Positions 1 through 64,000 of a DNA stretch of 64,000 nucleotides are shown one piece after another. Positions within the stretch are counted from its first letter, which is position 1. Every line of letters starts with the position of its first letter. The notes under the pieces are model-generated. The model saw only the letters and a list, made by a program, of their open reading frames with translations, ran no database searches and was not told the DNA's origin. The stretch lies in IMG/VR virus record IMGVR_UViG_3300020049_007105, positions 35,900 through 99,899 of that record; one strand, 5' to 3'. Source of the stretch: a virus. Its lineage: Duplodnaviria > Caudoviricetes. Both the position numbers and the translations under genes were made by a program.

Positions 1-2
1 CT

Positions 3-713
3 CGTGCCCGTGCGGGTATTGGAACGACCTTTACTGAGGCTGCTTCTGCGATTGTACTCGAAAGTGAAACCATGCCTGAAGATAGTGACGGGACAGTAGT
101 GAAAGAAACCGCAGAAGATTCCGATATACCTAAAGAATCAACAAATGTCGAAGCTGACGTATTGGATGTAGCTTCTAAAGAAGGAGATAAAGTGCCTGAT
201 ATTACTATGACCGATGTGCCAGACGACGTTCAGACTCAGATCGTTGAGGCGTTCTTGAGCGCCCACGCTGTGGACGAGCAGGCTGAAGCCTTGAAGGCTG
301 ATATTGCCGCACTTCAGACCAAGCTTGATCAGGCTGAGGCTGCTAAGGCTTCTGCTGAGTCTAAGGTTTCGGATGTTGCTAACTATCTGGAAGCCGTTAA
401 GACCGAGGCCGATGAGGCTGCCGCTCTTGAGGCTCGCAAGTCTGACCGAGTTGCTGAGATTGCGAAGCTGGTGACTTTCTCTGACGAGTATGTTACTGAG
501 AACGCTGATCGCTGGGCTGCTCAGTCGGAAGATGACTTCGCTGCGACCCTTTCGGTCATTGCTGAAGCTCATGGTACCAAGACCGAGGTTTCGGAGGACG
601 ATGAGTCTACCGAGTCCGAGAAGGCCGCTCTGCATGTGACCCTGAACACCAGCTCGCCTGGCGCTAAGGACACCTTCCGAGATGCCCTCAAGTCCCACCT
701 CATCAACTCATAA
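3..713 (+). CDS. C-terminal part of a prohead protease/scaffolding protein (5'-partial)
   Basis: Frame is open to the window edge upstream of ATG 72. Acidic, Ala/Glu-rich coiled-coil just before the capsid genes. Internal RBS AAGGAG (181-186) with in-frame GTG 192 suggests a nested scaffold start. Confidence 0.65.
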   Translation, partial: RARAGIGTTFTEAASAIVLESETMPEDSDGTVVKETAEDSDIPKESTNVEADVLDVASKEGDKVPDITMTDVPDDVQTQIVEAFLSAHAVDEQAEALKADIAALQTKLDQAEAAKASAESKVSDVANYLEAVKTEADEAAALEARKSDRVAEIAKLVTFSDEYVTENADRWAAQSEDDFAATLSVIAEAHGTKTEVSEDDESTESEKAALHVTLNTSSPGAKDTFRDALKSHLINS

Positions 714-743
714 TTAGATAGACCTAGGAAAGGTATAAAGACA

Positions 744-1253
744 ATGGCAGATGTTACGCTAAAGAGCGCAGAGTACCGAATCGCCCCCCAGATTGAGAAC
801 ATCGACGGGCGTCACGTTTCGGGCGCTGCATTTCGTCGGCTCGTTCCTGTTAAGGCTAGCACGACTGTGGAGGACGGCTTTGAGCGCTCTTCGGTTGTAG
901 CGGCTACGGCGGCTACGGGTCCTGTGCGAGGCATGAACGGTCTCGTTGACTACGTGAAGCTTGGCCAGTCCGGCTTCGAGGACTTCCGTGGCGGTTTCGA
1001 CCGTGAAACTATTCCTGCGGGCGTGCCCGTGCAGATGGTTCAGGGTTCCGAGATGAAGGTTGCTTATCGCAACTCGGATGACGTGAAGATGGTTGCTGGA
1101 GTGACCGCTGTTGGCGCACTTGTGACCCCTCAGACTTCCCCCGACGACACTGCTGGCTACTTCGTTGTGACTTCCACTGCGGCTGAAGCCTGGGGTGTCA
1201 TTACCAACATTTCGGCTGACGGCGACATTGAAGTTCGCTTCAGCAACCTCTAA
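744..1253 (+). CDS. Capsid decoration/cement protein
   Basis: Strong RBS AGGAAAGG; 169 aa, beta-rich; lies between scaffold and major capsid. Confidence 0.6.
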   Translation: MADVTLKSAEYRIAPQIENIDGRHVSGAAFRRLVPVKASTTVEDGFERSSVVAATAATGPVRGMNGLVDYVKLGQSGFEDFRGGFDRETIPAGVPVQMVQGSEMKVAYRNSDDVKMVAGVTAVGALVTPQTSPDDTAGYFVVTSTAAEAWGVITNISADGDIEVRFSNL

Positions 1254-1284
1254 GAGAACCTAATTAGGAAAGGGTAATAAACCT

Positions 1285-2187
1285 ATGTCAGATTACACGC
1301 TAGCAGATATTGAAGCCGCAAAGGCGAAGCTTAACGCCGAGATGCGGGAGCGTTGGGACGATGCGTCGTTCCGCCGTGAATTCGCTGCTGACCTGGCCGA
1401 GAGCATTTGGCTCGGCTATTCGGATCAGTCGCTGGTAGACCTCGTTGCGGACGTTAGCCGAGTTACGCTTGACGCAAAGGTGTACGTTCGTGAGCTGAAG
1501 GGTCTTCGGGCTTTCTGGACCGCCCGTGGTGGTTTCATCGAGCAGAGCGAGCTCAGCCAGGATGAGTACGAACTGGTGCCCGATAGCCTGGGTGTCCGTG
1601 TCCGTGAGCATGAGGAGGCTATTGCGACTCGCATTGCCGAGACCGCTGTGGACCTCAAGACCCAGGGTGTGAAGCAGATTGACCTTGGTGTCAACCAGCG
1701 CTTCCTGAAGATGCTTCAGGCCGCTACGCCTTCGAACGATGCGAACGACAACTACACGTTGGTCGCTGGTGTGACGCTTGATAGCGTCCGTGACGCCCTC
1801 ATGAAGGTGGCTGACGCTACCGAGGGTTCGAAGATTTCCATTATCGGTCGCTCGACCATGGTCCATCAGGTCATGAATGCGGTCCAGGATGGTAGCTTCT
1901 TCACTCCGACGACCAACGAGAACCTGATTCAGCGTGGCCAGATGGGTACCTTTAACGGCGCTCAGCTTATCACGGTGAAGAACGTTCGTGGCGGCGCTCA
2001 GACTATCCCGAACAACGAGCTGTATGTTGTGGCTGAGGATGCGGCTAAGGTCGCCTTCTTCGGTGACATCAAGGCCAAGGAGCGGGTTGATGACAACTGG
2101 TACTGGCATTGGGTGACTCGCCTGGATGTTGGTATGCTGCTCCACCACACTGATCGTGTGGAGCGGATTGTTGACTCCAGCCTGTAA
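1285..2187 (+). CDS. Major capsid protein (HK97-fold inferred)
   Basis: 300 aa, strong RBS AGGAAAGGG, strongly biased codons, position after scaffold/decoration, followed by a terminator; GQMGTFNGAQL resembles capsid G-x-F-x-G segments. Confidence 0.8.
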   Translation: MSDYTLADIEAAKAKLNAEMRERWDDASFRREFAADLAESIWLGYSDQSLVDLVADVSRVTLDAKVYVRELKGLRAFWTARGGFIEQSELSQDEYELVPDSLGVRVREHEEAIATRIAETAVDLKTQGVKQIDLGVNQRFLKMLQAATPSNDANDNYTLVAGVTLDSVRDALMKVADATEGSKISIIGRSTMVHQVMNAVQDGSFFTPTTNENLIQRGQMGTFNGAQLITVKNVRGGAQTIPNNELYVVAEDAAKVAFFGDIKAKERVDDNWYWHWVTRLDVGMLLHHTDRVERIVDSSL

Positions 2188-2260
2188 AGGCAGTTCCCCG
2201 GACCCGCTAACGCCTTAGGGCGTGCGGCCGGGGCAGTAGTACCCTTTCCTTAGGTAGATG

Positions 2261-2293
2261 GTAGCCGGGTCCTTCGGGGCTCGGCTACTTCTC
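2261..2293 (+). terminator. Intrinsic terminator after capsid gene
   Basis: GTAGCCGGGTCC-TTCG-GGGCTCGGCTAC stem with cUUCGg tetraloop, followed by TTCTC. Confidence 0.75.
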
Positions 2294-2302
2294 GTTAGGG
2301 GC

Positions 2303-2331
2303 TTGACTGACCCACGGCAACCTGCTACGCT
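2303..2331 (+). promoter_or_regulatory. Host primary-sigma promoter for the DnaE cassette
   Basis: TTGACT-N17-TACGCT upstream of RBS AAGGAG and ATG 2361. Confidence 0.7.
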
Positions 2332-2360
2332 TGGACTCTCAACCACCGAAGGAGAGCCCT

Positions 2361-2849
2361 ATGGCTGGACAGATGATGACCCCGAACCCCGACCTTGCAA
2401 GTCGTCTCGCCAGCGTGAGATATCTGGACGTAGACGCAAATAGGGCAACCGCTCTGGGCCAGTTGGACGCAGCGGAGCGGAAGGTTCTTTTGAGGGCGGC
2501 TAGGGGTGACGGTACCCCTGTGCCTGTGGAGGACGCTTTTGAGCTAATATACTCGTTCGGGGCTACGACTGAGTTTGTAGCGAGAATTGATGACCCAACT
2601 TTGATCGAAGACCTTTTCTCGTGGGTTGAGGAGTGCAAGGGGCCACCGATTGACGAGATCATCATTGCTCTCACCGAAGGGGTCGAGGCTTTAGTGAAAG
2701 AGCACCTTGGTGACCTCCCTGACACTCAGTTGGAGGCGATCTACGATACTTGCTATAATGCTAGCATTAGTAAGGTTCCTACTTCTGCGGATGACACAAC
2801 GGCAGTAGTTATGTTTCTTGCCCGCAATGCTCGTTGGAGCCAGCCATGA
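2361..2849 (+). CDS. Hypothetical protein
   Basis: RBS AAGGAG before ATG 2361; ATGA overlap with next gene. Confidence 0.6.
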   Translation: MAGQMMTPNPDLASRLASVRYLDVDANRATALGQLDAAERKVLLRAARGDGTPVPVEDAFELIYSFGATTEFVARIDDPTLIEDLFSWVEECKGPPIDEIIIALTEGVEALVKEHLGDLPDTQLEAIYDTCYNASISKVPTSADDTTAVVMFLARNARWSQP

Positions 2850-3319
2850 CTCGCCGTATTGTTTCCTGCGTCGAGTCTGACAAGCTGATTGCTGATTCAC
2901 TTAGTGTCGTCGGTGGGCACCACAACTACATGAAGGGTAATCCAGATTTTACTGATCCTCGTGGTCGAGCTGAGACCGTAACCATCTGGGAGACTGCTGA
3001 TGGTGAGTGGTTGACGAACACCCTAGATGCTGATGGTTGCACTCATTATGTTGAGCCCGCCCCCCTTAATTTTAGCACTATGTCTGATGCTGAAATTGTA
3101 GGTCATGTTAAAGAGGCTGACATTGAGGGACATATTGAAACTGATTGCCACCCAGAGTATGGGTCCAGCCAACCAGGGCATGTGTATGTCTATGAGGACG
3201 GCACGGTGTCTGGTCAAGATAATGGCAACGCAGATATTCAGGTTTCCGTGTGGGTTAACACCATTGATGAAGACACATCTACTATTGAAGTCACTGATGA
3301 CATTGAGAGGTTTGTGTGA
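2846..3319 (+). CDS. Hypothetical acidic protein
   Basis: ATGA-coupled start, GGAG RBS. Confidence 0.55.
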   Translation: MTRRIVSCVESDKLIADSLSVVGGHHNYMKGNPDFTDPRGRAETVTIWETADGEWLTNTLDADGCTHYVEPAPLNFSTMSDAEIVGHVKEADIEGHIETDCHPEYGSSQPGHVYVYEDGTVSGQDNGNADIQVSVWVNTIDEDTSTIEVTDDIERFV

Positions 3320-3612
3320 GTGACATTATCCGAACAGCAGAGGAAGCCTGTAGGGCATACAGTCGGGTGCAGAACCGCAATCCTTATGGGCAGCCTCCGG
3401 CTAGGTCGGAACTGGAGGCCACAATGAAATTGATAAGCCCACTGTTGTCGTTGATCGCTGAGGGACGAGTGGTGGTTGAAATTTTACCTGAGTTCTGTTA
3501 TGATTGTTATGGTGACAAAGTTTCGATCTTCATGAAGGGTACCGATGATGAGTGGTGCGAACACTGTCGCCGTTGCCGTGGCACAGGGTTTGAGCCAGAG
3601 GAGGTTGAATAG
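3316..3612 (+). CDS. Small Zn-finger protein (CxxCxG...CxxCxGxG)
   Basis: CYDCYG...CRRCRGTG motifs; GTGA-coupled start. Confidence 0.55.
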   Translation: MSDIIRTAEEACRAYSRVQNRNPYGQPPARSELEATMKLISPLLSLIAEGRVVVEILPEFCYDCYGDKVSIFMKGTDDEWCEHCRRCRGTGFEPEEVE

Positions 3613-3794
3613 TGAAGCCTGAGGCAAGCATCCAAGTACACTTGATGTCACTCAGCGAGGATTTACCCGGCTATGAGTGTTCTGGCGATTGTGGTCGCTT
3701 CGGTGGTGTCGTCCCAGGGTGGAAACTGGGGTCTTCATGGGACTGGGTTCCGTGCCCGATTCATCAAGGGCCAGCCCAAGGAGTTTCGCAGTGA
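3612..3794 (+). CDS. Small Cys/His protein
   Basis: GGAGG RBS, coupled start, CxxxC...CPxH. Confidence 0.5.
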   Translation: MKPEASIQVHLMSLSEDLPGYECSGDCGRFGGVVPGWKLGSSWDWVPCPIHQGPAQGVSQ

Positions 3795-4063
3795 AGCCTG
3801 AGACACGACAAGCATTAGCATTAACAGTGATGGATTCCTTGGACTCTACGGAGCCAACAGGGCACATCAGGAAGTGGCTAGACGGTGACAGCTATGCGGA
3901 GTTCGAGGACAGGGCCGGTCTGTTCTGGGTCAGGCTGTTCGAAGGAAATAGTTACACTGGGTGCAACTATTCTTTTGACTCTGAGGGGGCTTTTCTAGAT
4001 GCCTTCCACAGTGCTGTAACAGAGCTTAATGAAACAGGCTATGGCAAGCCCATGAGGACCTAG
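3791..4063 (+). CDS. Hypothetical protein
   Basis: AAGGAG RBS and GTG 3791 overlapping the previous stop. Confidence 0.55.
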   Translation: MKPETRQALALTVMDSLDSTEPTGHIRKWLDGDSYAEFEDRAGLFWVRLFEGNSYTGCNYSFDSEGAFLDAFHSAVTELNETGYGKPMRT

Positions 4064-4067
4064 GCGT

Positions 4068-4286
4068 ATGAAACCACCAAACTGGATGCTGTGCTCGAAA
4101 TGTGGGGTCGGTCACGCTGAGTCCCATGTGTTAGACGCAACCTTCGCTGGACCGCAAACCGTCTACACATGTAGTAATGCGCTCTGTGAGGAGTGCTCGG
4201 CGCTGCCATTTACGCAAGACGATATCAATCGGTCCAGGGGTTGCAGAACTTGCATGGGCTTCTTAAGGCAACGCAATCCAATTTAA
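4068..4286 (+). CDS. Small Cys-rich Zn-binding protein
   Basis: Several CxxC motifs; GAGG RBS. Confidence 0.5.
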   Translation: MKPPNWMLCSKCGVGHAESHVLDATFAGPQTVYTCSNALCEECSALPFTQDDINRSRGCRTCMGFLRQRNPI

Positions 4287-4299
4287 CCGAGGAGAGTAA

Positions 4300-4500
4300 G
4301 TGTCAAAAGTAATTCTAACTAAGGGCCTCCCGGCATCGGGTAAAAGTACTTGGGCAAGAGGATGGGTTGCAAAGAAGCCTACTGCTCGTGTCCGGGTTAA
4401 CAAGGATGATCTCCGTGAAGCACTTCATGGAGGTAAGTTCTCTAAGGGCAACGAGAAGGACATTCTTGACGCTGAAGCGGCGGATGGGCTGTATGCCTGA
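4300..4500 (+). pseudogene. Truncated polynucleotide kinase (PseT/AAA_33-type N-terminus)
   Basis: ILTKGLPASGKSTWA P-loop and RVNKDDLR motif, but stops after 66 aa, overlapping the DnaE start. Confidence 0.75.
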
Positions 4501-7500
4501 ATTTGTACACCTACATCAACATACTCACCACTCCATGCTGGATGGTGCATCTAAGGCTTCTGACGCTGTTGCTGAAATTGTTCGCCAGGGTGGCAAAGGT
4601 CTTGCTATTACTGATCATGGTAATATGTTCGGCGCTGTTGACTTCTACCGGGAGTGCAAGAAGCAGGGTGTCAACCCTATTCTGGGTATTGAGGCTTATG
4701 CCGCTAAGGCTGGGGTGGGTGAACGCCCGAGTACTTCTAAGAAGGTTGGTGAGGGGGACGAGGGTGGTAACACTGCTAGCGGAAAGGCATATTACCACCA
4801 GCTTCTTTTGGCTAGGAACTATGAGGGTTTTCAGAATCTGATGAAGCTTAGCTCTAGGGCCTATACTGAGGGCTTCTATTACAAGCCACGGCTCGATCTG
4901 GCGATGTTGGAGGATCACTCCAAGGGTCTGATTGCTACTACCTCTTGCCTTGGCGGTGTTCCTCTTCAGCTCATTATGGCTGGCAAGGATCGTGAGGCTA
5001 TGAACTATGTGGCCGGTCTTAAAGATATTATGGAGCCAGGCCATCTTTTTGTGGAGCTTCAGGACCATGGCATCCTTGAACAGAAGGAGACTAACCCGAC
5101 ACTTATTCAGATTGCCAGGAAGCTCGATCTCCCCCTTGTTGCTACGAACGATTCCCATTATGTTCACGCTCATGACCATGAGACCCATGATGCGCTTTTG
5201 TGCATCCAGACTCGTGCAAAGATTTCTGACACGGATCGGTTTAAGTTCCAGGGCCAGGATTTCTATCTGAAGACTGCTGATGAGATGGCACGGGTCTTTG
5301 ATGGTCTCCCTGAGGCTTTGTCTAACACCATGTTGATTAACGATATGGTGGATATTGAGCTACCCACTCAGATCAGTGGGTTGCCGCACTTTCCTTTGCC
5401 GGAAGGTTTTATTGATGAACGTGATTATCTTACCCATCTAGTAAAGCTTGGAGCCAATAAGCGCTATGCCGGAACTGATGTGGATTTTGATGCGGTGGTG
5501 GATCGAATTGAATATGAACTGGGCGTCATTTGTGAGATGGGCTTTGCGTCCTATTTTCTGATTAACTGGGATTTGATTCGGGAGGCTCATGAGCGAGGCA
5601 TCCTCTGTGGTTTTGGCCGGGGCAGTGCGGCTGGTTGTGCTGTTGCATATTGCTTGAACATTACCAAGGTTGACCCGATTCGGCATGGCCTAATTTTTGA
5701 GCGGTTCCTGAATCCGTCCAGGGTTTCGATGCCTGATATTGATTCAGACTTTCAGGCTGACCGTCGAGATGAACTCATTCAATACCTCAAGGACACCTAT
5801 GGTATTGATCATGTTGCTCAGGCGATTACTTTCGGAGTGATCCGCTCTAAGGCTGCACTGAAGGATTCGACTAGGGTCCAAGGCTATGACTACGCTGATG
5901 GCGAAAGACTGTCCAAGGCTTTCCCTGACCCCCTGTTTGGCCGTCAGGCGCCCATTGGAGCGGTGCTACACGAGGTTCCGGGACTTGAGTGGGCCTATGA
6001 GAGCGGGCAAGATTTCCGTGCCTTAGCGGGCTCCACACCGGCTATGAGCGCTATCGTGAAACTGGCTCAAGCCATTGAGGGCATCAAGCGTTCTGAGTCG
6101 ATTCACCCAAGTGCGCTTATTATTTCCGACAGGCCCCTCCTTGAGGTGTGCCCTACAGGCCGGAAGCCCGGTGGACCACTATTTACTCAGTGGGAGCAGG
6201 ATATTCTTGAAGCCCTTGGCCTCCTGAAGCTCGACATCCTTGGGTTAAAGAACTTGGACATTTTGGGAAGGTGCATTACAAGGGTTTTGGCCGCTGGCAT
6301 TGAGGTCCCCGACATCTATGAATCCAACCCTCAGTTTAAGGATGAGGCTACATATAAGCTTTTAGCGGCCGGTAAGTCTATTGGCGTGTTTCAGCTTGAG
6401 TCTCCAGCCATGAGGGCTCTGCTGAGAAAGATGGTGCCGAACTCCATTGAGGACATCTCGGCAACTATCGCTTTGTATCGTCCAGGGCCAATGTCCCAGG
6501 ACTACCATAACATTTTTGCTGATAGGAAGAATGGTCGAGTCCCTATTGCAAGCATCCATGAACGACTGGAGCCGTTGCTAAAGGACTCCTACCAGCTCCC
6601 AATCTACCAAGAACAGGTCATGACCATCAGTCGTGAGGCTGCTCAGTTTGATATGGTTGAGGCTGACAACATGCGTAAGGCCATGGGTAAGAAAGATCAG
6701 GGCCTCCTTGATTCTTTCCGTGAGAAGTTTGTTCAGGGTTGTATTGACAATGATTACACCGAGGAATTCTCTAACAGACTGTTCGATGGTCTAGAGGATT
6801 ACGCCAGCTATGCGTTTAACGCTTCTCACAGTATGGGCTATGCGTATTTGTCATACTGGACTGCATATTTCAAGGCTAACCACACTGGGTTCTATATGGC
6901 GGCACTAATGGATTATGCCGCTGACCTAGACGGTTTGAAGCCCTTGCTGGCAGAGACTCAGAGTTTGGGTGTTAAGATCATGCCCCCTACGGTCCAGTCT
7001 AAGATGAACAGCTTCACTTTTGACCCAGAGGTTAACGGCATTCACTTTCCTTTGTCTTCGATTAAGGGTGTTGGTAAGATTGGTGATATAATCTCTGAGG
7101 GCGCCCCATATGATGATGTGTGGGATTTTGCTGCCAGAGTGGCTATCAATGCTAGCGCTTTCCAAGCGGTCGCCAGGTCAGGTGGTTTTGATTCTCTGAC
7201 TGACGAGACAAGGGAGACTCTGATTTTTAATCAGGATACGATACTTACACACGGAAGGTCTAAGATCAAAGACAACAAGGTTGGTGCTATGTCTCTGTTT
7301 GGGGATGAGGATTTCTATCCCGAGTTGGAACAGAACCCGGAGCCTGAGGATGAGGCGGTAACGCTTAATCACGAGAAGGATTACATAGGTGTGTTCCTGA
7401 GTGGTCATCCCGTGGATGGCTTCGAGGGTATTTCGGAGATGTTTATCTCTGAGATCAATGAACACGAGTTTGACGGTTCTTATATTGTTGCCGCTTATCT

Positions 7501-7720
7501 TGATAAGGCTACTGCCTTCAGGACTAAGAAGGGCAAGATGATGGCGAAGTTGACACTGGAGGATAGGTCGGGCTCGCTTGAGGCAGTTCTGTTTCCGAAT
7601 AGTTACAAGATTTTTGAGGCTGATCTGAAGGATAAGCAGGTCTATGATTTCACTCTTAAGGTGTCTCACCGCCAAGGGGAGGTGACGATTTCGGTAGACA
7701 GTATGACGCAATTGGATTAA
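4493..7720 (+). CDS. dnaE: DNA polymerase III alpha subunit
   Basis: PHP motifs FVHLHQH, TDHG, TNDSHY; GRGSAAG; catalytic MPDIDSDF and LKLDILGL; AFNASHS; C-terminal OB fold; clamp-motif-like AMSLF. Start placed at MPEFVHLH (4493). Confidence 0.97.
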   Translation: MPEFVHLHQHTHHSMLDGASKASDAVAEIVRQGGKGLAITDHGNMFGAVDFYRECKKQGVNPILGIEAYAAKAGVGERPSTSKKVGEGDEGGNTASGKAYYHQLLLARNYEGFQNLMKLSSRAYTEGFYYKPRLDLAMLEDHSKGLIATTSCLGGVPLQLIMAGKDREAMNYVAGLKDIMEPGHLFVELQDHGILEQKETNPTLIQIARKLDLPLVATNDSHYVHAHDHETHDALLCIQTRAKISDTDRFKFQGQDFYLKTADEMARVFDGLPEALSNTMLINDMVDIELPTQISGLPHFPLPEGFIDERDYLTHLVKLGANKRYAGTDVDFDAVVDRIEYELGVICEMGFASYFLINWDLIREAHERGILCGFGRGSAAGCAVAYCLNITKVDPIRHGLIFERFLNPSRVSMPDIDSDFQADRRDELIQYLKDTYGIDHVAQAITFGVIRSKAALKDSTRVQGYDYADGERLSKAFPDPLFGRQAPIGAVLHEVPGLEWAYESGQDFRALAGSTPAMSAIVKLAQAIEGIKRSESIHPSALIISDRPLLEVCPTGRKPGGPLFTQWEQDILEALGLLKLDILGLKNLDILGRCITRVLAAGIEVPDIYESNPQFKDEATYKLLAAGKSIGVFQLESPAMRALLRKMVPNSIEDISATIALYRPGPMSQDYHNIFADRKNGRVPIASIHERLEPLLKDSYQLPIYQEQVMTISREAAQFDMVEADNMRKAMGKKDQGLLDSFREKFVQGCIDNDYTEEFSNRLFDGLEDYASYAFNASHSMGYAYLSYWTAYFKANHTGFYMAALMDYAADLDGLKPLLAETQSLGVKIMPPTVQSKMNSFTFDPEVNGIHFPLSSIKGVGKIGDIISEGAPYDDVWDFAARVAINASAFQAVARSGGFDSLTDETRETLIFNQDTILTHGRSKIKDNKVGAMSLFGDEDFYPELEQNPEPEDEAVTLNHEKDYIGVFLSGHPVDGFEGISEMFISEINEHEFDGSYIVAAYLDKATAFRTKKGKMMAKLTLEDRSGSLEAVLFPNSYKIFEADLKDKQVYDFTLKVSHRQGEVTISVDSMTQLD

Positions 7721-7764
7721 TATCATAGGAATACGATTTACACTACAAAGGAGAGGTTTTATTT

Positions 7765-8280
7765 ATGTCTGAGGAAAAGATCGAAAACTGGGTCAACCGA
7801 GGCCCGAAGTTCCGTGTTTGGTTTATGGCCGACCTGTCTAAGCCGGGTTCGGCTTATGATCGTTTGGTTCATAACGAAGAGGGTTTCACTTTGACCCGCA
7901 CTGAGCGACTGTTTAATGAGAACAAGTTCGGTCGTCGTCCCGAGAATAACCCGTTCGCTAATGGCACGTTCACTAGTGCTGCTGAAGTGAAGGACCCTGA
8001 TGCGTCTTTGAAGACGAAGACGCCCAATACTTTTTCGGATGATGAACTTGTCAGCCTTTTGGGCGAGCACTGGAGGACCCTTCAGGAGGGTCTGGATGAG
8101 ATTACGAATCCTGTGACTCTGCGCCGAATGATTACTTTGGGTATCGATGCTGACCTTTCAGCTAAGGCTGTTGAGCGTGCCCAGAAGCGCCTTAATGAGT
8201 TGGAGCCTGAGAGTGACCAGAAGTCTGACGGTGCTTTCGATGAGGGCGATGGCGACGACGACGACGAAGACACCTTCTGA
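7765..8280 (+). CDS. Hypothetical head/neck-module protein with acidic C-terminus
   Basis: Strong RBS AAGGAGAGG; first gene after the DnaE cassette. Confidence 0.6.
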   Translation: MSEEKIENWVNRGPKFRVWFMADLSKPGSAYDRLVHNEEGFTLTRTERLFNENKFGRRPENNPFANGTFTSAAEVKDPDASLKTKTPNTFSDDELVSLLGEHWRTLQEGLDEITNPVTLRRMITLGIDADLSAKAVERAQKRLNELEPESDQKSDGAFDEGDGDDDDEDTF

Positions 8281-8339
8281 GAGCCCGTACAAGGCCGTCT
8301 AACGGCCACTAACCCACCTACTAGGGGGATCGTACCCGA

Positions 8340-8807
8340 ATGCTGCTAACGTCGCTTGTAGACGCCCTGAGGCGGGCTATCAACCCTCCCGGCGAAGAGC
8401 TATTTCCCAACGCTAATGATCTTGTTCTCCAAGGATACTTGGCGGATGCTTTTGGTGTTGCCAGGATGAACGGTGTGATCCCCCAGAAGTGGGTTAATAA
8501 CGCTGGAACTATTGAGAACCCAGATGATGCTGCTGACGTGTTCCCTGTGGACTTGGCAACTATTATTGTGATTTATGCGAAGATTCAGATTCTGAGAAGT
8601 CGTATTATGAATATCCAGTCCAAGTTTAAGGCTAAGGCTGGACCTGTTGAGTATGAGACTCAGAATGCTGTAACGCACCTGAGGGAGTTGTTGAGGACTT
8701 TCGAGGATGAACTTGAGGAAATCAAGGACGCCTTGACAGAGAACAAAACTATTTGTAGCAAGTATATTGATGTAGGCTTGAATCGAGTCTATCCGGGCCG
8801 GTGGTAA
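8340..8807 (+). CDS. Head-to-tail adaptor (probable)
   Basis: 155 aa, helical with KAKAGPVEYE beta-hairpin typical of gp6/gp15-like adaptors; position. Confidence 0.6.
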   Translation: MLLTSLVDALRRAINPPGEELFPNANDLVLQGYLADAFGVARMNGVIPQKWVNNAGTIENPDDAADVFPVDLATIIVIYAKIQILRSRIMNIQSKFKAKAGPVEYETQNAVTHLRELLRTFEDELEEIKDALTENKTICSKYIDVGLNRVYPGRW

Positions 8808-8810
8808 AAA

Positions 8811-9335
8811 GTGTTTAAGAAACTCCTTTTGGGACTGGTTACGATAGCGCTGCTGGCTGGGTGCGTAGCTCCGCCGCCGAACTTCCCGGTGTATCAGGAG
8901 GGTCGGGCGTTCCCGTCGTGCACGGTCCCGATCTACGTGTCGGCGAATGTGCAGGACCGGCCGCGGGTGAAGGCCGCGGCCGCCGAGTTCGGCCGTCTGT
9001 CGGGCTACCGTTTCGCTGATTCGTCCTATGCGGATGCGTCGGCGCACGGCATCGTTGTGGTGTGGCGCGGGGGGACGGCGCCGAGGGGCGGCGGGAAAGC
9101 GAACCCGACCTACCGCCGGTCCGGTGGCCGTCTGTGGACGACATGGCGGATCGACCTCGACAACGTGGGTGCGGTCCGTCACGAGTGGGGGCACACGATG
9201 GGATGGCTGCACCCGTCCCCGCCGGTGGCTGGCAACCTGATGAGCAACAGCACGACGATCCACCCGGTACAGGCTGGGCAGGCGCGGTGGTTGCGGGCCG
9301 AGTCGGCACGGCTGAACCCTGGGGGGTGCCGCTAA
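8811..9335 (+). CDS. Lipoprotein zinc metallopeptidase (metzincin/matrixin-like)
   Basis: Lipobox LAGC; HEWGHTMGWLH matches HExxHxxGxxH; Met-turn-like NLM. Confidence 0.85.
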   Translation: MFKKLLLGLVTIALLAGCVAPPPNFPVYQEGRAFPSCTVPIYVSANVQDRPRVKAAAAEFGRLSGYRFADSSYADASAHGIVVVWRGGTAPRGGGKANPTYRRSGGRLWTTWRIDLDNVGAVRHEWGHTMGWLHPSPPVAGNLMSNSTTIHPVQAGQARWLRAESARLNPGGCR

Positions 9336-11590
9336 TGGCCGCTGTCGAAATCCCGTGGTCGCGGATCGTCACATGGTCGCCATCTAGCGCACCGTTTGGG
9401 CTCACCCCGAGCGGGGTACTCACGCTGAACCGGGTCTTACCGGGCGTTCTCACGACCGACACGGCCGTACCTGCCGGGTCAGCGTCGATCCGGGTCGCTG
9501 AACTGCCGGGAGGCGGCGAGCTGGGACGGTACGGGTACGCTCTCCGAACCTTCGGTGGTGCGCTGCTCGTCCCGACCAACCTGGACGGCGCCACGTTAAA
9601 CGCCGGTTACGCCTACCCACGCCACAACCCCGCAGTGTGGACCCCCGAGTGGAACACCCCGGGCGGCGACATTGTGCTCGAAACACGGCTCTGGTCGAAC
9701 GCGCTCGGATTGCACGCAGCGAAACTGTCGGGGCTGATCGTCGGCCCGTCCACCGTGGGCGACCTCCAGTATTGGGACAGCCTTGACCTTGCCACGACAG
9801 TGGCAGCGGGCTACGTTTTTCCGACGTGGCCCGTGTCCGGTGTCGACGGTCCGTGGGTGAGTGCGTTCGCTTCGGGCACAGTGCTCGCGGTCCGCAAGAC
9901 GTGGACTGGCACCAAGACGATCACGGTCCCGCTCCGACAGACCGGCAGCACCATGACCGCCACACTCACCGCACCCGGTGGAGCGACGTTGCTGTCCGCT
10001 GGCGGGGCGACGGTCTCCGGTTCGACGTTAACAATCCCGCCCGGTGTGCAGTGCGTCCCCAAGTGGGAAGCAACCGGGGGCGCCACACTGACGCTTACGA
10101 AGGGCGCTCCGGCGATCGTCGCCAGCTACGCCCCCGTGTTCGTCGAAACGCCAGTAGTTCCGCCGACGCCGCCGACGATCACCAAACTGATCCCCACGGT
10201 CGGCCCCGACACGGGCGGCACGCTCGTCGATGTGATTGGCACCGACCTGACCGGCGCCACCGCCGTGGACTTCGGAGGCACGGCAGGCACCGGGCTGACC
10301 GTCGACCCGTCCGGCAACCTCGCCACGGTCACCAGCCCGGCACACACCGCAGGCCCCTACCCGGTGACGATCACCACCCCCGCAGGCGTGAGCAACGCCG
10401 AGACGTTCACGTTCGAGGCGCCGCCGGTTGTCACCGTCCCCGTCATTTACGCAGCGTACCCGTTACGCCTTTGTGCCGACGCCCCCGACAACCCGCAGGT
10501 GCTGATCCCCATCATCTTCCCGATCACTGACGTGGTTAGCGCCGAGGTAGGCGGAGTGGACGCCGGGGTCGGTGGGGTGCTCGACATCGGCGGGGGGGGT
10601 GGCTCCGTGTTCATATCCCCGCCATCCCTGTCGCCCGGCACCTACGACCTGATCCTCACGAACAGCGCAGGGTCGTCTGACCCGTACCCGATCGAATATG
10701 TTGACTGCGAAGGCTGCCCGCCCGACCCGACCGTCGTCGCAGTGTTCCCCGGCGCAGCGCTCCCCGGTGCCACGATCCAGCTCGTCGGCACCAACCTGAC
10801 CGGCGCCACCGTCACCATGTGCGGCGATCCTGTCGCCATCGTCAGCAACGACGGCAACATCATCACCGTTGTCGTACCGCCCGGCTGCCCCGACGGGCCA
10901 GCCACTATCACGGTCACCACACCAGACGGCGAGACAACCGTCGACTTCACGGTGCTGAAACTACTGGCTCCGGTCATTGACCTGGCTACTCCAGATGAGG
11001 GGTACAACACAGGCGGAGGTGTTGTCATGCTGTCGGGTCGGAATTTCCTGGGTGTCTCTGAGGTAACCTTTGACGGCCTTCCTGGAGTTAACCTGTTTGT
11101 TCCTTCTGATGATGTGCTGATTGTTACTGCACCGCCCCATGCTGCTGGTCAGGTCAGTATTCTCGTTACGAGCCCTTCTGGGGTCAGTCTGCCTTTCGAT
11201 TGGACATACATCCCAACGGATGGTCCGCCAGATATTTACGGTATTGTCCCATCTTCCGGCCCTAAAACTGGCGGCACTGAGATCACTCTGATCGGTAAGG
11301 GTTTTGTTGGTCTTACTTCTATCACGATTGAGGGCAAGGAGTGTTTTAGGGTTACTGTTTTGAGTGACACTGAGGCAACCTGTGTGACCACTTCCAATCC
11401 GGTTGGTTCAGCGCAGGTTATTGCTACCAACAGTAAGGGGGCTTCGCCTCCAGCCAATTTCACTTACTTCGAAGCTGAGGGTGGCACGGGGATTGACAAC
11501 CTTGGTGCCGGTGGAATTATTTTTCAGAGCCTGAAGCTGTTCAAGAAAGTCGATATCACTATCAGGATGCCTGATCTAAGGAAACCGTAA
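9335..11590 (+). CDS. Multi-IPT/TIG (Ig-like) domain virion protein
   Basis: TAATG-coupled start; repeated GPxxGGTxVxIxGxxFxG..V.FxG...V.SP IPT/TIG units. Confidence 0.85.
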   Translation: MAAVEIPWSRIVTWSPSSAPFGLTPSGVLTLNRVLPGVLTTDTAVPAGSASIRVAELPGGGELGRYGYALRTFGGALLVPTNLDGATLNAGYAYPRHNPAVWTPEWNTPGGDIVLETRLWSNALGLHAAKLSGLIVGPSTVGDLQYWDSLDLATTVAAGYVFPTWPVSGVDGPWVSAFASGTVLAVRKTWTGTKTITVPLRQTGSTMTATLTAPGGATLLSAGGATVSGSTLTIPPGVQCVPKWEATGGATLTLTKGAPAIVASYAPVFVETPVVPPTPPTITKLIPTVGPDTGGTLVDVIGTDLTGATAVDFGGTAGTGLTVDPSGNLATVTSPAHTAGPYPVTITTPAGVSNAETFTFEAPPVVTVPVIYAAYPLRLCADAPDNPQVLIPIIFPITDVVSAEVGGVDAGVGGVLDIGGGGGSVFISPPSLSPGTYDLILTNSAGSSDPYPIEYVDCEGCPPDPTVVAVFPGAALPGATIQLVGTNLTGATVTMCGDPVAIVSNDGNIITVVVPPGCPDGPATITVTTPDGETTVDFTVLKLLAPVIDLATPDEGYNTGGGVVMLSGRNFLGVSEVTFDGLPGVNLFVPSDDVLIVTAPPHAAGQVSILVTSPSGVSLPFDWTYIPTDGPPDIYGIVPSSGPKTGGTEITLIGKGFVGLTSITIEGKECFRVTVLSDTEATCVTTSNPVGSAQVIATNSKGASPPANFTYFEAEGGTGIDNLGAGGIIFQSLKLFKKVDITIRMPDLRKP

Positions 11591-11591
11591 T

Positions 11592-11888
11592 ATGGCTTTT
11601 TATAATGGCGAGACGTTCATTGTCCAGGTTGAACTTAAGGACTACCTTGGCGATCTCCTGATTGGTGGCGATCTGAGTTCCGTTGTTGGTACGGTCTATG
11701 AGTCCGATGGCGAAACTGAAGCGGTCCCTACTTTCTCTTTCGTCTATTCTGATGAGCGGGGTCGCTGTTGGGTTGGCGAGTTTGATACTGACGGTGTGCC
11801 CTATGGGAAGTATAAGCTTAAGGTTCTTGTTACCGCTAAGGATGGCTCTCAGAACTGGGAGTATTCGACTCTGACTCTGAGGCCCTAA
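11592..11888 (+). CDS. Small Ig-like beta-sandwich virion protein
   Basis: 98 aa, GKYKLKV strand pattern; coupled to next gene. Confidence 0.55.
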   Translation: MAFYNGETFIVQVELKDYLGDLLIGGDLSSVVGTVYESDGETEAVPTFSFVYSDERGRCWVGEFDTDGVPYGKYKLKVLVTAKDGSQNWEYSTLTLRP

Positions 11889-12604
11889 TGAGCCTAGAGA
11901 TTTTAGCCCTTTTTCCTGATTCGAGCGTCGAGGCCGGTGATATCGAAGTTGCCGTGGTGGGTGACGAGTTCACTGGTGTGACTGATGTGACTTTTGACGG
12001 GGTTTCGGCTACGGACCTAGTTTTCGTTTCTGATGGTATGCTTACGGTTACTGCACCGGCTGGTGCGGGTGTGGTTGATGTTGTTGTCACGACACCCTTA
12101 GGCACTTCTTCCCCTTTTAGTTTTACTTACGTTGCGCCTCCTACGACTAATGTCATTAACAAGTCAAACCAGGGGGCTTTTAATGAGGCAGCTTTTAGGG
12201 ATGGCATTCTGTTTGCCATGAACATGGGGACGCCCAAAGAAGTTGAGGAGCGTGTAACTTTCGTTTGGGAAGCCAAAAAGGATTACCTGGCCGAGGACGG
12301 CAAGGGCGTTCCTTTCAAGCTGGATGACGCAGGCACTCTAGTTACCCCAGAGAGGACCGCTCAAATCCCTCTCGCTTTGGAGTTCATTAACCGTTCCACT
12401 CTTTCTGGTGGTACTGGACTTGAAGCTTTTGATACACCGAGGGTTGTTCTTACTGTCATGGACACTGAGTTCCCTCAGATTCAGGGCGCTGACTATATGA
12501 TCATTGATGGTGACCACTACGATATTAAGTTTGAAGCTCCCCCTGTTGGGCTCTTCAACGTAACAGTACATACCATTCATGGTCACGCTAGAGATGAGAC
12601 CTAA
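11888..12604 (+). CDS. IPT/TIG domain fused to a probable head-closure (stopper-like) domain
   Basis: N-terminal FTGVTDVTFDG...LTVTAP IPT unit; C-terminal IIDGDHYDI typical of stopper proteins. Confidence 0.6.
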   Translation: MSLEILALFPDSSVEAGDIEVAVVGDEFTGVTDVTFDGVSATDLVFVSDGMLTVTAPAGAGVVDVVVTTPLGTSSPFSFTYVAPPTTNVINKSNQGAFNEAAFRDGILFAMNMGTPKEVEERVTFVWEAKKDYLAEDGKGVPFKLDDAGTLVTPERTAQIPLALEFINRSTLSGGTGLEAFDTPRVVLTVMDTEFPQIQGADYMIIDGDHYDIKFEAPPVGLFNVTVHTIHGHARDET

Positions 12605-13111
12605 ATGCCCTATGGTGGCGAACTCGTAAGACTTGTTAAGCATAGTTGTTTTAGGTATATTGAGTCTGCGCTGTCTGACTTGAATTACTTTTCTGACACT
12701 GATGCTTATAAGGCTTGGCATTTTACTGAGGATCAGATCACTGACGATATTAAGCTGGTTACGAACACAGTTTCACTGACTGTTGAGCGGTCTTTGAGTA
12801 GCGAGCTTGAGTTGGGGTCTAACGCCACTGAGGTTGAGCGGTATGCGTATCTGGATGTGTATCCAGAGAACCGTTCCCTTGGCGAGCATATGGCTGGCGA
12901 CCTTATGGCTATTCTTGAAGGCAAGATGCCTAACATCAATATCACGAAACCTTCGTTTCCTGTGATCAATTGGTCTGTGTCTGATTCAGCTCATCTGTTT
13001 GAGGCTGACATTGAGAGCCCTATGTCCAGTCTTGAGCGGGACTATGGGAAGCCATACAAGAAGAACTGGTATACGATCGGTTTCAAGATCACCTATGGGG
13101 ACTTCAACTGA
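12605..13111 (+). CDS. Tail terminator/completion protein (probable)
   Basis: 168 aa acidic alpha/beta protein with LDVYP motif; neck position. Confidence 0.5.
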   Translation: MPYGGELVRLVKHSCFRYIESALSDLNYFSDTDAYKAWHFTEDQITDDIKLVTNTVSLTVERSLSSELELGSNATEVERYAYLDVYPENRSLGEHMAGDLMAILEGKMPNINITKPSFPVINWSVSDSAHLFEADIESPMSSLERDYGKPYKKNWYTIGFKITYGDFN

Positions 13112-13374
13112 TGGTTTCCGAAATCAGTCAGGATGACCTCAAGTCTTTAGAGAAGCTGAAGAAGCGCTGTATTGGGCGCATTCTGGAAGCTAAGGATGAC
13201 GCCTGCTATGACCTGAATGAAGAGGATAGCGATGCCCTTCGTTCCAGTGTCATTCATGAGGTGAATCACCTTTATGATGTGATGAAGATGTATGTGGAGC
13301 ATGGCACCAAGGTGAACCAGCTTTTCCTTCAGCGCATGGAAGAGATTCATCAAGCTGTTGTTGGTGATAAGTAA
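13111..13374 (+). CDS. Hypothetical protein
   Basis: Translationally coupled at both ends. Confidence 0.55.
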   Translation: MVSEISQDDLKSLEKLKKRCIGRILEAKDDACYDLNEEDSDALRSSVIHEVNHLYDVMKMYVEHGTKVNQLFLQRMEEIHQAVVGDK

Positions 13375-14090
13375 TGGCAACCGCAACTGTTATCTTTGGT
13401 ACTGACCCTTCGTCTATTATGGCTGGGGTTGCTAAGGCCAGCTCCAAGATGGTGGGCGAGGTTTTTAGCGAGCTGTCTAAGGACGCTCAGAGGTTCGTTA
13501 AGAACCAGAACAGAACCATTAAGCCCAAGCTTCAGGCGGTCGCTGATGCTTCCATTAGGGAGACCCTTCGGCTTCAAGAACTTAGCCGTGTTCGTCCAAC
13601 CCAGCCTTATCGTCCTAATGACCGCCTAACAGGCCAACTGAGGGCCGCTCTGACTGGTGGCAATGTGGCTCGGGTAGTTAATGGACAGCTACGCTTTGGT
13701 GACCTTGACGCCATTTACAACACTGCTAAGCATATCTATCGAATCAACTTCGGAACCACGCCCACTGATAGGGGGCAGGCTAGTGTTACGGTGGACGGGG
13801 CTAGGTTCCCTGTCCCAACAGCAGCCTTGTATGGCCAGCAAACGAAGCCTTGGGAGATGCCGAGAGGTCGGTTCTACCCTGGGGGTCGTTTCTACCCTGG
13901 CAGGGGTGAAGGTGTTCAGATTGAAGCTGGGACTCCGGCAGGTATGGCGGGCCAGTTCTTCCTGTCCGATGCTGGTGTTTTTGCTCTCAGGGGTTCCATC
14001 AAGGCTTACAAAGATCACGTCGAGGACTTGATTGACAAATCTCTCGAAACCGGCAAGCAAAAGTTCGCTACCTACAACATTGTAGTCTAG
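13374..14090 (+). CDS. Neck protein (HK97 gp10-like, tentative)
   Basis: Basic protein with TGQLRAAL and NFGT motifs directly before the major tail gene. Confidence 0.45.
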   Translation: MATATVIFGTDPSSIMAGVAKASSKMVGEVFSELSKDAQRFVKNQNRTIKPKLQAVADASIRETLRLQELSRVRPTQPYRPNDRLTGQLRAALTGGNVARVVNGQLRFGDLDAIYNTAKHIYRINFGTTPTDRGQASVTVDGARFPVPTAALYGQQTKPWEMPRGRFYPGGRFYPGRGEGVQIEAGTPAGMAGQFFLSDAGVFALRGSIKAYKDHVEDLIDKSLETGKQKFATYNIVV

Positions 14091-14177
14091 GTCTCGAATA
14101 ACACCAAATACGATATACCTAAGGAACCTACCTGTTAGATGCAGCTAGCACAAATCTATTCTTAGGGAGTATCCTCC

Positions 14178-15383
14178 ATGGCAATTAAGTCCGGCAACAT
14201 TATCCATGATGTGCATGGATTCGTCATCGACCGAGTTCAGAGTGCGGGTGGGTCCATTGATGTCCCTACCACGAAGATTGATGAGCTTGGTAACTACGAG
14301 TCCGTTGCGACCATTCGTGACATTCCTGACCTCCAGTTCAACCTTGAATCCTTCGATGCTTCCACTGAGATTGAGGCTTTGATTTGCGGCTTTGATCCGA
14401 CGACCACCTCTGCGGGCCAGGCGTTTGATTTCCGTAATGCCAAGGAGTTCGGTATCCGTAGCCCGTTCAAGTCGGGTACGACCTTTACTGTTAATCATGG
14501 TGTGATCTTGCCTTGGCTGACTTTGGAGTCTGCTTCGTACAGCTTTGGTCTGGCTGACAATGCTACGCAGACGTTCAACTTCCGTGGCGACTCCATCTTC
14601 TATGTGCCTGGTTCGCCTCGCTATGAAGAGTTCACTGTTATTGATGAGGGTCCGTACACTCTCACTGATGACCCGGCCATCAAGTTCACTCAGGCTGGCA
14701 ACTCTGTTTACGCCCTGTCGGTTGTGCTTGTGGACAGTGTTACGAAGAACCAGCGTCGTTTGAAGGCTGGCGCTGACTATGCGAGCACGGCTACCACTTT
14801 GACTTTGACGGCTGACCCGGTTGCCGATTTCGACACGATTCGTGTGTACTACGGCTCGACTGATGCTGACACGTTCAACCAGACTGTTCACCAGGGTGTA
14901 TCTGTCAAGCCTGCTGCGGTTCGCGGCAAGGACATTGATATCTATGTCGCTAACACTGCTGGTACTGTGTGGACCCGCTGGACGAGTGTCCAGTCCTTCT
15001 CGGCTGACTGGTCTGTGAGCCTTGAGAGTGATGAGGAGTTTGGCAACACCGAGCGTGTTTCCTACGGCTACTCCGACACTCCGGCTACGACTGGCTCGAT
15101 TGGTGTGAAACCTCGTGACGCCAGCGACCTGTGGGAGAAGCTGAGTGTGATCAGCGGCATTCCTACGACCGACGTGATTGGCACCCAGGCTGCTGTTGCC
15201 TTGCCAGTCCGTGCGGTTGTCCGTGAGCCTAATACGGCCAACGTCATGAAGACTCTCACGATCCCCAAGGCTCGCTTTAAGGTTCCTTCACTGGAGCCTA
15301 GCGTGAACCAGAAGCTTGAGGTCAGCTTTGAGTTTGAGTCTGATGACGGTGTGATGACGGTTACGAAGGGTATGCCCGCCTAA
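14178..15383 (+). CDS. Major tail (tube) protein
   Basis: 401 aa, Thr/Ser/Val-rich, biased codons; precedes chaperones and tape measure; followed by a terminator. Confidence 0.8.
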   Translation: MAIKSGNIIHDVHGFVIDRVQSAGGSIDVPTTKIDELGNYESVATIRDIPDLQFNLESFDASTEIEALICGFDPTTTSAGQAFDFRNAKEFGIRSPFKSGTTFTVNHGVILPWLTLESASYSFGLADNATQTFNFRGDSIFYVPGSPRYEEFTVIDEGPYTLTDDPAIKFTQAGNSVYALSVVLVDSVTKNQRRLKAGADYASTATTLTLTADPVADFDTIRVYYGSTDADTFNQTVHQGVSVKPAAVRGKDIDIYVANTAGTVWTRWTSVQSFSADWSVSLESDEEFGNTERVSYGYSDTPATTGSIGVKPRDASDLWEKLSVISGIPTTDVIGTQAAVALPVRAVVREPNTANVMKTLTIPKARFKVPSLEPSVNQKLEVSFEFESDDGVMTVTKGMPA

Positions 15384-15447
15384 TCACACTCTCCCGTTTG
15401 GGAGAAACATATCTGCCGCCTCCCTCCCTCCTCCTAGCGGCACTTGA

Positions 15448-15495
15448 GAGAGCCTTGCCGGTCTTGTGGTGTGACCGGCAAGGCTCTCGTATTTT
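15448..15495 (+). terminator. Intrinsic terminator after major tail gene
   Basis: 16-bp perfect stem GAGAGCCTTGCCGGTC/GACCGGCAAGGCTCTC followed by GTATTTT. Confidence 0.8.
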
Positions 15496-15546
15496 CGATA
15501 TAGTTTGTAACACCCGTTGTACTGTAACAGAATATTGGAGACATAA

Positions 15547-16341
15547 ATGTCCGCTGCGAATTCGCTGGTTAAGAAGTCCCTGCTTGAGCTTTATACTACT
15601 GGTATGGAGTACACCATTCCTACCAACCCGGATGAGGAGTTGGCTGAAGGTGAGGAGCCTGAGGGCATCAAGGTTTGGCTCAAGAAGCTGAGCACTGTAG
15701 AGAAGCGTGAGGCTGTGAATCACGCTCAGAAGAAGTCCGCACCCCGGCAGCTTTTGAAGAAGGCTAACCGTGATGATATTGATAAGGCCCCTTATTACTC
15801 TTCGATTGCTGATCTGTCTCGTGACGACATTCTGATGTGGATTGTCGAAAAGAAGCTTGGCAACTTCGAGGATGAGATTGCTGCTGAGCTTGCTACTGAG
15901 GACGACTGGAAGGACCATGACCTTGAGTCCCTTCTGGCAGCATGGATTGAGGATGGCCTTCGTGACCGCTTCATGGATGGTGAGGAGCTTGAGGGTGAGG
16001 ATAAGCGGGTCATTGAACTGTTGCAGCAGTTCGAGGCTGAGGTCGCCATTAAGAAGCAAGAGATTTTGAACGATCAGCGTGAGCTGTATATCAATAAGAC
16101 TCAGGAAGAAGTCGAAGATGAGGTTGTTGATCTCCTGATCGAGAATGACGCTTCAGTTCTGTGGGTCGAGGAGTTCTACAACTACCGAATTTTCATGGGT
16201 GTTCGCACTCTTGAGGATCACAAGGTCAAGGTTTTTGATTCGATTGAAGAGGTTGAAGATTTGCCTAATGAACTTGTTCAGCACTTCAGCACTGGTTTTG
16301 AGCGCTTGGAGGTCGGTAACTCTACCGATGTAAAAAGCTAG
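15547..16341 (+). CDS. Tail assembly chaperone (gpG-like)
   Basis: Acidic helical protein between tail tube and tape measure, ending at slippery GTA AAA AGC TAG. Confidence 0.75.
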   Translation: MSAANSLVKKSLLELYTTGMEYTIPTNPDEELAEGEEPEGIKVWLKKLSTVEKREAVNHAQKKSAPRQLLKKANRDDIDKAPYYSSIADLSRDDILMWIVEKKLGNFEDEIAAELATEDDWKDHDLESLLAAWIEDGLRDRFMDGEELEGEDKRVIELLQQFEAEVAIKKQEILNDQRELYINKTQEEVEDEVVDLLIENDASVLWVEEFYNYRIFMGVRTLEDHKVKVFDSIEEVEDLPNELVQHFSTGFERLEVGNSTDVKS

Positions 16342-16661
16342 GCGGCTGCAATCACTTCCTAATGCTTGCTAGAGCCGCACAGAATGGTCAGGGTGTTCCT
16401 CTTAAGCCTGACGGTTGCGACAACAACGACATCCCCTATGACTTCCAAGAAGCTGTAGACCAAGCGTACCGTATTATCTCTTGGTTGGACAACCTTCCAT
16501 CTAAGGAAATTCCCCCTATTTGGATGTGGCCTTTTGACAATAAAACCAGTGAATGGTTTGATGCTGTCAAGAAGAGCCGTGATGAAGGTGGTCCAGGTCC
16601 CGGTGAAGAGGGAAATATGATGCAAAACGAGCTTACTAAGGGCCGAGGTAAGGACTCGTAG
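16332..16661 (+). CDS. Tail assembly chaperone -1 frameshift extension (gpT-like)
   Basis: The -1 frame from AAA AAG at 16332 is open into the 16362 ORF. Confidence 0.7.
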   Translation, partial: KKLGGCNHFLMLARAAQNGQGVPLKPDGCDNNDIPYDFQEAVDQAYRIISWLDNLPSKEIPPIWMWPFDNKTSEWFDAVKKSRDEGGPGPGEEGNMMQNELTKGRGKDS

Positions 16662-16699
16662 TAACGATATTAGGTTAGAGTCTAAGAAAAAGGGTTTAC

Positions 16700-19600
16700 A
16701 TGGCTGGTTCAGACTATCTTCTAAATTTCAGAAGTAACGTATCCCCTGTCCTTTCTGATCTTCGGAAGGTTGAAGTAGCTGCCCTTAAGGCACAGAATGT
16801 TGCCCGTGGCGCTACGAAGTCTACACCTCTCACTCCGGCTCAGCAGGCTGGTGGTGTTCTTGGTGTTGGTGTTAATCCCCAGGACACCAAGAAGTCTCTT
16901 GCTGCCACTAAGCGAGCTATTGGCGAGCAGGTTGCTGCTGCTAGAGCCCTCCAGGTGGCTCAGGGTGAAACTCTAGGGAAGCTGTCTAAGGGAAAGCCTG
17001 TTTTTGCTGGGTCTAAGAAGACTCTTGGTGAAGAATTCAATCTCAAGTCAGTGGCAGCTAGGTTTAAGGTTGATGCTGGTGAACTAGAGCGCTCTATTCT
17101 TGCCAGCTCTGCCAGGATTAGCTCAGCTTACAACAAGATGCTGTCTGGGCTCAAGCCGGGACTCGACCCCCAGGCTGCGGTAAGGGAGCGGTACCGAAAG
17201 AGGCTTGAGACAGCTAAGCCTGTTCAAGATTTGGTGCCTCAGGGTCCCAGAACTTTTACCGCCCCGACGCCGGTTTCCCCCAGGTCTACTTTTACAAGCA
17301 CAGGTCGAGCACTAGAGAATCTAAATAAGTTCTCTGGACAACCTTTAGGACTGGGTGGACCAGGAGCTAAGGCTACGGCAGCTAAGCAGAAGGAGCTTGC
17401 TGCTGCTATTGCTAGGACTACTCGTGCAACCGAGGCTGCTTCTGTTCGTATCGCTGGCCTTCTAAGTAAGGGTGAGGCCGCTGCGCTGAGTGCTAAACTC
17501 CGCAAGGTTGGTGACGGTGCGTTGGCTGGAAATATTCCTGGTCAGCTCACTGGCGTTTCACCCCAAGATCGGGTTAACGCTAAGGTTGACCGGGATTTCG
17601 GTAGCCAGCTTCGCAGCATTAATAAGAATGCTACCGCTAAGTTCGGGGCTGATGTAGCTCCTCAGAAGATTGCTGCGGAACTTCAGCGGGTTGCAGCCCT
17701 TCCTAGCGATCTTGTCGCTGATGAGATCGCTCGTTTGGACTCCGCTCTCAAGGGTGGTAGGGGTAAAACTGTTGATGCTGGTACCGCCTATGGCTCTCCA
17801 TTGCTTGCCGATGCTAGCGCTGTTGACCACAAGCGTGTCTATCAGGAGCACAAAGAGGCATATGGGGCAGTAAACAAGAGGCTTAAAGAGACGACCAAGC
17901 CCATGGAGGGCTTTAGACGTGAGGCTTCACAGCTTAATGGCGTGTTTGCTCAGAGTCGTTCCAGGATTCGTAATGGCTTTGCTGGCTTTGTAGACACTTT
18001 GGCGGGTCAGTCTAAGGTTATCGGTTCAAGCATTGGCCTAGGCGAGGGTGCTCAAGAAAAGAAGGCCCTGAATCGACAGGGTGCTGGTGGACTCAAGGGC
18101 ATGATGGGGGCAGGCATTCAGTCTGCTCTCCAGTACACTCTTCCTTCCCTCGCCCTCTTCGGTGCAGGCAGGTTCCTCAGCAACTCCTTCAAGGAGGCCG
18201 AGGAATACATGAAGGCCATGAAGCTGGTTGAGGGCCAGATTGAAAGTTTGATGGCCGCTCAGTACTCAGGCGCTGAGGCAACTCAGAAAGCCCGTGAGGG
18301 CACCGAGAAGATGTCTAAGTCGATTCGCGAGACTGCGGCCGCTTACGGTATTGAGGCTGACATTCAGGCCAAGGTGGAGTCTCGTTACGTTGGCGCCTTC
18401 CAAGACAAGTCCATCGGTGGTTTGAGTGGCCTAAGTCTTGCAAGTGAACAAGGCAAGGGCTCCGCTAAGATGGCAGCAGTCCTTGGTATTAGCCCCGATG
18501 AGTTGACTGATGGTGTTGTTGCCATTTCTCGTGCTTACGGTATCCTGTCGGAAGATATTGGTGACACTGCATTGGAAATGCAGGAGTCTCTTGGTATTGA
18601 TGCTGGTGACACCGTGGCAGTTCTTGGTGATGTGTCCGCTGTTGCCAAGGAGGCTGGTATCGGCTTCGAGGAACTGTCAGGCATTATTGGTGTTACGCTC
18701 AAGAACTCGGGACGTCCAGCAGCGGAAATTGCTGAAGCCTATACCCGTGTCCTTCCATTCATCTCTCAGCAGAAGACCGAACTCCTTGAGATGTCTTCTG
18801 CTGTTAAGGGACTGAATACTGACACCTTCAAGATGGCTGTAGCCAATGGAGATAACCTGACTGTTCTCCAGCAGCTTGGTAAAGCCTACCAGTTGGCTAA
18901 CAAGGAGGGCCGTAAGCAGGACGCCCTTTCTATCGGTAGCATTGTTGGTGATGAGCGACAAGCCAAGGCTGTCTTTCCCTACCTGGCTGACATTAAGGGG
19001 GCAGACACTCTTACTGAACGGTTGAAGTCGGGTAGTCAAGATGGGGCACTTGAGGCCCGCTATCAAGAAATTTCTAAACTGATCACCCAGTCGATGAAGG
19101 AAACCTCAGAGTCTTTCAAGCAGCTCTCCAAGGTGTTTCTTGAGTCAGGCATTTCGGATGCCCTAGTTGCGATCATTAGGGGTTTCGGTACTCTCGCCGA
19201 AATGCTCACTACCGTTGCCCAGAAGTTCTCGGGCGTTTTCTCAATCATGGTCAAGGCTGGCATTGCAGCAACTGCCCTTGCAGCCGCAACTTCGCTTGTA
19301 GCACAGGCACAGCTCTGGGCCACCAAGTCTACTGTCGTGAAGGGTGGCGCTGACCTTCTTTCTCGTTCGGGTAGCAGTATGCTTGCGGGTTTTGGTGCCT
19401 CTTTGAAGAGTGCTGGCCCTGCTGGTGCTGCAACAGCGAGTAAACTAAGCCTAGACCTGGCATCCGGTGCCAGTGGCGCAGCACTGCCAGCAGCCGCCAA
19501 GGCTTCTGCTCAGAAGGCTGGCGGTAAGATTGCTGCGGATGTCTCTGGAGCCGTCATACTGGGTGCTGCCCCCGCTGCTGGCGCCAGTGCGGCAACTACT

Positions 19601-22600
19601 GGCGCTAGCAGCGCCCTGGGAGCCGCTGTAGCGTCCAGGCAGGGCGGGGGTGGCCTCTTCGCTGCCTCCCGTGCTGCTGCCTCTAAGGGCTCTGTGAACC
19701 TCGCCAAGAGCTTTGTGGCACCCTTCACTGCGGGTATGGCGGGCGGCTTTAAGGCTGGCTTGAGTGCTCTCGTGGCGAGCCCTGCTGCCCCTGTGGCTAT
19801 TGCTGCACTTGGTATTGGTTATGCAGCTAACAAGAAAGCTAAGTCGCTTGCCGAAGAGTCAATTAAGAGGCAGAATAAGACTTCTAATAAGATCAATGAT
19901 GCCAAGACTGCTGCTGAAGCTGCACAGGGGACGGCTGCGGAGAGGGCTAGGCTGGAAGAGAGCTTCGAAAATGACATCCTGGATAGAGTTGGCCTGAACG
20001 ATACCGGCTGGATGGGTGAGGTCAACAGGATGAACCCTGTGGCGTTTGGTAGGGCTGGTATCGAGGCTGGTTGGGATTATGCTACCGGAAAGAAGGGGAA
20101 TAAGGACAGGGAGAGGGACCAGTACTTCTCTGACCTAGAGAATAAACTCGCTGGCGAAAACGAAACCTTTGAGCAGTTAGATGCCCTATTTAACAGTGAA
20201 AAGACCGAAGATTTCGCTAAAGAGATCAATGAAGTCTTTAACAGGTATGAGGGTAGGGTTAAGGACGGAAAAGTCAACACTGCCGTTCCTGAAAAGTTTG
20301 CTATTGAGCAAGCGTTGTTTGCTCAATTGTATAATGACCAGGCTGCTATTCAGGCTGGTATCATAGACAAGGTCACGGGCAAGGTCACTCTGACCCAAGA
20401 GAACCTTGAGGGCTTGGCGGCAGCGACTCAGAGTGATGACCAGCAGGAGTCTACTGCTGCACTGGCAACACTCAATCTCTTGCTGGGTTCTACTGGCAAG
20501 GCAGCCTTCAAGAATGCTGGCGATGTAGCTTCAGGTGTAGACAAGGACTTTCTTGAGGCTCTGGCTGAGGCGACGGGCAAAACTGATGAACAGAACAAGG
20601 AGATCGAGAAGATCGCCTATTCTGTTGAGGAGACTAAGGCCCTTCTCGATCAAGGTAAAATTTCAACTGCTACCTATTTAAATAAGCTTGCTGAGGCTCG
20701 TGAGGGTCTGGAGCTTCTTGTAAAAGAAGACCCAAACAACAAGCAGCTTCAGGCGGATTTGAACAAGGCTGCCACTGCTGAGAATGAAGCTAAATTGAAG
20801 AGGGCAACCGACCTCTTAGACTCTAGGATTGCGAACCTAGACACAGTTTTCGGTACTGAGGATTCTGCCGAGAAGGATTTCGCCGGTATTTCTACTGTCA
20901 GAAGGACTTTGAAAGAAAATCCAGAAATTGAAAAGAGTCCTGAAAAGTTCACTGAGCTTGCCAAGCAGCTCAATGACTACCAAAGGTCGATCGCTCAACG
21001 TATGGTTGATAATGCCGTGGACGATGGCGACCTCAAGAAAGCTAAGGAGATTGCTGAGAAAGGCTATGAGGTTCCAAAAGAGTACCAAGAGGCAATGCTT
21101 GGTGTTGAATTTCAGAATAGTGACAACAGTAAGCTGACTTCGCTGATTGATTCTATTTCGTCTCAGACAGAGAAGAATGGGGCCATGTTCCTTGCTGGGC
21201 TTACCTTAATGAGTAACGCTCGTGCCATAGAGGCTGCCAAGGCAATGAAGAACCTCCTTGAGGCTCAGTTCATTACCAGGAATAGTGACGTACTCCTGGA
21301 AGACATGAATAAGGCTATGTCTGGAGAGGAACCCTTCTTTGCCGAGCCCGACAAGAAGAAGCCCGCTTATCAGGTTGAGTACGAGAAGGCCCAAAAGGGT
21401 TTAGATGAATTCATTAAGTCCAAGCGTGAAGGAAGTCTAGAGAAAGATTACGGGGTTACTACGCCCAAAAAGGGCGCCAAGGGCAAGGTTAAGGGGCCAA
21501 CCGACAAAGAGATTGCCGAAGACGAGAAGAAGAAGGCCGAAGAGGCAGAGAAAAAGGCCGAGGAAGCGAAGCAAAAAGCCGAAGAAGCTCGTCAGAAGGC
21601 TAAAGAGGACGCTCAATCCCGTGTTCAGAATGCCATTGACAGAGCCAAGTCTGTTTCCCGTAAGAATCCGCTGGCTTTGGCGCAATTGGATGTCCAGCAG
21701 GCCACTCAGCTTCTGGCTATCGCTAAGAGCTACGGTGACGCTTCAGAGATTGAAGCCGCCATTACTGCTTCGCTCCAGGCGCAACACGCTCGGGAAGATG
21801 CGCTAACAGCCATCGCTGAGTCCCAGCGAGATATGTCTTTTGAACTCCAGAAGCTACAGTTCCGTAAGGATGTTGTAAAGACAGCTCAAATTGACTCGCA
21901 GTCTGCTTTGGCTAGAGCTGAGGCTGCTGCAAAGACAGGTAATGTCATTGAGTACAATACCGCTATCGTTGCCTTAAGGCAGGCCGAGGCGGTTCTGAAT
22001 GATGCTATGAGTGAGCGAGCGCTGGCTGTCTACAATACGACGGTTGACTTGTGGAAGCTTGCACGGAGAGAAGACCCTGTTGCTCAAGCCTCTGGTGAGG
22101 TTTCAAAGGCACTGGCAGCCCTGAATTTTGCTCAAGCTTCTGGGAATCCAGATGAGGTTCGTGACGCTGGTCTGGCTGTGTATCAGGCTAAGGCTGAGAT
22201 GGCTGATGCTGTGAGAGACGCTGGTAGGCAGCGCATCGAGGACTACTACTCTCTTCTGGAACTCCAAGCTCAGGGCGACCCTGTGGCGGTTGCGAATATC
22301 CAGATTCATAAGGCATTCCAGCAGTTGGCAATGTCTTCCCAGGCCACCATGGCTGCCGATCAACAGGCCATGATTTCTGCTCAGCAGGCCATGAAGGATG
22401 CCAATGTAGACATCATGCGTAGCACTATTGAGTTCCAGAAGGCCGCTGCTGATCCTGAGGATGCTGTGGCTCAGGCTGAACTTGACGTGAAGATGGCTGA
22501 ACTTGAGGTCGCTGTCGCTTCAGGTCAGGCAGCTAAGACTCGTGCTAGGGCAAGGTTGATTGAAGCTCAGAGGTCCCTCCAGGAGGCTAAGAAGTCTCTG

Positions 22601-23395
22601 AATCAGGGGGAATTCGAAGCCTATATCAATCTCTTTAAAGCCTTCTATGACATGAATGACATCGCTATCGCTCAGATGGATGTAGCGCTGGCTGACAACA
22701 AGATGAAGGAAGCTAAGACTAAGGCCGAAAGGATTAACGCTCAGGCTGATAAGATTAGGGCTCAGCAAGGTCAGGCCAACGCCCTGAGGGAAATTCAAGA
22801 GGCTAATGACAATCTGGCTCAGGCCATGCTTGAGTTTGTTGGCGACTCTGTTGCGGCTTCTGATTATGCCGTAGTGGCTGCTCGCAGAAACTTGGATGAC
22901 ATTCTAGCCAAGTATCGTTCAGGTAAGGCTGATGGCGGTGATGTGGCCGGTGCCAGGGCTGAGTTGACGAATGCTCTCGGTCGCCAGCGTGATTCCATTC
23001 TGAATGACAAGAAGGATCAGTACAGTTTCCTGTACGACATGGAGAAGATTTCCAAGTCTCAGTATGTGGCGTATCTTGAACAGCTCCGCCAGATGCCTGA
23101 TCTCACCCAGGACCAGCTTCGTGACATTGAGCGCCAGATCAAGGGGCTCAAGGATGACTTGGGTGCCGACCTCCAGTTCAACCTTCCGAGCATTTTGTCC
23201 ATGCCTGGCTTCTACGAGGCTCGTAGGCTTGACCAGACTGCCCAGACCCCTGGTTACAGCATTGGTTATCAGGACAACCGTGACGTTCAGATCACGTTGA
23301 ATATCTCCAACGGTATGACTCAGCAAGAGGCTACTGACATGCTGGGTGCCGCACTTAACGATAATAGAACTGGTAACAGAATCGGGAGGTACTGA
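16700..23395 (+). CDS. Tape measure protein
   Basis: 2231 aa, Ala-rich helical, with hydrophobic segments; canonical position. Confidence 0.92.
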   Translation: MAGSDYLLNFRSNVSPVLSDLRKVEVAALKAQNVARGATKSTPLTPAQQAGGVLGVGVNPQDTKKSLAATKRAIGEQVAAARALQVAQGETLGKLSKGKPVFAGSKKTLGEEFNLKSVAARFKVDAGELERSILASSARISSAYNKMLSGLKPGLDPQAAVRERYRKRLETAKPVQDLVPQGPRTFTAPTPVSPRSTFTSTGRALENLNKFSGQPLGLGGPGAKATAAKQKELAAAIARTTRATEAASVRIAGLLSKGEAAALSAKLRKVGDGALAGNIPGQLTGVSPQDRVNAKVDRDFGSQLRSINKNATAKFGADVAPQKIAAELQRVAALPSDLVADEIARLDSALKGGRGKTVDAGTAYGSPLLADASAVDHKRVYQEHKEAYGAVNKRLKETTKPMEGFRREASQLNGVFAQSRSRIRNGFAGFVDTLAGQSKVIGSSIGLGEGAQEKKALNRQGAGGLKGMMGAGIQSALQYTLPSLALFGAGRFLSNSFKEAEEYMKAMKLVEGQIESLMAAQYSGAEATQKAREGTEKMSKSIRETAAAYGIEADIQAKVESRYVGAFQDKSIGGLSGLSLASEQGKGSAKMAAVLGISPDELTDGVVAISRAYGILSEDIGDTALEMQESLGIDAGDTVAVLGDVSAVAKEAGIGFEELSGIIGVTLKNSGRPAAEIAEAYTRVLPFISQQKTELLEMSSAVKGLNTDTFKMAVANGDNLTVLQQLGKAYQLANKEGRKQDALSIGSIVGDERQAKAVFPYLADIKGADTLTERLKSGSQDGALEARYQEISKLITQSMKETSESFKQLSKVFLESGISDALVAIIRGFGTLAEMLTTVAQKFSGVFSIMVKAGIAATALAAATSLVAQAQLWATKSTVVKGGADLLSRSGSSMLAGFGASLKSAGPAGAATASKLSLDLASGASGAALPAAAKASAQKAGGKIAADVSGAVILGAAPAAGASAATTGASSALGAAVASRQGGGGLFAASRAAASKGSVNLAKSFVAPFTAGMAGGFKAGLSALVASPAAPVAIAALGIGYAANKKAKSLAEESIKRQNKTSNKINDAKTAAEAAQGTAAERARLEESFENDILDRVGLNDTGWMGEVNRMNPVAFGRAGIEAGWDYATGKKGNKDRERDQYFSDLENKLAGENETFEQLDALFNSEKTEDFAKEINEVFNRYEGRVKDGKVNTAVPEKFAIEQALFAQLYNDQAAIQAGIIDKVTGKVTLTQENLEGLAAATQSDDQQESTAALATLNLLLGSTGKAAFKNAGDVASGVDKDFLEALAEATGKTDEQNKEIEKIAYSVEETKALLDQGKISTATYLNKLAEAREGLELLVKEDPNNKQLQADLNKAATAENEAKLKRATDLLDSRIANLDTVFGTEDSAEKDFAGISTVRRTLKENPEIEKSPEKFTELAKQLNDYQRSIAQRMVDNAVDDGDLKKAKEIAEKGYEVPKEYQEAMLGVEFQNSDNSKLTSLIDSISSQTEKNGAMFLAGLTLMSNARAIEAAKAMKNLLEAQFITRNSDVLLEDMNKAMSGEEPFFAEPDKKKPAYQVEYEKAQKGLDEFIKSKREGSLEKDYGVTTPKKGAKGKVKGPTDKEIAEDEKKKAEEAEKKAEEAKQKAEEARQKAKEDAQSRVQNAIDRAKSVSRKNPLALAQLDVQQATQLLAIAKSYGDASEIEAAITASLQAQHAREDALTAIAESQRDMSFELQKLQFRKDVVKTAQIDSQSALARAEAAAKTGNVIEYNTAIVALRQAEAVLNDAMSERALAVYNTTVDLWKLARREDPVAQASGEVSKALAALNFAQASGNPDEVRDAGLAVYQAKAEMADAVRDAGRQRIEDYYSLLELQAQGDPVAVANIQIHKAFQQLAMSSQATMAADQQAMISAQQAMKDANVDIMRSTIEFQKAAADPEDAVAQAELDVKMAELEVAVASGQAAKTRARARLIEAQRSLQEAKKSLNQGEFEAYINLFKAFYDMNDIAIAQMDVALADNKMKEAKTKAERINAQADKIRAQQGQANALREIQEANDNLAQAMLEFVGDSVAASDYAVVAARRNLDDILAKYRSGKADGGDVAGARAELTNALGRQRDSILNDKKDQYSFLYDMEKISKSQYVAYLEQLRQMPDLTQDQLRDIERQIKGLKDDLGADLQFNLPSILSMPGFYEARRLDQTAQTPGYSIGYQDNRDVQITLNISNGMTQQEATDMLGAALNDNRTGNRIGRY

Positions 23396-23396
23396 T

Positions 23397-23780
23397 ATGG
23401 CTAGAGTAGCCTTTAAGCTCTATGACCCAGATAACGCCTACACTTACAACATGGAGATCAACCCGAATGACTCGGGTACTCCAACCATGAGAAATACCTA
23501 CAACTACCAGACCCCTACGGCTGGCACTAACGGTCCTATTATTTCTCAGGGTGTAAGGGAGCTTAGGAAGCTGGATTACAGTGGGACTTTGCTCACTGAG
23601 AATCAGTACAACCAGATGTTACTGTTCTCTGCCCGTGAATATCCTTGGCATATCACTGACGATTTGGGTCGCAAGTTTGCCGTTATGTGTGAATCATTCG
23701 AGCCAAAGAGGATTCCTAGTATCTCACACCCGTGGCGTCATGATTACACTTGGAACCTTATCGTCATTAAGGCGTTCTAA
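23397..23780 (+). CDS. Distal tail protein-like minor tail protein
   Basis: RBS GGGAGG before ATG 23397; immediately after the tape measure. Confidence 0.6.
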   Translation: MARVAFKLYDPDNAYTYNMEINPNDSGTPTMRNTYNYQTPTAGTNGPIISQGVRELRKLDYSGTLLTENQYNQMLLFSAREYPWHITDDLGRKFAVMCESFEPKRIPSISHPWRHDYTWNLIVIKAF

Positions 23781-26773
23781 TGCGTAGCAATTACAAGGCC
23801 AATGAGGCTCAGGGTAGGCAGGCTCTTACTGGTGACTGGGCACCCAACACTCGTGTCACGGTCCAGAAGGATTGGAAGCTTCACCCCACCGGTAAGAATT
23901 TTGGTTCCTCTAATATGGGGCCGTACAGGTGGTTTCAGAAAAAGGATAACTCTCAGAGCGAGCTTGATGTTCCCAACATTGCTTCGGTTAGCATTGATAG
24001 AAGTATTGAGGACTTCGCCGGTCAGTGCAACATTGAGATGTATAACAACAACATGCACTGGGGTGACTACCAGTACCTGCCGTTCCAGGTAGGTGAGCCG
24101 GGTTATTACACTTATGACCACGGTAACTCTGCTCACGGTGAGAATCAGTGGGAGCACGTCAGGAACGCTTGGTTTGATGTTCTGACGCCCAATGCTTTGC
24201 TGAGAACTTACCAGGGCTATGGCGGCTTGGAGAAGTCTACGGCTCAAGCTGTGACGGACGGTGATCTTCAGATCACTGGAGTGTGGTTGATTGATTCTGT
24301 GAGTATCACCGCTCAGGGCATGATTTCTATTAAGTGTCGTGATATCGGGAAGCTGCTAATTGAACAGAAGTGTTTGCCCCCGCTGGTGTCGGCCAGCAAT
24401 TACCCTTTGAAATTCTACAGGTATAAGTATGATGCTGTGGACACAAGTTTCAGAAACACTGGACCCGAACTTTATGCTATCAACAGCCAAGAGAAGTTGC
24501 AGTTCAGGGACTCGACCTCATACAGGTGGGGGATGACCCCAAATACTAGCAGTTCGGGGTCTCGGATCGAAGGCCACTGGGACTCCCATTCCATTGATGG
24601 AAGCGTGGAGAGGTTTGCTATGTCCAGGGGTGTGGACAACCCCAACTCTTCTTGGGCCTATGATTTTTGGGAGTACACTGCCCTTGGTGTTCCCGACATC
24701 AACCAGGTGTACGTTGACCTCTGGGGAGGGGGTTATGAGGTTTACATTTCAATCTATGAGGGCTCGGGTTGGGCTGGAAACTACAGCAAGAAGATTCCTT
24801 ACAGCAACGCCGGGAACCCGGAGTCCGGTTCCGTCAACACTGGCGCTGACATCCCTTATGTGAAGAAGGTGGCCCTCAACTGGGAGGGTGGTGAATGGAT
24901 TACTCTTCCTCGTTACTATAAGGCTCATAGGGTGCGTGTCACTCTGGGTAAGCCGAAGAAGGATAATGCCCTCAGTGTCCGCAAGTATCGCTCGGGGCTT
25001 CGTCAGGTCAAGGCCAGGGCTAGCAGGCTGGCCATGGAGCCGAACCCCATCCCGTGGCAGGTGGACTTGGCTTACAATCCCGTTCAGTCAGGTTTTTGGG
25101 CCTTGAATCACCGTGGTGGGGTTGTGGCTTTGGGTCACGCTAGAACATACTCTGCAAGCACCAAGGCTATGAACTTGGGTCACCGTGCTGTTGCCATCTG
25201 TTCAACCAGCACAGGTAAGGGCTACTGGGTTCTGTATGGTAACGGCCAGATCAGTTCTCACGGTGACGCTGTTCACCATGGGAACGCTTGGTCTGATGAT
25301 GACGGCGGGTATATGGACTTCGCAAGAACCCCTGACAATGGGGGGCTGTGGGTGCTTCACGGTTCGGGCACTGTCCATGAGCTGGGTAACGCTCCTGACC
25401 TTGGTGATATCTCCTCTAGCCAGCCTTCGGGCAGGAAGGGCACTGCCATCACCGGACACCCCTCTGTGGTCGGTTTCTGGGCCTGTGACGGGGCGGGATA
25501 CGTTACCGCTAGGGGTAGCGGCGTACCGAATTACGGAGGCTTAGACGGCAGCCTAGTGCCCTTAGAATGGGTTGTGGACATTGAGTCGAACCCTGACGGT
25601 ACCGAATACCTTCTCACGGGTGGAGTCGGGTCGAGGGCGTTCAATGCTGGCGGCTCAACCTATTTCCCTAACAATGCCGCCATGTTCACTAACTTCACTC
25701 AGGACCAGAACGGTTTCAAGTCTTTGACCTGGGGGGCGGCATATGATGTTGAGCAGCCCGGTGGTTTTTGGGTGATCCATGCTGATGGAGAGATGGACGC
25801 TTTTAACGGGGCGTCTTGGTATGGCACTCCAGGTGGCGAGGGTATCCGTAGGAGCGATGGAAACTACAGGGACTATTCTGATATCGTTAGATATTTAGTG
25901 GCTATTTCTGGTTTTACCCTTTATGAACCCAGCTACCCTTCCAATAAAAAGGTTCCTATTTTCGGTAATATTGAAAACACGGGCGCTCATGGTGGTGGGG
26001 CTGACCTCGGGGAAGAGTTTTTCGATAAGAAGTCAATTATTGACATCATTAACGAGATCAAAGAGATCGTTGGTTTTGTTACCTACATTGATGAGGCCGG
26101 TGGTTTTCACTTTGAGTCACCCAACTGGTGGGAGTCGGGGAACTTCTCTGAGTCGGGGGCGGCCAATGAGTACATCCCTGTAATTCATGAGAGCACGAAC
26201 CTCCTGGACAGGGAGATCACTTTCGATTCCCAGCACCTACGCTCAGAGATCATCATTGGTACGGAGTTTCCCTATAAGGACAATACTTCGACTATCACTA
26301 CTCGGGTTGTACCTCCGGGCTCAGAGTACCTAAGGGGGATGGTTAACCCAGCTATTTGGACTAACGGTCTGTTCATCAACGAGCGTGAGCAGCGCATCAT
26401 GGCCGAACTGATTGCTCTCCATATCTGGTTTCAGCAAAAGGTTGGCACAGTTAGATTCCCAGCTAATCCCAATATTGGGATCAACGACCAGATCAGGTGT
26501 TTCGAGAAGTACACTGCCGACACTTACATTCATTATGTTCGAGGGTATTCATCAAAACACGATTTAGGTAGTGGAGAGTTTGTTTATGATGTAGAGACCA
26601 ACTGGCTCGGCAATGCTGAGAACTGGGTTGTTACATCTGGTAATATTTATAGTGGGAACCGTTTTCCTTTAAGTCAGTTAACACAAGATTATATTGGAAG
26701 TTTAACGAAACGTCCACGGACACCCACTTATCGTCCAAGTGGACGCAGCCAAATTATCACACCAGGAAGGTAA
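23780..26773 (+). CDS. Tail hub/Tal-like protein with inserted beta-propeller repeats
   Basis: 997 aa; repeated G(Y/F/L)W..(G).V...G.A...G units flanked by hub-like termini. Confidence 0.7.
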   Translation: MRSNYKANEAQGRQALTGDWAPNTRVTVQKDWKLHPTGKNFGSSNMGPYRWFQKKDNSQSELDVPNIASVSIDRSIEDFAGQCNIEMYNNNMHWGDYQYLPFQVGEPGYYTYDHGNSAHGENQWEHVRNAWFDVLTPNALLRTYQGYGGLEKSTAQAVTDGDLQITGVWLIDSVSITAQGMISIKCRDIGKLLIEQKCLPPLVSASNYPLKFYRYKYDAVDTSFRNTGPELYAINSQEKLQFRDSTSYRWGMTPNTSSSGSRIEGHWDSHSIDGSVERFAMSRGVDNPNSSWAYDFWEYTALGVPDINQVYVDLWGGGYEVYISIYEGSGWAGNYSKKIPYSNAGNPESGSVNTGADIPYVKKVALNWEGGEWITLPRYYKAHRVRVTLGKPKKDNALSVRKYRSGLRQVKARASRLAMEPNPIPWQVDLAYNPVQSGFWALNHRGGVVALGHARTYSASTKAMNLGHRAVAICSTSTGKGYWVLYGNGQISSHGDAVHHGNAWSDDDGGYMDFARTPDNGGLWVLHGSGTVHELGNAPDLGDISSSQPSGRKGTAITGHPSVVGFWACDGAGYVTARGSGVPNYGGLDGSLVPLEWVVDIESNPDGTEYLLTGGVGSRAFNAGGSTYFPNNAAMFTNFTQDQNGFKSLTWGAAYDVEQPGGFWVIHADGEMDAFNGASWYGTPGGEGIRRSDGNYRDYSDIVRYLVAISGFTLYEPSYPSNKKVPIFGNIENTGAHGGGADLGEEFFDKKSIIDIINEIKEIVGFVTYIDEAGGFHFESPNWWESGNFSESGAANEYIPVIHESTNLLDREITFDSQHLRSEIIIGTEFPYKDNTSTITTRVVPPGSEYLRGMVNPAIWTNGLFINEREQRIMAELIALHIWFQQKVGTVRFPANPNIGINDQIRCFEKYTADTYIHYVRGYSSKHDLGSGEFVYDVETNWLGNAENWVVTSGNIYSGNRFPLSQLTQDYIGSLTKRPRTPTYRPSGRSQIITPGR

Positions 26774-26775
26774 AT

Positions 26776-27228
26776 ATGGTTGACGCAGTTAAGATGGGGA
26801 ATCAGATTCGTAGGGATCGTCGCCGTCAGGATCAGTCTGCTTCGGATCAGGCCAGTGTTGTTGTTGATAACTATACTGTCTATGGTTCTTTTGTTGTTCA
26901 GGGTCATGGGGAAGCTGTGGTTGATATCACTTTCCCTAACCTGTTTATTAAAAAGCCCATGTTTTTTTCTGGGGCTGAGATTAGCCCTGAAACCAACCTG
27001 ACTGATGGGAACTTTCCTGAGTTCAGTGTGGCATTGTTTTCTTGGAAGATTGACGAGAGGAGTTCCAGCCAGAGGTATTGGACTGGGGCGAGGGTTGCAG
27101 CGAGACTTCTGTTTGATGATCCAAGTTCTGTAACGCACGCTAAGTTTGAGATTAATTGGCAGGTCGTTGGGAAGGCTTTAGCTAACCCTGTGTCTGGCTT
27201 AAGTATGGGAACTGGAGCTATTATCTAA
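26776..27228 (+). CDS. Minor tail protein (H-type lectin-like, tentative)
   Basis: VDITFPNLFIKKP and INWQVVG patterns. Confidence 0.45.
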   Translation: MVDAVKMGNQIRRDRRRQDQSASDQASVVVDNYTVYGSFVVQGHGEAVVDITFPNLFIKKPMFFSGAEISPETNLTDGNFPEFSVALFSWKIDERSSSQRYWTGARVAARLLFDDPSSVTHAKFEINWQVVGKALANPVSGLSMGTGAII

Positions 27229-28265
27229 TGAAGAGTATCGTATTACCTAATGAGACTGTTCAAGCAACTGCGCTAGCTATCCCCGAGAAGGAACCCAAGG
27301 AGCCTGTGGGGTACCTACATACTGGTTTCCAGGGAAGCACAGACTATTTTGAAGTCCCTGATGGAGTCCAAGGACGAATTAGTTTCCCTGAATCAGCACT
27401 TTATAATGGAATGGAGAGAGTTGAGCCGGGATACCTCAAGGTCCCGGTAGATGGTCTTTACTCATTAACTGGCACTTTAAATATTATGAGTAAATATTCC
27501 AGCTCAGCGTCGGTAAACTTCGGAGCATATTACGAATTATCCTGTTCGCTGTATGGTGATTATTCGAGTGATCCACTTGGTACAAAAATGACGATATCAG
27601 CGGCTAATAGAGAAGAGTCGGGCTTTAAAGTAATTTCTGGTAACATAGTTAAAAACTATAGGAATAGTAGTAATAATACTACTGTCAGGTATAGTCTCTC
27701 GGGCACAGTGGATGACGTTGGAGGGCTTTATGAAAATTTCAGCGAAACACCTTTTTCTTGTTTCGTGACGGTTAATGGATCGCGAGTGGGACCGATGGTC
27801 TATTTCCGAGAATCCTTAACCCCTGGTGGGGATCGGGTCTTTTCTGTTTCAGGTTCTGCTCGGTCCCTATCCATTAGACCAGATGATGAAATAGCACTTA
27901 AGGTATTGGACTACAGTGTTGGTGGTCGGTTCCTTATTTCTTCTAGTAACGATCCGGTCCAAATTGAGGTGAGCCCTCACTATAAGCACCGTATGGCTTT
28001 TTCTGTAGGGTTAACTCTCATGGGGTCTTTTGGTTGGAATCCACTTAAGGCTTCTGCCTATCAGCCAGTTTTTGATGGAAACATCAATCTTTCTTCTGTT
28101 TTTCCCCTCAAGGCAGGGATGCAATTAGCTATGGATTATGCAACCGAGTGTCCTTTTGTTGGAGAAGATTACGATAGAGTTAATTATTTGAACTCTACGA
28201 GCCTTCTCGTTCAGAGGATCGGGGACTATAGTGCCTGGCCCCTTTGGGACATTTATGGCCTCTAA
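27228..28265 (+). CDS. Receptor-binding/tail-tip protein with C1q/TNF-like strands
   Basis: VPVDGLYSL and PLKAG motifs; lower-GC interior. Confidence 0.5.
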   Translation: MKSIVLPNETVQATALAIPEKEPKEPVGYLHTGFQGSTDYFEVPDGVQGRISFPESALYNGMERVEPGYLKVPVDGLYSLTGTLNIMSKYSSSASVNFGAYYELSCSLYGDYSSDPLGTKMTISAANREESGFKVISGNIVKNYRNSSNNTTVRYSLSGTVDDVGGLYENFSETPFSCFVTVNGSRVGPMVYFRESLTPGGDRVFSVSGSARSLSIRPDDEIALKVLDYSVGGRFLISSSNDPVQIEVSPHYKHRMAFSVGLTLMGSFGWNPLKASAYQPVFDGNINLSSVFPLKAGMQLAMDYATECPFVGEDYDRVNYLNSTSLLVQRIGDYSAWPLWDIYGL

Positions 28266-28303
28266 GGACGCTTTTTTTACTTAAGATATTAAAGGATTTA
28301 ATT

Positions 28304-29647
28304 ATGGCATCAAGAACTACAAATCTAGCATTGCTTAAGTTGGACCGTGGCGACTCCATGGATACGGAGAACCTTGCGTTCCTTCGTGACAACATGGATA
28401 TCATTGATCAGTCCGTCTCGGCCTTCGGCCCAGGGCACAAGCATAACGGCATTGGGGCCACCCCACCGAGTGTGGCTGTACCAGCTACACTAGCTTTAAC
28501 GGCTGACCCTGGTACGTTCCCCAGCTCCACTTCGGTCTATTACAAGTATTCTTTTAGGAATGCTGCGGGAGGAGAGACCGAGGCCGCCCCTTTGGCTTCG
28601 ATTAGCACCTCAGGGCTAGTCTCTAAGCCCACCAGTGGCCCTACGTTGACCGCTAGCAGTACGGGTGGGACTATGCCACCTGGGAGCTTTGAGTACCTCC
28701 TGAGCGCCTATCAGGGGGCTGTGACGCTAGAAACAGAAGCAAGCCCCTCAATTCAGATTTATGTGCAGGGAACAGGGTCAACCAACAGCATTACTCTTGC
28801 CTTCCCTGGTCTCCCTTCAGGTGCGGATGGGTTCAACATTTACCGTCGTGCCCCCGGCGAACTACAGTTCCTGTATCTGGATAGCCAAGCTGAAGTTGCT
28901 GGTGTCGTTGCAGATTATGTGGATGACTGGTCTGTGGCACCTAACTGTAACCGTGCTTCTCCAACCCAGAACACTACATCTCAAGCAGAGTCGATCAAGG
29001 TCACTTTACCTGTCGCTGTTCCTGCCGGTTATGTGGCACGAATCTTTAGGACGTTCAATACTTCTGGCTGGGGTGAGAGTCTTTTGGCGACTCTCGCTGT
29101 CGAGGGTGCTACTGAGTTCTTGGATAGCGGGTCTTCTACGATTGAAGGCGCACCTAGGGCTCAGGGTCAAATTCTGGGTTCCCCTAGCAAAATTGATCTC
29201 ACTAACATGAACGAGGTGCAGGGCAAACTGCCGCCCGTGGCGGTCTCTTACCCCTCACAAGCGTACTTCCTGCTTGAGGGTGCCGTAACAACCGGGATGA
29301 ATCGCTACCGGCACCACATTCTCCAAGCTAATGCCAAGCTGAAAAACTTGCAACTAAACCTTGATTTCCATGAGTTTAACGGGGTGGCCAGGATTAACGA
29401 TGTTGAGGTGAAGCTGTGGAAGGGTAGTGGTGAAATTTTTAGCACTGCCACTATGACTGAAATTACACCTGGCACACCTAAGTTTCTAGAGCCTGGTGAC
29501 ACTTCAGCTTCCTATTCCTTGGCGGATGCGCCAGTTACTGCCGGTGAATTCTTGGCAGTTGAAGTGACTGGTACTGACACTAATGCTTTTGATCTTGAAG
29601 CTACAGTGACCATGTGGCTATTCCCTACTGAAACCAGTACTCCGTAA
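28304..29647 (+). CDS. Tail fibre/minor tail protein
   Basis: RTTNLAL...LRDNMDIID fibre-type N-terminus, HKHNG, two GFNIYR/ARIFR beta-sandwich units; RBS AAAGGA. Confidence 0.7.
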   Translation: MASRTTNLALLKLDRGDSMDTENLAFLRDNMDIIDQSVSAFGPGHKHNGIGATPPSVAVPATLALTADPGTFPSSTSVYYKYSFRNAAGGETEAAPLASISTSGLVSKPTSGPTLTASSTGGTMPPGSFEYLLSAYQGAVTLETEASPSIQIYVQGTGSTNSITLAFPGLPSGADGFNIYRRAPGELQFLYLDSQAEVAGVVADYVDDWSVAPNCNRASPTQNTTSQAESIKVTLPVAVPAGYVARIFRTFNTSGWGESLLATLAVEGATEFLDSGSSTIEGAPRAQGQILGSPSKIDLTNMNEVQGKLPPVAVSYPSQAYFLLEGAVTTGMNRYRHHILQANAKLKNLQLNLDFHEFNGVARINDVEVKLWKGSGEIFSTATMTEITPGTPKFLEPGDTSASYSLADAPVTAGEFLAVEVTGTDTNAFDLEATVTMWLFPTETSTP

Positions 29648-29776
29648 TGGTCTTGATACGATAATACTATTAAGTGGGGGTTTTTATCTAACACTTAATG
29701 GGCTGACTTTTAGCCTACACTAAAAGCCAGCGACCTATTGGACAAGGATTACAGTGAGTAAAAGGGAAGATGTACA

Positions 29777-30277
29777 GTGGAGAAGCTGAGGGGTGCGTTT
29801 AGAAAGCTCAGAGAGGGGCTTCACCCGTTCAGTAGGCTCTGCCCTAAGGACAGGCTTAAGAAAGCCAGAGCTGACTCTCAACATTTCAAGCTGACCTCAC
29901 CTGCACTCTGGCGATTTGCTTTGGCATTGGGGTTGAACCAACTTCTGTTTGCTCTCCCCCTCATCTTCACCCCGGATAAGATCATGGGGACAGATTCATG
30001 GAAGCCTATTATTGAAGTACTGTCGCCAACAGCTCAGGGGATAATGTTCCTCTTTATGTTTTTCATGATCCTGCTGGGGATACCGAATCAGTGGAAGTTC
30101 GCTATCCATGCGGTGGTCATAACCCAGACTGCTATCTGGGTTTGGTGGGCGTCAATCTTTTTGATTGGTTCTTTGACTCGTGATACGGGTACTCTAAACG
30201 GAGCTATTACTTATGGATTTTTAGCGGCTATTGGACGGGTTGCTTCTAAGGGGATTACTTACGAGGAGACGAGATGA
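29777..30277 (+). CDS. Multi-pass membrane protein (holin-like)
   Basis: About four hydrophobic helices; after the tail genes. Confidence 0.5.
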   Translation: MEKLRGAFRKLREGLHPFSRLCPKDRLKKARADSQHFKLTSPALWRFALALGLNQLLFALPLIFTPDKIMGTDSWKPIIEVLSPTAQGIMFLFMFFMILLGIPNQWKFAIHAVVITQTAIWVWWASIFLIGSLTRDTGTLNGAITYGFLAAIGRVASKGITYEETR

Positions 30278-30720
30278 GTATCAGACTCCTAGCTCAAGAT
30301 TTAGGTGAAGTTGGAAAGCTGCCCCCAGGGCTGCTTTTTGCCGCCATCGTGCTCTTGGCTCTGGAGCGTACGTATAAGGCGTGGCAGACCCACTATGATA
30401 CGGGCTCGAAGGACCGTAGGACTTGGGAGGAGCGCTTGAGGGAGGACTTCCAGAAGCAGATTGATACTGCTGTCGAGAAGTCTGAGGTTCACTGCGAGGA
30501 TAAGATAGAAGGCATTCGCTATGGGATGCAGAAGGAGATCGACGCCTTGAAAGATCAACTTGAACGTGCCTTGGCTGAGCTGTCCAGTGCTAAGTCATGG
30601 GAGCAGCGTGCTTGGCAGATGCGGGAATTGGCCTTGACTGCTGGCACTGAGCGCAGTGAGATCGACAAGGCGTGGCTTATTCATATTGGCGTGCCTGGGG
30701 ACTCACCGCCTCGGGCGTAG
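30274..30720 (+). CDS. Single-TM coiled-coil protein (lysis-associated, tentative)
   Basis: N-terminal TM plus coiled coil; ATGA coupled. Confidence 0.5.
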   Translation: MSIRLLAQDLGEVGKLPPGLLFAAIVLLALERTYKAWQTHYDTGSKDRRTWEERLREDFQKQIDTAVEKSEVHCEDKIEGIRYGMQKEIDALKDQLERALAELSSAKSWEQRAWQMRELALTAGTERSEIDKAWLIHIGVPGDSPPRA

Positions 30721-30784
30721 AGCCTTTATAGCTATAAGAATACCTCGTTTGGTGACACTGTGACACACGTCACGCACAATTGAT

Positions 30785-30813
30785 TTGCATCCACTTGCGA
30801 TTGCGTGTAGAGT
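30785..30813 (+). promoter_or_regulatory. Host primary-sigma promoter for the replication block
   Basis: TTGCAT-N17-TAGAGT. Confidence 0.65.
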
Positions 30814-30852
30814 TAAAGGCGTCGAGGGAAATCAAACACCAAGCGAGGCTCA

Positions 30853-31761
30853 GTGTCACTTATCAGCGATCGGCGCATTAGCGCTAGTTTTCTCAAAACG
30901 TGGTCTTCGTGCCCCCAGAAGGGGTACTTTCGCTACGTTGAGGGGATCGCTGACGATGAGTCCTCGGGCAAGCAGGTGTTCGGTACAGTAATGCACCTCG
31001 TACTGGAAGAGGCACGAGAGCTTACCACATTCAAGCAGGCTATTCAACTGTTTGACTACTACTGGGATGATCCCGGTCTGATCGGTGAGAAGATCGACTA
31101 CTGGCACCAGGGCCATTCGAGGGAGGGGCTTCGCAAGAAGGCCCACAAGTCCCTTGAGATGATCTGGGAGATGAAGTCGATTACCGACAGCACCACTAGG
31201 GACATCCTGGCTCGTGAGCACAGGTTCCTCGTGCCAATGGGTGGTTACACACTGACTGGCGTGGTCGATCTAGTGGAGCTTGCTCCCGGCAAGAAGATCA
31301 AGATTGTTGATTACAAGTCAGCGAGTCGTAAACCGACTAAGGCTGAACTTGCGTTCGACATTCAGTTCACTACCTACGACTACGCCAGTTGGTCACCCTT
31401 CTTCTGGCTTGGCAACCCAGAAGACTATGACCAGTTTCCACCCATCACCGATGACAAGGAGTGGGTGGATGAGGTGACTACCATGTATAAGCGTCAGTTG
31501 ATTTGGTTTCACCTTATGACTGGCCAAGAGGTGGGCATGGAGGAGCGAGGGGAAAAGGATTATGCTCGCCTCTACTATCTCATTCAACAAATAGATAAGG
31601 CGGTACAGAATGAATCCCAAGTGCCTGACATCAGCGCAGATACATGCCGTTATTGCGCTTACACTGATATTTGCCCAGCAACCAAAGGATTTGATGAAGA
31701 ACTAGAAGACGCAGCATTCCCAACATACGCTGAAAAAACACCAGACAAGATTGAATTTTAG
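30853..31761 (+). CDS. Cas4/RecB-like PD-(D/E)XK exonuclease
   Basis: ISASFL..W..CP, GVVDLV, IVDYKS, QFTTY, C-terminal CRYCAY..IC Fe-S ligands. Confidence 0.9.
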   Translation: MSLISDRRISASFLKTWSSCPQKGYFRYVEGIADDESSGKQVFGTVMHLVLEEARELTTFKQAIQLFDYYWDDPGLIGEKIDYWHQGHSREGLRKKAHKSLEMIWEMKSITDSTTRDILAREHRFLVPMGGYTLTGVVDLVELAPGKKIKIVDYKSASRKPTKAELAFDIQFTTYDYASWSPFFWLGNPEDYDQFPPITDDKEWVDEVTTMYKRQLIWFHLMTGQEVGMEERGEKDYARLYYLIQQIDKAVQNESQVPDISADTCRYCAYTDICPATKGFDEELEDAAFPTYAEKTPDKIEF

Positions 31762-31770
31762 GAGAAAGAA

Positions 31771-32622
31771 ATGGCATTGACTATCGAGCGAACTACTGAG
31801 GAGTTCTTTCCGAAGACCATTAAGGCGGTGATGTTTGGACGACCTGGCGCTGGTAAGACCGCTCTGGTTGCCCAGTACCCCAATCCGCTGATTGTGGCTT
31901 CTGAGACCAACTTCATGTCTATTGCTGGTAAGGATATCCCGGTTGTTCGTTGTAATGATCTGGCTACTTACAAGGAGGTTATTCGTATTGCGAAGCTTCC
32001 TGCTGAGAAGCGGGCGGAGGAGTTTGGCTTTCCGGTTGACACTCTCGTGATTGACACCATTGATGAGCTTCAGACTTCGCTTATGAAGGAGAAGTATGGC
32101 ACCCTGAAGCTGGACTTTGATGGCTGGGCTTGGATCGCTGCAACTATGGGCGACTCGGTGAAGGCACTCAAGAAGGTTGATGACCTGAATGTGATCTTTA
32201 ACTGCCACATCAAGACTACCACTATTCCCGGTGATGCTGGTGAGGATATTGCTTCCCATGAGCCCCAGTTGAGCGGTGGCTTCAAGGATGTCCTGCCCGG
32301 TCTTGTTGATCTTGCGTTCATGATTGAGCCTAAGGTGACGAAGGTTGTGACACCTAAGGGCCTTGAGGAGGTTACCCAGAAGTGGTTTATCTGTCAGCCC
32401 AATGATCGCTATCCATTCCTGAAGGACGGCTCCCCTGGGACCCTCCCTTCTCGAATTGAGATGGACTTTGAGACTGACTACGACCGCATTCATGCTCTCG
32501 TCTATGAGGCCAAGGAGGGCGCCAAGGAGGCTGAGGAGGCCAAGATTGCAGCAGCCGCTAGTGCAGCAGCATCTTTCGCACAGCCTGAGCCTGAGCAGGC
32601 TTCCGAGCCTGAAGCGGCTTAA
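31771..32622 (+). CDS. Sak4-like AAA (AAA_24) ssDNA-annealing ATPase
   Basis: FGRPGAGKT, TLVIDTIDEL, NVIFNCH; sits between the exonuclease and SSB. Confidence 0.85.
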   Translation: MALTIERTTEEFFPKTIKAVMFGRPGAGKTALVAQYPNPLIVASETNFMSIAGKDIPVVRCNDLATYKEVIRIAKLPAEKRAEEFGFPVDTLVIDTIDELQTSLMKEKYGTLKLDFDGWAWIAATMGDSVKALKKVDDLNVIFNCHIKTTTIPGDAGEDIASHEPQLSGGFKDVLPGLVDLAFMIEPKVTKVVTPKGLEEVTQKWFICQPNDRYPFLKDGSPGTLPSRIEMDFETDYDRIHALVYEAKEGAKEAEEAKIAAAASAAASFAQPEPEQASEPEAA

Positions 32623-32679
32623 GTAACACAAGTTCCCAACAACGGTGCATTGCACCACAAACAATAAAGGAAGAAACAA

Positions 32680-33192
32680 ATGGCAGTTCTAGAGGTTGAA
32701 GAGTCAGACAAGTACCCAGTGTTCCCTGAGGGGACCGAGGTTAACGTGAAGGTGATGGGGGTGAAGCAGCAGGATTCGTTCTTTGACGTTGACAAGAACG
32801 ATCCGTCGAAGGGCAAGCAGAAGGAGCTTTCGTTCCGTTTCAAGATCACCGATCCTGAGTACGCACACCTGGATGACGTGCTGTGGGGTTCTGTGAGTCC
32901 TCCGGCACCGAAGGTGGGTAACCGCTCCTACCTGTGGATGTGCGCCTTGTTCGGCGTCGAGGAGCTTGCTATCGGCTTCGCTATCGACACTGACGACCTG
33001 ATTGGTCAGGAGGCTACGGCCACCCTTCAGCAGTGGACTTCTAAGAAGGGTGCCGTGGGTAACAGTGTTTCGGCGCTGTACTCCCAGAGTGCGGCCCCCA
33101 AGGCGCCCGTGGCTGAGCAGGGTTCGGCTACCCCAGCGGCTCCCACTAAGCCCTTTGCGGTGGAAGCCACCAACTTTGAGGAGCCCTTCTAG
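32680..33192 (+). CDS. Single-stranded DNA-binding protein (gp2.5/DUF669-like)
   Basis: PEGT..V, DTDDLIG, Ala/Pro linker and acidic-aromatic EEPF C-terminus. Confidence 0.75.
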   Translation: MAVLEVEESDKYPVFPEGTEVNVKVMGVKQQDSFFDVDKNDPSKGKQKELSFRFKITDPEYAHLDDVLWGSVSPPAPKVGNRSYLWMCALFGVEELAIGFAIDTDDLIGQEATATLQQWTSKKGAVGNSVSALYSQSAAPKAPVAEQGSATPAAPTKPFAVEATNFEEPF

Positions 33193-33224
33193 CAAGAAGG
33201 CGGTTCTCATGTAGGTAGTTGCCT

Positions 33225-33261
33225 GAATTGGGCGGGCTGTAAAAAGCAGCCCGCCCAATTC
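33225..33261. terminator. 15-bp perfect hairpin (terminator or attenuator) between SSB and primase
   Basis: GAATTGGGCGGGCTG-7 nt-CAGCCCGCCCAATTC. Confidence 0.6.
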
Positions 33262-33280
33262 TATTCACGAAGGGAGTTCT

Positions 33281-35221
33281 TTGGAAAGCTATGATTTCAA
33301 CAGTTTCGATCTAGCCTTGTACTTGGAGTCCAAGGGGCTCAGGTTTAAGCAAGTGAGTGGTGGCAGTGAGTATTTGGTTCACTGTATTGACCTAAACCAT
33401 GAAGACAAGTCAAGCCACGGCAAAATGTATGTCCATGCCTTTGGGGACAATAAGGGTCTGTATCAGTGTAAGTCCGCTGAGTGTGGGGCTAGTGGCAACC
33501 TAATCACAATGATGCGGCATTTCGGTGACGACCCCGATGGGTTGGTTCCGAAGGGTTCATCTGTTTCGGTCTCTAAGGTCCGTGGTGATTTCGCCACGAT
33601 GTGCCACGAGAGTCTTTCTTTGGAGATGCTGGACTATCTGGCAGACCGGGGAATTGAAGAGGGTTCAGCAGTCAAGTTTAGGCTTGGCGAGACCCCTAAG
33701 TCTCCTCACAAGATGATGCGGGACCGGGGCCACAGTGAAGAAGATTTGATTCGTGCCGGTCTTGTAGACAGTGACGGGAACTTCTTCTTTCGTGCTGGCT
33801 CTATGATCATCCCTTATCTTGTTGGTAAGGATGTGGTTACGCTGAGGGCCAGAAACTTCACTGACGGCGCACCTAAGTACATTGGGCTGAATTCCGACGC
33901 TGGTTTCCTGTTTAACTCTAACGACTGCCAGTCTCTCGAAGATGTGATCTATGTCTGTGAGGGCGAGCTGGATGCCATGACTCTTTCTCAGGCTGGGTTC
34001 GCTGTAGTCGCTACGGCGGGTGCATCCAGTTGGTTTGATGATTGGTCTACGGTCCTCTCAGACTTCCCCCATGTCTACTTCGTGTACGACGGGGAGGATG
34101 GGGCGTTCAAGTATGCGACAGTTGCGGCTGACCGTGTTGGTTCCACTGCTACAGCGCTTCGTCTTCCTGACGGGATGGATGTCAACCAGTTCTTTCAGGA
34201 TGAGGGCAAGTCAGCTTTCGAGTCGTTTGTGTCCCGCCAGTTGGAGGAGTCATTCCCATTCAAGACTCTTGAGTACCACCTGGCTGAGTGGAACCTGTAT
34301 CTGAACTCCGGTGAGCAGTGGCTAAAAACCGGCTACAAGCAGATTGACGATTCTCTGCCAGTTGGGATTCTTCCTAACCAGTTGATCATCTGGATCGCTA
34401 AGCCTTCGGTTGGTAAGACACAGTTTGCTATCAACATGCTGTATCGTCAGATGGTTATGTACCCGGACAAGAAGTTCCTGTTCTTCAGTTTGGAGCTTAA
34501 GGGCTATGAGGTACTGGACAGGCTGGTTAAGATTCACAGGTTCTATGACCTGAGCTCTGAAACCATTCAGGACAGCCTGAGGTTCTTTCAGGATCGTGTT
34601 CTTATCTTTGATGACAACAGGATTACTCGGGATGACTTGTGGCGTCACACTACGACCTATCTTGAGAAGTATGGTGAGCCACCAGCAGCAGCGTACCTGG
34701 ATTACCTCGGCTACTTTGCTAACAGCTATAAGGGTGATGGTTCCTATGAGAAGGTTTCATCTGCTGCGGCTGACTTGAAGGGTTGGGCTAAGGACTTCTC
34801 GATCCCCATGTTTGTTCCTCACCAGACCACTAAGGCTAACAAGCCCGGTGAGACTTTGGACATTGATGCTGGTGCAGACTCTGCGAAGGTCTCTGCTGCG
34901 GCTGACTATATGTTCACAATGTCATGGGCAGACCAGATGGGTGGTGCCTCTCAGGAGGAGATGACTGGTGAGGTTGTGGCCAAGGTTGTTAAGAACCGTG
35001 CCGGTCCAGCTCACATTGAGATGAAGCTTCAGCGTGCCCCTTACTCTTATGTGTTTGCTGCGGGCACTAACTACGAGAAACCTCAGAAGCAGGGTCTCGA
35101 TCCGTTCCTGATGGCTAAGAAGGAGCACAAGTGGAGTCAGGCTAAGCATAATTATGAGACAGCGATGGGTCGCCATCGCACTCAGGATGACAATCTGATT
35201 GTTGTAGGAAAGGGGAAGTGA
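33281..35221 (+). CDS. DNA primase-helicase (Zn finger + TOPRIM + DnaB-like SF4)
   Basis: C..H...C....C Zn finger, CEGELDAM, Walker A AKPSVGKT, FFSLE, LDYL, KNRAG. Confidence 0.93.
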   Translation: MESYDFNSFDLALYLESKGLRFKQVSGGSEYLVHCIDLNHEDKSSHGKMYVHAFGDNKGLYQCKSAECGASGNLITMMRHFGDDPDGLVPKGSSVSVSKVRGDFATMCHESLSLEMLDYLADRGIEEGSAVKFRLGETPKSPHKMMRDRGHSEEDLIRAGLVDSDGNFFFRAGSMIIPYLVGKDVVTLRARNFTDGAPKYIGLNSDAGFLFNSNDCQSLEDVIYVCEGELDAMTLSQAGFAVVATAGASSWFDDWSTVLSDFPHVYFVYDGEDGAFKYATVAADRVGSTATALRLPDGMDVNQFFQDEGKSAFESFVSRQLEESFPFKTLEYHLAEWNLYLNSGEQWLKTGYKQIDDSLPVGILPNQLIIWIAKPSVGKTQFAINMLYRQMVMYPDKKFLFFSLELKGYEVLDRLVKIHRFYDLSSETIQDSLRFFQDRVLIFDDNRITRDDLWRHTTTYLEKYGEPPAAAYLDYLGYFANSYKGDGSYEKVSSAAADLKGWAKDFSIPMFVPHQTTKANKPGETLDIDAGADSAKVSAAADYMFTMSWADQMGGASQEEMTGEVVAKVVKNRAGPAHIEMKLQRAPYSYVFAAGTNYEKPQKQGLDPFLMAKKEHKWSQAKHNYETAMGRHRTQDDNLIVVGKGK

Positions 35222-35222
35222 A

Positions 35223-35687
35223 ATGGCAATTGTAGGCAGAAAGGTTAACCCGGAGTCTGTTAAGAATGTCACTACGTTGGCAGATTATCTGCACTCCAGG
35301 TACGGTCTGGCTCGTCCAGCTAGCGTAAAAGACAAGTCGCTTGACAAGAAGGCACTTGATTGGTTCTGGGAAAACTACCCGAACGCCACTTGGCAGGACT
35401 TGTGTAGACTGGCAGACCATGTGTTTAAGTCTAAGCAGTACAGGCCAAAGCACATTTATGGTCTTATCACGTACAACGCTAGGGAGGCATGGGCTGAGGG
35501 CGTGTTGAAGCCTCAGGACCCCGGTCTCCGTAGTTTGGAGCAGAAGATTGCGGAGTGTGTTGAGCAAACTAATAGTTTAGATGTTGATGCCAAGGAGTAT
35601 TGGACTATGAGGTTTACTCATGCAGTTGGTCCTGGACGTGCCATGGTATTTAATGAATTTAATAAATGGATGAAAGAGAATATGTAA
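35223..35687 (+). CDS. Hypothetical protein
   Basis: 154-aa ORF coupled to neighbours. Confidence 0.6.
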   Translation: MAIVGRKVNPESVKNVTTLADYLHSRYGLARPASVKDKSLDKKALDWFWENYPNATWQDLCRLADHVFKSKQYRPKHIYGLITYNAREAWAEGVLKPQDPGLRSLEQKIAECVEQTNSLDVDAKEYWTMRFTHAVGPGRAMVFNEFNKWMKENM

Positions 35688-35992
35688 TGGAACGAAACAG
35701 TGTGATGGAGTCGGTGAATAACCCGAAGCGCCTTAGGATCATGAGTATCCAGTTTGGTGTTGACGGTATGGATGTTACTTATACTGACGAGAACATGAAG
35801 GGGCGTATTGTCAGTAGCATTCTGACTAGTGGTATTGATTTCCATGCGGACCTTGGTGAGGAGGTTAGCGGTGCGATTATGGACATTGTTGAGACGACTC
35901 GTGAGTTGATTGAGTTGGCTCATAAGCGTGAGGTTGGAGTGCCTGATGTTCTTTACACAGGGAGGGTTGGTAACGAAGATGTCTCTGAGTGA
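35687..35992 (+). CDS. Hypothetical protein
   Basis: TAATG-coupled start. Confidence 0.55.
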   Translation: MERNSVMESVNNPKRLRIMSIQFGVDGMDVTYTDENMKGRIVSSILTSGIDFHADLGEEVSGAIMDIVETTRELIELAHKREVGVPDVLYTGRVGNEDVSE

Positions 35993-36560
35993 TCATGGGA
36001 GGTGTCATTACTGTAATGTCAGGCTTCCGAGAGGCGAGCTGAAGAGGTTTCAGTTTAAGTTCTTCTGCATTGACCACATCGGTACGGCGCTGGAGGACTC
36101 AGTACCCCTCACACCCGCTCAGAGCCCGCTGAAGGGGCGTTCAGGCATCGCCAAGGGGGGTAGTAGCCTAAAGCAGGGTGCGAGGCTACAGCGGGCTCCT
36201 GTGGGCTCAGGCGGGAATCAAGAGAAAAAGGGTTTAGGTGACTCGGGTGGTATTGTCCGTACATCTAAACCTCTTGATAAAAAGCTCAGGGGGGAGGTGA
36301 TGGATCGAGATAGCCACAGGTGCCGAATGTGTGGGCGAAGTGGCGAATCGAACAGGCTCGACCCCCACCATGTTATCTATAAGTCCATGGGGGGTAAGGA
36401 CGAGATGGGGAACCTGATCACGCTCTGCTTCCGTTGCCACGTACCGATCGTCCACCAGGACCGCAAGAGGTGGCAACCAGTGTGTATTCATGCACTTGAA
36501 ACAGGAAGTCTGAAGCGACTACCTACCGTAGAGAAAGAGATGCTAAATGCAGGAGATTAG
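35979..36560 (+). CDS. HNH endonuclease with N-terminal Zn ribbon
   Basis: RDSHRCRMCG...HHVI...NLITLCFRCH; N-terminal CxxC...FC; RBS GGAGG. Confidence 0.85.
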   Translation: MSLSDHGRCHYCNVRLPRGELKRFQFKFFCIDHIGTALEDSVPLTPAQSPLKGRSGIAKGGSSLKQGARLQRAPVGSGGNQEKKGLGDSGGIVRTSKPLDKKLRGEVMDRDSHRCRMCGRSGESNRLDPHHVIYKSMGGKDEMGNLITLCFRCHVPIVHQDRKRWQPVCIHALETGSLKRLPTVEKEMLNAGD

Positions 36561-36909
36561 ATTTGAAGCCATAGAGGGGACAATCTTTACAGAGTCATTC
36601 CTAAGTGATCACCTTGGCCCTGACAAGACAGTCAAGGATTTCTTTGACTTCGTGTCCAGTATTATCCAGCAACTGGTCGGGTGTTACATAGCCAACGACG
36701 CTCTGTTGTTCAGGAACTCTCTGTATGTAATTGTAGGTTGGCGAGATAAGCAACTTTCTATGATCGTCATTCAGGAACTTGTCGTCCTGTGTGGTTCTGG
36801 GATTGTCTCAATGTCAGAACTAGCAGGAGTGAGCATCCTGGAGTCGTGGACAGGGCTAGCAGAAATGTATGAAGAAGGACTCGAAGATAGAAAGCAGGTA
36901 TTGGGTTGA
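36547..36909 (+). CDS. Hypothetical protein
   Basis: 120-aa ORF overlapping both neighbours. Confidence 0.5.
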   Translation: MQEIRFEAIEGTIFTESFLSDHLGPDKTVKDFFDFVSSIIQQLVGCYIANDALLFRNSLYVIVGWRDKQLSMIVIQELVVLCGSGIVSMSELAGVSILESWTGLAEMYEEGLEDRKQVLG

Positions 36910-38459
36910 GTACACGTAGCCGTTTCAAGAGGATGCCCGAAGAAAAGCTTTGGGTTCTCTACAAGGATTCAAAACACAAGGATTCACGAGGAGCACAGGA
37001 GGAGATTGCACGGAGGTATTACAATCTTGTAGAAAAGGCAGCAGGCAAGAAGTATGCTGGCACACCAAAAAGCGTAAGTTTGGATGAACTCCAATCTGAT
37101 GCACAACTGGGTCTCCATGACGCTATGAAGCGTTATGACCCAAGTGTCGGTGCGCCTTTTGGAAGCTGGGCCTACCTAAAGATGACTGGACATATGCAGG
37201 ATGGCCTTCGTCGCCTGGCCAGTCTGAAGTCTGCACCTATCACTAATGCCGATGTTCCTATCGAACATCTTGAGTCAGAGGAGGACTGGGACGCTGACAC
37301 GTCTATTAAGGCCAGGATGAACACGGCTACCCGTGAGATTCAGAAGGCCGTAATCAATCTCTCTGAGAGAGAGCTGGACCTCATGCTGGAGATTCTTGGA
37401 AACAAGAAAGCTCTGGACGGTAAAATTCACCGGGCTAAAATTGAAGGCCCCGAATGCGTACACGCTTTTGACAAGATTCTTTGGAGTATCGTAATGAAGA
37501 AAGACACTATCGCTAACCTCAATAAGAACGAGAAGGGTAAGGCTCGACCGTTTGAGATTCAACAGATTTCTGACCTCGACCTGAAGGACCCAGAGTTCTT
37601 CCCTACTGGTGTTCTCCAGATTGATGAGAAGCTTGGGGGTGGTTTCGCTAAGGGTCGTATCGTTGAATTGTATGGCATGGAGGGTTCAGGTAAGACAAGC
37701 TTGAGCCTCACTGCTGCCGGTGTTGCCCAAAAGGCTGGCGTGAACTGCCTCCTGTATGACCTTGAGTCTACATTTGACCGCAAGTTCTCAACCAAACTCG
37801 GTGTTGATGTGGACAAGTTGTTCTACACGACTGGTGGTATTGCTGAGGATGCTTTGGAGTCTGTGATTGCTGCGGCTGAGACTGGTGAGTTTGGCATTAT
37901 CATTGTGGATTCTGTTGCGGCCTTGATGAGCCGTGCAGAGTTTGAGGGTGAGATTGGTCAGGCCAACATTGGTGCTGTGGCTCGTATCCTTGGCCAGGCT
38001 ATGCGGAAGCTCGCAAAGATCGCTGCTGAGTCTGGTACCACTGTCATCTTTATCAACCAGCTTCGTGACAATGTGGGTGGCTTCACTGGACCATCTAAGA
38101 TCACTCCAGGAGGTAAGGCTCTTAGGTTCTTTGCTTCTCAGCGCATTGAGGTTGTTGGTAACATCGGCCAGATTAAGAAGGGTGATGTTACTGTTGGTAA
38201 GAAGACCCTTATGAAGGTCATTAAGAACAAGCTTGCTTCACCAATGCAGCAGTGTGAGGTTGAGTTCTATTTTGAGTCGGGCTACAGCAATGGTGACTAT
38301 CTGCTCGACATTGCTATTAAGGAGGGTAGGATTGCTCAGAAGGGAGCATGGTTCTATGACGGTGAGACTGGAGAGAAAATTGGGCAGGGTCGAGCGAAGG
38401 CTTTCGATTGGCTTGAAGAGCAGGAAGGGGTGGCTGGAGAAGGTTCGGCACCTGCTTAA
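36906..38459 (+). CDS. recA: Sigma70-family (FliA/WhiG-like) sigma domain fused in frame to RecA
   Basis: aa 1-196: ELQSDAQLGLHDAMKRYDP..GAPFGSWA...GHMQDGLR (region 2) and LSERE. From M197 (37494): GRIVELYGMEGSGKT, IIVDSVAAL, IFINQLR, TPGGKALRFFAS, KNKLA, KGAWF. Confidence 0.9.
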   Translation: MSTRSRFKRMPEEKLWVLYKDSKHKDSRGAQEEIARRYYNLVEKAAGKKYAGTPKSVSLDELQSDAQLGLHDAMKRYDPSVGAPFGSWAYLKMTGHMQDGLRRLASLKSAPITNADVPIEHLESEEDWDADTSIKARMNTATREIQKAVINLSERELDLMLEILGNKKALDGKIHRAKIEGPECVHAFDKILWSIVMKKDTIANLNKNEKGKARPFEIQQISDLDLKDPEFFPTGVLQIDEKLGGGFAKGRIVELYGMEGSGKTSLSLTAAGVAQKAGVNCLLYDLESTFDRKFSTKLGVDVDKLFYTTGGIAEDALESVIAAAETGEFGIIIVDSVAALMSRAEFEGEIGQANIGAVARILGQAMRKLAKIAAESGTTVIFINQLRDNVGGFTGPSKITPGGKALRFFASQRIEVVGNIGQIKKGDVTVGKKTLMKVIKNKLASPMQQCEVEFYFESGYSNGDYLLDIAIKEGRIAQKGAWFYDGETGEKIGQGRAKAFDWLEEQEGVAGEGSAPA

Positions 38460-38507
38460 GGTCGGCACCCCCTCTGACGATGACTAGCAGGGCGTAAACC
38501 TGAGAAC

Positions 38508-38550
38508 GCAAAAAGCCCCCGGTGATTTCTCACCGGGGGCTTTGCCATTT
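38508..38550. terminator. Bidirectional intrinsic terminator where the two arms converge
   Basis: AAAGCCCCCGGTGA-TTTC-TCACCGGGGGCTTT with A/T tracts on both sides. Confidence 0.9.
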
Positions 38551-38584
38551 ACTCTAAGTTGTTTCAGTGGCGTTCATCCTGTGG

Positions 38585-40097
38585 CTATGAGCCGTATTCC
38601 GAGGGGTAGAAAGCGATACGCACAATTTTATCAGCCAGGACACGGGCTTCGGTCTCAGTCTCGCACTCCAAATATGCAGAGCCCCCGCCGTTCAAAAGGA
38701 TGTTAACCTCAGTGGTGGTGCCCAAGACCTCAACCTTCACCCCAGAGATGCAGTCGGCCCTGAGGTGCAAGTTGGGCCGAACATAGACAACCTTCGGGCC
38801 TCCTTCTCCAACTTCGTTAATGTCACTAGCCTTAGTCAAATTACTCATACTTTTCTCTCTTCCTTTAGTTTGTTAACATCTACTGCCACTAGGGCAAGGG
38901 CAATTCCGATACAAACACAACAGTAGGCACTCACTGCCACTCCTACTGTGCCGCCTACATGGTACCACAGCACCGCTCCAAGGATTGCCAGCGGCAGTGC
39001 AAACAGCATCGAGGCAATTCGTTTACGTGTGTCCATGAGTTAGTCGTCTCCAAAAAGTCGGACTACTGACGCATGGATGAGCTTGACCATCAAGAACACC
39101 GGCCACAGGAAGTACATCAAGAAGCAGGCAATGAAGAGTCCCCACCAGAAGAAGCAGGCAATGAAGGGTCCCCACCAGTCATTCTTAGCTGGATGGATGT
39201 ACTCTCCATCCCAAACCACATAGACAAGAACCACCCAGAGGGTGCTCAACATAGCATAGAGCAGAATAAAGTAAATCATTTGGACTCCTTCTTGTTTTTG
39301 AGGCTTTCGAGCCTCTTCTTTGACGAACAGGTGAGTAGTACTACTATCAACCCAAATGGCAGAAAGATGGGCCAGAAACAGAAAAGGACTCCTGCATAAT
39401 ATCTAGCCGTCCAGTCATCTTCAAAAAGAGAGAGCCTTTCTGCAACATATAGCCACAATGTGACTCTATAGCATATGTACCCGATAAAAAAGTACCCGGC
39501 GATCCACAGTGCGACAATCATTCTGTTTCCCACACTCCAAACGTACTGTTCCACTTTACAGGCTTCCATTCTGAACCCAACGGTCTGCCAACCATCGCTG
39601 AGATAAAGAGACTAACAGCGAACTCAGTCGCAGAGATGTGGCCATATTCTGTGAACCTCCAGGTTGCGAAGCCAATCCAGAACAGGAGGCCGATCAGGCC
39701 AAGCCACCACTCGAAAGGTTGAACTCTCATTCGGGCTGGTAGGCTTGGTAGCAATCGCAGGCCATCAATGAACTTTTTCATTACTGCTCCTTAGCTAAAA
39801 TGGTGTGTAAATGAAGCCGCCGATAATAGCGTCTTGCATTAAGATCAATCTGTTGATTCTCTTACGGTGACTCTTGATATTTTTGTGAGCTTTTTTCAAT
39901 TGCTTTCGGCTCTCAGCCAGCCCTTCTCTTGCTTCTGCCCATCCTTTAAGGTCAGAAGTGTTAGACACTAGAACCAACTTACCCTCCCAGTGCCAAGCCT
40001 GATGTTCCAAGCTGGGAATCCAGTCGAGCCTATTGTTCATGGCTTCGGTGTGTTCTTCTATACGGTCCTGTAAGTCTTGAAGTCCTTCCTCATCCAT
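38585..40097 (-). CDS. Six small genes, four of them membrane proteins (38585-38848, 38845-39036, 39040-39279, 39276-39521, 39518-39781, 39795-40097)
   Basis: ATGA-coupled chain; long hydrophobic segments; 39795-40097 is a coiled coil. Confidence 0.6.
39119..39178. repeat. 30-bp tandem duplication inside a membrane protein gene
   Basis: AAGAAGCAGGCAATGAAG(A/G)GTCCCCACCAG twice, encoding WWG(P/L)FIACF(F/L). Confidence 0.85.
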
Positions 40098-40110
40098 ATT
40101 GGCTCTTTCC

Positions 40111-40671
40111 TCATGGCTTCTGTTTGAATACGGTTGGGCGACCCCCGAGCGTGGCAGACTCACGGCGTGCAATAATTCCTTCAACACGCTGTGTCCACGC
40201 TAGACCTGCCCTCAGCTCCTCTAGGGCCTCCACTGACGGCTGTTCGCCTGAAGTCAAGGAGGGGAGTAGCCGAAGCTCAGCCCGCCCCAACAGGAGGCCG
40301 CTAGGAGACATGGAGTGTCGAGCAGTCCAGCTCAGGTTAGACAGCTTCTTACCATCCAACACGAAGGTATCAAACACCCACAGGTTTCCGCTCAGGAGTT
40401 CGCAATCATAGATTGCGAAACTTCCCTGGCACCCTGACTTGTAGTGATCCCCCGACTCACCTACGGCTTCATAGCTTAGCTGTCCGTAGAGCTTCTGGTT
40501 CTTGGACAGCAGTAGTGCTCCGGTTGGAGCGACCACTGCAATACAGCGCTTGCCATCAATCTTGGGCTGATAAACCCAATCTCCTTCCTTGAAAGGCATA
40601 GTTTCTGTTGTGGTTTTGGGTGTAGGCATAACTGAATATGCCCAGTCCACCAATTCCTTGTGGTTTGTCAT
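40111..40671 (-). CDS. ATP-dependent ligase, nucleotidyltransferase domain only
   Basis: Motif I QPKIDG.R, III YDCEL, IIIa VFD, IV EGIIAR, V FKQKP then stop; RBS AGGAG before ATG 40671. Confidence 0.85.
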   Translation of the reverse strand: MTNHKELVDWAYSVMPTPKTTTETMPFKEGDWVYQPKIDGKRCIAVVAPTGALLLSKNQKLYGQLSYEAVGESGDHYKSGCQGSFAIYDCELLSGNLWVFDTFVLDGKKLSNLSWTARHSMSPSGLLLGRAELRLLPSLTSGEQPSVEALEELRAGLAWTQRVEGIIARRESATLGGRPTVFKQKP

Positions 40672-40700
40672 ACATTCTCCTGTTTGCTTTGACACTAAGG

Positions 40701-41471
40701 TTAACCCAGGATTGAAGCGAGAAGGTCATCCATGGAATCATTCTCGACCCGCTCGGGGTTCTCTTCGTGATCAATACCCCAATGCTTCTTGGTGACACGA
40801 CGTGCAATGTCCGCAACAGACTGAAAGGATGGCATCTCATAGGCGTTTGCAGCCTCAGAAGACATCTTGGCAATCAGAGCCTGAGCCTTATCCCCAGGTA
40901 GCTCAGCCACCTCAGGACGGGGAGGGAGATCATTGCCGGATTTAACATCTTTCTTGGGCTGGATGGCAACGAACATCAGGTACCCGTTCCAGACCTGGAG
41001 CTGGTAAACACTCTCAACACTCTTCAGGTTCATTTCTGAGGTGATGAATGCCCCCTCTTCCACCATTCGGTAGATTGCAGAGTAGGCATTCTCAGCATGA
41101 GTTGGAGTAAAGATGTAGTAGGCACCAGTAGCCAAGGTTTCTGCTGGCGCCTGTGAAACAACACCAGTAAAAGACTTCGGCTTGATCGAGACCTTCAAAC
41201 TATTGATTTGCTCTTGGGTGACTTGGATGCGAGGGTTGGGGATGTACGGCTCATCATTCTTGATCTCAATAACCCTGCCGCACTCACTAGGTAAAAGAAT
41301 TTCGCCCTTCTCATTCACATAGCGTTGCTCAACTGGTCCACCATCAGCAGGGTCACACATATGAAACGTGGAGTCCAAACTGCGATTACTTTTCTTTACC
41401 GTATAAAGGGTCCCCATGGTGGAAAGCCCACCCACTGTTACAAATACGTTCGTAAGATATGCTCGTGCCAT
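40701..41471 (-). CDS. Ku-like DNA end-binding protein
   Basis: LYTV...STFHMC....GPVEQRYV, YYIFTP......YSAI, LIAKM and C-terminal DDLLASIL follow the prokaryotic Ku layout; adjacent to a ligase. Confidence 0.65.
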   Translation of the reverse strand: MARAYLTNVFVTVGGLSTMGTLYTVKKSNRSLDSTFHMCDPADGGPVEQRYVNEKGEILLPSECGRVIEIKNDEPYIPNPRIQVTQEQINSLKVSIKPKSFTGVVSQAPAETLATGAYYIFTPTHAENAYSAIYRMVEEGAFITSEMNLKSVESVYQLQVWNGYLMFVAIQPKKDVKSGNDLPPRPEVAELPGDKAQALIAKMSSEAANAYEMPSFQSVADIARRVTKKHWGIDHEENPERVENDSMDDLLASILG

Positions 41472-41474
41472 AAC

Positions 41475-41699
41475 TCAGCCTCCTTGGCCGTTGTGAATAA
41501 TTCGGTCATAATGATGACCCTCTGCAATGCCGTCCGCAACAGAAATGGTTGCATCGGGGATTGCCCAATTGTCTTTAAAGAGACGCTTAAAACCACACGT
41601 CTTGCATTCGATCACTACATCATCGGTTCCCACAAGGGGCTCAACGAAAATGTTCTCAAGCGGGCATCGGTTGATGCGGTTCTTGTACTGATCACCCAT
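41475..41699 (-). CDS. Small Zn-ribbon protein
   Basis: IECKTCG...HH. Confidence 0.5.
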   Translation of the reverse strand: MGDQYKNRINRCPLENIFVEPLVGTDDVVIECKTCGFKRLFKDNWAIPDATISVADGIAEGHHYDRIIHNGQGG

Positions 41700-41790
41700 A
41701 TCATCTTCTTTCTCGAAAAAGGAAGAGGCCGCAGATTATCTCTACGACCCCTTCCTTGGATTATTTGGTTTGGCAGGCACCTCGTTCAGG

Positions 41791-42276
41791 TCACAGCTCG
41801 ACCAGCTCCAACACACGGGCACGGGAAGCGGTCGCCTTGGCATCGCTCACGGAGAAGGTCATCGTCCAAGTGGAGTCACCCTCATGGCGAACGTAGGCAG
41901 CAACCTTGTTGCCGTGGCCATCGTCACCAGTGCCTCGGAAAGACAGGACGCTGGAGCCCTTACGCTCAACCTTGGTCATGTCACCAACATCCTCACCGTC
42001 GAGAACAATGCTCGTCGGCACGGCATCGGCAGGTGCCGAGAAAGCGATGGGGGCACTGGTGCCCTCACCTCGCACACCGACAGGAACCAGGATGACCTGC
42101 CCCTTGTCGTTCTTGCGGAACTTCAGCTCAGGAACCGGAGCGCCGAGGAACTTGCCGTCAACATTCATCTTGATGTGGAAGGTCTGGCCAACAGTAGGCG
42201 CCAGGGCCTCGTTGGTAAGCTCGTCGGTCTCGGTCTTAGCGGTAGCGGTCTTGGTGGTGTTCTTGGCGTTGGTCAT
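41791..42276 (-). CDS. Hypothetical early protein, probably highly expressed
   Basis: Own strong promoter, RBS TAGGAG, GC3-biased codons. Confidence 0.7.
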   Translation of the reverse strand: MTNAKNTTKTATAKTETDELTNEALAPTVGQTFHIKMNVDGKFLGAPVPELKFRKNDKGQVILVPVGVRGEGTSAPIAFSAPADAVPTSIVLDGEDVGDMTKVERKGSSVLSFRGTGDDGHGNKVAAYVRHEGDSTWTMTFSVSDAKATASRARVLELVEL

Positions 42277-42386
42277 AATATTTCTCCTATTTTGTGGTTG
42301 GTTTTCTTGGTTTGGGCAGTGTGCCCGTTCCCCCGGTATCGGACCGGGGAGACTGTTGCAACAACCTCGCTGGGTTGATTTGGGGT

Positions 42387-42415
42387 ACCCTACAGCACCC
42401 GGTAGAGCTTGTCAA
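42387..42415 (-). promoter_or_regulatory. Strong host primary-sigma promoter
   Basis: TTGACA-N17-TAGGGT on the - strand. Confidence 0.8.
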
Positions 42416-42461
42416 GCTGTTCTGGAAATTCTTTGGAAGCCTTGCTGGTGACCAGTGCTCC

Positions 42462-42791
42462 CTAGGGGTTCTGGTCAGCGCTTGCTGTGGCGACCTCCTT
42501 AGTGCAGCGCTGGTCATTAGGGACCACCGCTACCGTACCTGATCCTCTGTTGTTTTTGGTGAGGGGGGAGTAGACCATGTTCTGGCCGTCACACTTGGCA
42601 GCCACACTGGGGTAGTTATAAGGGAAGTTGATCCGTCGAGCAGGTTCGTTGTTCTCTCCTGAAACCTCGGTGTCACTGTCATACTTGCTGACCGACCCCT
42701 TCTCTGGCATGACGCCTTTTGAATCGCTGCCGCATCCTGCGACTAGGGCAGCGACACCGACCAGGGCGACAAGGGCGCTACGCTTCATCAT
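42462..42791 (-). CDS. Lipoprotein
   Basis: MKRSALVALVGVAALVAGC lipobox. Confidence 0.75.
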   Translation of the reverse strand: MMKRSALVALVGVAALVAGCGSDSKGVMPEKGSVSKYDSDTEVSGENNEPARRINFPYNYPSVAAKCDGQNMVYSPLTKNNRGSGTVAVVPNDQRCTKEVATASADQNP

Positions 42792-43003
42792 GCGTACCAC
42801 TTCTCGATGCCAACCTCTTCGCAAGCAAGAACATCTGCTGCAAAGTCAGCCATACCCTTAACCTTACCACTAGCAATGAGAGTTAGGGCATCAACGTAAA
42901 TCCTGTCTAGCGCCCAGTGGGCGCCTTCTGGATCAGTATCAGGCCCAGTGTCCACAAACTCTGACACTCGCTTCCGGATTGTCTCGGTTGTAATCTCTTT
43001 CAT
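42788..43003 (-). CDS. Hypothetical protein
   Basis: AAGGAG RBS; follows the promoter at 43035-43063. Confidence 0.6.
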   Translation of the reverse strand: MKEITTETIRKRVSEFVDTGPDTDPEGAHWALDRIYVDALTLIASGKVKGMADFAADVLACEEVGIEKWYA

Positions 43004-43034
43004 GGTTTCTCCTTCGTGGTCAACTTGTCTATGG

Positions 43035-43063
43035 ACAGTACACAGCCTCCAAGCAAAATGCAA
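43035..43063 (-). promoter_or_regulatory. Host primary-sigma promoter inside an inverted repeat
   Basis: TTGCAT-N17-TACTGT on the - strand. Confidence 0.65.
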
Positions 43064-43202
43064 GGAGGCTGTGTAGGTTTCTTTTGGATTGACTGTGAGC
43101 CGCTGTGTGGCTCTGTGAGAGGCGCTGAGCTGTGCCCGCACCAACCCCCGCCCCAATGCCCTTAGCGCTCACTGTGGGGCCACTGAGGGGTCGTGAGGGT
43201 GG

Positions 43203-44658
43203 CTAGCCGGTGGGCTCCTCAGTGGTGAAGGGGATGCCGTGGCGCTCCAACGCTCGCTCACAAGCACCCTCCCCATTGTCCCGGTCATAGAGCCGAGTGC
43301 CGGTACCCTCATCAGTGAGACCAATCTTCATAATTCGACCCTTGAGGTAGTCGAAGTAAGGAGAGTTCTCCAAAAGGGTTTCTGCCTCCATGGGCGTCAT
43401 CATCTCAGGGTCGAATTGACGGAAACCCATGCCTTGGGGCTTGCTTTCGTTGTAGAGAGCGGCCAAAGCTGCTGGTCGCCAGGACTTCTCAATAAAAATG
43501 GTGTCTGTCATGTTACTTACCTTCCTTGCAGTCGGGGTGGTTGGCCACAGTAGAAATACTGTAGGGCCAGGTGCTCGTTGAATAAATCATAGTCGTTTTG
43601 TCACATTCCTTTTCGATATCATTTTCTAGTGTTAAGAGAGTTGCAACAAGCATACTTAGGTAAATAAAGCCAGCTACTAGAGCACAAATCAGTGCCAAAA
43701 ACCATTTCATCATATCATTCTCCTTTTTAAGCTTGAATACAATTAATCAGGGCTCGCCGCTCCTGGTCAATCTTTACTGGGTCAATATCAAAGAACTCAT
43801 ACATGATTGCTTCATGACTTCTCATGATGGGGTTCAGGTGTTCTGAATACTCATCGCTATCATATTCAGCAATCTCCCACCCCTTGCCAGTGATCCAGTC
43901 CAGGAAGTCTTGAATAACCATGGTTCGGCCAGACTTCCCTAGTTCTGTCAGCCGCTCCAGTTCAGGATATGTGGTTACTTCAGATTCAGTGGTCATATTG
44001 TTTCCTTTGTTTGGTGTGTGGTTTTATCGAAGAAGTTGTTCAACTTTATGAAGCAAGGCTTCAGCGTCATAGTCTGATCTATTCTGAGCACGGTAAAGAA
44101 CATCGCCAAAGTCGGTCCCGGAAGAATTCGCCTCCCGAGCCACAACAACCATAATAGTGTCAACAGCCTGACTGGTAATTTGTTCAGCTATGGTGACGAT
44201 TCTGTCAGCAGTTTGATCAATCAAATCTTCCATTACTTAATCTCCTTTGGTCCAAACTTAGAATACTTCCAGCGCTCAAACATAATCATCTGTCGCACAA
44301 TACCTGAGCCCCAATACTTGGCGCTAAACAGCACCAGATAAACTTCCTTTGCTAAAGCCCACGCCTCCTTCTCGTTATCAGTCCAGAGGAAAGGGTGCTT
44401 AGCAGCAATAATGGGAACAAGAGCAAGCTGGTAAACTAGGTTTCTGCGCTCCTCAGGGTTTTGGTCAACCCACCTTTGGATTTCTCTCTTCACAACATAG
44501 GAAGATGTGTAGGCACTGAGCTGGAGGACTAGATGTGTCCGCTCAATTTGGTATTGCTCCCACTTTTGTCGCTGCTTATTTCTAGTGTACTTGTGGTACA
44601 GGTAAACTGAACCAAAGATGATGATCAGGATGATAAAGGTAATCAGGTAAAGAATCAT
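43203..44658 (-). CDS. Five small early genes (43203-43511, 43513-43713, 43727-43996, 44024-44233, 44233-44658)
   Basis: RBS-led or coupled ORFs; two have an N-terminal TM helix. Confidence 0.6.
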
Positions 44659-44685
44659 TTTGTTCTCATTTCGTTGTAGTGTTTC

Positions 44686-44770
44686 AGTCGAGGGTCTGGA
44701 ATCGAACCAGATTCTACTCAAGTCGTTCTAGACCAGCTTGAGTCGCATGACCATTATGCTTCACCTCGGA
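44686..44770 (-). ncRNA. tRNA-like RNA with an elongated, non-canonical anticodon arm
   Basis: D arm GCAT-AATGGTC-ATGC; T arm TCTGG-TTCGATT-CCAGA; acceptor-like CGAGG/CCTCG; ACTCAAG-14 nt-CTTGAGT replaces the anticodon arm. Confidence 0.65.
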
Positions 44771-44773
44771 GAC

Positions 44774-46990
44774 CTAACTGTAGGCCAGTTGGTCTTCTGA
44801 CAAAGGCTCCTTGCCTTCGAGAAATCGCATCAGGTTGGTCTGGGCATTCCGGCAGCAGGTTGGGCTCTCTTCGTCCACCTCATCAAAGAACTCCTGCCAG
44901 GTGTACTCCTTTCCGCAAGAGTGGCAGATGCAATGAGTGAAGCCCAGGTGGAGATTGACTCCCTTAGCGTACATAGGGACTCGCATCAGAGGTATACCTA
45001 AAAGCCAGCATCCGCTCGGCCTGCCCTCCTGGGACGGAGAAAAACCAAGCTTCTCGCAAAGCCTTAAGTTCAGCCAAGCTCTTTACTCGTCGGATATCAC
45101 AGCGGTCAACTCCGGTTCGGACAGCTAGAGCCACCTCTTTGGCCCAAGCATCACGATCTGTGAAGTCGGGCTCAGGGTCATCTATAATCGTAGCGCCCTC
45201 CAGTACTGCCAATGCAACAACAAAACTAGCACTTTCACCACTGTGTGATGCACACCTACTCAGGTGAGCCTCAAGAACCTCAATTGCTTCATCTACCTCT
45301 GATTGAGAAACATTAGCCATATCCATTCTCCTTCTTGTAGTGTTTTTTACCTAAGCTCCGGCGAGCCATTCACCGTAATCCAGCATCAAGTTATCGGCAT
45401 AACTCATACCAGCATCAGCCGCATATTTAAACCACTCTTCAGCATAACCACTTCCCTCAGGGAGTGGGAACAGTCCCGCCTCAACACGGTACGCCAACTG
45501 TTCAATAGCCCCCTCAATAGACTCCTCGACAACTTCGGGGACATCATCATTCTTAAAGCTGTATCCGATCTCGCTGCAAAAAGCATCATCGAAGGCAACT
45601 TCATAGGAAGTCTCCCAGTGAGAAGAGAAAGCGGCCTCAAGCTCACGCTTGACTGCCAGAATGGACTCATCACTAGGGTCAATGTAGTCATACCAAGGCA
45701 GGTCTTTAACGAATCTACCACTGTTGTACTTTGAAAGCGTGGGTTCTGTCACTGAATCACCGCCTCAGCTTCGCTATAATCACCGTCAATGGTAGGAATG
45801 ATAGCCCAACCCTTAGCAGTGCGCTTCTTGCTGAAAAAGAGTTCAAGGAACATGACGCCCTTGGACTCTTCCGTGCCGCCCAGGTCATAAAGAACACCCC
45901 ACTCATCTTTACTTAGAGTGACAAGCCATTCCTCAAAAGACTCCAAGCCCTCAGGTGGGTTGTAATCCTTATCAGGGAACTGTTCGCCAAGGGCTCGCTC
46001 AGCAACCCAGGGAGCATTGCTTAGCTCATCCTCGGCAACCTCTTCAGCCAACTTCTCGGCCTCATTTTCCCAATCCTCAATAAGGGTAGCTAGTTTCTGG
46101 GCAGCCTTAGCCGCTTCAATGACTTCCTCGCCCAGCTTGTAAACCTGCGAGCGAGTACCATTACCCCAGTGCACTGCATTAGCTTGGCGTCGAGTCATTG
46201 ACTCAAAGTCCTCCAAGTTGTCTGGGTCCATCAAATACTCTACCATCCAGTTTGTCATAGTGTAATCCTCATTCCTCTATCGTTCTTAATCCAAGTTGAA
46301 TCTTCAATAACTTCTAGTGGAAATCCGAGCCCATAGATAAGCTCCTCCACGGAGTGCTGAGTTCCTTGCAGTAGAAAAGCCTGGGCTCGGGATTCATGAA
46401 GCGCTTCAATCGCACTATGGATGTGATCAACTGCTTCAGTAAGCTTGTCTATTTCAAGAGGCATAACTCTCCTGGGAGAACAGGTAGTCCAGCTCTTCGG
46501 CTCGAAAATCCCCATTTGCGCTACGCTCTGCTGTCAGATAAAGGGCCTCAATCCAGCGGTTCAGTTCAAGCCAACCTTCTACATAGATGACTCCACCACC
46601 GAGGCTTACCCGGACATACTGATGAACAGGCCCTTTAGAGCCCAGCAGTCCCGACTTCTCAACGGACTTATAGATGGTAATCTTCTTGCCCTTGTAGTCG
46701 GATGTAAAGGTGTTGGGGTTATCATGTGTCCAAATCAGTTCACCCTTTAAGGTTCGACGGTGAAGTTCCTGTAAGCGCACACCTCGACTTGTCATACGAT
46801 TCTCCTTGGTTTGAATTGTTGTAAAAGCTATTGGTTACTTGGCCGTGACCTGCTGATACAGCCAGATACATCCGAGAACGGTTCCAGTGATCAGAGCAAC
46901 GCTCCAGATAAGGCTGATCAGGAGTGAGATTCGAAGCCACCCTACGGCTGCCTTCTCGGTACCAGATGAACGTCGATTATAGTTTGCCAT
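44774..46990 (-). CDS. Seven small early genes (44774-44986, 44964-45326, 45351-45752, 45749-46258, 46255-46515, 46454-46795, 46835-46990)
   Basis: Coupled or RBS-led ORFs, several strongly acidic. Confidence 0.6.
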
Positions 46991-47025
46991 GTTATTCTCC
47001 TTGTTTGTTGTGAACATTAACTGAG

Positions 47026-47100
47026 CACCCTCGACAGAACTCGAATCTGTAACTTACCGCCCAAGAGGCGGTAAGTTCTATCCAATTGAGCTACGAGGGT
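47026..47100 (-). tRNA. Non-canonical tRNA, anticodon CUU (Lys), 6-bp anticodon stem
   Basis: ACCCTCG/CGAGGGT acceptor; GCTC-AATTGGATA-GAAC D arm; TACCGC-CTCTTGG-GCGGTA; ACAGA-TTCGAGT-TCTGT; no encoded CCA. Confidence 0.7.
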
Positions 47101-47116
47101 TGGCCTTTCAGGTCAG

Positions 47117-47683
47117 TTAGCCGTTCTTCTCAGCATCCTCAACAGAGGAGATGAATGGCTTCGGCTGCTTCTCCAGCTCCAAAGGCTGGTTAGAAACCAC
47201 CGCTGTCAATACCATTCCGTCAGTGTACTCAACAATCTGACCAGTCACAGCGTCAACACCATAGTAACGGCTAGGGTCACAATTACCGTAGTAGGCGCCA
47301 TCCGAACCAGCAATAGGGACCATCAGGGGGCCATTCTTGTCGATGATCTTGTAAGGAGGTGCCCCTGAGGTGCAATAACTGACAGGCGGGCCACGGAACA
47401 CGTAGTAACCAGCAAACTCACCGTCCTGGCGCTGCATATAAACATATGACAGCACTCCCTCAGTCCCCCAGATTCGAGTCCAAGTGTTAATGTTCTCCAA
47501 CGTGGTTGGATACTTGGCCGTCTCCACAGAAACCTTCTTACGCAAAAGGTCAGTAGAGTCCTCACGGGACTTCTGTGCATCCTTTGTTGACTGACTCTCA
47601 TCATCACACCCAGCGGATGCAAAAAGGATTACTACGGCAAATGCCGCAAGGATGAACGCACGAAACTTCTTGGACTTCAACAT
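47117..47683 (-). CDS. Lipoprotein
   Basis: Signal peptide with ASAGC lipobox; paired with the upstream membrane protein. Confidence 0.75.
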   Translation of the reverse strand: MLKSKKFRAFILAAFAVVILFASAGCDDESQSTKDAQKSREDSTDLLRKKVSVETAKYPTTLENINTWTRIWGTEGVLSYVYMQRQDGEFAGYYVFRGPPVSYCTSGAPPYKIIDKNGPLMVPIAGSDGAYYGNCDPSRYYGVDAVTGQIVEYTDGMVLTAVVSNQPLELEKQPKPFISSVEDAEKNG

Positions 47684-48123
47684 GATGGGGTCTCCTGGGT
47701 AAGCTGGTAGGGAAGGTCATTTGCTTTGTACTGACCAAGGGTCTCGGCCTTCTGCACGTCAGCGTTGTACTGCTCGACAGCAGCAATGCGCTGGTTGGTC
47801 AGAGCCAGAATATTGGTCTCTCGCTGACTGGCAGGGAGAGAGTTCGTGCTCTGCATAGTACAGATTTGCTTATTCAGCGCTTCGACGCTGGCATTGAGGT
47901 CATAGAAGTGTTCGTAGGAAGCGATTCGATACTTACCGTCGCTAACAGTCCTCTCCTTAACCTCAGTGCCACCTCGAAAGTCAGCGGTCCCTCGACTGAT
48001 CCCGCCAGTGACGAAGATCAGTGCGACGACGAGCACCACGGCAGCTAGGCAGCCGAGTGCAATCTTCCAGGTTAGGCTCAATGCAAGCCTACCTGAACTC
48101 TTGTGTGGATTATTTTGGTTCAT
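47677..48123 (-). CDS. Single-TM membrane protein
   Basis: N-terminal TM followed by a helical domain. Confidence 0.65.
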   Translation of the reverse strand: MNQNNPHKSSGRLALSLTWKIALGCLAAVVLVVALIFVTGGISRGTADFRGGTEVKERTVSDGKYRIASYEHFYDLNASVEALNKQICTMQSTNSLPASQRETNILALTNQRIAAVEQYNADVQKAETLGQYKANDLPYQLTQETPSC

Positions 48124-48159
48124 GTGTTTCTTTCTTGTTGGGATTAGATTTTCTTTTAC

Positions 48160-48495
48160 TTAGAGACCTAGAACGTCGTCTAGCCCACTAGTGAAACTCT
48201 GCTTAATAGCAGCGATTAAAGGATTGGTTTGATCCCAAGTCGTATTGCTTGCCTCGGCGTAAACCTCGCCCTTGACCTCGACTACAATCTTATCCATGAT
48301 GCGGTTGCCTTCGTTATAGACCTTGAGGTCTTCACCGGAATGAAAGAGATGCCGATCTCCGGGTTCAGCTCGGTCCCAAAGAAGATGACCTGATTCAGTT
48401 GACTCAATAAGTGCAGTCATACGCTTACGGTACAAGGCTTGCTCCTCCTCGTACCTCTGAACACGCCCTTCTTCATTGTCTCCAAAATCGTACAT
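48160..48495 (-). CDS. Hypothetical protein
   Basis: RBS AAAGGA before MYDFG. Confidence 0.55.
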   Translation of the reverse strand: MYDFGDNEEGRVQRYEEEQALYRKRMTALIESTESGHLLWDRAEPGDRHLFHSGEDLKVYNEGNRIMDKIVVEVKGEVYAEASNTTWDQTNPLIAAIKQSFTSGLDDVLGL

Positions 48496-48612
48496 ACTTT
48501 TCCTTTCAGGTTGATCTAGCATAGCTCTTGGAACTTCAAGCACTCTAGTTGTACTGATTGGAGGAGGTGGTAACAGGTGTACTGTGCGCTCTCCTCTCAA
48601 CATATCCTCCTC

Positions 48613-49488
48613 CTACTTCTTGGCCTTACGAACTTCCTTATAAAGCAGGGCTCCTGCCTGAGTCATCCTCCTTCCATCAGCGGAAAATTCCACGTAACCC
48701 TGACGAGACATAGACCCCTCGACAGCATCAATGACCTTCTTATCCATACCGGTAGAGCTACGGATGTTAGCACCGCTAGCACGAGCACCCAAATCAGCCA
48801 GAGCGATCAGGTACTTTACCTCTTCGGTGGACAGGCCGCAAACATACCCAGCAGCCGCTAGGGCCATGTCTACGCTCCCCATTCGGAGAGCTTGGTCAGC
48901 CATCTTTAAGGCACGTCGTGGTGATCCTGCGGACACTGAGGCGATCTGAGCCTTATCGTCGTCCGTGAGACCTTCACGAAGCTCCTCGGTGCAGTCAATG
49001 ATGTCAACAAGGTCACTCTCATCATAACCGTGCATGACTGGCTGGAAAGGAATCCGTGACTTGATGGACTCCAGAATCTTCTCTGGCTCAGTTGTAGCCA
49101 TGATGAAGAAGATGTTGTAGAGCGGCATTGGACCACCCTTAAACATGACGTTGCGAGTCTCAAGCGGCTCCAAAAGGAACTCTTGCTGCTTCAGTGTCAT
49201 GTTGTGAACTTCATCAATAATGACGAAGCCCCGGAAGTCATTCAGAGCAAGGTTAGCAAGGTCACCCTCAGTAATCTTGCTGTTGAACCACTTGACTTCA
49301 TAGTCACCAAACTCTTCGATCCCTGCCATCCACTTCATCATAGTGGTTTTACCTTGTCCAGGCTCGCAGGTAAGAAGTGTGTCCTGTGCTCCTCCTGCAA
49401 GCCAGGCATCAACAATGTGCCGCTGTCCTACTGGGGTGTTCAGGTCAAACGTAATCTCGATAGGTCGTGTGAGTGTGTCAGTTTCCAT
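48613..49488 (-). CDS. RuvB-like AAA+ ATPase
   Basis: LLT..PGQGKTT, IIDEVH.M...QEFL..PLE, ATTE, SR finger, GSPRRA, winged-helix GLS....YL and GRRMT. Confidence 0.8.
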   Translation of the reverse strand: METDTLTRPIEITFDLNTPVGQRHIVDAWLAGGAQDTLLTCEPGQGKTTMMKWMAGIEEFGDYEVKWFNSKITEGDLANLALNDFRGFVIIDEVHNMTLKQQEFLLEPLETRNVMFKGGPMPLYNIFFIMATTEPEKILESIKSRIPFQPVMHGYDESDLVDIIDCTEELREGLTDDDKAQIASVSAGSPRRALKMADQALRMGSVDMALAAAGYVCGLSTEEVKYLIALADLGARASGANIRSSTGMDKKVIDAVEGSMSRQGYVEFSADGRRMTQAGALLYKEVRKAKK

Positions 49489-49533
49489 GCGGTCTCCTTC
49501 TGTAGATTTCTTCTAAAAGCGTTCTCGTGACGG

Positions 49534-49878
49534 TTACTCCAGACCCAGTTCGTCGGCAAATTCAACACAGCACTCCGAGTCACAGTCGGTCATAAAGTCC
49601 AAGGCGTTGTTCTCATAGCCGCATTCTGGGCAGTTAAGGAAGTCAACGAGAAAGGTGTCCCAGTTCTCATCGGTAGTCAGGATGGCGGTGTTGTAGTGGT
49701 CATCCGTAAGAAGAACACAGCCGCTGTTTGAGTTGAATACTACCTGGACTCCTTCATCTATGAGGAATCGAGTAATGTCTCGACGAGTGCCATAAAATTT
49801 GATCAGTTTGGCTGCGTTTTCTCGCTCATACTGGCCAAAGTTTGAGAGATCATATGTGACTGGGTTCTCGTAGTGCAT
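49534..49878 (-). CDS. Acidic protein with CPxCG motif
   Basis: RBS AGGAGG. Confidence 0.6.
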   Translation of the reverse strand: MHYENPVTYDLSNFGQYERENAAKLIKFYGTRRDITRFLIDEGVQVVFNSNSGCVLLTDDHYNTAILTTDENWDTFLVDFLNCPECGYENNALDFMTDCDSECCVEFADELGLE

Positions 49879-49912
49879 ATCTTTCCTCCTGTTTGTTTGC
49901 TTCATTTCTAAG

Positions 49913-49985
49913 CGGGCCTTCCGGGAATCGAACCAGAATCTCCATCCTTAAAAAGGGTGGCGCTCTACCATTGAACTAAAGGCCC
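49913..49985 (-). tRNA. Non-canonical tRNA, anticodon UUU (Lys), 6-bp anticodon stem
   Basis: GGGCCTT/AAGGCCC acceptor; GTTC-AATGGTA-GAGC; CCACCC-TTTTTAA-GGATGG; TCTGG-TTCGATT-CCCGG; no encoded CCA. Confidence 0.75.
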
Positions 49986-49995
49986 TGTCCGCTAT

Positions 49996-52698
49996 TTACC
50001 AGCCCATCAACTTATTGATGGCTCGGATTCCCCGGACTTCCTCTAGGCAGAACTGGGCATCCTTGTTGTCCAAGTAGCTCTCAGGGGTTTCTCCGTCTGT
50101 GCGAAACAGAAGCTCTGCCTCTAGAAGTGCTTGGAGAATCCCTGCGGCCACTCCCACAGGGATTAGACCTGCATCGGAAGTGTTCATGATTCGCTTCTTA
50201 AGGTCGTCCAGGAGCACCAACCCCGAGTCCTTGGCCTTAAAAAGGTTGTCACTAGGGTCATAGGACAGGGTCTCCTTCAGGCGCTTAATCTCTGCATTAC
50301 GGTCATCATTATCGCTCATGTATTGCTCCTTTATTTTCTGTGAATATTTGTTGCACAACTTACTGAAATTTATCTGTCAATCAGTTAAGCTTGCTCCTCT
50401 CGTGTAGTTCCAGCCATCTCGTAAAAGCGGTCAGCATTATCCAGGTGGTCCTTCACGGCCTTCTGATTACCGTAAGGAGACTCACGCCGAGAATCCTCAT
50501 CAGCAACCTGAAAAGCCTTGTCGTCATAGGACTTAGCAACCCGAATGTATTCGGCCTTCTTAGCTTTGTCGCTGTGGCGCTCATTGAGGTCTGCGAGGGT
50601 CACATAACCCACAAGAGTACAACCATCGTGCAAGGAAATCTTGCTTTCATACTCAACCCAAACTGTGTCGCTACCCTTAGTGAAACGGTTGTTGTAGATG
50701 TAGTCTCCATCACCATAAGGATTCGAATTCCAACCCAACTTTTGGAGGGCAACCACTGTGTCAAGCCGACCCAGGTGGTAGTTCAGCTCAGAGGCAGCCA
50801 CCCGCCTGGCCTTACCAGTTTTCGGACTTGCATTCCAAATTTCAATATAGGTTTTACCCGTGTTATTAGAAGGATGGCTGGCAAGGAAGACTGTGGCATT
50901 GTACCCAGCAGGGCCGCTAGCCATGATCAGGTTACCTCCAGGAATAACCACACTCCAACCATTTCGTCGCTCGAAGAGTCCGTTCCAACTACGGTTCTCA
51001 ATGCGTTCAATTAGGCCCAACTGGGGCTGAGTGCCGGGGACTTCAACATAAGGGTCAGGCTTACAAATATTATTGACCTCCTTTTCGGTAAGGTCCAAAA
51101 AGGAGCCAGTCTCCAGGGCGGCTCCACCCCCACACACGGCCTTCTTGAGAATATAGATTCCTCCGATGAGGTGACCAATTTTATCACCGGGACTAACGGA
51201 ACCGTTGGCGAACTGAACTTGACGGTCACCCTTGTTATGGTAGGAGTCACCTCCACCACGGCGGTTAACCCAAGCGTGTCGCTGCACAGTCCCAACTTCA
51301 GTTGAGTTGTCTGCCCAAAGGGGGTTCTTTGTAGCGGTTCGGCACCCAGTAATCAATACAATCTTCTTTGGCATATCCACACTCCCTTTGTTTTGGTTCT
51401 TGTTACTCTTACCAATAGTCCAAGTTCTTAGCATCCCATTGCCCTTTCGGCTAGCTCTGTTGCACGAGACTCGTAAGCGGCTCGCTGAATGTCCTCCCAA
51501 AGCTTATACCCTTCGCTGTCATTCTGAATAGGGATAAGCATCTTGCCAGTACCACTGCATCCACCACACATAGTGTCATAGAAACCATCAGCATAATCCT
51601 CCCGCTCATCCTGGTCCCATTCAGACCATTCATCCGCATGAATAGCAAGGCCACCTAGAGCACGCGCACCTTCACCTTGGCAACCGTCACAGATTTCCCA
51701 TTCGGCGGGAATAGAGATTGTTGCCTCCATGTCATCGCTGTAAAAACTAATCTTCGCCATTAGGCTCTCCCTTTTTTAGATTTTTGTTGAGTTCGTTTAG
51801 CTCGAAGCAAATGCCTTCCAACGCCTCAGCCATTCTCTCCTGGTGCTGGGTTTGCTGCCACATATCTACACTCAGGTCTGCCATAAATTCTCCCTAATTC
51901 TCTTCAATAACCCAGCCCCATACATAAAAGAAACTGAGCACTCCTAATATTACTAGACACCAACCGGTGATTTCACCACCGATCAAGCAAACCAATCGTC
52001 GTTAGCTTCCTGGTACTCGTCAGCCAAATCCTGTGAGCACTCAACCCACGCCCACGGCTCCCCTTCTTCCCAGAAGATTCGCCCGGTCTCTTCGATTGCA
52101 TCAATCAGCCAGGAACCCCACTCTTCGTCTACGCCCATAGCCTCAGTGTCAAACCAAGAGCTGCAATCACCAAAAGCAATCTTGTCTATCTCGGGAAAGT
52201 TTCCCAATACATCTGCATAGTCATCAGGATGGTTGGCCTTAAGAAAGCTCAGAGCATCCACAGCCTGAAAGTCAGGAGAGAAAGCGTTGCTACTGATCGC
52301 TGTTGGGATCATCGGCATTCTAGCGTCCTCATTGTTTTCGTTCATATCTACCTCCGTCATGTCAATCATTGTACTCATAGTACGTCCCTTCCTTCGGCTG
52401 CCATTTCAGCCATCAGTTCGTAGCTTTCACACAGAATATGCACTGGGCCGCTGACCACAAACCCAAGCCAAGTTTCAGGATCATTAATCGAGTAGTAGGC
52501 GAGATGCCCAAAATCTTCTGAGTAAATGCCCTCAACTTCATCAAGATCACTACCTGTCAAGAGCATTTCAACCTCATCAATAAGTGCTTCCATCATAGCA
52601 ATGGTTGCGTTGATTTCTGCCCGTGTTTGATAATTGCCATCCTTGGCCTTGGCATTAAGGTAGCCAATAGTGGCATCACGAGAATCAAGAATTGCCAT
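49996..52698 (-). CDS. Early hypothetical genes (49996-50319, 50385-51374, 51428-51760 with DnaJ-like CxxCxGxG fingers, 51983-52378, 52375-52698), plus two short ORFs near 51748-51986
   Basis: RBS-led ORFs; repeated CxxCxGxG in 51428-51760. Confidence 0.6.
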
Positions 52699-52772
52699 AA
52701 CATTTCCTCCTGGTTTATTTTTGGAAACAACAAGTGCAGCAGCTACCCAATAGGTCGCCGCTTAGGTACGTC

Positions 52773-52800
52773 ATCATACACAAGTTTCAGCGGGTGTCAA
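52773..52800 (-). promoter_or_regulatory. Host primary-sigma promoter
   Basis: TTGACA-N16-TATGAT on the - strand. Confidence 0.65.
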
Positions 52801-52916
52801 CCCACCTACAACACCCGCTGAGAGCCGCTGTACGGCCCCACACGAGCCGCTGAGGGAGTGAGAGCACCTACCGTAGCCGAGCCTAGCTTGCATCGCTTAG
52901 ACGGCCACACAGAGGG

Positions 52917-53531
52917 TCAGCCCCACTGTGTGGCCATAGCCCTAGCAATGCCGGGAAACGTCTTAGAGCGAATTCGGTCCCTCTCAGCATGGCTGGCGTT
53001 ATCCAACCACTCGGTTCCAGACTTACCGTTCTTGTAGTAAATCCTTGGTGGGTGCTCTACAACATTAGTCTTTTGAAGGAGTGGCAGGCCCTTAAGCCAA
53101 AGGCATGTTCTTTTCTGAAAAGGGTCACCAAAGTAATACGGGTGAATGATCTGATCAGGCTTACGCCACATGGTGGAAACAAAACCCACCGGGTTCTCTA
53201 CAGCAATCCTGGGGCAGTCAGCATTAGCGAACGCCATAAAGAACTCAAAGGCTGCGTCACGATCCCGGTGTCGCTGGCGTGCCTTGTCCCCCCACTTTTC
53301 AATATTGAAGTGAGTGTTGCCCGCAACGGAGAGGTAGGTGCAGGGTGGGAAAGCAATAATCATGTCCCATTCGGCACCAGTCCCCATTACTTCGAGTGCA
53401 TCTCCTTGAATGTGCCACTCAGGGTTACTTCCACTAGTCTCCAGCATGTCGCAGCTATAAGCTTCATGGCCAAGCTCCCTGAATTCTTTTGTTACGGCTT
53501 GACTCTCTTCACAAGCTAAAAGGATTTTCAT
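52917..53531 (-). CDS. DNA cytosine methyltransferase-like protein (short phage type)
   Basis: ILLACEES, SCD, catalytic-type FPPCT, VENP, KRTCLW, RSKTFPGIA.AMA.QW. Confidence 0.75.
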   Translation of the reverse strand: MKILLACEESQAVTKEFRELGHEAYSCDMLETSGSNPEWHIQGDALEVMGTGAEWDMIIAFPPCTYLSVAGNTHFNIEKWGDKARQRHRDRDAAFEFFMAFANADCPRIAVENPVGFVSTMWRKPDQIIHPYYFGDPFQKRTCLWLKGLPLLQKTNVVEHPPRIYYKNGKSGTEWLDNASHAERDRIRSKTFPGIARAMATQWG

Positions 53532-53563
53532 TCATCAACTTCTTTCAAAATTAGTGGTCCATT

Positions 53564-54885
53564 TTACGAAGAAAAGTGAGCCATGACCACTCGGTCTGGG
53601 TCACTCTTAACGAAACGGACGAGAACTCCCGTAGTAAAAGAATCACCCAGGTATCCATCCCATCCATCAAAGCCAGGTTTGCCTAGGAACTGGATCGCTA
53701 TGAAGCTGTTTATAATGTAGAACTTCCCCCGATACCTAATGAAATCGGTAGGAAAATCATCATCTAAGACATCCTGCCCATAGGCTGAGCAAACCTGCTC
53801 CTGTTCACTGGCAGTTAACTGATTAAAATCCAACAATAGGCGTGGCTGGTTATTTGTGGTGATCTTAACTGTTGCCATGGTTCCTCCAGTAGGTGGCTTC
53901 ATTGTCAGCGAGGCTGGCTAGCTTGAGAGAAGTTTCTTCAGTAGCCGCAGACTTCCCAAAAGGAACGCTGTGCTCAGTGTCGGCCAGAATTTCCTCTACG
54001 TCCAAAACAAACTGCATAGTGAAGCACTGGTACAGGATGTCGAAGTATAGACAGAAATTCCTGACAGGCTCTTCTGGTTTGTCACACTTCTCTCGCAAAT
54101 CCCTAACAAGAGATTCGAGAGACTTGGTTTCTGCTGTGGTGAGCATATTCCCCTCCAAGGGTTGTGGTGTTTATCCAGGTCGTATAGCCCAGACTCTTTC
54201 TCCGTGGTCAATCTGAATCTTACGTCCATTTGAATCGAACGTGTAGCGCAGATGAGTTTCGCTAACAAATACAGCAGGTGTTTCTAAAAGGCGACCGTAT
54301 CTGTTCCGATACAGTACGACCGGCTGGGAAGGCTTGAGGTCCAACTCACGAAAGTGGTTGTCGAAAGTTTGCATCTCGTCCCCTTTGATTCAGTTACGTG
54401 TTATATCGGTCACATAGGGTCCCCCGGCTGAATGTTCTGTCCCTCCAGCTTGAGGCTAATCTCATTCATCTTCACTTCTGTACCGCCGCAATCCTCACAT
54501 ATTAGGCTTGTTTCTCGACGCCAGAACTTGGAAAGCTCTTCCCACTCCTTTAGTTCCGACCATGAGCCACAGTTGTCGCAGGCAAGGGTTACGGTAAAAG
54601 CCTCCGCAAAGTCCGATTCATTTCTGATTACGATATGTGCCACTATCCCCCCTCTTCCCGAACCCACTTAAGGCCCGTGCGGAATGTATTGCCACTGCGG
54701 GTGTACCCAGTGAATTCGTCACCAGAGTATGATGGAAGGTACTCTTCCAGAACTAGGTCAGAGGCTGCGGCCCCAGAAGCACTCGCTTTCTCAGATGCCT
54801 TGTCCATGTCAGCGAAGACACCCAAAATGGAGTCGCCGTCGTAGGGGAATCTTTCGATTAGAATATAGATCAATGGATTATTCAT
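53564..54885 (-). CDS. Five small early genes (53564-53878, 53865-54146, 54171-54374, 54410-54667, 54643-54885)
   Basis: RBS-led or coupled ORFs. Confidence 0.55.
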
Positions 54886-54910
54886 AAAACTTCCTCCTTG
54901 TAGTTGTTAT

Positions 54911-55537
54911 TTAACCGAACGTACAGGCAGTACCCTTCCAGTACAGCCCATCATCCAAAGTGTCGTGACCAGAAACCCAGTAGGCACAATCTTCATCAAC
55001 AGGAAGTTCATCCTCGGGCTCCAAGTCAAGAGCATTGTCAATAGCTGTACCTAGGCCAGACCCATCGCTGTCGTCTGCCCGTGAGAAGCTGTAAAGAGTG
55101 CACCAGGCAGACTCGCCCGCACTTTCCCAGGAAACATCAATACTACTGAAGTCGGCCATTGCTTCATCATTCTCACAGGTCCGAATTTCAACCTTACTGT
55201 TATAGCCTCCCCGGTCCAAAGCAACCAGGCAACCACCATGGGTGTAGAAGACCATGAAGTAAAGCTCATGGGTCAGAAAGGAATCAGTGGTGTTATACCA
55301 AGCGTAATCCAGGTCGGAGTCGCCGTAGATTCCGTAACTCAGCTCCCAGTCGCATTCCTCCAGAAAGCGAAGGAACCTGTCAAAGTCTTCCTTACCTCCA
55401 CCATCGGGCTCACAGAACTTCTCAAAGAGATTGCTAAAAAGCGTCTCATCAGAAGTCCGGTTGGCAATGAACTGCTCAGTATCTCGCTCAATCGTGGGGT
55501 AGCTGTAGTCAATAACCACATCAGTTTCAGTATTCAT
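54911..55537 (-). CDS. Acidic protein, paralogue family member 1
   Basis: C-terminal ELPVDEDCAYWVSGHDTLDDGLYWKG shared with two other genes. Confidence 0.7.
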   Translation of the reverse strand: MNTETDVVIDYSYPTIERDTEQFIANRTSDETLFSNLFEKFCEPDGGGKEDFDRFLRFLEECDWELSYGIYGDSDLDYAWYNTTDSFLTHELYFMVFYTHGGCLVALDRGGYNSKVEIRTCENDEAMADFSSIDVSWESAGESAWCTLYSFSRADDSDGSGLGTAIDNALDLEPEDELPVDEDCAYWVSGHDTLDDGLYWKGTACTFG

Positions 55538-55557
55538 ATTTCCTCCTGTTAGTTTTC

Positions 55558-56355
55558 TTACGGCGCCATCTGAAAGTCGATCAGATGACCTCGGTAGTAT
55601 GGACCATCATCAAGATAGTCATGATTAAGAACCCAGTAAACATGCTGGTCATCATCAGGAAGCTCAGAGTGTTCATCAAACTCTACCTGATTCTTTTCCC
55701 AAGCCTCTGCGAAAAGCTCAGAGGGAGGGTGGTTCCCGTGTTCCCAGTCACCGCCACAGTTGGTAAGTGCGGCGAAGGGCCAAGGATCACCTGACTCACC
55801 TTTCAAGTCAACCAGTGCCTCAATACGATCATGCTCAAAAGGCCCAAGCGCTTCCTCGGAATTGTTCTCAAAGATTCGAAACCCAGAGTAATTCCTGTTG
55901 CGAGGATCGCCACCTCGGTGCATGGAAAGAGCAATGAAGTGTTGATCAACCTCTTCAATATAAAAGGTGGCAAACAGTGCATCGTGCGTAAGCATGTTCT
56001 CATGGTTGTACGTGTTTTCGAACATTGGTTCAACCGAGCTGTCATAGATGTGATAGCTCACGGTCAAACCCAGGTCAGTGCTTAGGTGCTCGAACCACCC
56101 ATCAATACCTCCACGCCAATCATTCAAGTCATTAGCTTCACAAAACTCGCTGAACTTGTCGTCCCACTCCTCGGAGAGGTCTAGAAAGCTGGCCCAGAAC
56201 TTAAAGGCACTGACGGTCAGCTCTTGAAATTGAGCATCAAACGAAACAGGCTCTTCGTTCAGAAAAACCTGAAGCCTTTCCTCGTAGGTATTGGTGGATT
56301 CGCCTAAAGGTTGTCCCAGCATCCAGGCGATAGCTTCTTGCGTTTTGGTAGCCAT
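55558..56355 (-). CDS. Acidic protein, paralogue family member 2
   Basis: NTYN.E..L..D, IALS.H.G.D.R, ELPDDDQHVYWVLNHDYLDDGPYYRG. Confidence 0.7.
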   Translation of the reverse strand: MATKTQEAIAWMLGQPLGESTNTYEERLQVFLNEEPVSFDAQFQELTVSAFKFWASFLDLSEEWDDKFSEFCEANDLNDWRGGIDGWFEHLSTDLGLTVSYHIYDSSVEPMFENTYNHENMLTHDALFATFYIEEVDQHFIALSMHRGGDPRNRNYSGFRIFENNSEEALGPFEHDRIEALVDLKGESGDPWPFAALTNCGGDWEHGNHPPSELFAEAWEKNQVEFDEHSELPDDDQHVYWVLNHDYLDDGPYYRGHLIDFQMAP

Positions 56356-56468
56356 AATTTCCTCCTATTGTATTGATATGTGCTGGACAAGACCTCCGGG
56401 CCAAACCTAGGAGGGAAAGAAAACCCGGAAGTCTTGCACAGCACACACAAAATGTGTGCTGGCTTGTT

Positions 56469-57805
56469 TTATTTACGGAACCGATCAGTAAAGTCTTCAA
56501 CCGGAAAGACAATGTAGTTGTAGTAAAAATTCTCTGCAATAAATCTCAACCGATTACGTGCATCCCAAGCGATCCAAACTAGATCACCACGACTAGGAAT
56601 CTTCATTCTCTACCTCCACTCTTGCTAGTACTGTTTTGGTGTGGCAGCCTTCACAAACAGGTGCCCCGTAACCCTCAACCTCCCAGAGAGAGGACGAGAT
56701 TAGAGGAAAGTCTGAGCAAAGAACATACCGACACTGGTACCATAGTTCGATTTTGTGCATTTCATCTGGCCGGTAAGCGGTCTTACCGGCACTTGTTGAA
56801 TAAGGCATCTATCCTCCAGCTATGTTAGCGTAGTAGTCCCAAATTTGATGCGCCCACAAAAGGACTGCAAGGATTGCGAACACAATCACAATCCAAGTGG
56901 TTCTTTTGTCTAGGCCGGTCCAGCTCATGACACAAACTCCAAGAAGTCGCAACGCATTAGCAGTCCCGTGATTCGGTCAGCAAGGTTTAGTTCTGTGTCG
57001 GCACGGGACCAACCATAGTCTTTGAGGAAGGCGATTGAGATCATATGCTTGATTCCAAAGGAATCTTCAAGCACCTCATACAAACGAATCACCCATTCGA
57101 ACCCACCCTCAAAAGACTCAAGGTTGATAATGAAATTATCCTTGAGGCGATACTCAGCATAGTGGTCATAGCCAGGGTCCTCCGTTGAAGTACTGAGGTG
57201 GTCGGCAATGCCTTTTAGGTTATGTACTTGCAGTGGGTATTCCATAGTTATCCTTCTAGGTATGAGGGACCAATGTCCTTTTTACAGATAGGGCAGAAAT
57301 GGCCACCTGGTGATGTTACCCTCCACCTACCCTCCAGAAAGAAGGTGTAGGAATCCTCTTGGTGGACATCCTCTTGTTGATGACAGGCATCGCAGACAAA
57401 GCGGATTAGAGGTATTGTAGTCATAGCTACTCCTTACTGATTCTCTGGGAGAACAAGGCTTGCACCAAGTGTCTCAAGGTACCGATCCAAAACACTTTCG
57501 TCACACGGATAGTCGGTCCAAAGAGTGAACCAGTTCTGAACCTGAAGGCGGTTGTTATAAAGCTCACCGTCCATCACATCACTAACAATCCTTACGGCAG
57601 GACCGCCAGTAGTGAGCAGAGTAATAACCTGCTGATGAACTTTGATCTCAAGAGGGTCATTGAGAATAGCCTCTCGGGCTTCCTCTTCGGCATCATAGTC
57701 TCGCTCATCGAAAGCTTTATCGAAAGTGTCAACCATCTCCTCAAGTGCAGAAAAGGCATTCTTGCCAATCTCCATAAGGCTCTCGTGTTCTGTTTTGTTT
57801 GTCAT
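56469..57805 (-). CDS. Small early genes (56469-56606, 56593-56808, 56925-57245, a Cys-rich ORF starting ~57424, 57434-57805)
   Basis: RBS-led ORFs; 57434-57805 contains LLTTGGPAVRI. Confidence 0.55.
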
Positions 57806-57843
57806 GCTTCCTCCTAATAGTTTCTTTGTTCAAAGAAGTTGTG

Positions 57844-58722
57844 TCAGTACTCCGGGATTTCAAACTCAACAAGGATGCCGCAAAAGTAGAAGCCGTTCTC
57901 AATCTCAGGGTGATTGTGTACCACATAAACATGCTGGTCGTCAACAGGAAGCGGGTCTTCGGGATTCAACTCTACTGACGCTGCGAAAGCTTCACAGAGC
58001 CTATCATCATTGTCGGTGGGCCTGCTATAACCGTTGTCGAAAGAACACCCTGCATCGTAGGAGGTGGCGTAATCACCGCCTTCTCCATCAATTTCGGTGG
58101 GAGGAGTGTCCACATAGGCTTCGAGTTTGGCGTGATCCAGATAAACCCAGTCCTGGTTATCATCGAAAGCTCGAAAGATTCGAGGCTTCGTATAGCCGCC
58201 CCGAACATCACAGCCACCATGGATCGAGAGAGCAATAAACCCACTCCCTTCAACCTCAAACGCCTGAATCATACACACATCCTGGAGGAGTGACTCTCCA
58301 TTATAAGTATTCACCCATCCGGTGGGGTGGGTATCCAGCTCCAGCATGTCGAGCCAATCGTCCAGGTCTTCAATCCAAGGACTACCTGAATCCTCCTGCT
58401 CGGCCCACTCGTAAAAGGCATCATCAATATCAGGGCAGTACTCCAAACGATCCTTCCAAAAGTGAAAAGTTGATGCAGTAATACTAGACCAGCTAGTATC
58501 TACGGTAATCCTTGGCTGTGCAGTAAAGAACTCCAGGGGGGTTACCTCAGCCTCACCAACCTGTTTCCGATGCTTCTCCCACGCTCGACCATACGCCCCA
58601 CCAGAATCAAGCATATGAGTTCCGGTATTCTCAACCATCATAGCAGCCAACATTTCACCGCTATCAACAGTTGACAGCTCGCTAAAAAGGGTTTCCCAGT
58701 CGATCTCAGTCTTAGTGCTCAT
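57844..58722 (-). CDS. Acidic protein, paralogue family member 3
   Basis: ENTGTHMLDSGGAYGR, NTYNGES, IALSIHGGCDVRGGY, PLPVDDQHVYVVHNH...GFYFCG. Confidence 0.75.
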   Translation of the reverse strand: MSTKTEIDWETLFSELSTVDSGEMLAAMMVENTGTHMLDSGGAYGRAWEKHRKQVGEAEVTPLEFFTAQPRITVDTSWSSITASTFHFWKDRLEYCPDIDDAFYEWAEQEDSGSPWIEDLDDWLDMLELDTHPTGWVNTYNGESLLQDVCMIQAFEVEGSGFIALSIHGGCDVRGGYTKPRIFRAFDDNQDWVYLDHAKLEAYVDTPPTEIDGEGGDYATSYDAGCSFDNGYSRPTDNDDRLCEAFAASVELNPEDPLPVDDQHVYVVHNHPEIENGFYFCGILVEFEIPEY

Positions 58723-58861
58723 ACTTCCTCCTGGTTTTTGCAGTCAACACATTGTTAACAGCACGCCCCGTAAAACCTCTACGGGACCGCTTAGGACCTA
58801 AGCTCTTTTTATACTCGTCCTAACGAGTTACAGTTTTCCTGCCTCCATGTCACCATATGAT

Positions 58862-60257
58862 TCAAGCATAAACAATCTCCTCAACCTCGGGCCACTCATT
58901 ATGCTCTACACACCAGTTATAAGCCCACTCATCAGAATGGTCCAAGGGCTTATGCTCATCCAAACTGAAATAGGCTAAAATAGCCTGGCGATTCAGATGC
59001 TTAAATAGTGCGGGCAGAATGACATTGTGGTAGATTTCAATGATGCCAAAAGCCTTGCGGCGGTACTGGGCGTGAATGATCTCTCGCTGCTCTTTAGCAG
59101 AAATACCATCCTCACACCATCCACACATCAGGTCATAACCACAACCTCCCACATACTTGCCGTGCTCACAATATCCTTCGGCTGGTGGATTATCATCCCA
59201 ACCGTCTACATTCATAACCATGTTAAACCCTCCTAGGTTCTAGCTTCTAATACTGGTTAGCTTCCATGTCTTTCCACATTGTCTCAGCGATACCATACTC
59301 CTCCAGGAAATGTCCGACTCCAGCCTCACCCCAATCATCTCCGATAAAGCCGCCACAACTTTCATTGGTGATCTCTCTACCGTTCTCAGTCTCTACAGTA
59401 ACTGAGACATAGTAAACATCACCAACAATGAGGTTTCGAACAGTTTCGATCAGCCCCTTAATATAGGCGGCTTCATCAAGAAGTTCCTTCTCCTCATACT
59501 CGGCTGGGACAAAGATGCCAATCTCACCCCAATCACTCTGAGAATAACCTGTCCAGGATGCGGAGATAAACTTACCTTCAACACCTCGGACCTCATAAAT
59601 TTTCTCTAGGGCGTCAAAAATATCACCATAGTGCCCACCATGAAGATGTTCCTGAACAAGCTCAGTCAAATACTCGGAGGCAGTCATCTCATTCTCTTTG
59701 ACTTCTTCACGAAAGTCATCAAAGGGATACTCGATCCCATCTAGGATGGCTGCAAGGTCTACAACCTCACCAAAGTCAGGATAAACATCTGAAAGATCGC
59801 CACCTGATTCATAGATGAGCTCACTTTTATGCCAACCGGCTGAGGTCACCAAAAGAACCCAGCCCTTAGGAATGCAACCTAGACCATCCTCCATAGAGTA
59901 ATCCTCATCATGACCTACTTCAACTTCAATATTGTACTTCATTTATTCATCCTCTCCATAGGCATTCATAACTTCAGCACGAGTCCAAGACTCAAACATA
60001 TCAGTCTCTGAACAAAGAACAATAGCGTCATCGCTATCATCCATGGCGTCACCCCAACAAGGGAAACGCATCTGGTTGTTTCGTCGCTCCAACCATCCAT
60101 CTACGGCATCCCCAAGGGTGTAAAACTTCCCTCCAGGGGCAATACTTGGAGAATAATTACCACCACCATTGAGATAGTAACCATAGGACTCTTCGGGGCA
60201 AGTAAAATCATCCTCGTCATACTCGGGAATAACTTCGGCCTCGTCAAAATCAATCAT
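58862..60257 (-). CDS. Three early genes (58862-59221 Cys-rich; 59247-59942 and 59943-60257 very acidic)
   Basis: RBS-led or abutting ORFs. Confidence 0.6.
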
Positions 60258-60266
60258 TATGTTCTC

Positions 60267-60650
60267 CTAGAATTCAGAGATGACATAAACGCCATCTTCG
60301 GTCTCATAAAAGGTGAAGTTTCTGGCATCCGCAACAAAGGTCTTCCAGTCGAAGTCCCAGTAACGCTCATAGGGTGACTCAGAAAGAAAGTCAGCCATTC
60401 CTAGGGCGTCACACATATAGTCAGCCCAAGCTTTAAGGCTTGAGTGCTCTTGGATTGAAACATTCTCAAATTCACTCATGATGTCATCGGCAGTCTCACT
60501 ACGTGAGAACCCTCGCCAATTCAAGAACACCAAAAAGGCTGTTCCTGTATCATCCAGGAAATCAACAAGCTCTTCGTCTTTAAAAAACTCGGGGTAATCC
60601 TTCCGGGCTCGCTCTTCGAGCTTTGCAATTGGGTCTTCAACTTCGTTCAT
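60267..60650 (-). CDS. ArdA-like antirestriction (DNA mimic) C-terminal domain
   Basis: Very acidic; S...WAD...D......Y.DFDW..F..D...F......GVYV pattern of the ArdA C-terminus. Confidence 0.5.
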   Translation of the reverse strand: MNEVEDPIAKLEERARKDYPEFFKDEELVDFLDDTGTAFLVFLNWRGFSRSETADDIMSEFENVSIQEHSSLKAWADYMCDALGMADFLSESPYERYWDFDWKTFVADARNFTFYETEDGVYVISEF

Positions 60651-60683
60651 TTCAAACCTCCTGGTTTGTGTTGCTTAATACCG

Positions 60684-60887
60684 CTAGTTCTGGAACGACC
60701 GAATCCAACCTGCAAGAACATAGGTAGAAATATGTCGAAGTCCAATCCACTCTTGAATTGAGGGGTTCTTGCGGCCCCCAGCATTCTCCTGAGCCCTCCC
60801 AAGGGAGTCAAACACCCCTATGACAGCCCCATCGTTAAAGAGGATGAACTTGCTGCACACTGGGTCATAATAATGGTCGTTGTTCAT
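60684..60887 (-). CDS. Hypothetical protein
   Basis: RBS GAGGAGG. Confidence 0.5.
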   Translation of the reverse strand: MNNDHYYDPVCSKFILFNDGAVIGVFDSLGRAQENAGGRKNPSIQEWIGLRHISTYVLAGWIRSFQN

Positions 60888-60919
60888 TTCATTCCCTCCT
60901 CAGGGTATTCGGTTAAAAG

Positions 60920-60960
60920 TGCTCCGGGCGAGAATCGAACTCGCATAAACCATTCGGAGC
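60920..60960 (-). ncRNA. tRNA minihelix-like element (acceptor stem + T arm only)
   Basis: GCTCCG-AATGGTTTAT-GCGAG-TTCGATT-CTCGC-C-CGGAGC-A. Confidence 0.6.
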
Positions 60961-60996
60961 GACCAGGCACTTTTAAAGTGTGCCTAAACTTTTATT

Positions 60997-61287
60997 TCAG
61001 ATCAACCTCCGCAGCTTCAGCGAGAAATACCACTCGCATCCATCAATCTCATTGTTCTGGTCATAGTCATCAATCAGACCATTACCAAACTGCTTGCGGA
61101 TTCTAGGTGGAGCCCAACCGTTACCGTCACGCTTCCAGTTAAACCCTGGTTCATCCTCATAGGCAACCTGGGTATCAACTGTCGCAACAGTTTTATTGGG
61201 ATCGCACACTGGTTTCTTTGGTGATGCAGAAACACATCCTACAAGTGGCAAAAGGGCCATGACAACAATCATTGCAAGTTTCTTCAC
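60997..61287 (-). CDS. Lipoprotein
   Basis: Signal peptide ending LVGC. Confidence 0.7.
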   Translation of the reverse strand: MKKLAMIVVMALLPLVGCVSASPKKPVCDPNKTVATVDTQVAYEDEPGFNWKRDGNGWAPPRIRKQFGNGLIDDYDQNNEIDGCEWYFSLKLRRLI

Positions 61288-62352
61288 TCTTCCTCACATT
61301 CTGCGACTTCAATAATGAAGCCCCATCGGTCTACGGTTAAACCCGTCTCTGTAGAAAAGGATTCCACAAAAACAGTTCCTGGTCCTTCATCACCGGATTC
61401 AATAAGGGTCATGGCTTCATTCTCGGCTTGCTCAAGAGTTGAGTGAATAAGTGTGCTTGAAATGTCGCCATAATCCGTGGATAGGCGAACATTGTATGCG
61501 AGATCATCCATTGCGGTTCTCCTTGCTAGTAGAAGTGGGGCGCAATGCAATCACTGCAATCAGTAAAAGCATCACCAAGCAGATAATCAGAGAGATAGAC
61601 ATTTCAGGAAACCTCCTGCATCTCTTCAAAAGCAAAGTTCGCCCATGCACGCTTTTCAGCAGCACGATTTCGTGATGGACGGCGACGGGCAAGCTCATCA
61701 TCAACATCATTCTCAGCCGGATTAAAGGCGAGGGGCTTAACAGACTTCAGGTGTGCAATCATTACAAATCCTCCTAGGATTTAGTTATTGGTGAGAATGA
61801 ATCGGGCTTCAGCAAAGACACTGGAAAGATTCCCAGCATAAACGTCGAAGCGATTGATGCGACTATAAGCAGCATAAACCTGCGTATAGGTGCTGTTGGT
61901 GTAACCCAGGTCCTTCAAGATTCTCCTCAACTCCGTCTTCACAGAATTGAAAAGGCGAACACATGAAGCATTGCGGGCATTCTCTGCGTCATAAAGACGG
62001 GCGGTACTTTCTGCCTTTGTGAGAAGTTCGGTTGCAGTCATTTCAAAACCTGAATAGGTGTGAAATCAAAGCCGGTCCAGTTCCACAAAATCCAATCCAA
62101 TTCTTCCAGCTTGGCAGTTTCGTAACACTCTTCCTGGACACGGATAGAAAAGCTAGAGCAGGCAACCCAGTCTTCGTCCGAAACCCAGAACACATTTCCA
62201 TCTTCATAAGCAATGACATAAAGATGAATTTCATCATCTTCGTTGTAGCCCTTGGACAGGATGCCCTCAAAAAGGATGTAACCATACCCTCCCGGATTAC
62301 CTTCCTCGTTGCGAATCAACGCACGGGCTTTAGTCTTCTCAATTTCGTTCAT
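61284..62352 (-). CDS. Small early genes (61284-61511, two short ORFs to ~61762, 61781-62041, 62038-62352)
   Basis: RBS AAGGAG or TAGGAGG, or coupled starts. Confidence 0.55.
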
Positions 62353-62383
62353 TTCAAAAGCCTCCTAGGCTTGAGTTGTTGCG

Positions 62384-63226
62384 CTACAGAACAATCGTTG
62401 CTTTTGCAAGCTTCACAAAAGCCAGCCCTTGCTTCACATACCGTTCCCGAGTTTCGGAATCCAGTTCCGAATATTCGGTCGGTCCTGCCTTCAAATAGGC
62501 TTTCATTTCTTTTAGGGACCTAAACTCAACGCATCCTGCTCGAACAGAGATTCCACCTTCCGAGTTCCGATATGCGGCCACTGATTCTCCGGTTCCGAGT
62601 CGATCGACCCAACAAAGATGGCTTCGGTCGGAAACCTTTGCGTTTCCGCAAACCTTTGCATTCCCGTCAACCCATGCATGCCCGGAAACCCATGCATCCC
62701 CGAAAACCATTGCATTCCCGTCAACCCATGCATGCCCGGAAACCCATGCATCCCCGAAAACCATTGCATTCCCGTAAACCCATGCATTCCCGAAAACCCT
62801 TGCATTCCCGTAAACCCTTGCATTCCCGAAAACCCTTGCATTCCCGGAAACCCATGCATTCTCGTAAACCATTGCATTCCCGTAAACCATTGCATTCTCG
62901 TAAACCATTGCATTCCCGTAAACCATTGCATTCCCGGAAACCCTTGCATTCCCGAAAACCCATGCATGCCCGAAAACCCTTGCATCCCCGAAAACCATTG
63001 CATTCCCGTAAACCATTGCATTCCCGTAAACCATTGCATTCTCGTAAACCATTGCATTCCCGGAAACCCTTGCATTCCCGGAAACCAGTGCACCCGGACC
63101 GATATAAACTGTCTCCTCAACAGTTGCCGTTTCGGAAACCCAACCACCCTGACTTCCACCAGGATTGATATGTCGATGCGCCGAAACAGGCCCGTTACCG
63201 TCATTGAAATCAAATGTTTCGTTCAT
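62384..63226 (-). CDS. Hexapeptide-repeat (left-handed beta-helix-like) protein
   Basis: 25 [GE][NDH]A[RMWK]V[SYFDC] repeats; RBS AAGGGAG before ATG 63226. Confidence 0.85.
   Translation of the reverse strand: MNETFDFNDGNGPVSAHRHINPGGSQGGWVSETATVEETVYIGPGALVSGNARVSGNAMVYENAMVYGNAMVYGNAMVFGDARVFGHAWVFGNARVSGNAMVYGNAMVYENAMVYGNAMVYENAWVSGNARVFGNARVYGNARVFGNAWVYGNAMVFGDAWVSGHAWVDGNAMVFGDAWVSGHAWVDGNAKVCGNAKVSDRSHLCWVDRLGTGESVAAYRNSEGGISVRAGCVEFRSLKEMKAYLKAGPTEYSELDSETRERYVKQGLAFVKLAKATIVL
62630..63079. repeat. 18-bp tandem repeat, 25 units
   Basis: Units such as AAACCATTGCATTCCCGT on the + strand. Confidence 0.95.
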
Positions 63227-63354
63227 TTTTTTCTCCCTTGTTGGTTTGAGAATAAGTTCATATGGACTCTCAAGTTCTGCCATAAAGGTAAACCCTTTAT
63301 AACTTGAGAGCCCGTATGAACTCACTTTCGTGAGTTATTTGTTTTGTCAGACTT

Positions 63355-63591
63355 CTAAAGAGCGAAGACGAGCTGTCTTGGAGAGAGGAAAACCTCAATC
63401 GCTTCAATCTGGTCAGGGTAGGTCTCAGCATCCCTCAACATGGGGAATTCTGGCTGATGGATGACCGGCATCGGGCCATCCAGGTATTCCACCACGATCT
63501 CCCCATTCGAGTAGGCAAAAGCCTTCCCGAAGAAACTCCCGTCCTTGTCATAAACGGGAATACCGCTGATGACCGTGTGTGTCTCTGCCAT
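63355..63591 (-). CDS. Hypothetical protein
   Basis: ORF starting MAETHT. Confidence 0.5.
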   Translation of the reverse strand: MAETHTVISGIPVYDKDGSFFGKAFAYSNGEIVVEYLDGPMPVIHQPEFPMLRDAETYPDQIEAIEVFLSPRQLVFAL

Positions 63592-63716
63592 TGCATTCTT
63601 CTTTCTGTCAGGTATTTCTTGGATAAAAGCGCAAGGAATTGTTGGTTTGAGTGCCCCATACTGACGAAAGCCAAATACGGGGCGGGAAGTGTTAAAGCAC
63701 ACTTCCGAAAGCTTTG

Positions 63717-63944
63717 TTACTCGGGAAAGCCGACACGATTGCCGACCACAGAAAGATTGAGACGATTAAACATCTCTGAGCGCAGCTCCTCAAACTTGCT
63801 GCGATTAGTCGGAGCCAACTCAACCCTAGCGGACCAAAGATGCCCAGCGACCTCCATGGCATTCTCGGGACTTCCAGAAACCCAGAAGATATCGCCCTCC
63901 GTAAAAGCTTTGACGTAGGAGTAGTGGCGAAGCTCAGGCTCCAC
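63717..63944 (-). CDS. Hypothetical protein (true start may lie further upstream)
   Basis: 75-aa ORF near the window end. Confidence 0.45.
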   Translation of the reverse strand: MEPELRHYSYVKAFTEGDIFWVSGSPENAMEVAGHLWSARVELAPTNRSKFEELRSEMFNRLNLSVVGNRVGFPE

Positions 63945-64000
63945 ATCTTGGAGGTGTCTTGGAACCTTGTAGGCAACTCCTTCAAAAAGAAGCTCTCCTT

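Follow-up and report, generated by a model that had tools for sequence, protein, structure and literature searches.

Does the untranslated tail of a phage capsid messenger control the translation of its own message? The question is raised by a locus in an uncultured phage, in which the exact complement of the capsid ribosome-binding site (RBS) stands between the stop codon of the capsid gene and the terminator. The DNA analysed, hereafter the window, is a 64-kb stretch of a 99.9-kb IMG/VR viral contig with an estimated completeness of about 73%, and the phage is present in many wastewater and activated-sludge metagenomes. DNA and protein searches among GenBank phages gave no near relative, the best being Caudovirales GX15bay with 37% amino-acid identity in the capsid. 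The GC content is 0.59-0.60 at 8001-12000 and about 0.50 in the remaining window. The features needed for the argument are the following:

726 to 733, plus strand: AGGAAAGG in the RBS of the 169-aa head gene (744-1253), 8 nt complementary to the 3'UTR element

1258 to 1279, plus strand: capsid ribosome-binding region, with ACCTA (1258-1262), a 3-nt bulge ATT and the SD core AGGAAAGGGTA (1266-1276)

1285 to 2187, plus strand: major capsid protein gene, 300 aa, predicted HK97 fold

2196 to 2233, plus strand: three-part stable hairpin CCCCGG...CCGGGG, beginning 9 nt past the stop, with no U-tract and bounding the element on its 5' side

2237 to 2255, plus strand: putative anti-SD element TAG-TACCCTTTCCT-TAGGT, whose core (2240-2250) is the exact complement of 1266-1276

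2260 to 2296, plus strand: intrinsic terminator of the head transcription unit, with a 13-bp stem (2260-2289), a TTCG loop and the tail TCTCGTT

The product of the ORF at 1285-2187 is the major capsid protein, as predicted from its AlphaFold model (pLDDT 84.7), for which the top Foldseek matches are phage capsids and HK97 (E 3e-12 to 1e-9). The ORF matches phrog_16565 and phrog_2522 (major head protein), and relatives of the protein carry the Pfam annotation PF27364 (YonB). The head module consists of three genes with little space between them, of which the capsid gene comes last, after a gene of 436 aa that starts before the window and ends at 713 (RBS AGAAAGGGTA) and the gene of 169 aa, and the three are a probable operon with the capsid at its end. 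Downstream of the capsid terminator an unrelated mosaic region leads to the DNA polymerase III alpha gene. The SDs of all three head genes are unusual, (A/G)GAAAGG(G)TA, most other genes of the contig having GGAGG; an SD of this kind would find its partner in the CCUUUC stretch of a 16S rRNA whose 3' tail is long. Metatranscriptome contigs from four RNA-library runs contain scattered pieces of the ORF 744-1253 and of the capsid ORF, without end or strand information.

The capsid SD core lies 8 nt upstream of the ATG at 1285 and, as the earlier note had claimed, the core of the 3'UTR element is its perfect reverse complement; these two are the only exact copies in the 64 kb. A repeat search extends the 11-mer pair to 14 nt at 93% (1266-1279 with 2237-2250), and five additional base pairs can form across the bulge between TAGGT (2251-2255) and ACCTA, one more than in the TAGG-CCTA extension described before. 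The element lies between the capsid stop at 2187 and the terminator, and the stretch from the capsid RBS to the element showed nothing resembling a terminator. It is also complementary to the RBS of the 436-aa gene over 9 nt. The match to AGGAAAGG is found where it had been reported, before the ORF 744-1253, the RBS of which is a possible second target; the name of decoration gene given to this ORF did not stand, since family searches with it returned no family match. The motif is not the start of a minus-strand gene, a possibility ruled out by the absence of a start codon (ATG, GTG or TTG) after it on that strand, already remarked upon in the earlier note for the window and found here in all three lineages described below. 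Two ORFs that overlap the element region, 2215-2346 on the minus strand and 2258-2443 on the plus strand, are not conserved, and T2259C abolishes the ATG of the latter.

We explored the setting of the element by folding 2185-2296, which gave a minimum free energy (MFE) of -54.5 kcal/mol (z -3.1). The CCCCGG...CCGGGG hairpin proposed between the capsid stop and the terminator is present at 2196-2233 in both the MFE and the centroid structure, and in the centroid 2234-2255 is unpaired between this hairpin and the terminator. Therefore the small TACC/GGTA hairpin in which the element had been thought to sit is unsupported, the MFE structure having at that place only a weak 3-bp helix. The terminator appears clearly in the fold, although a consensus terminator scan had missed it because of the wobble pairs in its stem. 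Cofolding of the RBS with the element gains -15.2 kcal/mol in the window and, once the opening costs are paid, the net interaction energy is -7.4 kcal/mol in the window and -10.7 and -12.0 kcal/mol in the other two lineages, values that exclude the cost of closing a loop of about 960 nt. A cmscan of 1-5000 with Rfam 15 at E <= 1 found no family over 2188-2296, its sole match being an unrelated sub-threshold snoRNA at 3541-3601. The element is not an arm of the terminator stem in the window lineage (WIN) or in its relatives L012 and L013, where it lies outside the stem; in the distant relatives L015-L027 and L045 the complementary tract is part of that stem.

The DNA directly past the capsid terminator is a mosaic junction (2297-2360 in the window, 3915-4070 in L002-L011). 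Contigs whose capsid is 99.8% identical diverge completely from about 2297, and in place of the window ORF 2361-2849 they carry a gene for an HD-domain phosphohydrolase (phrog_990); in L005, L012 and L013 the DNA polymerase III alpha gene comes much sooner after the capsid terminator. A weak sigma-70-like promoter, TTGACT-17 nt-TACGCT, is located just past the terminator (2303-2331) and was not called by a consensus scan (3/6 in the -10 hexamer). At this site relatives carry promoter-like sequences of a different kind, for example TGTATAAT in L012.

How far does the match exceed what chance would give? The earlier note had proposed setting the element against all RBSs of the phage with shuffled controls. 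Relative to dinucleotide shuffles of the 3'UTR, a match of at least 11 nt has P <= 0.001, and when the RBS of each of the 172 ORFs of the contig was compared with its own 120-nt downstream flank, the capsid gene stood at the top with 11 nt, the next best reaching 9 nt. By a duplex energy that tolerates bulges and wobble pairs, the capsid RBS ranks only 6th of 172 as a partner of 2234-2262, with the RBS of the 169-aa gene 7th. Since about 0.17 such matches are expected by chance per contig of 172 ORFs, the window match taken by itself is suggestive, exceeding chance only weakly. The same 1.8 kb contain a perfect 10-nt inverted repeat without meaning, and counts of CCTTTCC in sense transcripts were too small for its depletion to be judged.

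The weight of the argument thus falls on relatives, for which we searched a set of about 5.8 billion clustered proteins, another of 1.84 billion representatives, JGI metagenome contigs and IMG/VR, querying IMG/VR with the single protein, an alignment of 34 sequences and one of 3 sequences. The only capsid lineages closer than about 45% in these collections are L012 (55% amino-acid identity) and L013/L014 (56-57%); the C-terminal fragments L113, L114 and L116 belong to a distant clade and were rejected as members. Identity at third-codon positions of conserved four-fold sites is 0.39-0.47 among WIN, L012 and L013, so that synonymous sites are near saturation, and their 3'UTRs could not be aligned by MAFFT; neutral sequence has therefore turned over. 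Each of the three lineages nevertheless has, between stop and terminator, a complement of its own capsid RBS:

Window lineage: RBS AGGAAAGGGTA, element TACCCTTTCCT, 11 nt exact and 5 bp across the bulge

L012: RBS AAGGAAAGGTTATAAACC, element GGTTGATAGCCTTTCCTT, 18 positions with one G-U pair and one mismatch

L013: capsid SD GGAGAGAG, element CTCTCTCC, 8 nt exact

The architecture is common to all three, a stop followed by structure, an exposed element and the terminator, and the 3x3 table of RBS against 3'UTR is block-diagonal. The L012 duplex (-24.5 kcal/mol, z -6.7, P ~0.0004) ends 4 nt short of the ATG. A 9-nt core is common to WIN and L012, a conserved island in 3'UTRs that are otherwise unalignable, and this core is extended 5' of the SD in WIN and towards the ATG in L012; the opposite extensions argue for selection on pairing and not for a fixed motif. 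In L013 the match is short and of low complexity (P ~0.03), and the element is single-stranded between two hairpins. Both upstream head genes of L013 keep SDs of the AGGAAAGG type and the element matches the capsid SD only, which indicates that it follows the capsid SD and not the RBS flavour of the phage as a whole. Among the three lineages there is one full switch of SD and anti-SD, from AGGAAAGG/CCTTTCCT to GGAGAGAG/CTCTCTCC, besides the lineage-specific extensions and one change from G-C to G-U. The interpretation of the earlier note is partly supported, in that each of the two other lineages matches its own RBS, one of them with a different SD/anti-SD pair; the lineages number three, with effectively one compensatory switch, and the L013 match is only 8 nt. 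Selection for complementarity between capsid RBS and 3'UTR in WIN, L012 and L013 appears supported, although the evidence is thin.

Closer and more distant sequences delimit this signal. Variants of the window lineage (P0046-P0050, capsid 98-99.8% identical in nucleotides) have the same RBS and element, except for the Logan contig L128 (2400-2540), in which the element has one extra C (TACCCC) and the upstream hairpin one G fewer, with the RBS unchanged; the extra C may be a natural variant or a homopolymer assembly error. A further 64 capsid loci (35-44% identity) were clustered into 21 groups, in which complementarity in cis was compared with that of swapped pairs and barely exceeded it (z about -1.7, p 0.04-0.18). 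The complementarity that does occur in these clusters belongs mostly to a C-rich terminator arm of the ordinary kind, so that the marginal signal was not counted as support. As to conservation of the complementarity, named in the earlier note as a test of its interpretation, L012 and L013 each keep a match and more distant relatives give no clear signal, and the discrete putative element is a feature of the small WIN/L012/L013 clade.

What was computed here is the complementarity, the single-stranded setting upstream of the terminator, and the retention with changed sequence in two relatives. The reading that we prefer, with a probability of about one half, is that a pairing between 3'UTR and SD like that of icaR acts in cis, or in part in trans, to dampen capsid translation or to set its timing. 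In this mechanism the single-stranded pyrimidine-rich anti-SD (2237-2255), lying between the hairpin and the terminator, would pair with the capsid SD that lies about 960 nt upstream in its own transcript, and possibly also with that of sister molecules. The pairing would compete with the 16S rRNA tail of the 30S subunit for the capsid SD, by which initiation of capsid translation would be lowered or timed, and it would probably couple decay of the mRNA to ribosome occupancy as in S. aureus icaR. We infer that the pairing takes place in vivo, that it represses, and that its action is chiefly in cis. Against this mechanism, the closure of a loop of about 960 nt is costly, and the advantage of a brake on the protein that the phage needs most is not obvious.

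In open-access text we found no published example in a phage capsid gene, and the closest precedent is bacterial. In icaR of S. aureus a 7-nt anti-SD in the 3'UTR pairs with the SD, preventing initiation and giving rise to a site for RNase III (Ruiz de los Mozos et al. 2013, PMC3868564). The phage element is likewise a short pyrimidine-rich 3'UTR anti-SD upstream of a terminator, and the distance from SD to anti-SD is similar, about 840 nt in icaR and 957 nt in the phage capsid mRNA, with a core of 11 nt (CCCUUUCCU) in the phage as against 7 nt (UCCCCUG) in icaR. Unlike icaR, which is a bacterial repressor gene, the phage gene is a late structural one, and its pairing is predicted from sequence. 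When 8-mers complementary to the RBS are inserted at +831 nt in a B. subtilis 3'UTR, they inhibit initiation and reduce mRNA levels, with an effect that depends on local context, for example on whether the sequence is exposed or buried, and anti-SD-like sequences are generally depleted by selection from the mRNAs of this bacterium (Gill et al. 2025 preprint, PMC12697547). The phage element resembles these sequences in being an anti-RBS far downstream and complementary to the RBS, but in contrast to their depletion three lineages keep it at one fixed position, implying that it is used and not avoided.

An alternative that we consider unlikely is that the element acts mainly in trans, the 3' end of about 100 nt (hairpin, element and terminator) serving as a 3'UTR-derived small RNA, or as an abundant mRNA tail, that would mask the capsid SD and those of the remaining head genes with (A/G)GAAAGG(G)TA in a feedback like that of OppZ and CarZ. 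The matches of the element to the RBSs of the capsid (11 nt), the 169-aa gene (8 nt) and the 436-aa gene (9 nt) are consistent with it, and a 5' hairpin together with a terminator is the usual shape of stable 3'UTR-derived sRNAs; in L013, however, the element matches the SD of the capsid only and not those of the neighbouring head genes. OppZ and CarZ of Vibrio cholerae are autoregulatory 3'UTR-derived sRNAs (Hoyos et al. 2020, PMC7398697) in which, as proposed for the phage, the 3' end of the transcript pairs with a ribosome-binding region of its own operon, their feedback being negative. They are separate RNAs, processed by RNase E and bound by Hfq, whereas the phage sRNA is hypothetical.

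A related feature belongs to the gene for a tail-like protein of 401 aa (14178-15383). Within 120 nt of the stop, a sense 3'UTR with 9 or more consecutive pyrimidines is found for only two plus-strand genes, the capsid and the tail-like gene. The 3'UTR of the latter (15384-15495, fold z -7.3) contains, in this order, a small hairpin, a 6-bp stem that presents the 17-nt loop CUCCCUCCCUCCUCCUA (15419-15435) and a strong 16-bp terminator. This loop is a generic anti-GGAGG and matches 10 nt (TAGGAGGAGG) of the RBS of the minus-strand gene 48160-48603; against the RBS of the tail-like gene itself, the 3'UTR gave no match above shuffles in any of five lineages. The RBS of the tail-like gene, AGGGAGTATCCTCCATG (14160-14180), has an SD and then CCTCC directly before the ATG, and a local mini-hairpin GGAG/CUCC sequestering the SD is possible there. 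In the orthologous gene of the L012 lineage (L132:2207-2300, from the same sample) a hairpin loop, UUUCCUCCUUU, contains CCUCCUUU, in which it resembles many 16S rRNAs at their 3' tail, and downstream of the loop comes TAGCCTTTCCTTGGGGGTC, a second copy of the capsid motif. This copy agrees at 19/20 positions with the one in the L012 capsid 3'UTR and can form a duplex of -21.4 kcal/mol with the capsid RBS of L012, the motif TAGCCTTTCCTTSGGGGTC being repeated in 3'UTRs of the L012-lineage phage. The L132 copy could reach the capsid RBS only in trans, which keeps alive a reading by sRNA or mRNA crosstalk. On the other side, we only infer that a single phage is the source of L132 and L012, and CCTTTCC does not occur in the tail 3'UTR of the window itself.

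It is also unlikely, in our estimate, that there is no functional pairing with the RBS at all, the pyrimidine tract being an S1/Hfq-type protein site, an RNase site, a spacer before the terminator or a sequence without purpose, and its SD complementarity a coincidence helped by the likeness of any C/U-rich tract to an anti-SD. The number of matches expected by chance per contig (about 0.17), the short low-complexity match of L013, the lack of a clear signal in distant relatives and the better energetic partners of the element all favour coincidence, and a wider function of such tracts is hinted at by the pyrimidine-rich loop in the 3'UTR of the tail-like gene, a loop that matches the gene's own RBS no better than shuffles do. 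This explanation does not account well for the 18-nt duplex of L012, for a core extended differently in each lineage, for an L013 element that tracks a changed capsid SD while the neighbouring genes retain the old one, or for a 9-nt island conserved in UTRs that cannot otherwise be aligned.

More speculatively, and with less confidence than either of these, the exposed tracts of the capsid and tail-like mRNAs, as the most plentiful of the late messages, might be seen together as mimics of the 16S rRNA 3' tail, forming a network of RNAs that acts in cis and in trans on SDs, in which the capsid tail would target the GGAAAGG sites of head genes and the tail-gene loop (CUCCCUCCCUCCUCCUA, or UUUCCUCCUUU in the relative) the canonical GGAGG of early or host genes. 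Were this so, late transcription itself would reprogramme which messages get ribosomes.

Least probable among the alternatives is a protective contact, in which the two sites pair but the contact between the mRNA ends keeps RNases, in the absence of a bound ribosome, away from the region near the RBS or from the 3' end and so prolongs the life of the late head mRNA, as in B. subtilis hbs, where a 14-bp pairing of the 5' and 3' UTRs inhibits RNase Y cleavage in the leader and ties the access of ribonuclease to the initiation of translation (Braun et al. 2017, PMC5737220). It rests on the same complementarity and covariation as the icaR-like reading, shares with hbs the long-range pairing of both mRNA ends, and stabilisation would suit a very abundant late protein better than throttling; however, the hbs pairing overlaps the RNase Y site whereas the phage duplex covers the SD core, in L012 up to 4 nt before the ATG, and must compete with the 30S subunit, and distal anti-RBS sequences lowered both mRNA level and translation in the systematic B. 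subtilis screen (PMC12697547).

If the icaR-like pairing is real, the principle by which an mRNA tail masks its own RBS, known from icaR and OppZ, would extend to the major capsid gene of a tailed phage, in which the stoichiometry and timing of capsid synthesis matter for assembly. The element is compact, a pair of 11-18 nt, and it would offer a natural exception, under positive selection, to the general depletion of anti-SD sequences from bacterial mRNAs.

Follow-up and report, generated by a model that had tools for sequence, protein, structure and literature searches.

A conserved in-frame fusion of a small sigma factor gene and recA in an uncultured phage

Does an open reading frame (ORF) that joins a sigma factor-like region to RecA represent a genuine phage gene, and, if so, how did it arise and what might it do? 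This question is raised by the window, the whole stretch of 64,000 nucleotides of viral DNA analyzed here, in which positions 36906–38459 of the + strand form a single ORF of 517 codons starting with TTG, within a stop-to-stop frame of 522 codons; initiation at ATG 36933 (codon 10) would give 508 aa instead of 517 aa. The first-pass annotation described this ORF as a sigma-like N-terminal 196 aa followed by a complete RecA at aa 197–517, and the Pfam and PHROGs results agree with that description. Pfam detects Sigma70_r2 (PF04542) at aa 35–104 (32.5 bits; cut-off, 24), RecA (PF00154) at aa 220–460 (E = 2.8e-64) and RecA_C (PF21096) at aa 466–510 (35.1 bits; cut-off, 27), and PHROGs assign the same protein to both phrog_351 (sigma factor) and phrog_97 (UvsX-like recombinase). 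An ESM Atlas search with the fusion protein matched RecA clusters only, and a whole-protein search of cultured phages gave matches to the RecA part only. A natural sigma–RecA architecture was found neither in the literature (8.4 million papers and preprints searched), consistent with the earlier statement that no described fusion of this kind was known, nor among cultured phages or 1.84 billion representative proteins outside the clade described below. The protein is a new domain architecture made from two known families. This uncultured phage (~120 kb) has a genuine, conserved, in-frame gene for a small sigma factor and a complete RecA, and it is practically certain that the gene is real rather than a product of assembly.

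The fused protein represents a cluster at 90% identity, whose 13 full-length members lie on ~25 contigs of up to 120.6 kb. The copy in the window was compared with ten more from JGI, ENA and Logan assemblies, which were produced with different assemblers. These 11 copies come from at least 10 metagenomes and comprise six haplotypes, and every one is 1554 nt long with zero indels and zero internal stops. Counted at codon positions 3/1/2, the polymorphic sites number 28/1/0 for sigma and 44/7/2 for RecA, and a comparison of the window with the most distant strain gives Nei–Gojobori pN/pS values of 0.014 for sigma and 0.077 for RecA. The codon-position bias and the pN/pS values indicate that the sigma part is translated in the frame that continues into RecA and is strongly constrained. 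As judged from these substitution patterns, both halves are under purifying selection. Several contigs of 120.5–120.6 kb carry the fused gene, which suggests a full genome length of ~120 kb; the record containing the window is 99.9 kb and is rated 73% complete.

A search of 5.8 billion proteins identified a second fused lineage, P0005 (contig L001), of 498 aa with 49% identity over 98% coverage and the same two Pfam domains. The two proteins are joined at the same point, reading ...KILWSVT-MGK in P0005 and ...KILWSIV-MKK in the window (KILWS-xx-M). In other relatives the two parts are separate. On contig L002 (ENA ERZ15185861 NODE_43; 113.7 kb), the gene for a 206-aa sigma factor (P0137; 7388–8008) lies directly before recA (P0006; 8001–8969) with an 8-nt overlap, AATGGCTAA. 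P0006 is the closest free RecA, with 54–55% identity to the RecA module, and the closest free sigma factor is P0138, which has 204 aa and 54–56% identity; in the P0138 lineage, the sigma gene overlaps its downstream gene by 8 nt. Taken together, these split sister phages resemble the window in sequence (34–55% identity for sigma, 54% for RecA), in the gene order HNH, small ORF, sigma and recA, and in the presence of the same Shine–Dalgarno (SD) sequence before recA, and differ in that they have separate proteins whose genes overlap by 8 nt, whereas the window encodes one polypeptide.

A profile made from the four sigma parts, when searched against 1.84 billion representatives, recovers four clusters at <1e-30, the next match being at 1.5e-16, so that by sequence the sigma clade comprises four lineages, two of them fused and two split. 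No further relatives came from scanning viral and metagenome contigs for patterns, and cultured phages gave no DNA match. The best maximum-likelihood tree built from the sigma parts has the topology (P0137 split,(P0138 split,(window,P0005))), with support of 96/97 for the clade of three lineages and 69/28 for the fused pair. In AU tests, the window and P0138 as sisters are not rejected (p = 0.42) and a clade of the split forms is rejected (p = 0.035). In the RecA tree, the three RecAs form a 100% clade with no internal resolution. The identical phase of the two junctions, together with the sigma tree, makes a single fusion in the ancestor of both fused lineages the simplest reading; a single origin is favored by these data, not proven. 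The earlier proposal to see whether the fusion is conserved has the answer that a second lineage is fused at the same junction and that two relatives are split; because one distant lineage is fused, it is not the case that all close relatives are split.

The DNA at the junction, ...AAG ATT CTT TGG AGT ATC GTA ATG AAG..., records how the two genes were probably joined. In the +1 frame from 37483, the window reads GGA GTA TCG TAA (G-V-S-stop), in which the TAA (37492–37494; + strand), as part of TAATG, overlaps the recA ATG; the corresponding reading in L001 is GGA GCG TAA. The split sigma factors P0137 and P0138 end in ...EGVVANG* and ...EGVSNG*, respectively, and the G-V-S-stop of the window matches the latter. 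Thus, the C-terminus and stop of the old sigma gene remain visible out of frame, the TAA being a vestigial stop of the former separate gene. The stretch immediately before the SD is two bases shorter in the fused forms (ATT CTT TGG AG) than in L002 (ATT GTA GAA GGA G), and this shortage suffices to shift sigma into the recA frame. The GTAATG at the junction had been taken as a warning that one indel may have joined two genes. As history this is right; as a caution about the data it does not apply, since the fusion is fixed across independent assemblies.

The recA module has kept its own initiation signals. A GGAG at 37483–37486 (+ strand), 7 nt before ATG 37494, can be read in the sequence as had been pointed out, and this GGAG-7 nt-ATG is invariant in the six haplotypes while nearby synonymous sites vary. 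The spacer is 7 nt in the fused L001 and 9 nt in the split L002. The residues encoded at the SD differ, being W-S in the fused forms vs. E-G in the split forms. In-frame internal GGAG-N5-9-ATG sites occur 13 times in the 24,209 codons of the genome (5e-4 per codon). Free RecA is therefore argued to be made by internal initiation, as the SD has been kept although the coded residues differ, and as such sites are rare. With odds slightly better than even, one ORF would thus give rise to two products, a sigma–RecA protein of ~57 kDa and a free RecA of ~35 kDa. Conservation of the GGAG and ATG could instead stem from selection on the protein to keep W, S (AGY) and M.

The RecA module (37494–38459; + strand) has 321 aa from its own ATG, and its extent is supported by Pfam, by alignment with E. 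coli RecA and by the AlphaFold2 (AF2) model of the core. It aligns with E. coli RecA residues ~27–317 (E ~1e-68). The Pfam core (fusion aa 220–460) is encoded at 37563–38285 and the C-terminal domain (RecA_C; aa 466–510) at 38301–38435, both on the + strand. The E. coli RecA alignment places Walker A (GMEGSGKT), DLES with the equivalent of E96, and Walker B (IIIVDSVAAL), and EGEIGQANIGAVAR and INQLRDNVGGFTGPSKITPGGKALRFF match the E. coli L1 and L2 DNA-binding loops, respectively. These alignments show the catalytic and DNA-binding motifs to be intact, and we infer that the RecA module and free RecA would drive recombination or recombination-dependent replication. Compared with phage and bacterial RecA proteins (E. 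coli RecA, PDB 3cmu/2reb, and the RecA-like recombinases of mycobacteriophage clusters), the module is 43–46% identical in the core and has the full set of motifs as well as the C-terminal domain; unlike them, it bears an N-terminal 196-aa sigma module, beside a predicted helix that may be the one that packs on the neighboring protomer in RecA filaments. AF2 modeling of the full-length protein gives the RecA core a pLDDT of ~90, and the last sigma helix (182–195) is followed by a three-residue break and a short RecA N-terminal helix (199–208; pLDDT 53–63). Positions 1–20 of the Pfam RecA model are without a match in the fusion protein. The sigma part and the junction have low confidence in this full-length model because the alignment is shallow there.

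The sigma module begins with region 2 (aa 35–104; 37008–37217, + strand), which the first-pass annotation had assigned to the FliA/WhiG type. Pfam, PDB profile matches and AF2 superposition all bear out the presence of this region, and the profile matches its type. In the PDB profile search with the sigma part, the best matches are WhiG (6pfj; 6e-11) and FliA (1e-9 to 3e-9). An AF2 model of aa 1–196 was built from a 38-sequence alignment (mean pLDDT 85.9), and its aa 8–105 superpose (VIA-align) on region 2 of sigma-S, sigma-70 and WhiG with Z of 12–13.7 and an rmsd of 1.3–2.3 Å over 88–96 residues. Region 2, which in the sigma-70 family serves core binding, -10 recognition and melting, is well conserved, and its core-binding and -10-recognition part is intact. 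FliA and WhiG (PDB 6pfj, 9wsm and 6pmi) are thus the best matches for region 2 in both sequence and structure, but have 240–280 aa with regions 3 and 4, whereas the sigma part of the window has 196 aa, in which region 3 and the region 4 helix–turn–helix (HTH) are undetectable.

Region 2 is followed in the AF2 model by a poorly conserved acidic linker and then by helices at 133–150, 154–165, 167–170 and 182–195 (pLDDT 50–80), with a pLDDT of ~50 at aa 172–178. The C-terminal helical piece (aa 152–196; 37359–37493, + strand), delineated by MAFFT, hhalign and the AF2 helices, has 45 aa and thereby the length and position of sigma-4, with a detectable 4.1-like helix, LSERELDLMLEIL. A MAFFT alignment that includes short sigma factors having Pfam region 4 places aa 152–196 opposite that region column for column. 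The earlier view that region 4 is shortened has thus to be abandoned, as a piece of full region-4 length is present. The significant profile–profile similarity of the sigma part found by hhalign ends at aa 167, i.e., at the 4.1-like helix; the piece alone gives no match in hhalign (Prob 0.45%), and neither Pfam region 4 family (PF04545, PF08281) matches in any of the four lineages. Region 4 is thus best described, from the end of this similarity and the lack of a match for the piece alone, as divergent or undemonstrated in a domain of normal length. As a sigma-4 HTH, which in this family recognizes the -35 element and binds the beta-flap, is not detectable, the sigma function is read from region 2 only, and we infer on this basis that the module would direct host RNA polymerase to phage promoters.

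No other Sigma70_r2 was matched in the record (73% complete), a k-mer search of 62 intergenic regions found no repeated phage promoter motif at k of at least 8, and a sigma-70 promoter scan gave four sites vs. 3.0 expected. Comparison of the sigma part with the sigma factors of cultured phages detected no close similarity, and one weak match was found to an uncultured phage.

The explanation that best accommodates these observations, to which we give a probability of about three in four as a whole, is a fixed fusion of two functional modules. The ancestor of the clade would have had a compact sigma gene (~205 aa) adjoining recA and translationally coupled to it via an overlapping stop and start, an arrangement that the two split lineages retain. 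A deletion of ~2 nt just 5' of the recA SD would have moved the sigma frame into the recA frame, so that the old sigma stop was bypassed and persists out of frame (+1) within TAATG. Two lineages, which have now diverged to 49% identity, would have kept the fused ORF since then. Translation of full-length sigma–RecA would begin at TTG 36906 through coupling to the ORF before it, and that of free RecA at ATG 37494. That relatives keep both genes as overlapping neighbors links sigma and RecA as a pair, and the covalent link would be at least tolerated and at most a refinement of a prior functional link reflected in adjacency and translational coupling.

When neighboring genes that are translationally coupled fuse, this is a classic sign that their products work together, and the clade, with its fused and split members, is for this reason a natural experiment on the question whether the transcription program of a phage is tied to recombination. 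The locus also cleanly illustrates how a stop/start overlap turns into a fusion with the internal ribosome-binding site kept. For annotation pipelines, the consequence is that the fused ORF should be left whole rather than 'corrected' to a pair of genes.

Late transcription of phage T4 depends on gp55, a minimal sigma factor without region 4, on the co-activator gp33 and on the sliding clamp gp45, which are linked non-covalently. By analogy, a small phage sigma factor could here be tied to a DNA-loading replication/recombination protein, with the differences that the link to RecA is covalent, the coupling itself being a proposal, and that a sigma-4-sized domain is present. On a functional reading of this kind, which the first-pass annotation had raised and which we regard as tentative and rather unlikely, sigma–RecA would co-polymerize with free RecA on single-stranded DNA of recombining or replicating genomes and concentrate or activate the sigma/RNA polymerase holoenzyme, tying late transcription to recombination-dependent replication. 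The fusion protein would, with similarly low likelihood, enter filaments of internally started free RecA in substoichiometric amounts and bring host RNA polymerase to phage recombination and replication intermediates. If so, late transcription, or transcription-primed recombination-dependent replication, would depend on recombination, and the system would parallel the T4 clamp-coupled late switch but with a covalent link. It is possible that the sigma part acts in a gp55-like manner, i.e., as a sigma factor without region 4.

Rosetta-stone logic is consistent with such coupling, as the two genes lie side by side with an overlap throughout the clade and have become one gene in two of its lineages, and so is the persistence of the fused state over divergence to 49% identity. 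The internal start would provide free RecA for mixed filaments, and the linker is short, the helices at 182–195 and 199–208 being separated by only the three-residue break. In Twort-like (Herelleviridae) phages, a gene for a RecA-like recombinase adjoins that for a phage sigma factor, in the reversed order (rec then sig) and as separate genes (PMC5618024), and engineered RecA chimeras are reported to form filaments that can tether other activities (PMC3105420). However, two split lineages manage without the covalent link, meaning that fusion is not required for the sigma/RecA pair; in addition, the k-mer search of the 62 intergenic regions yielded no late-promoter motif, and the full-length AF2 model has low confidence at the sigma part and the junction.

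The sigma-like N-terminus might alternatively have ceased to be a sigma factor and, having diverged, now serve RecA as an accessory or regulatory domain, e.g., one recruiting RNA polymerase or another partner to sites of recombination, or be an inactive remnant. We consider this improbable. It would account for the failure of Pfam region 4 to match in all four lineages, for the end of hhalign similarity at aa 167 with a C-terminal piece that matches nothing by itself, and for the pLDDT of ~50 at aa 172–178, but region 2 is conserved with its core-binding and -10-recognition part intact, and the homologous protein is the product of a separate gene of 204–206 aa in the split relatives. The form in which the domain is a decaying remnant is excluded by the pN/pS of 0.014 in the sigma part.

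A programmed +1 frameshift at CUU UGG (37477–37482) would in addition yield a free sigma factor ending in ...F-G-V-S-stop, so that three products would come from one ORF; we give this only a slim chance. CUU-U is the slip site of prfB. The two fused lineages have exactly the same CTT TGG AG, and the +1 frame ends at TAA within four codons in both, but the site lacks an upstream SD-like stimulator, and its A site holds neither a stop nor a codon known to be hungry. The SD together with W/S coding explains why CTT TGG AG is conserved, and the +1 stop is accounted for as a vestige of the former sigma gene; from the sequence, this identity is most likely a vestige of the old frame plus the SD. Finally, the possibility that a miscalled indel joined two genes during sequencing or assembly, which the TAATG at the junction with its stop in the +1 frame and the existence of split-gene relatives might have favored, is effectively refuted by the identical ORF length in at least 10 independent metagenomes and six haplotypes, by the third-position periodicity that spans the sigma part in the fused frame, and by the 49%-identical lineage joined at the same point.

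The fixed fusion of two functional modules, which remains the preferred reading, has a conserved setting. The gene order is the same everywhere in the clade: primase–helicase, small ORFs, HNH, a 112–122-aa ORF, sigma and recA. In the window, the last ORF before the fusion encodes 120 aa (36547–36909; + strand), and its TGA stop and the TTG at which the fused gene begins overlap in TTGA. This ORF has no match in Pfam, PHROGs or the Atlas. An ORF of 112–122 aa overlaps the sigma start in all relatives, including L001 (5333–5701) and L002 (7060–7398), both with an overlap of 11 nt, and its product may act together with the sigma factor or regulate it.

Farther 5' of the fusion lies a conserved replication/recombination block (window 30853–36560; + strand), which includes genes for a PD-(D/E)XK nuclease (30853–31761), an AAA_24 ATPase (31771–32622), a primase–DnaB helicase (33281–35221) and an HNH endonuclease (35910–36560), all on the + strand. 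The corresponding block of L002 has an extra RuvC-like gene. The fused gene is the last of a block of ~31 genes on the + strand, and the genes at 38585–64000 are almost all on the - strand, so that transcription converges at ~38.5 kb; no canonical intrinsic terminator was found at 38460–38584. Among the - strand genes, a 194-aa ORF (40111–40695) resembles ATP-dependent DNA ligase only weakly in PHROGs (phrog_114; 2.7e-5).

What the first reader, a model, noticed from the sequence alone, without database searches (positions are those of the whole stretch)
56356..56461. Bistable leader hairpin with an anti-SD loop in the early arm
Seen (- strand): long stem TGTGCTG-tg-CAAGAC-t-TCCGGG / CCCGGA-g-GTCTTG-tc-CAGCACA (56379-56445), whose G-U pairs favour the - strand. 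Its loop is UUUUCUUUCCCUCCUAGGUUUGG. CCUCCUA can pair with the TAGGAGG RBS of the gene just downstream (start 56355) as a pseudoknot. CCCUCCUAGGUU also matches 12/12 the RBS AACCTAGGAGGG (59228-59239) of gene 58862-59221. A competing hairpin, CAGCACACA-5 nt-TGTGTGCTG on the + strand (56439-56461), uses the same stem arm. Inference: a cis switch or trans sRNA, and the third anti-SD element in the window.
Basis: partly seen in the sequence, partly recalled or inferred. Interest (0 to 1): 0.75.

Follow-up and report, generated by a model that had tools for sequence, protein, structure and literature searches.

The report
Long intergenic RNA hairpin in phage
A real, very stable 26-27 base-pair RNA hairpin sits between two genes of an uncultured wastewater phage; it most likely marks a cutting or stabilising point in a long early messenger RNA, and the proposed "bistable anti-ribosome-site switch" has only weak support.

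Summary
On the - (sense) strand, 56448-56376 folds into 10 bp + one U/C mismatch + 16 bp around a 19-nt pyrimidine-rich loop. Folding energy is -50.2 kcal/mol (z -5.5), against -40.8 (z -2.4) for the + strand. All non-Watson-Crick pairs are G.U on the - strand.

The hairpin fills a 113-nt gap between a 45-aa gene and a 265-aa gene in a same-strand gene array. Only one phage species carries it, in two lineages about 95% identical. Their three leader differences all lie in the stem; in lineage 2 they make it a perfect 27 bp.

The competing 9-bp hairpin is real but less stable, by 2-3.6 kcal/mol here and 5.4 in lineage 2, so balance is not conserved. The loop does complement its own SD (7 nt, P about 0.02-0.05) and another RBS (12/12, P about 0.0004-0.005). 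That target gene, and the 265-aa gene itself, are accessory cassettes, missing in strains with an identical loop.

No Rfam family, promoter or - strand terminator fits. A bona fide pistol ribozyme, a tRNA-like minihelix and another long hairpin occupy other gaps of this arm.

Best reading: an RNase III-type processing or stability site (about 0.4). The anti-SD role remains possible (about 0.2). The scan has not noted this hairpin on other DNA.

The parts
56469..56471 (-). Stop codon (UAA) of the upstream 45-aa gene (56469-56606); 7 nt upstream of the small hairpin
56439..56461 (-). Small alternative hairpin hp1: CAGCACACA (56461-56453), loop UUUUG, UGUGUGCUG (56447-56439). Its 3' arm is also the outer 5' arm of the long stem. 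On the + strand it is terminator-like.
56376..56448 (-). Long hairpin: outer 10 bp, U/C mismatch (56438/56386), inner 16 bp, 19-nt loop. Lineage 2 differs at 56441 (C>U) and 56387-56386 (UC>CA), which gives a perfect 27-bp stem.
56403..56421 (-). Pyrimidine-rich apical loop carrying the anti-SD CCUCCUA (56414-56408), the 12-mer CCCUCCUAGGUU (56415-56404) and the palindrome CCUAGG. It is identical in all 20 related contigs aligned.
56353..56375 (-). 8-nt linker CAAUACAA, SD UAGGAGG (56367-56361), 5-nt spacer, then the AUG of the 265-aa gene. In many strains the same leader and SD join directly to the 208-aa paralogue through the 10-nt microhomology AGGAGGAAAU.
59228..59239 (-). RBS AACCUAGGAGGG of accessory gene 58862-59221, 12/12 complementary to the loop. 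It is present in the window and L010 and absent from L002, L003, L009 and L013.
58759..58828 (-). Context: pistol self-cleaving ribozyme in the 139-nt leader of the 292-aa paralogue (57844-58722). It occupies the analogous position to the hairpin.

Best explanation
The element is a sense-strand RNA hairpin of 26-27 bp. It punctuates a long same-strand early gene array just before the accessory paralogue genes (265 aa and 208 aa).

The most likely mechanism is cleavage of this double-stranded stem by host RNase III. That would uncouple the upstream small-gene block from the downstream cistron and set the ends, and so the stability and translation, of both products.

After a cut in the stem, the freed 5' arm can refold with the upstream CAGCACACA into the small hairpin hp1. 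This would give the upstream fragment a protective 3' hairpin. The downstream fragment would begin a few nucleotides before its strong SD.

Shown: the structure, its strand, its position, and its retention in all strains.
Inferred: transcription as one RNA, cleavage, and the refolding role of hp1.
For: (1) Helix length. The stem is 10+16 bp with one mismatch in the window and 27 perfect bp in lineage 2. Helix length of about two turns is the primary reactivity determinant of bacterial RNase III substrates (PMC1540722). B. subtilis RNase III behaves similarly (PMC11780869).

(2) RNA-level, sense-strand signal. The six non-Watson-Crick pairs counted in the fold are all G.U on the - strand. z is -5.5 against -2.4 for the + strand. 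Two of the three lineage differences interconvert G-C and G.U, and the third closes the mismatch.

(3) Position. The hairpin fills one of the few gaps over 100 nt in a tightly packed same-strand array. Other large gaps hold known RNA-processing signals: a pistol ribozyme in front of the paralogous 292-aa gene, a tRNA-like minihelix and a tRNA, and another long hairpin at 63227-63354.

(4) It is unlike this phage's own canonical terminators, which have small loops and U-tails. No promoter-like site lies in the leader.

(5) The leader is kept unchanged whether the 265-aa or the 208-aa gene follows it.
Against: - No cleavage data exist. The only RNA runs are low-depth contigs that cannot show ends.
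- The host, and so its RNase III preferences, are unknown. No RNase III gene lies on the 73%-complete contig.
- Only two close lineages exist, with no double compensatory change. The stabilising direction of the three substitutions is significant (P 0.019) only if the window form is ancestral. The reverse direction equals the neutral expectation.
- This model does not explain why the loop carries a 12-nt complement to another RBS.
- The few distant relatives of the gene family sampled show ordinary terminators or short gaps, not long hairpins. The exception is Gordonia phage Engineer.
Confidence: 0.4

Rival explanations
1. Anti-SD regulator. The C/U-rich loop pairs with Shine-Dalgarno regions. 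It could act in cis on UAGGAGG of the next gene when the outer stem is open, or in trans on RBSs of the CCUAGGAGG type. In the trans case the hairpin could act as it stands or after excision, like the C-rich-loop sRNAs of Gram-positive bacteria.
For: - 7-nt complement to its own SD (P 0.02-0.05) and 12/12 complement to the RBS at 59228-59239 (P 0.005 and 0.0004).
- The best predicted duplexes of the loop within the arm are RBS regions. The 12/12 pairing gives about -24 kcal/mol (-24.4, -24.2); the top two RBS duplexes reach -26.0 and -25.5.
- A second hairpin, at 15414-15442, has a loop made of CUCCCUCCCUCCUCCUA.
- Of four sense-strand CCUCCUA words in 64 kb, two lie in intergenic hairpin loops.
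- C-rich loops that bind SD regions are an established mechanism (PMC2790875, PMC6486639).
- With hp1 formed, a linker of about 20 nt would let the loop reach the SD (inference).
Against: - The hp1 conformer is 0.3% of the ensemble, and lineage 2 shifts the balance further by 3.3 kcal/mol.
- The 12/12 target gene is missing in strains with the same loop. The 265-aa gene is also accessory.
- There is no promoter or - strand terminator for a separate sRNA.
- Loop invariance over about 5% divergence carries no information (expected about 1.3 changes).
- CCUCC is not enriched in the arm's sense RNA: 10 found against 8 expected.
Confidence: 0.2
2. Passive structural element with no cleavage. A very stable hairpin would block 3'-to-5' exonucleases for the upstream RNA, or insulate the downstream start from upstream ribosomes and structure.
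For: Stability and position are as above. The strong SD sits 8 nt after the stem. hp1 lies 7 nt after the upstream stop codon, so terminating ribosomes would open it and favour the long stem (inference).
Against: A 27-bp perfect duplex is hard to keep uncut in a cell with RNase III (general knowledge). A much shorter hairpin would suffice for protection against exonucleases.
Confidence: 0.15
3. Transcription stop or pause on the - strand: a U-tract-less terminator or attenuator separating two early units.
For: A stable GC-rich upper stem lies directly after a stop codon. Relatives of the downstream gene family are sometimes preceded by canonical terminators (L029).
Against: There is no U-tract after the stem. 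The 19-nt loop and 27-bp stem are atypical. The phage's own terminators have tetraloop-size loops and U-tails. No promoter-like site follows that could restart transcription.
Confidence: 0.08
4. + strand product. An antisense RNA would end at the terminator-like hairpin 56439-56461 plus U-tract, or this would be a terminator guarding the arm against antisense read-through.
For: The consensus scan calls a + strand terminator: 9-bp stem, 5-nt loop, tail GCTTGTTTTA. It shows weak Rfam resemblance to terminator-bearing sRNAs only.
Against: The + strand fold is 9 kcal/mol weaker, z -2.4. The G.U pairs become A.C mismatches. The lineage-2 change at 56441 puts an A.C mismatch into the + strand terminator stem. 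There is no + strand promoter-like site or gene.
Confidence: 0.07
5. No RNA function: an inverted repeat left by recombination in a hyperplastic gene-cassette region, or a DNA-level protein-binding site.
For: The region is a hot spot of cassette gain and loss. Conservation data are too shallow to prove selection.
Against: The strand-biased G.U pattern holds in all six non-Watson-Crick pairs counted. The cassette junction lies at the RBS microhomology, not at the repeat. The leader has 3 differences in 113 nt, against about 5.5% divergence in the flanks.
Confidence: 0.1

Closest known systems
RNase III processing sites of phage polycistronic mRNAs (T7 R-sites; SP82 early-RNA sites in Bacillus)
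   Same: An intergenic, sense-strand hairpin of at least two helical turns between cistrons of a phage early array. A single mismatch or internal loop lies between an upper and a lower stem in one lineage. A strong polypurine SD lies just 3' of it. Helix-length criterion: PMC1540722. The T7 and SP82 details come from my own knowledge; Hue et al. 1995 is listed as ref. 179 in PMC3997798.
   Different: There is no sequence similarity, and cleavage is untested. The loop is large (19 nt) and carries an anti-SD word. A second small hairpin shares one arm. The host is unknown.
C-rich-loop regulatory RNAs that mask SD sequences (S. aureus Rsa RNAs with UCCC motifs, PMC2790875; actinobacterial 6C sRNA, PMC6486639)
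   Same: An unpaired C/U-rich loop (UUUCCCUCCU) on a stable stem, complementary to purine-rich RBSs.
   Different: This is not a stand-alone gene with its own promoter and terminator. There is no Rfam match. The best target is an accessory gene.
Pistol self-cleaving ribozyme (RF02679)
   Same: It occupies the analogous leader position in front of a paralogous gene in the same arm, and it involves a hairpin loop that could pair with downstream sequence.
   Different: No pistol or other ribozyme model matches the hairpin, even at E up to 10. The true pistol lies at 58759-58828.
Bistable leaders and attenuators (three-segment 1:2 / 2:3 alternatives)
   Same: One segment (UGUGUGCUG) can pair with either of two copies of CAGCACA.
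   Different: The two folds are not balanced, and lineage 2 unbalances them further. Neither fold hides the SD or makes a terminator on the sense strand.

Membership tests
Bacterial RNase III substrate / phage intercistronic processing site | Double-stranded helix of about two helical turns (about 20 bp or more) | tested here: met
   10 + 16 bp with one mismatch in the window; 27 contiguous bp in lineage 2. Criterion from PMC1540722.
Bacterial RNase III substrate / phage intercistronic processing site | Lies on the transcribed strand between cistrons of one transcript | tested here: inconclusive
   It is on the sense strand of a same-strand gene array, in a 113-nt gap. Co-transcription is not shown: the RNA contigs are low-depth and do not cover 56379-56633.
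Bacterial RNase III substrate / phage intercistronic processing site | Staggered cleavage of the stem (2-nt 3' overhangs) that depends on RNase III | not testable with these tools
   This needs in vitro cleavage or end-mapping in rnc+ and rnc- hosts.
Bacterial RNase III substrate / phage intercistronic processing site | No antideterminant base pairs in the proximal and distal boxes | not tested
   The host is unknown, and the boxes are defined relative to an unmapped cleavage site.
Cis anti-SD translational switch (bistable leader) | Anti-SD segment complementary to the gene's own SD | tested here: met
   CCUCCUA against UAGGAGG, 7 nt; P 0.02-0.05.
Cis anti-SD translational switch (bistable leader) | Two mutually exclusive folds of comparable energy, kept in relatives | tested here: not met
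   The gap is 2.1-3.6 kcal/mol in the window (hp1 0.3% of the ensemble) and 5.4 kcal/mol in lineage 2.
Cis anti-SD translational switch (bistable leader) | SD sequestered in one of the folds | tested here: inconclusive
   The SD is unpaired in nested folds. Only a pseudoknot could mask it. The duplex is -14.1 kcal/mol, but the 8-nt linker against a 27-bp stem makes it strained (inference). No pseudoknot-aware tool was available.
Trans-acting C-rich-loop sRNA | Independent transcription unit (promoter and terminator) | tested here: not met
   There is no promoter-like site and no - strand terminator in 54000-61000 near the element. This was a consensus scan only.
Trans-acting C-rich-loop sRNA | Target site conserved together with the regulator | tested here: not met
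   The 12-nt target RBS is absent from L002, L003, L009 and L013, where the loop is identical.
Intrinsic terminator (- strand) | Short GC-rich stem, small loop, U-tract directly after | tested here: not met
   27-bp stem, 19-nt loop, followed by CAAUACAA.
Known self-cleaving ribozyme or other Rfam family | Match to a covariance model | tested here: not met
   Only chance-level hits (E 0.5-7) to unrelated families over 56200-56650.

The most novel reading that the evidence does not exclude
The early arm would be a 'punctuated' polycistronic RNA. Interchangeable processing signals separate its accessory gene cassettes: a pistol ribozyme, a tRNA-like minihelix and RNase III-type hairpins. Cutting this hairpin would release an apical stem-loop of about 50 nt, whose exposed CCCUCCUAGG loop then masks CCUAGGAGG-type ribosome sites of other early cassettes. 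That would be a processing-gated anti-SD RNA. It would also give the pistol ribozyme a concrete biological role as an mRNA punctuation mark.
Probability: 0.1. Interest if true: 0.65.

Novelty: new member of a known kind. Interest (0 to 1): 0.3.

Why it matters
Taken alone, a long intercistronic hairpin in a phage is ordinary. T7-type RNase III sites have been known for decades.

The context gives it some value. In one short, same-strand arm of accessory genes, the large gaps hold a bona fide pistol ribozyme, a tRNA-like minihelix, a tRNA and two long hairpins. The ribozyme and this hairpin sit in front of paralogous genes.

If the hairpin is indeed cut, the locus becomes a natural side-by-side comparison of enzyme-dependent and self-cleaving mRNA punctuation. 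That bears on the open question of what pistol-class ribozymes do in phages.

The recurring CCCUCCU hairpin loops (here and at 15414-15442) are a cheap, testable lead for phage-encoded anti-SD regulation.

Tried and rejected
Homologue searches, all empty or same species only:
- Protein-guided and pattern scans of IMG/VR found nothing. Two stem-pattern hits were chance matches inside coding regions.
- JGI metagenomes, GTDB genomes and INPHARED phages by blastn gave nothing.
- The 265-aa and 208-aa proteins have no relatives beyond their own 90% clusters.

Rfam gave no family for the hairpin.

Idea that the gene family is generally 'ribozyme-associated' or preceded by long hairpins:
- The 292-aa protein has 1821 cluster representatives.
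- Seven sampled loci (L027-L030, L032, L033, L035) have no Rfam ribozyme. Their leaders are short, or ordinary terminators.
- Only Gordonia phage Engineer shows a long hairpin.
- The idea is rejected as a general rule.

RNA evidence. Metatranscriptome contigs X19 and X20 have a depth of 3-6. None covers 56379-56633, and one ends at 56378. Contigs cannot show ends, and both runs come from one study, so no conclusion can be drawn.

Covariation test. Three random substitutions stabilise the fold as much as observed in 1.9% of trials. The test depends on direction, so it is not counted as proof.

Other ideas examined and dropped:
- A small element with target-site duplication, since CAGCACA flanks the unit: the ends are not inverted repeats.
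- A leader peptide: there is no SD-preceded ORF.
- A phage-encoded RNase III: none on the contig.
- Function of the paralogues: Pfam, PHROGs and the ESM Atlas gave nothing usable.

Full report
**Setting**

The window is part of a 99.9-kb IMG/VR virus contig, 73% complete. The same phage species is found in wastewater, activated-sludge, digester and sediment samples from at least 10 studies. From about 48.6 kb to 64 kb, all genes lie on the - strand. They are tightly packed, and most have strong AGGAGG-type Shine-Dalgarno sequences. None of the nine neighbouring proteins tested has a Pfam family.

The gene after the element (265 aa, 55558-56355) is a paralogue of the 292-aa gene (57844-58722) and of the 208-aa gene (54911-55537). 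The 292-aa protein belongs to a large phage family of unknown function: phrog_11344, with 1821 cluster representatives and relatives in Gordonia and Mycobacterium phages.

**Observation**

The structure is in fact better than described.

- On the - strand, GUGUGUGCUG (56448-56439) pairs with CAGCACAUAU (56385-56376).
- After a single U/C mismatch, a 16-nt run (56437-56422) pairs without interruption with 56402-56387.
The loop is 19 nt.
- The 136-nt region folds at -50.2 kcal/mol with z = -5.5. The + strand gives -40.8 and z = -2.4.
- The six non-Watson-Crick pairs counted in the fold are all G.U on the - strand; none is of the A.C type. That is what selection on a sense-strand RNA predicts, not a decaying DNA palindrome.

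In a 100-nt sliding fold of the whole contig, this is one of the three most stable spots of the - strand arm.

**Relatives**

No diverged homologue could be found in IMG/VR, JGI metagenomes, GTDB genomes or GenBank phages. Exact-protein look-ups retrieved about 20 contigs of the same species, in two lineages about 94.5% identical in the flanks.

Lineage 1 leaders are identical to the window. Lineage 2 differs at three positions, all in the stem:

- 56441, C to U (C-G becomes U.G)
- 56387, U to C (G.U becomes G-C)
- 56386, C to A (the U/C mismatch becomes U-A)

This gives a perfect 27-bp helix and -4 kcal/mol. The result is consistent with a selected RNA helix on the - strand, but it is not proof. 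There is no double compensatory change. The permutation test (P 0.019) holds only if the window form is ancestral. The loop is invariant, which over 5% divergence says nothing.

**Bistability**

The small hairpin hp1 (CAGCACACA / UGUGUGCUG, 9-10 bp) is real. It forms first in a 5'-to-3' folding series. Once the 3' arm is present the long stem wins, by 2.1 kcal/mol locally and 3.6 in the 136-nt context, and hp1 holds 0.3% of the ensemble. In lineage 2 the gap grows to 5.4 kcal/mol, because two substitutions add pairs to the long stem only. A switch that needs balanced states would not tolerate that. Neither fold hides the SD or creates a sense-strand terminator.

**Anti-SD loop**

The complementarity is real and somewhat beyond chance.

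| Pairing | Length | P (shuffled loops) | P (random arm 23-mers) |
|---|---|---|---|
| Own SD | 7 nt | 0.046 | 0.023 |
| RBS of gene 58862-59221 | 12 nt | 0.005 | 0.0004 |

The loop's best predicted duplexes in the arm are RBS regions. A second hairpin loop made almost entirely of CUCCC/CCUCC lies after the tail gene at 15414-15442.

Against a specific role:

- The 12/12 target gene is an accessory cassette, absent from L002, L003, L009 and L013, which keep the same loop.
- The 265-aa gene is also accessory. In many contigs, and in the dominant strain of two runs, the leader and SD join directly to the 208-aa gene through the 10-nt microhomology AGGAGGAAAU.
- The cis pseudoknot would have to bridge a 27-bp helix (about 75 Angstrom) with an 8-nt linker. 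It is plausible only in the rare hp1 conformer (inference).
- No promoter or sense-strand terminator defines an sRNA.

**What it most likely is**

A 26-27-bp duplex exceeds the two helical turns that define bacterial RNase III substrates (PMC1540722; PMC11780869). It sits where phage RNase III sites sit, between cistrons of an early array, followed closely by a strong SD.

The other large gaps of the same arm hold recognised RNA-processing signals:

- A pistol ribozyme lies at 58759-58828 (58.3 bits against a gathering score of 34.5). Its pseudoknot shows a true compensatory A-U to G-C change between the two lineages.
- A tRNA-like minihelix with a canonical GUUCGAUUC T-loop lies at 60913-60976.
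- tRNA-Lys lies at 49912-49985.
- Another long hairpin lies at 63227-63354.

The pistol ribozyme and this hairpin occupy the same position in front of paralogous genes. I therefore read the hairpin as the enzyme-dependent counterpart of that punctuation. RNase III would cut the stem. The upstream RNA would refold its freed arm into hp1 as a 3' cap, which explains why a third copy of CAGCACA is kept. The downstream RNA would start just before its SD. This is inference, and I put it at about 0.4.

The anti-SD role (about 0.2) is compatible with it and could be layered on top. Passive stabiliser, sense-strand terminator, + strand product and no function share the rest.

**Comparison and novelty**

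It works like T7 or SP82-type intercistronic RNase III sites, but membership cannot be claimed without cleavage data. It fails two of the three defining features tested for a bistable anti-SD leader, and it fails both tests for a stand-alone C-rich-loop sRNA. It matches no Rfam family.

I rate it a new member of a known kind, of modest interest in itself. The notable parts are the neighbourhood (the pistol ribozyme and other punctuation marks in an accessory-gene arm) and the recurrence of CCCUCCU loops.

Noticed in passing
window 58759-58828 (-): Bona fide pistol self-cleaving ribozyme (RF02679, 58.3 bits, E 1.9e-10) in the 139-nt leader of the 292-aa paralogue. Lineage 2 (L009) carries a compensatory change in the pseudoknot (P1-loop A>G with partner U>C), evidence that it is under selection.
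   Followed up: partly
window 55538-56356 (joint 55537>56357): The 265-aa gene is an accessory cassette. Two runs and contigs L017-L023 lack exactly 819 nt, so the hairpin leader joins to the 208-aa paralogue through the 10-nt RBS microhomology AGGAGGAAAU.
   Followed up: yes
window 58862-59221 (joint 58882>59247): The 119-aa gene that carries the 12/12 RBS is also a variable cassette. It is absent in L009, replaced by 109-aa and 125/126-aa genes in L002, L003 and L013, and present together with them in L010.
   Followed up: partly
window 63227-63354 (-): Another very long irregular hairpin (about 34 bp, -44 kcal/mol) fills the 128-nt gap before the 280-aa gene. It folds equally well on both strands. 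It is a possible second processing site.
   Followed up: no
window 60913-60976 (-): tRNA-like minihelix (acceptor-like stem plus a T arm with GUUCGAUUC) enclosed by an outer inverted repeat, in a 109-nt gap. ARAGORN does not call it a tRNA.
   Followed up: no
window 15414-15442 (+): A 6-bp hairpin whose 17-nt loop is CUCCCUCCCUCCUCCUA, just upstream of a strong canonical terminator after the tail gene. This is a second exposed anti-SD loop in the same phage.
   Followed up: partly
window 61760-61780 (-): The RBS CCUAGGAGG is embedded in a small self-complementary hairpin (AAAUCCU-AGG-AGGAUUU) in front of a probable start at about 61755. This could be local SD masking.
   Followed up: no
L027:1425-1470 (Gordonia phage Engineer, MT498054.1): The distant homologue of the 292-aa family (gene 181) is also preceded by a long hairpin in an 88-nt gap: a 14-bp perfect core, z -3.8, and no U-tract. 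Other sampled relatives are not.
   Followed up: partly
L028 (Mycobacterium phage Stephig9) and L009:164-562: Members of the 292-aa family lie next to ArdA-like anti-restriction genes. In Stephig9 the neighbour is annotated as such; in L009 there is a weak ArdA Pfam hit nearby. This hints that the acidic paralogues belong to an anti-defence neighbourhood.
   Followed up: no
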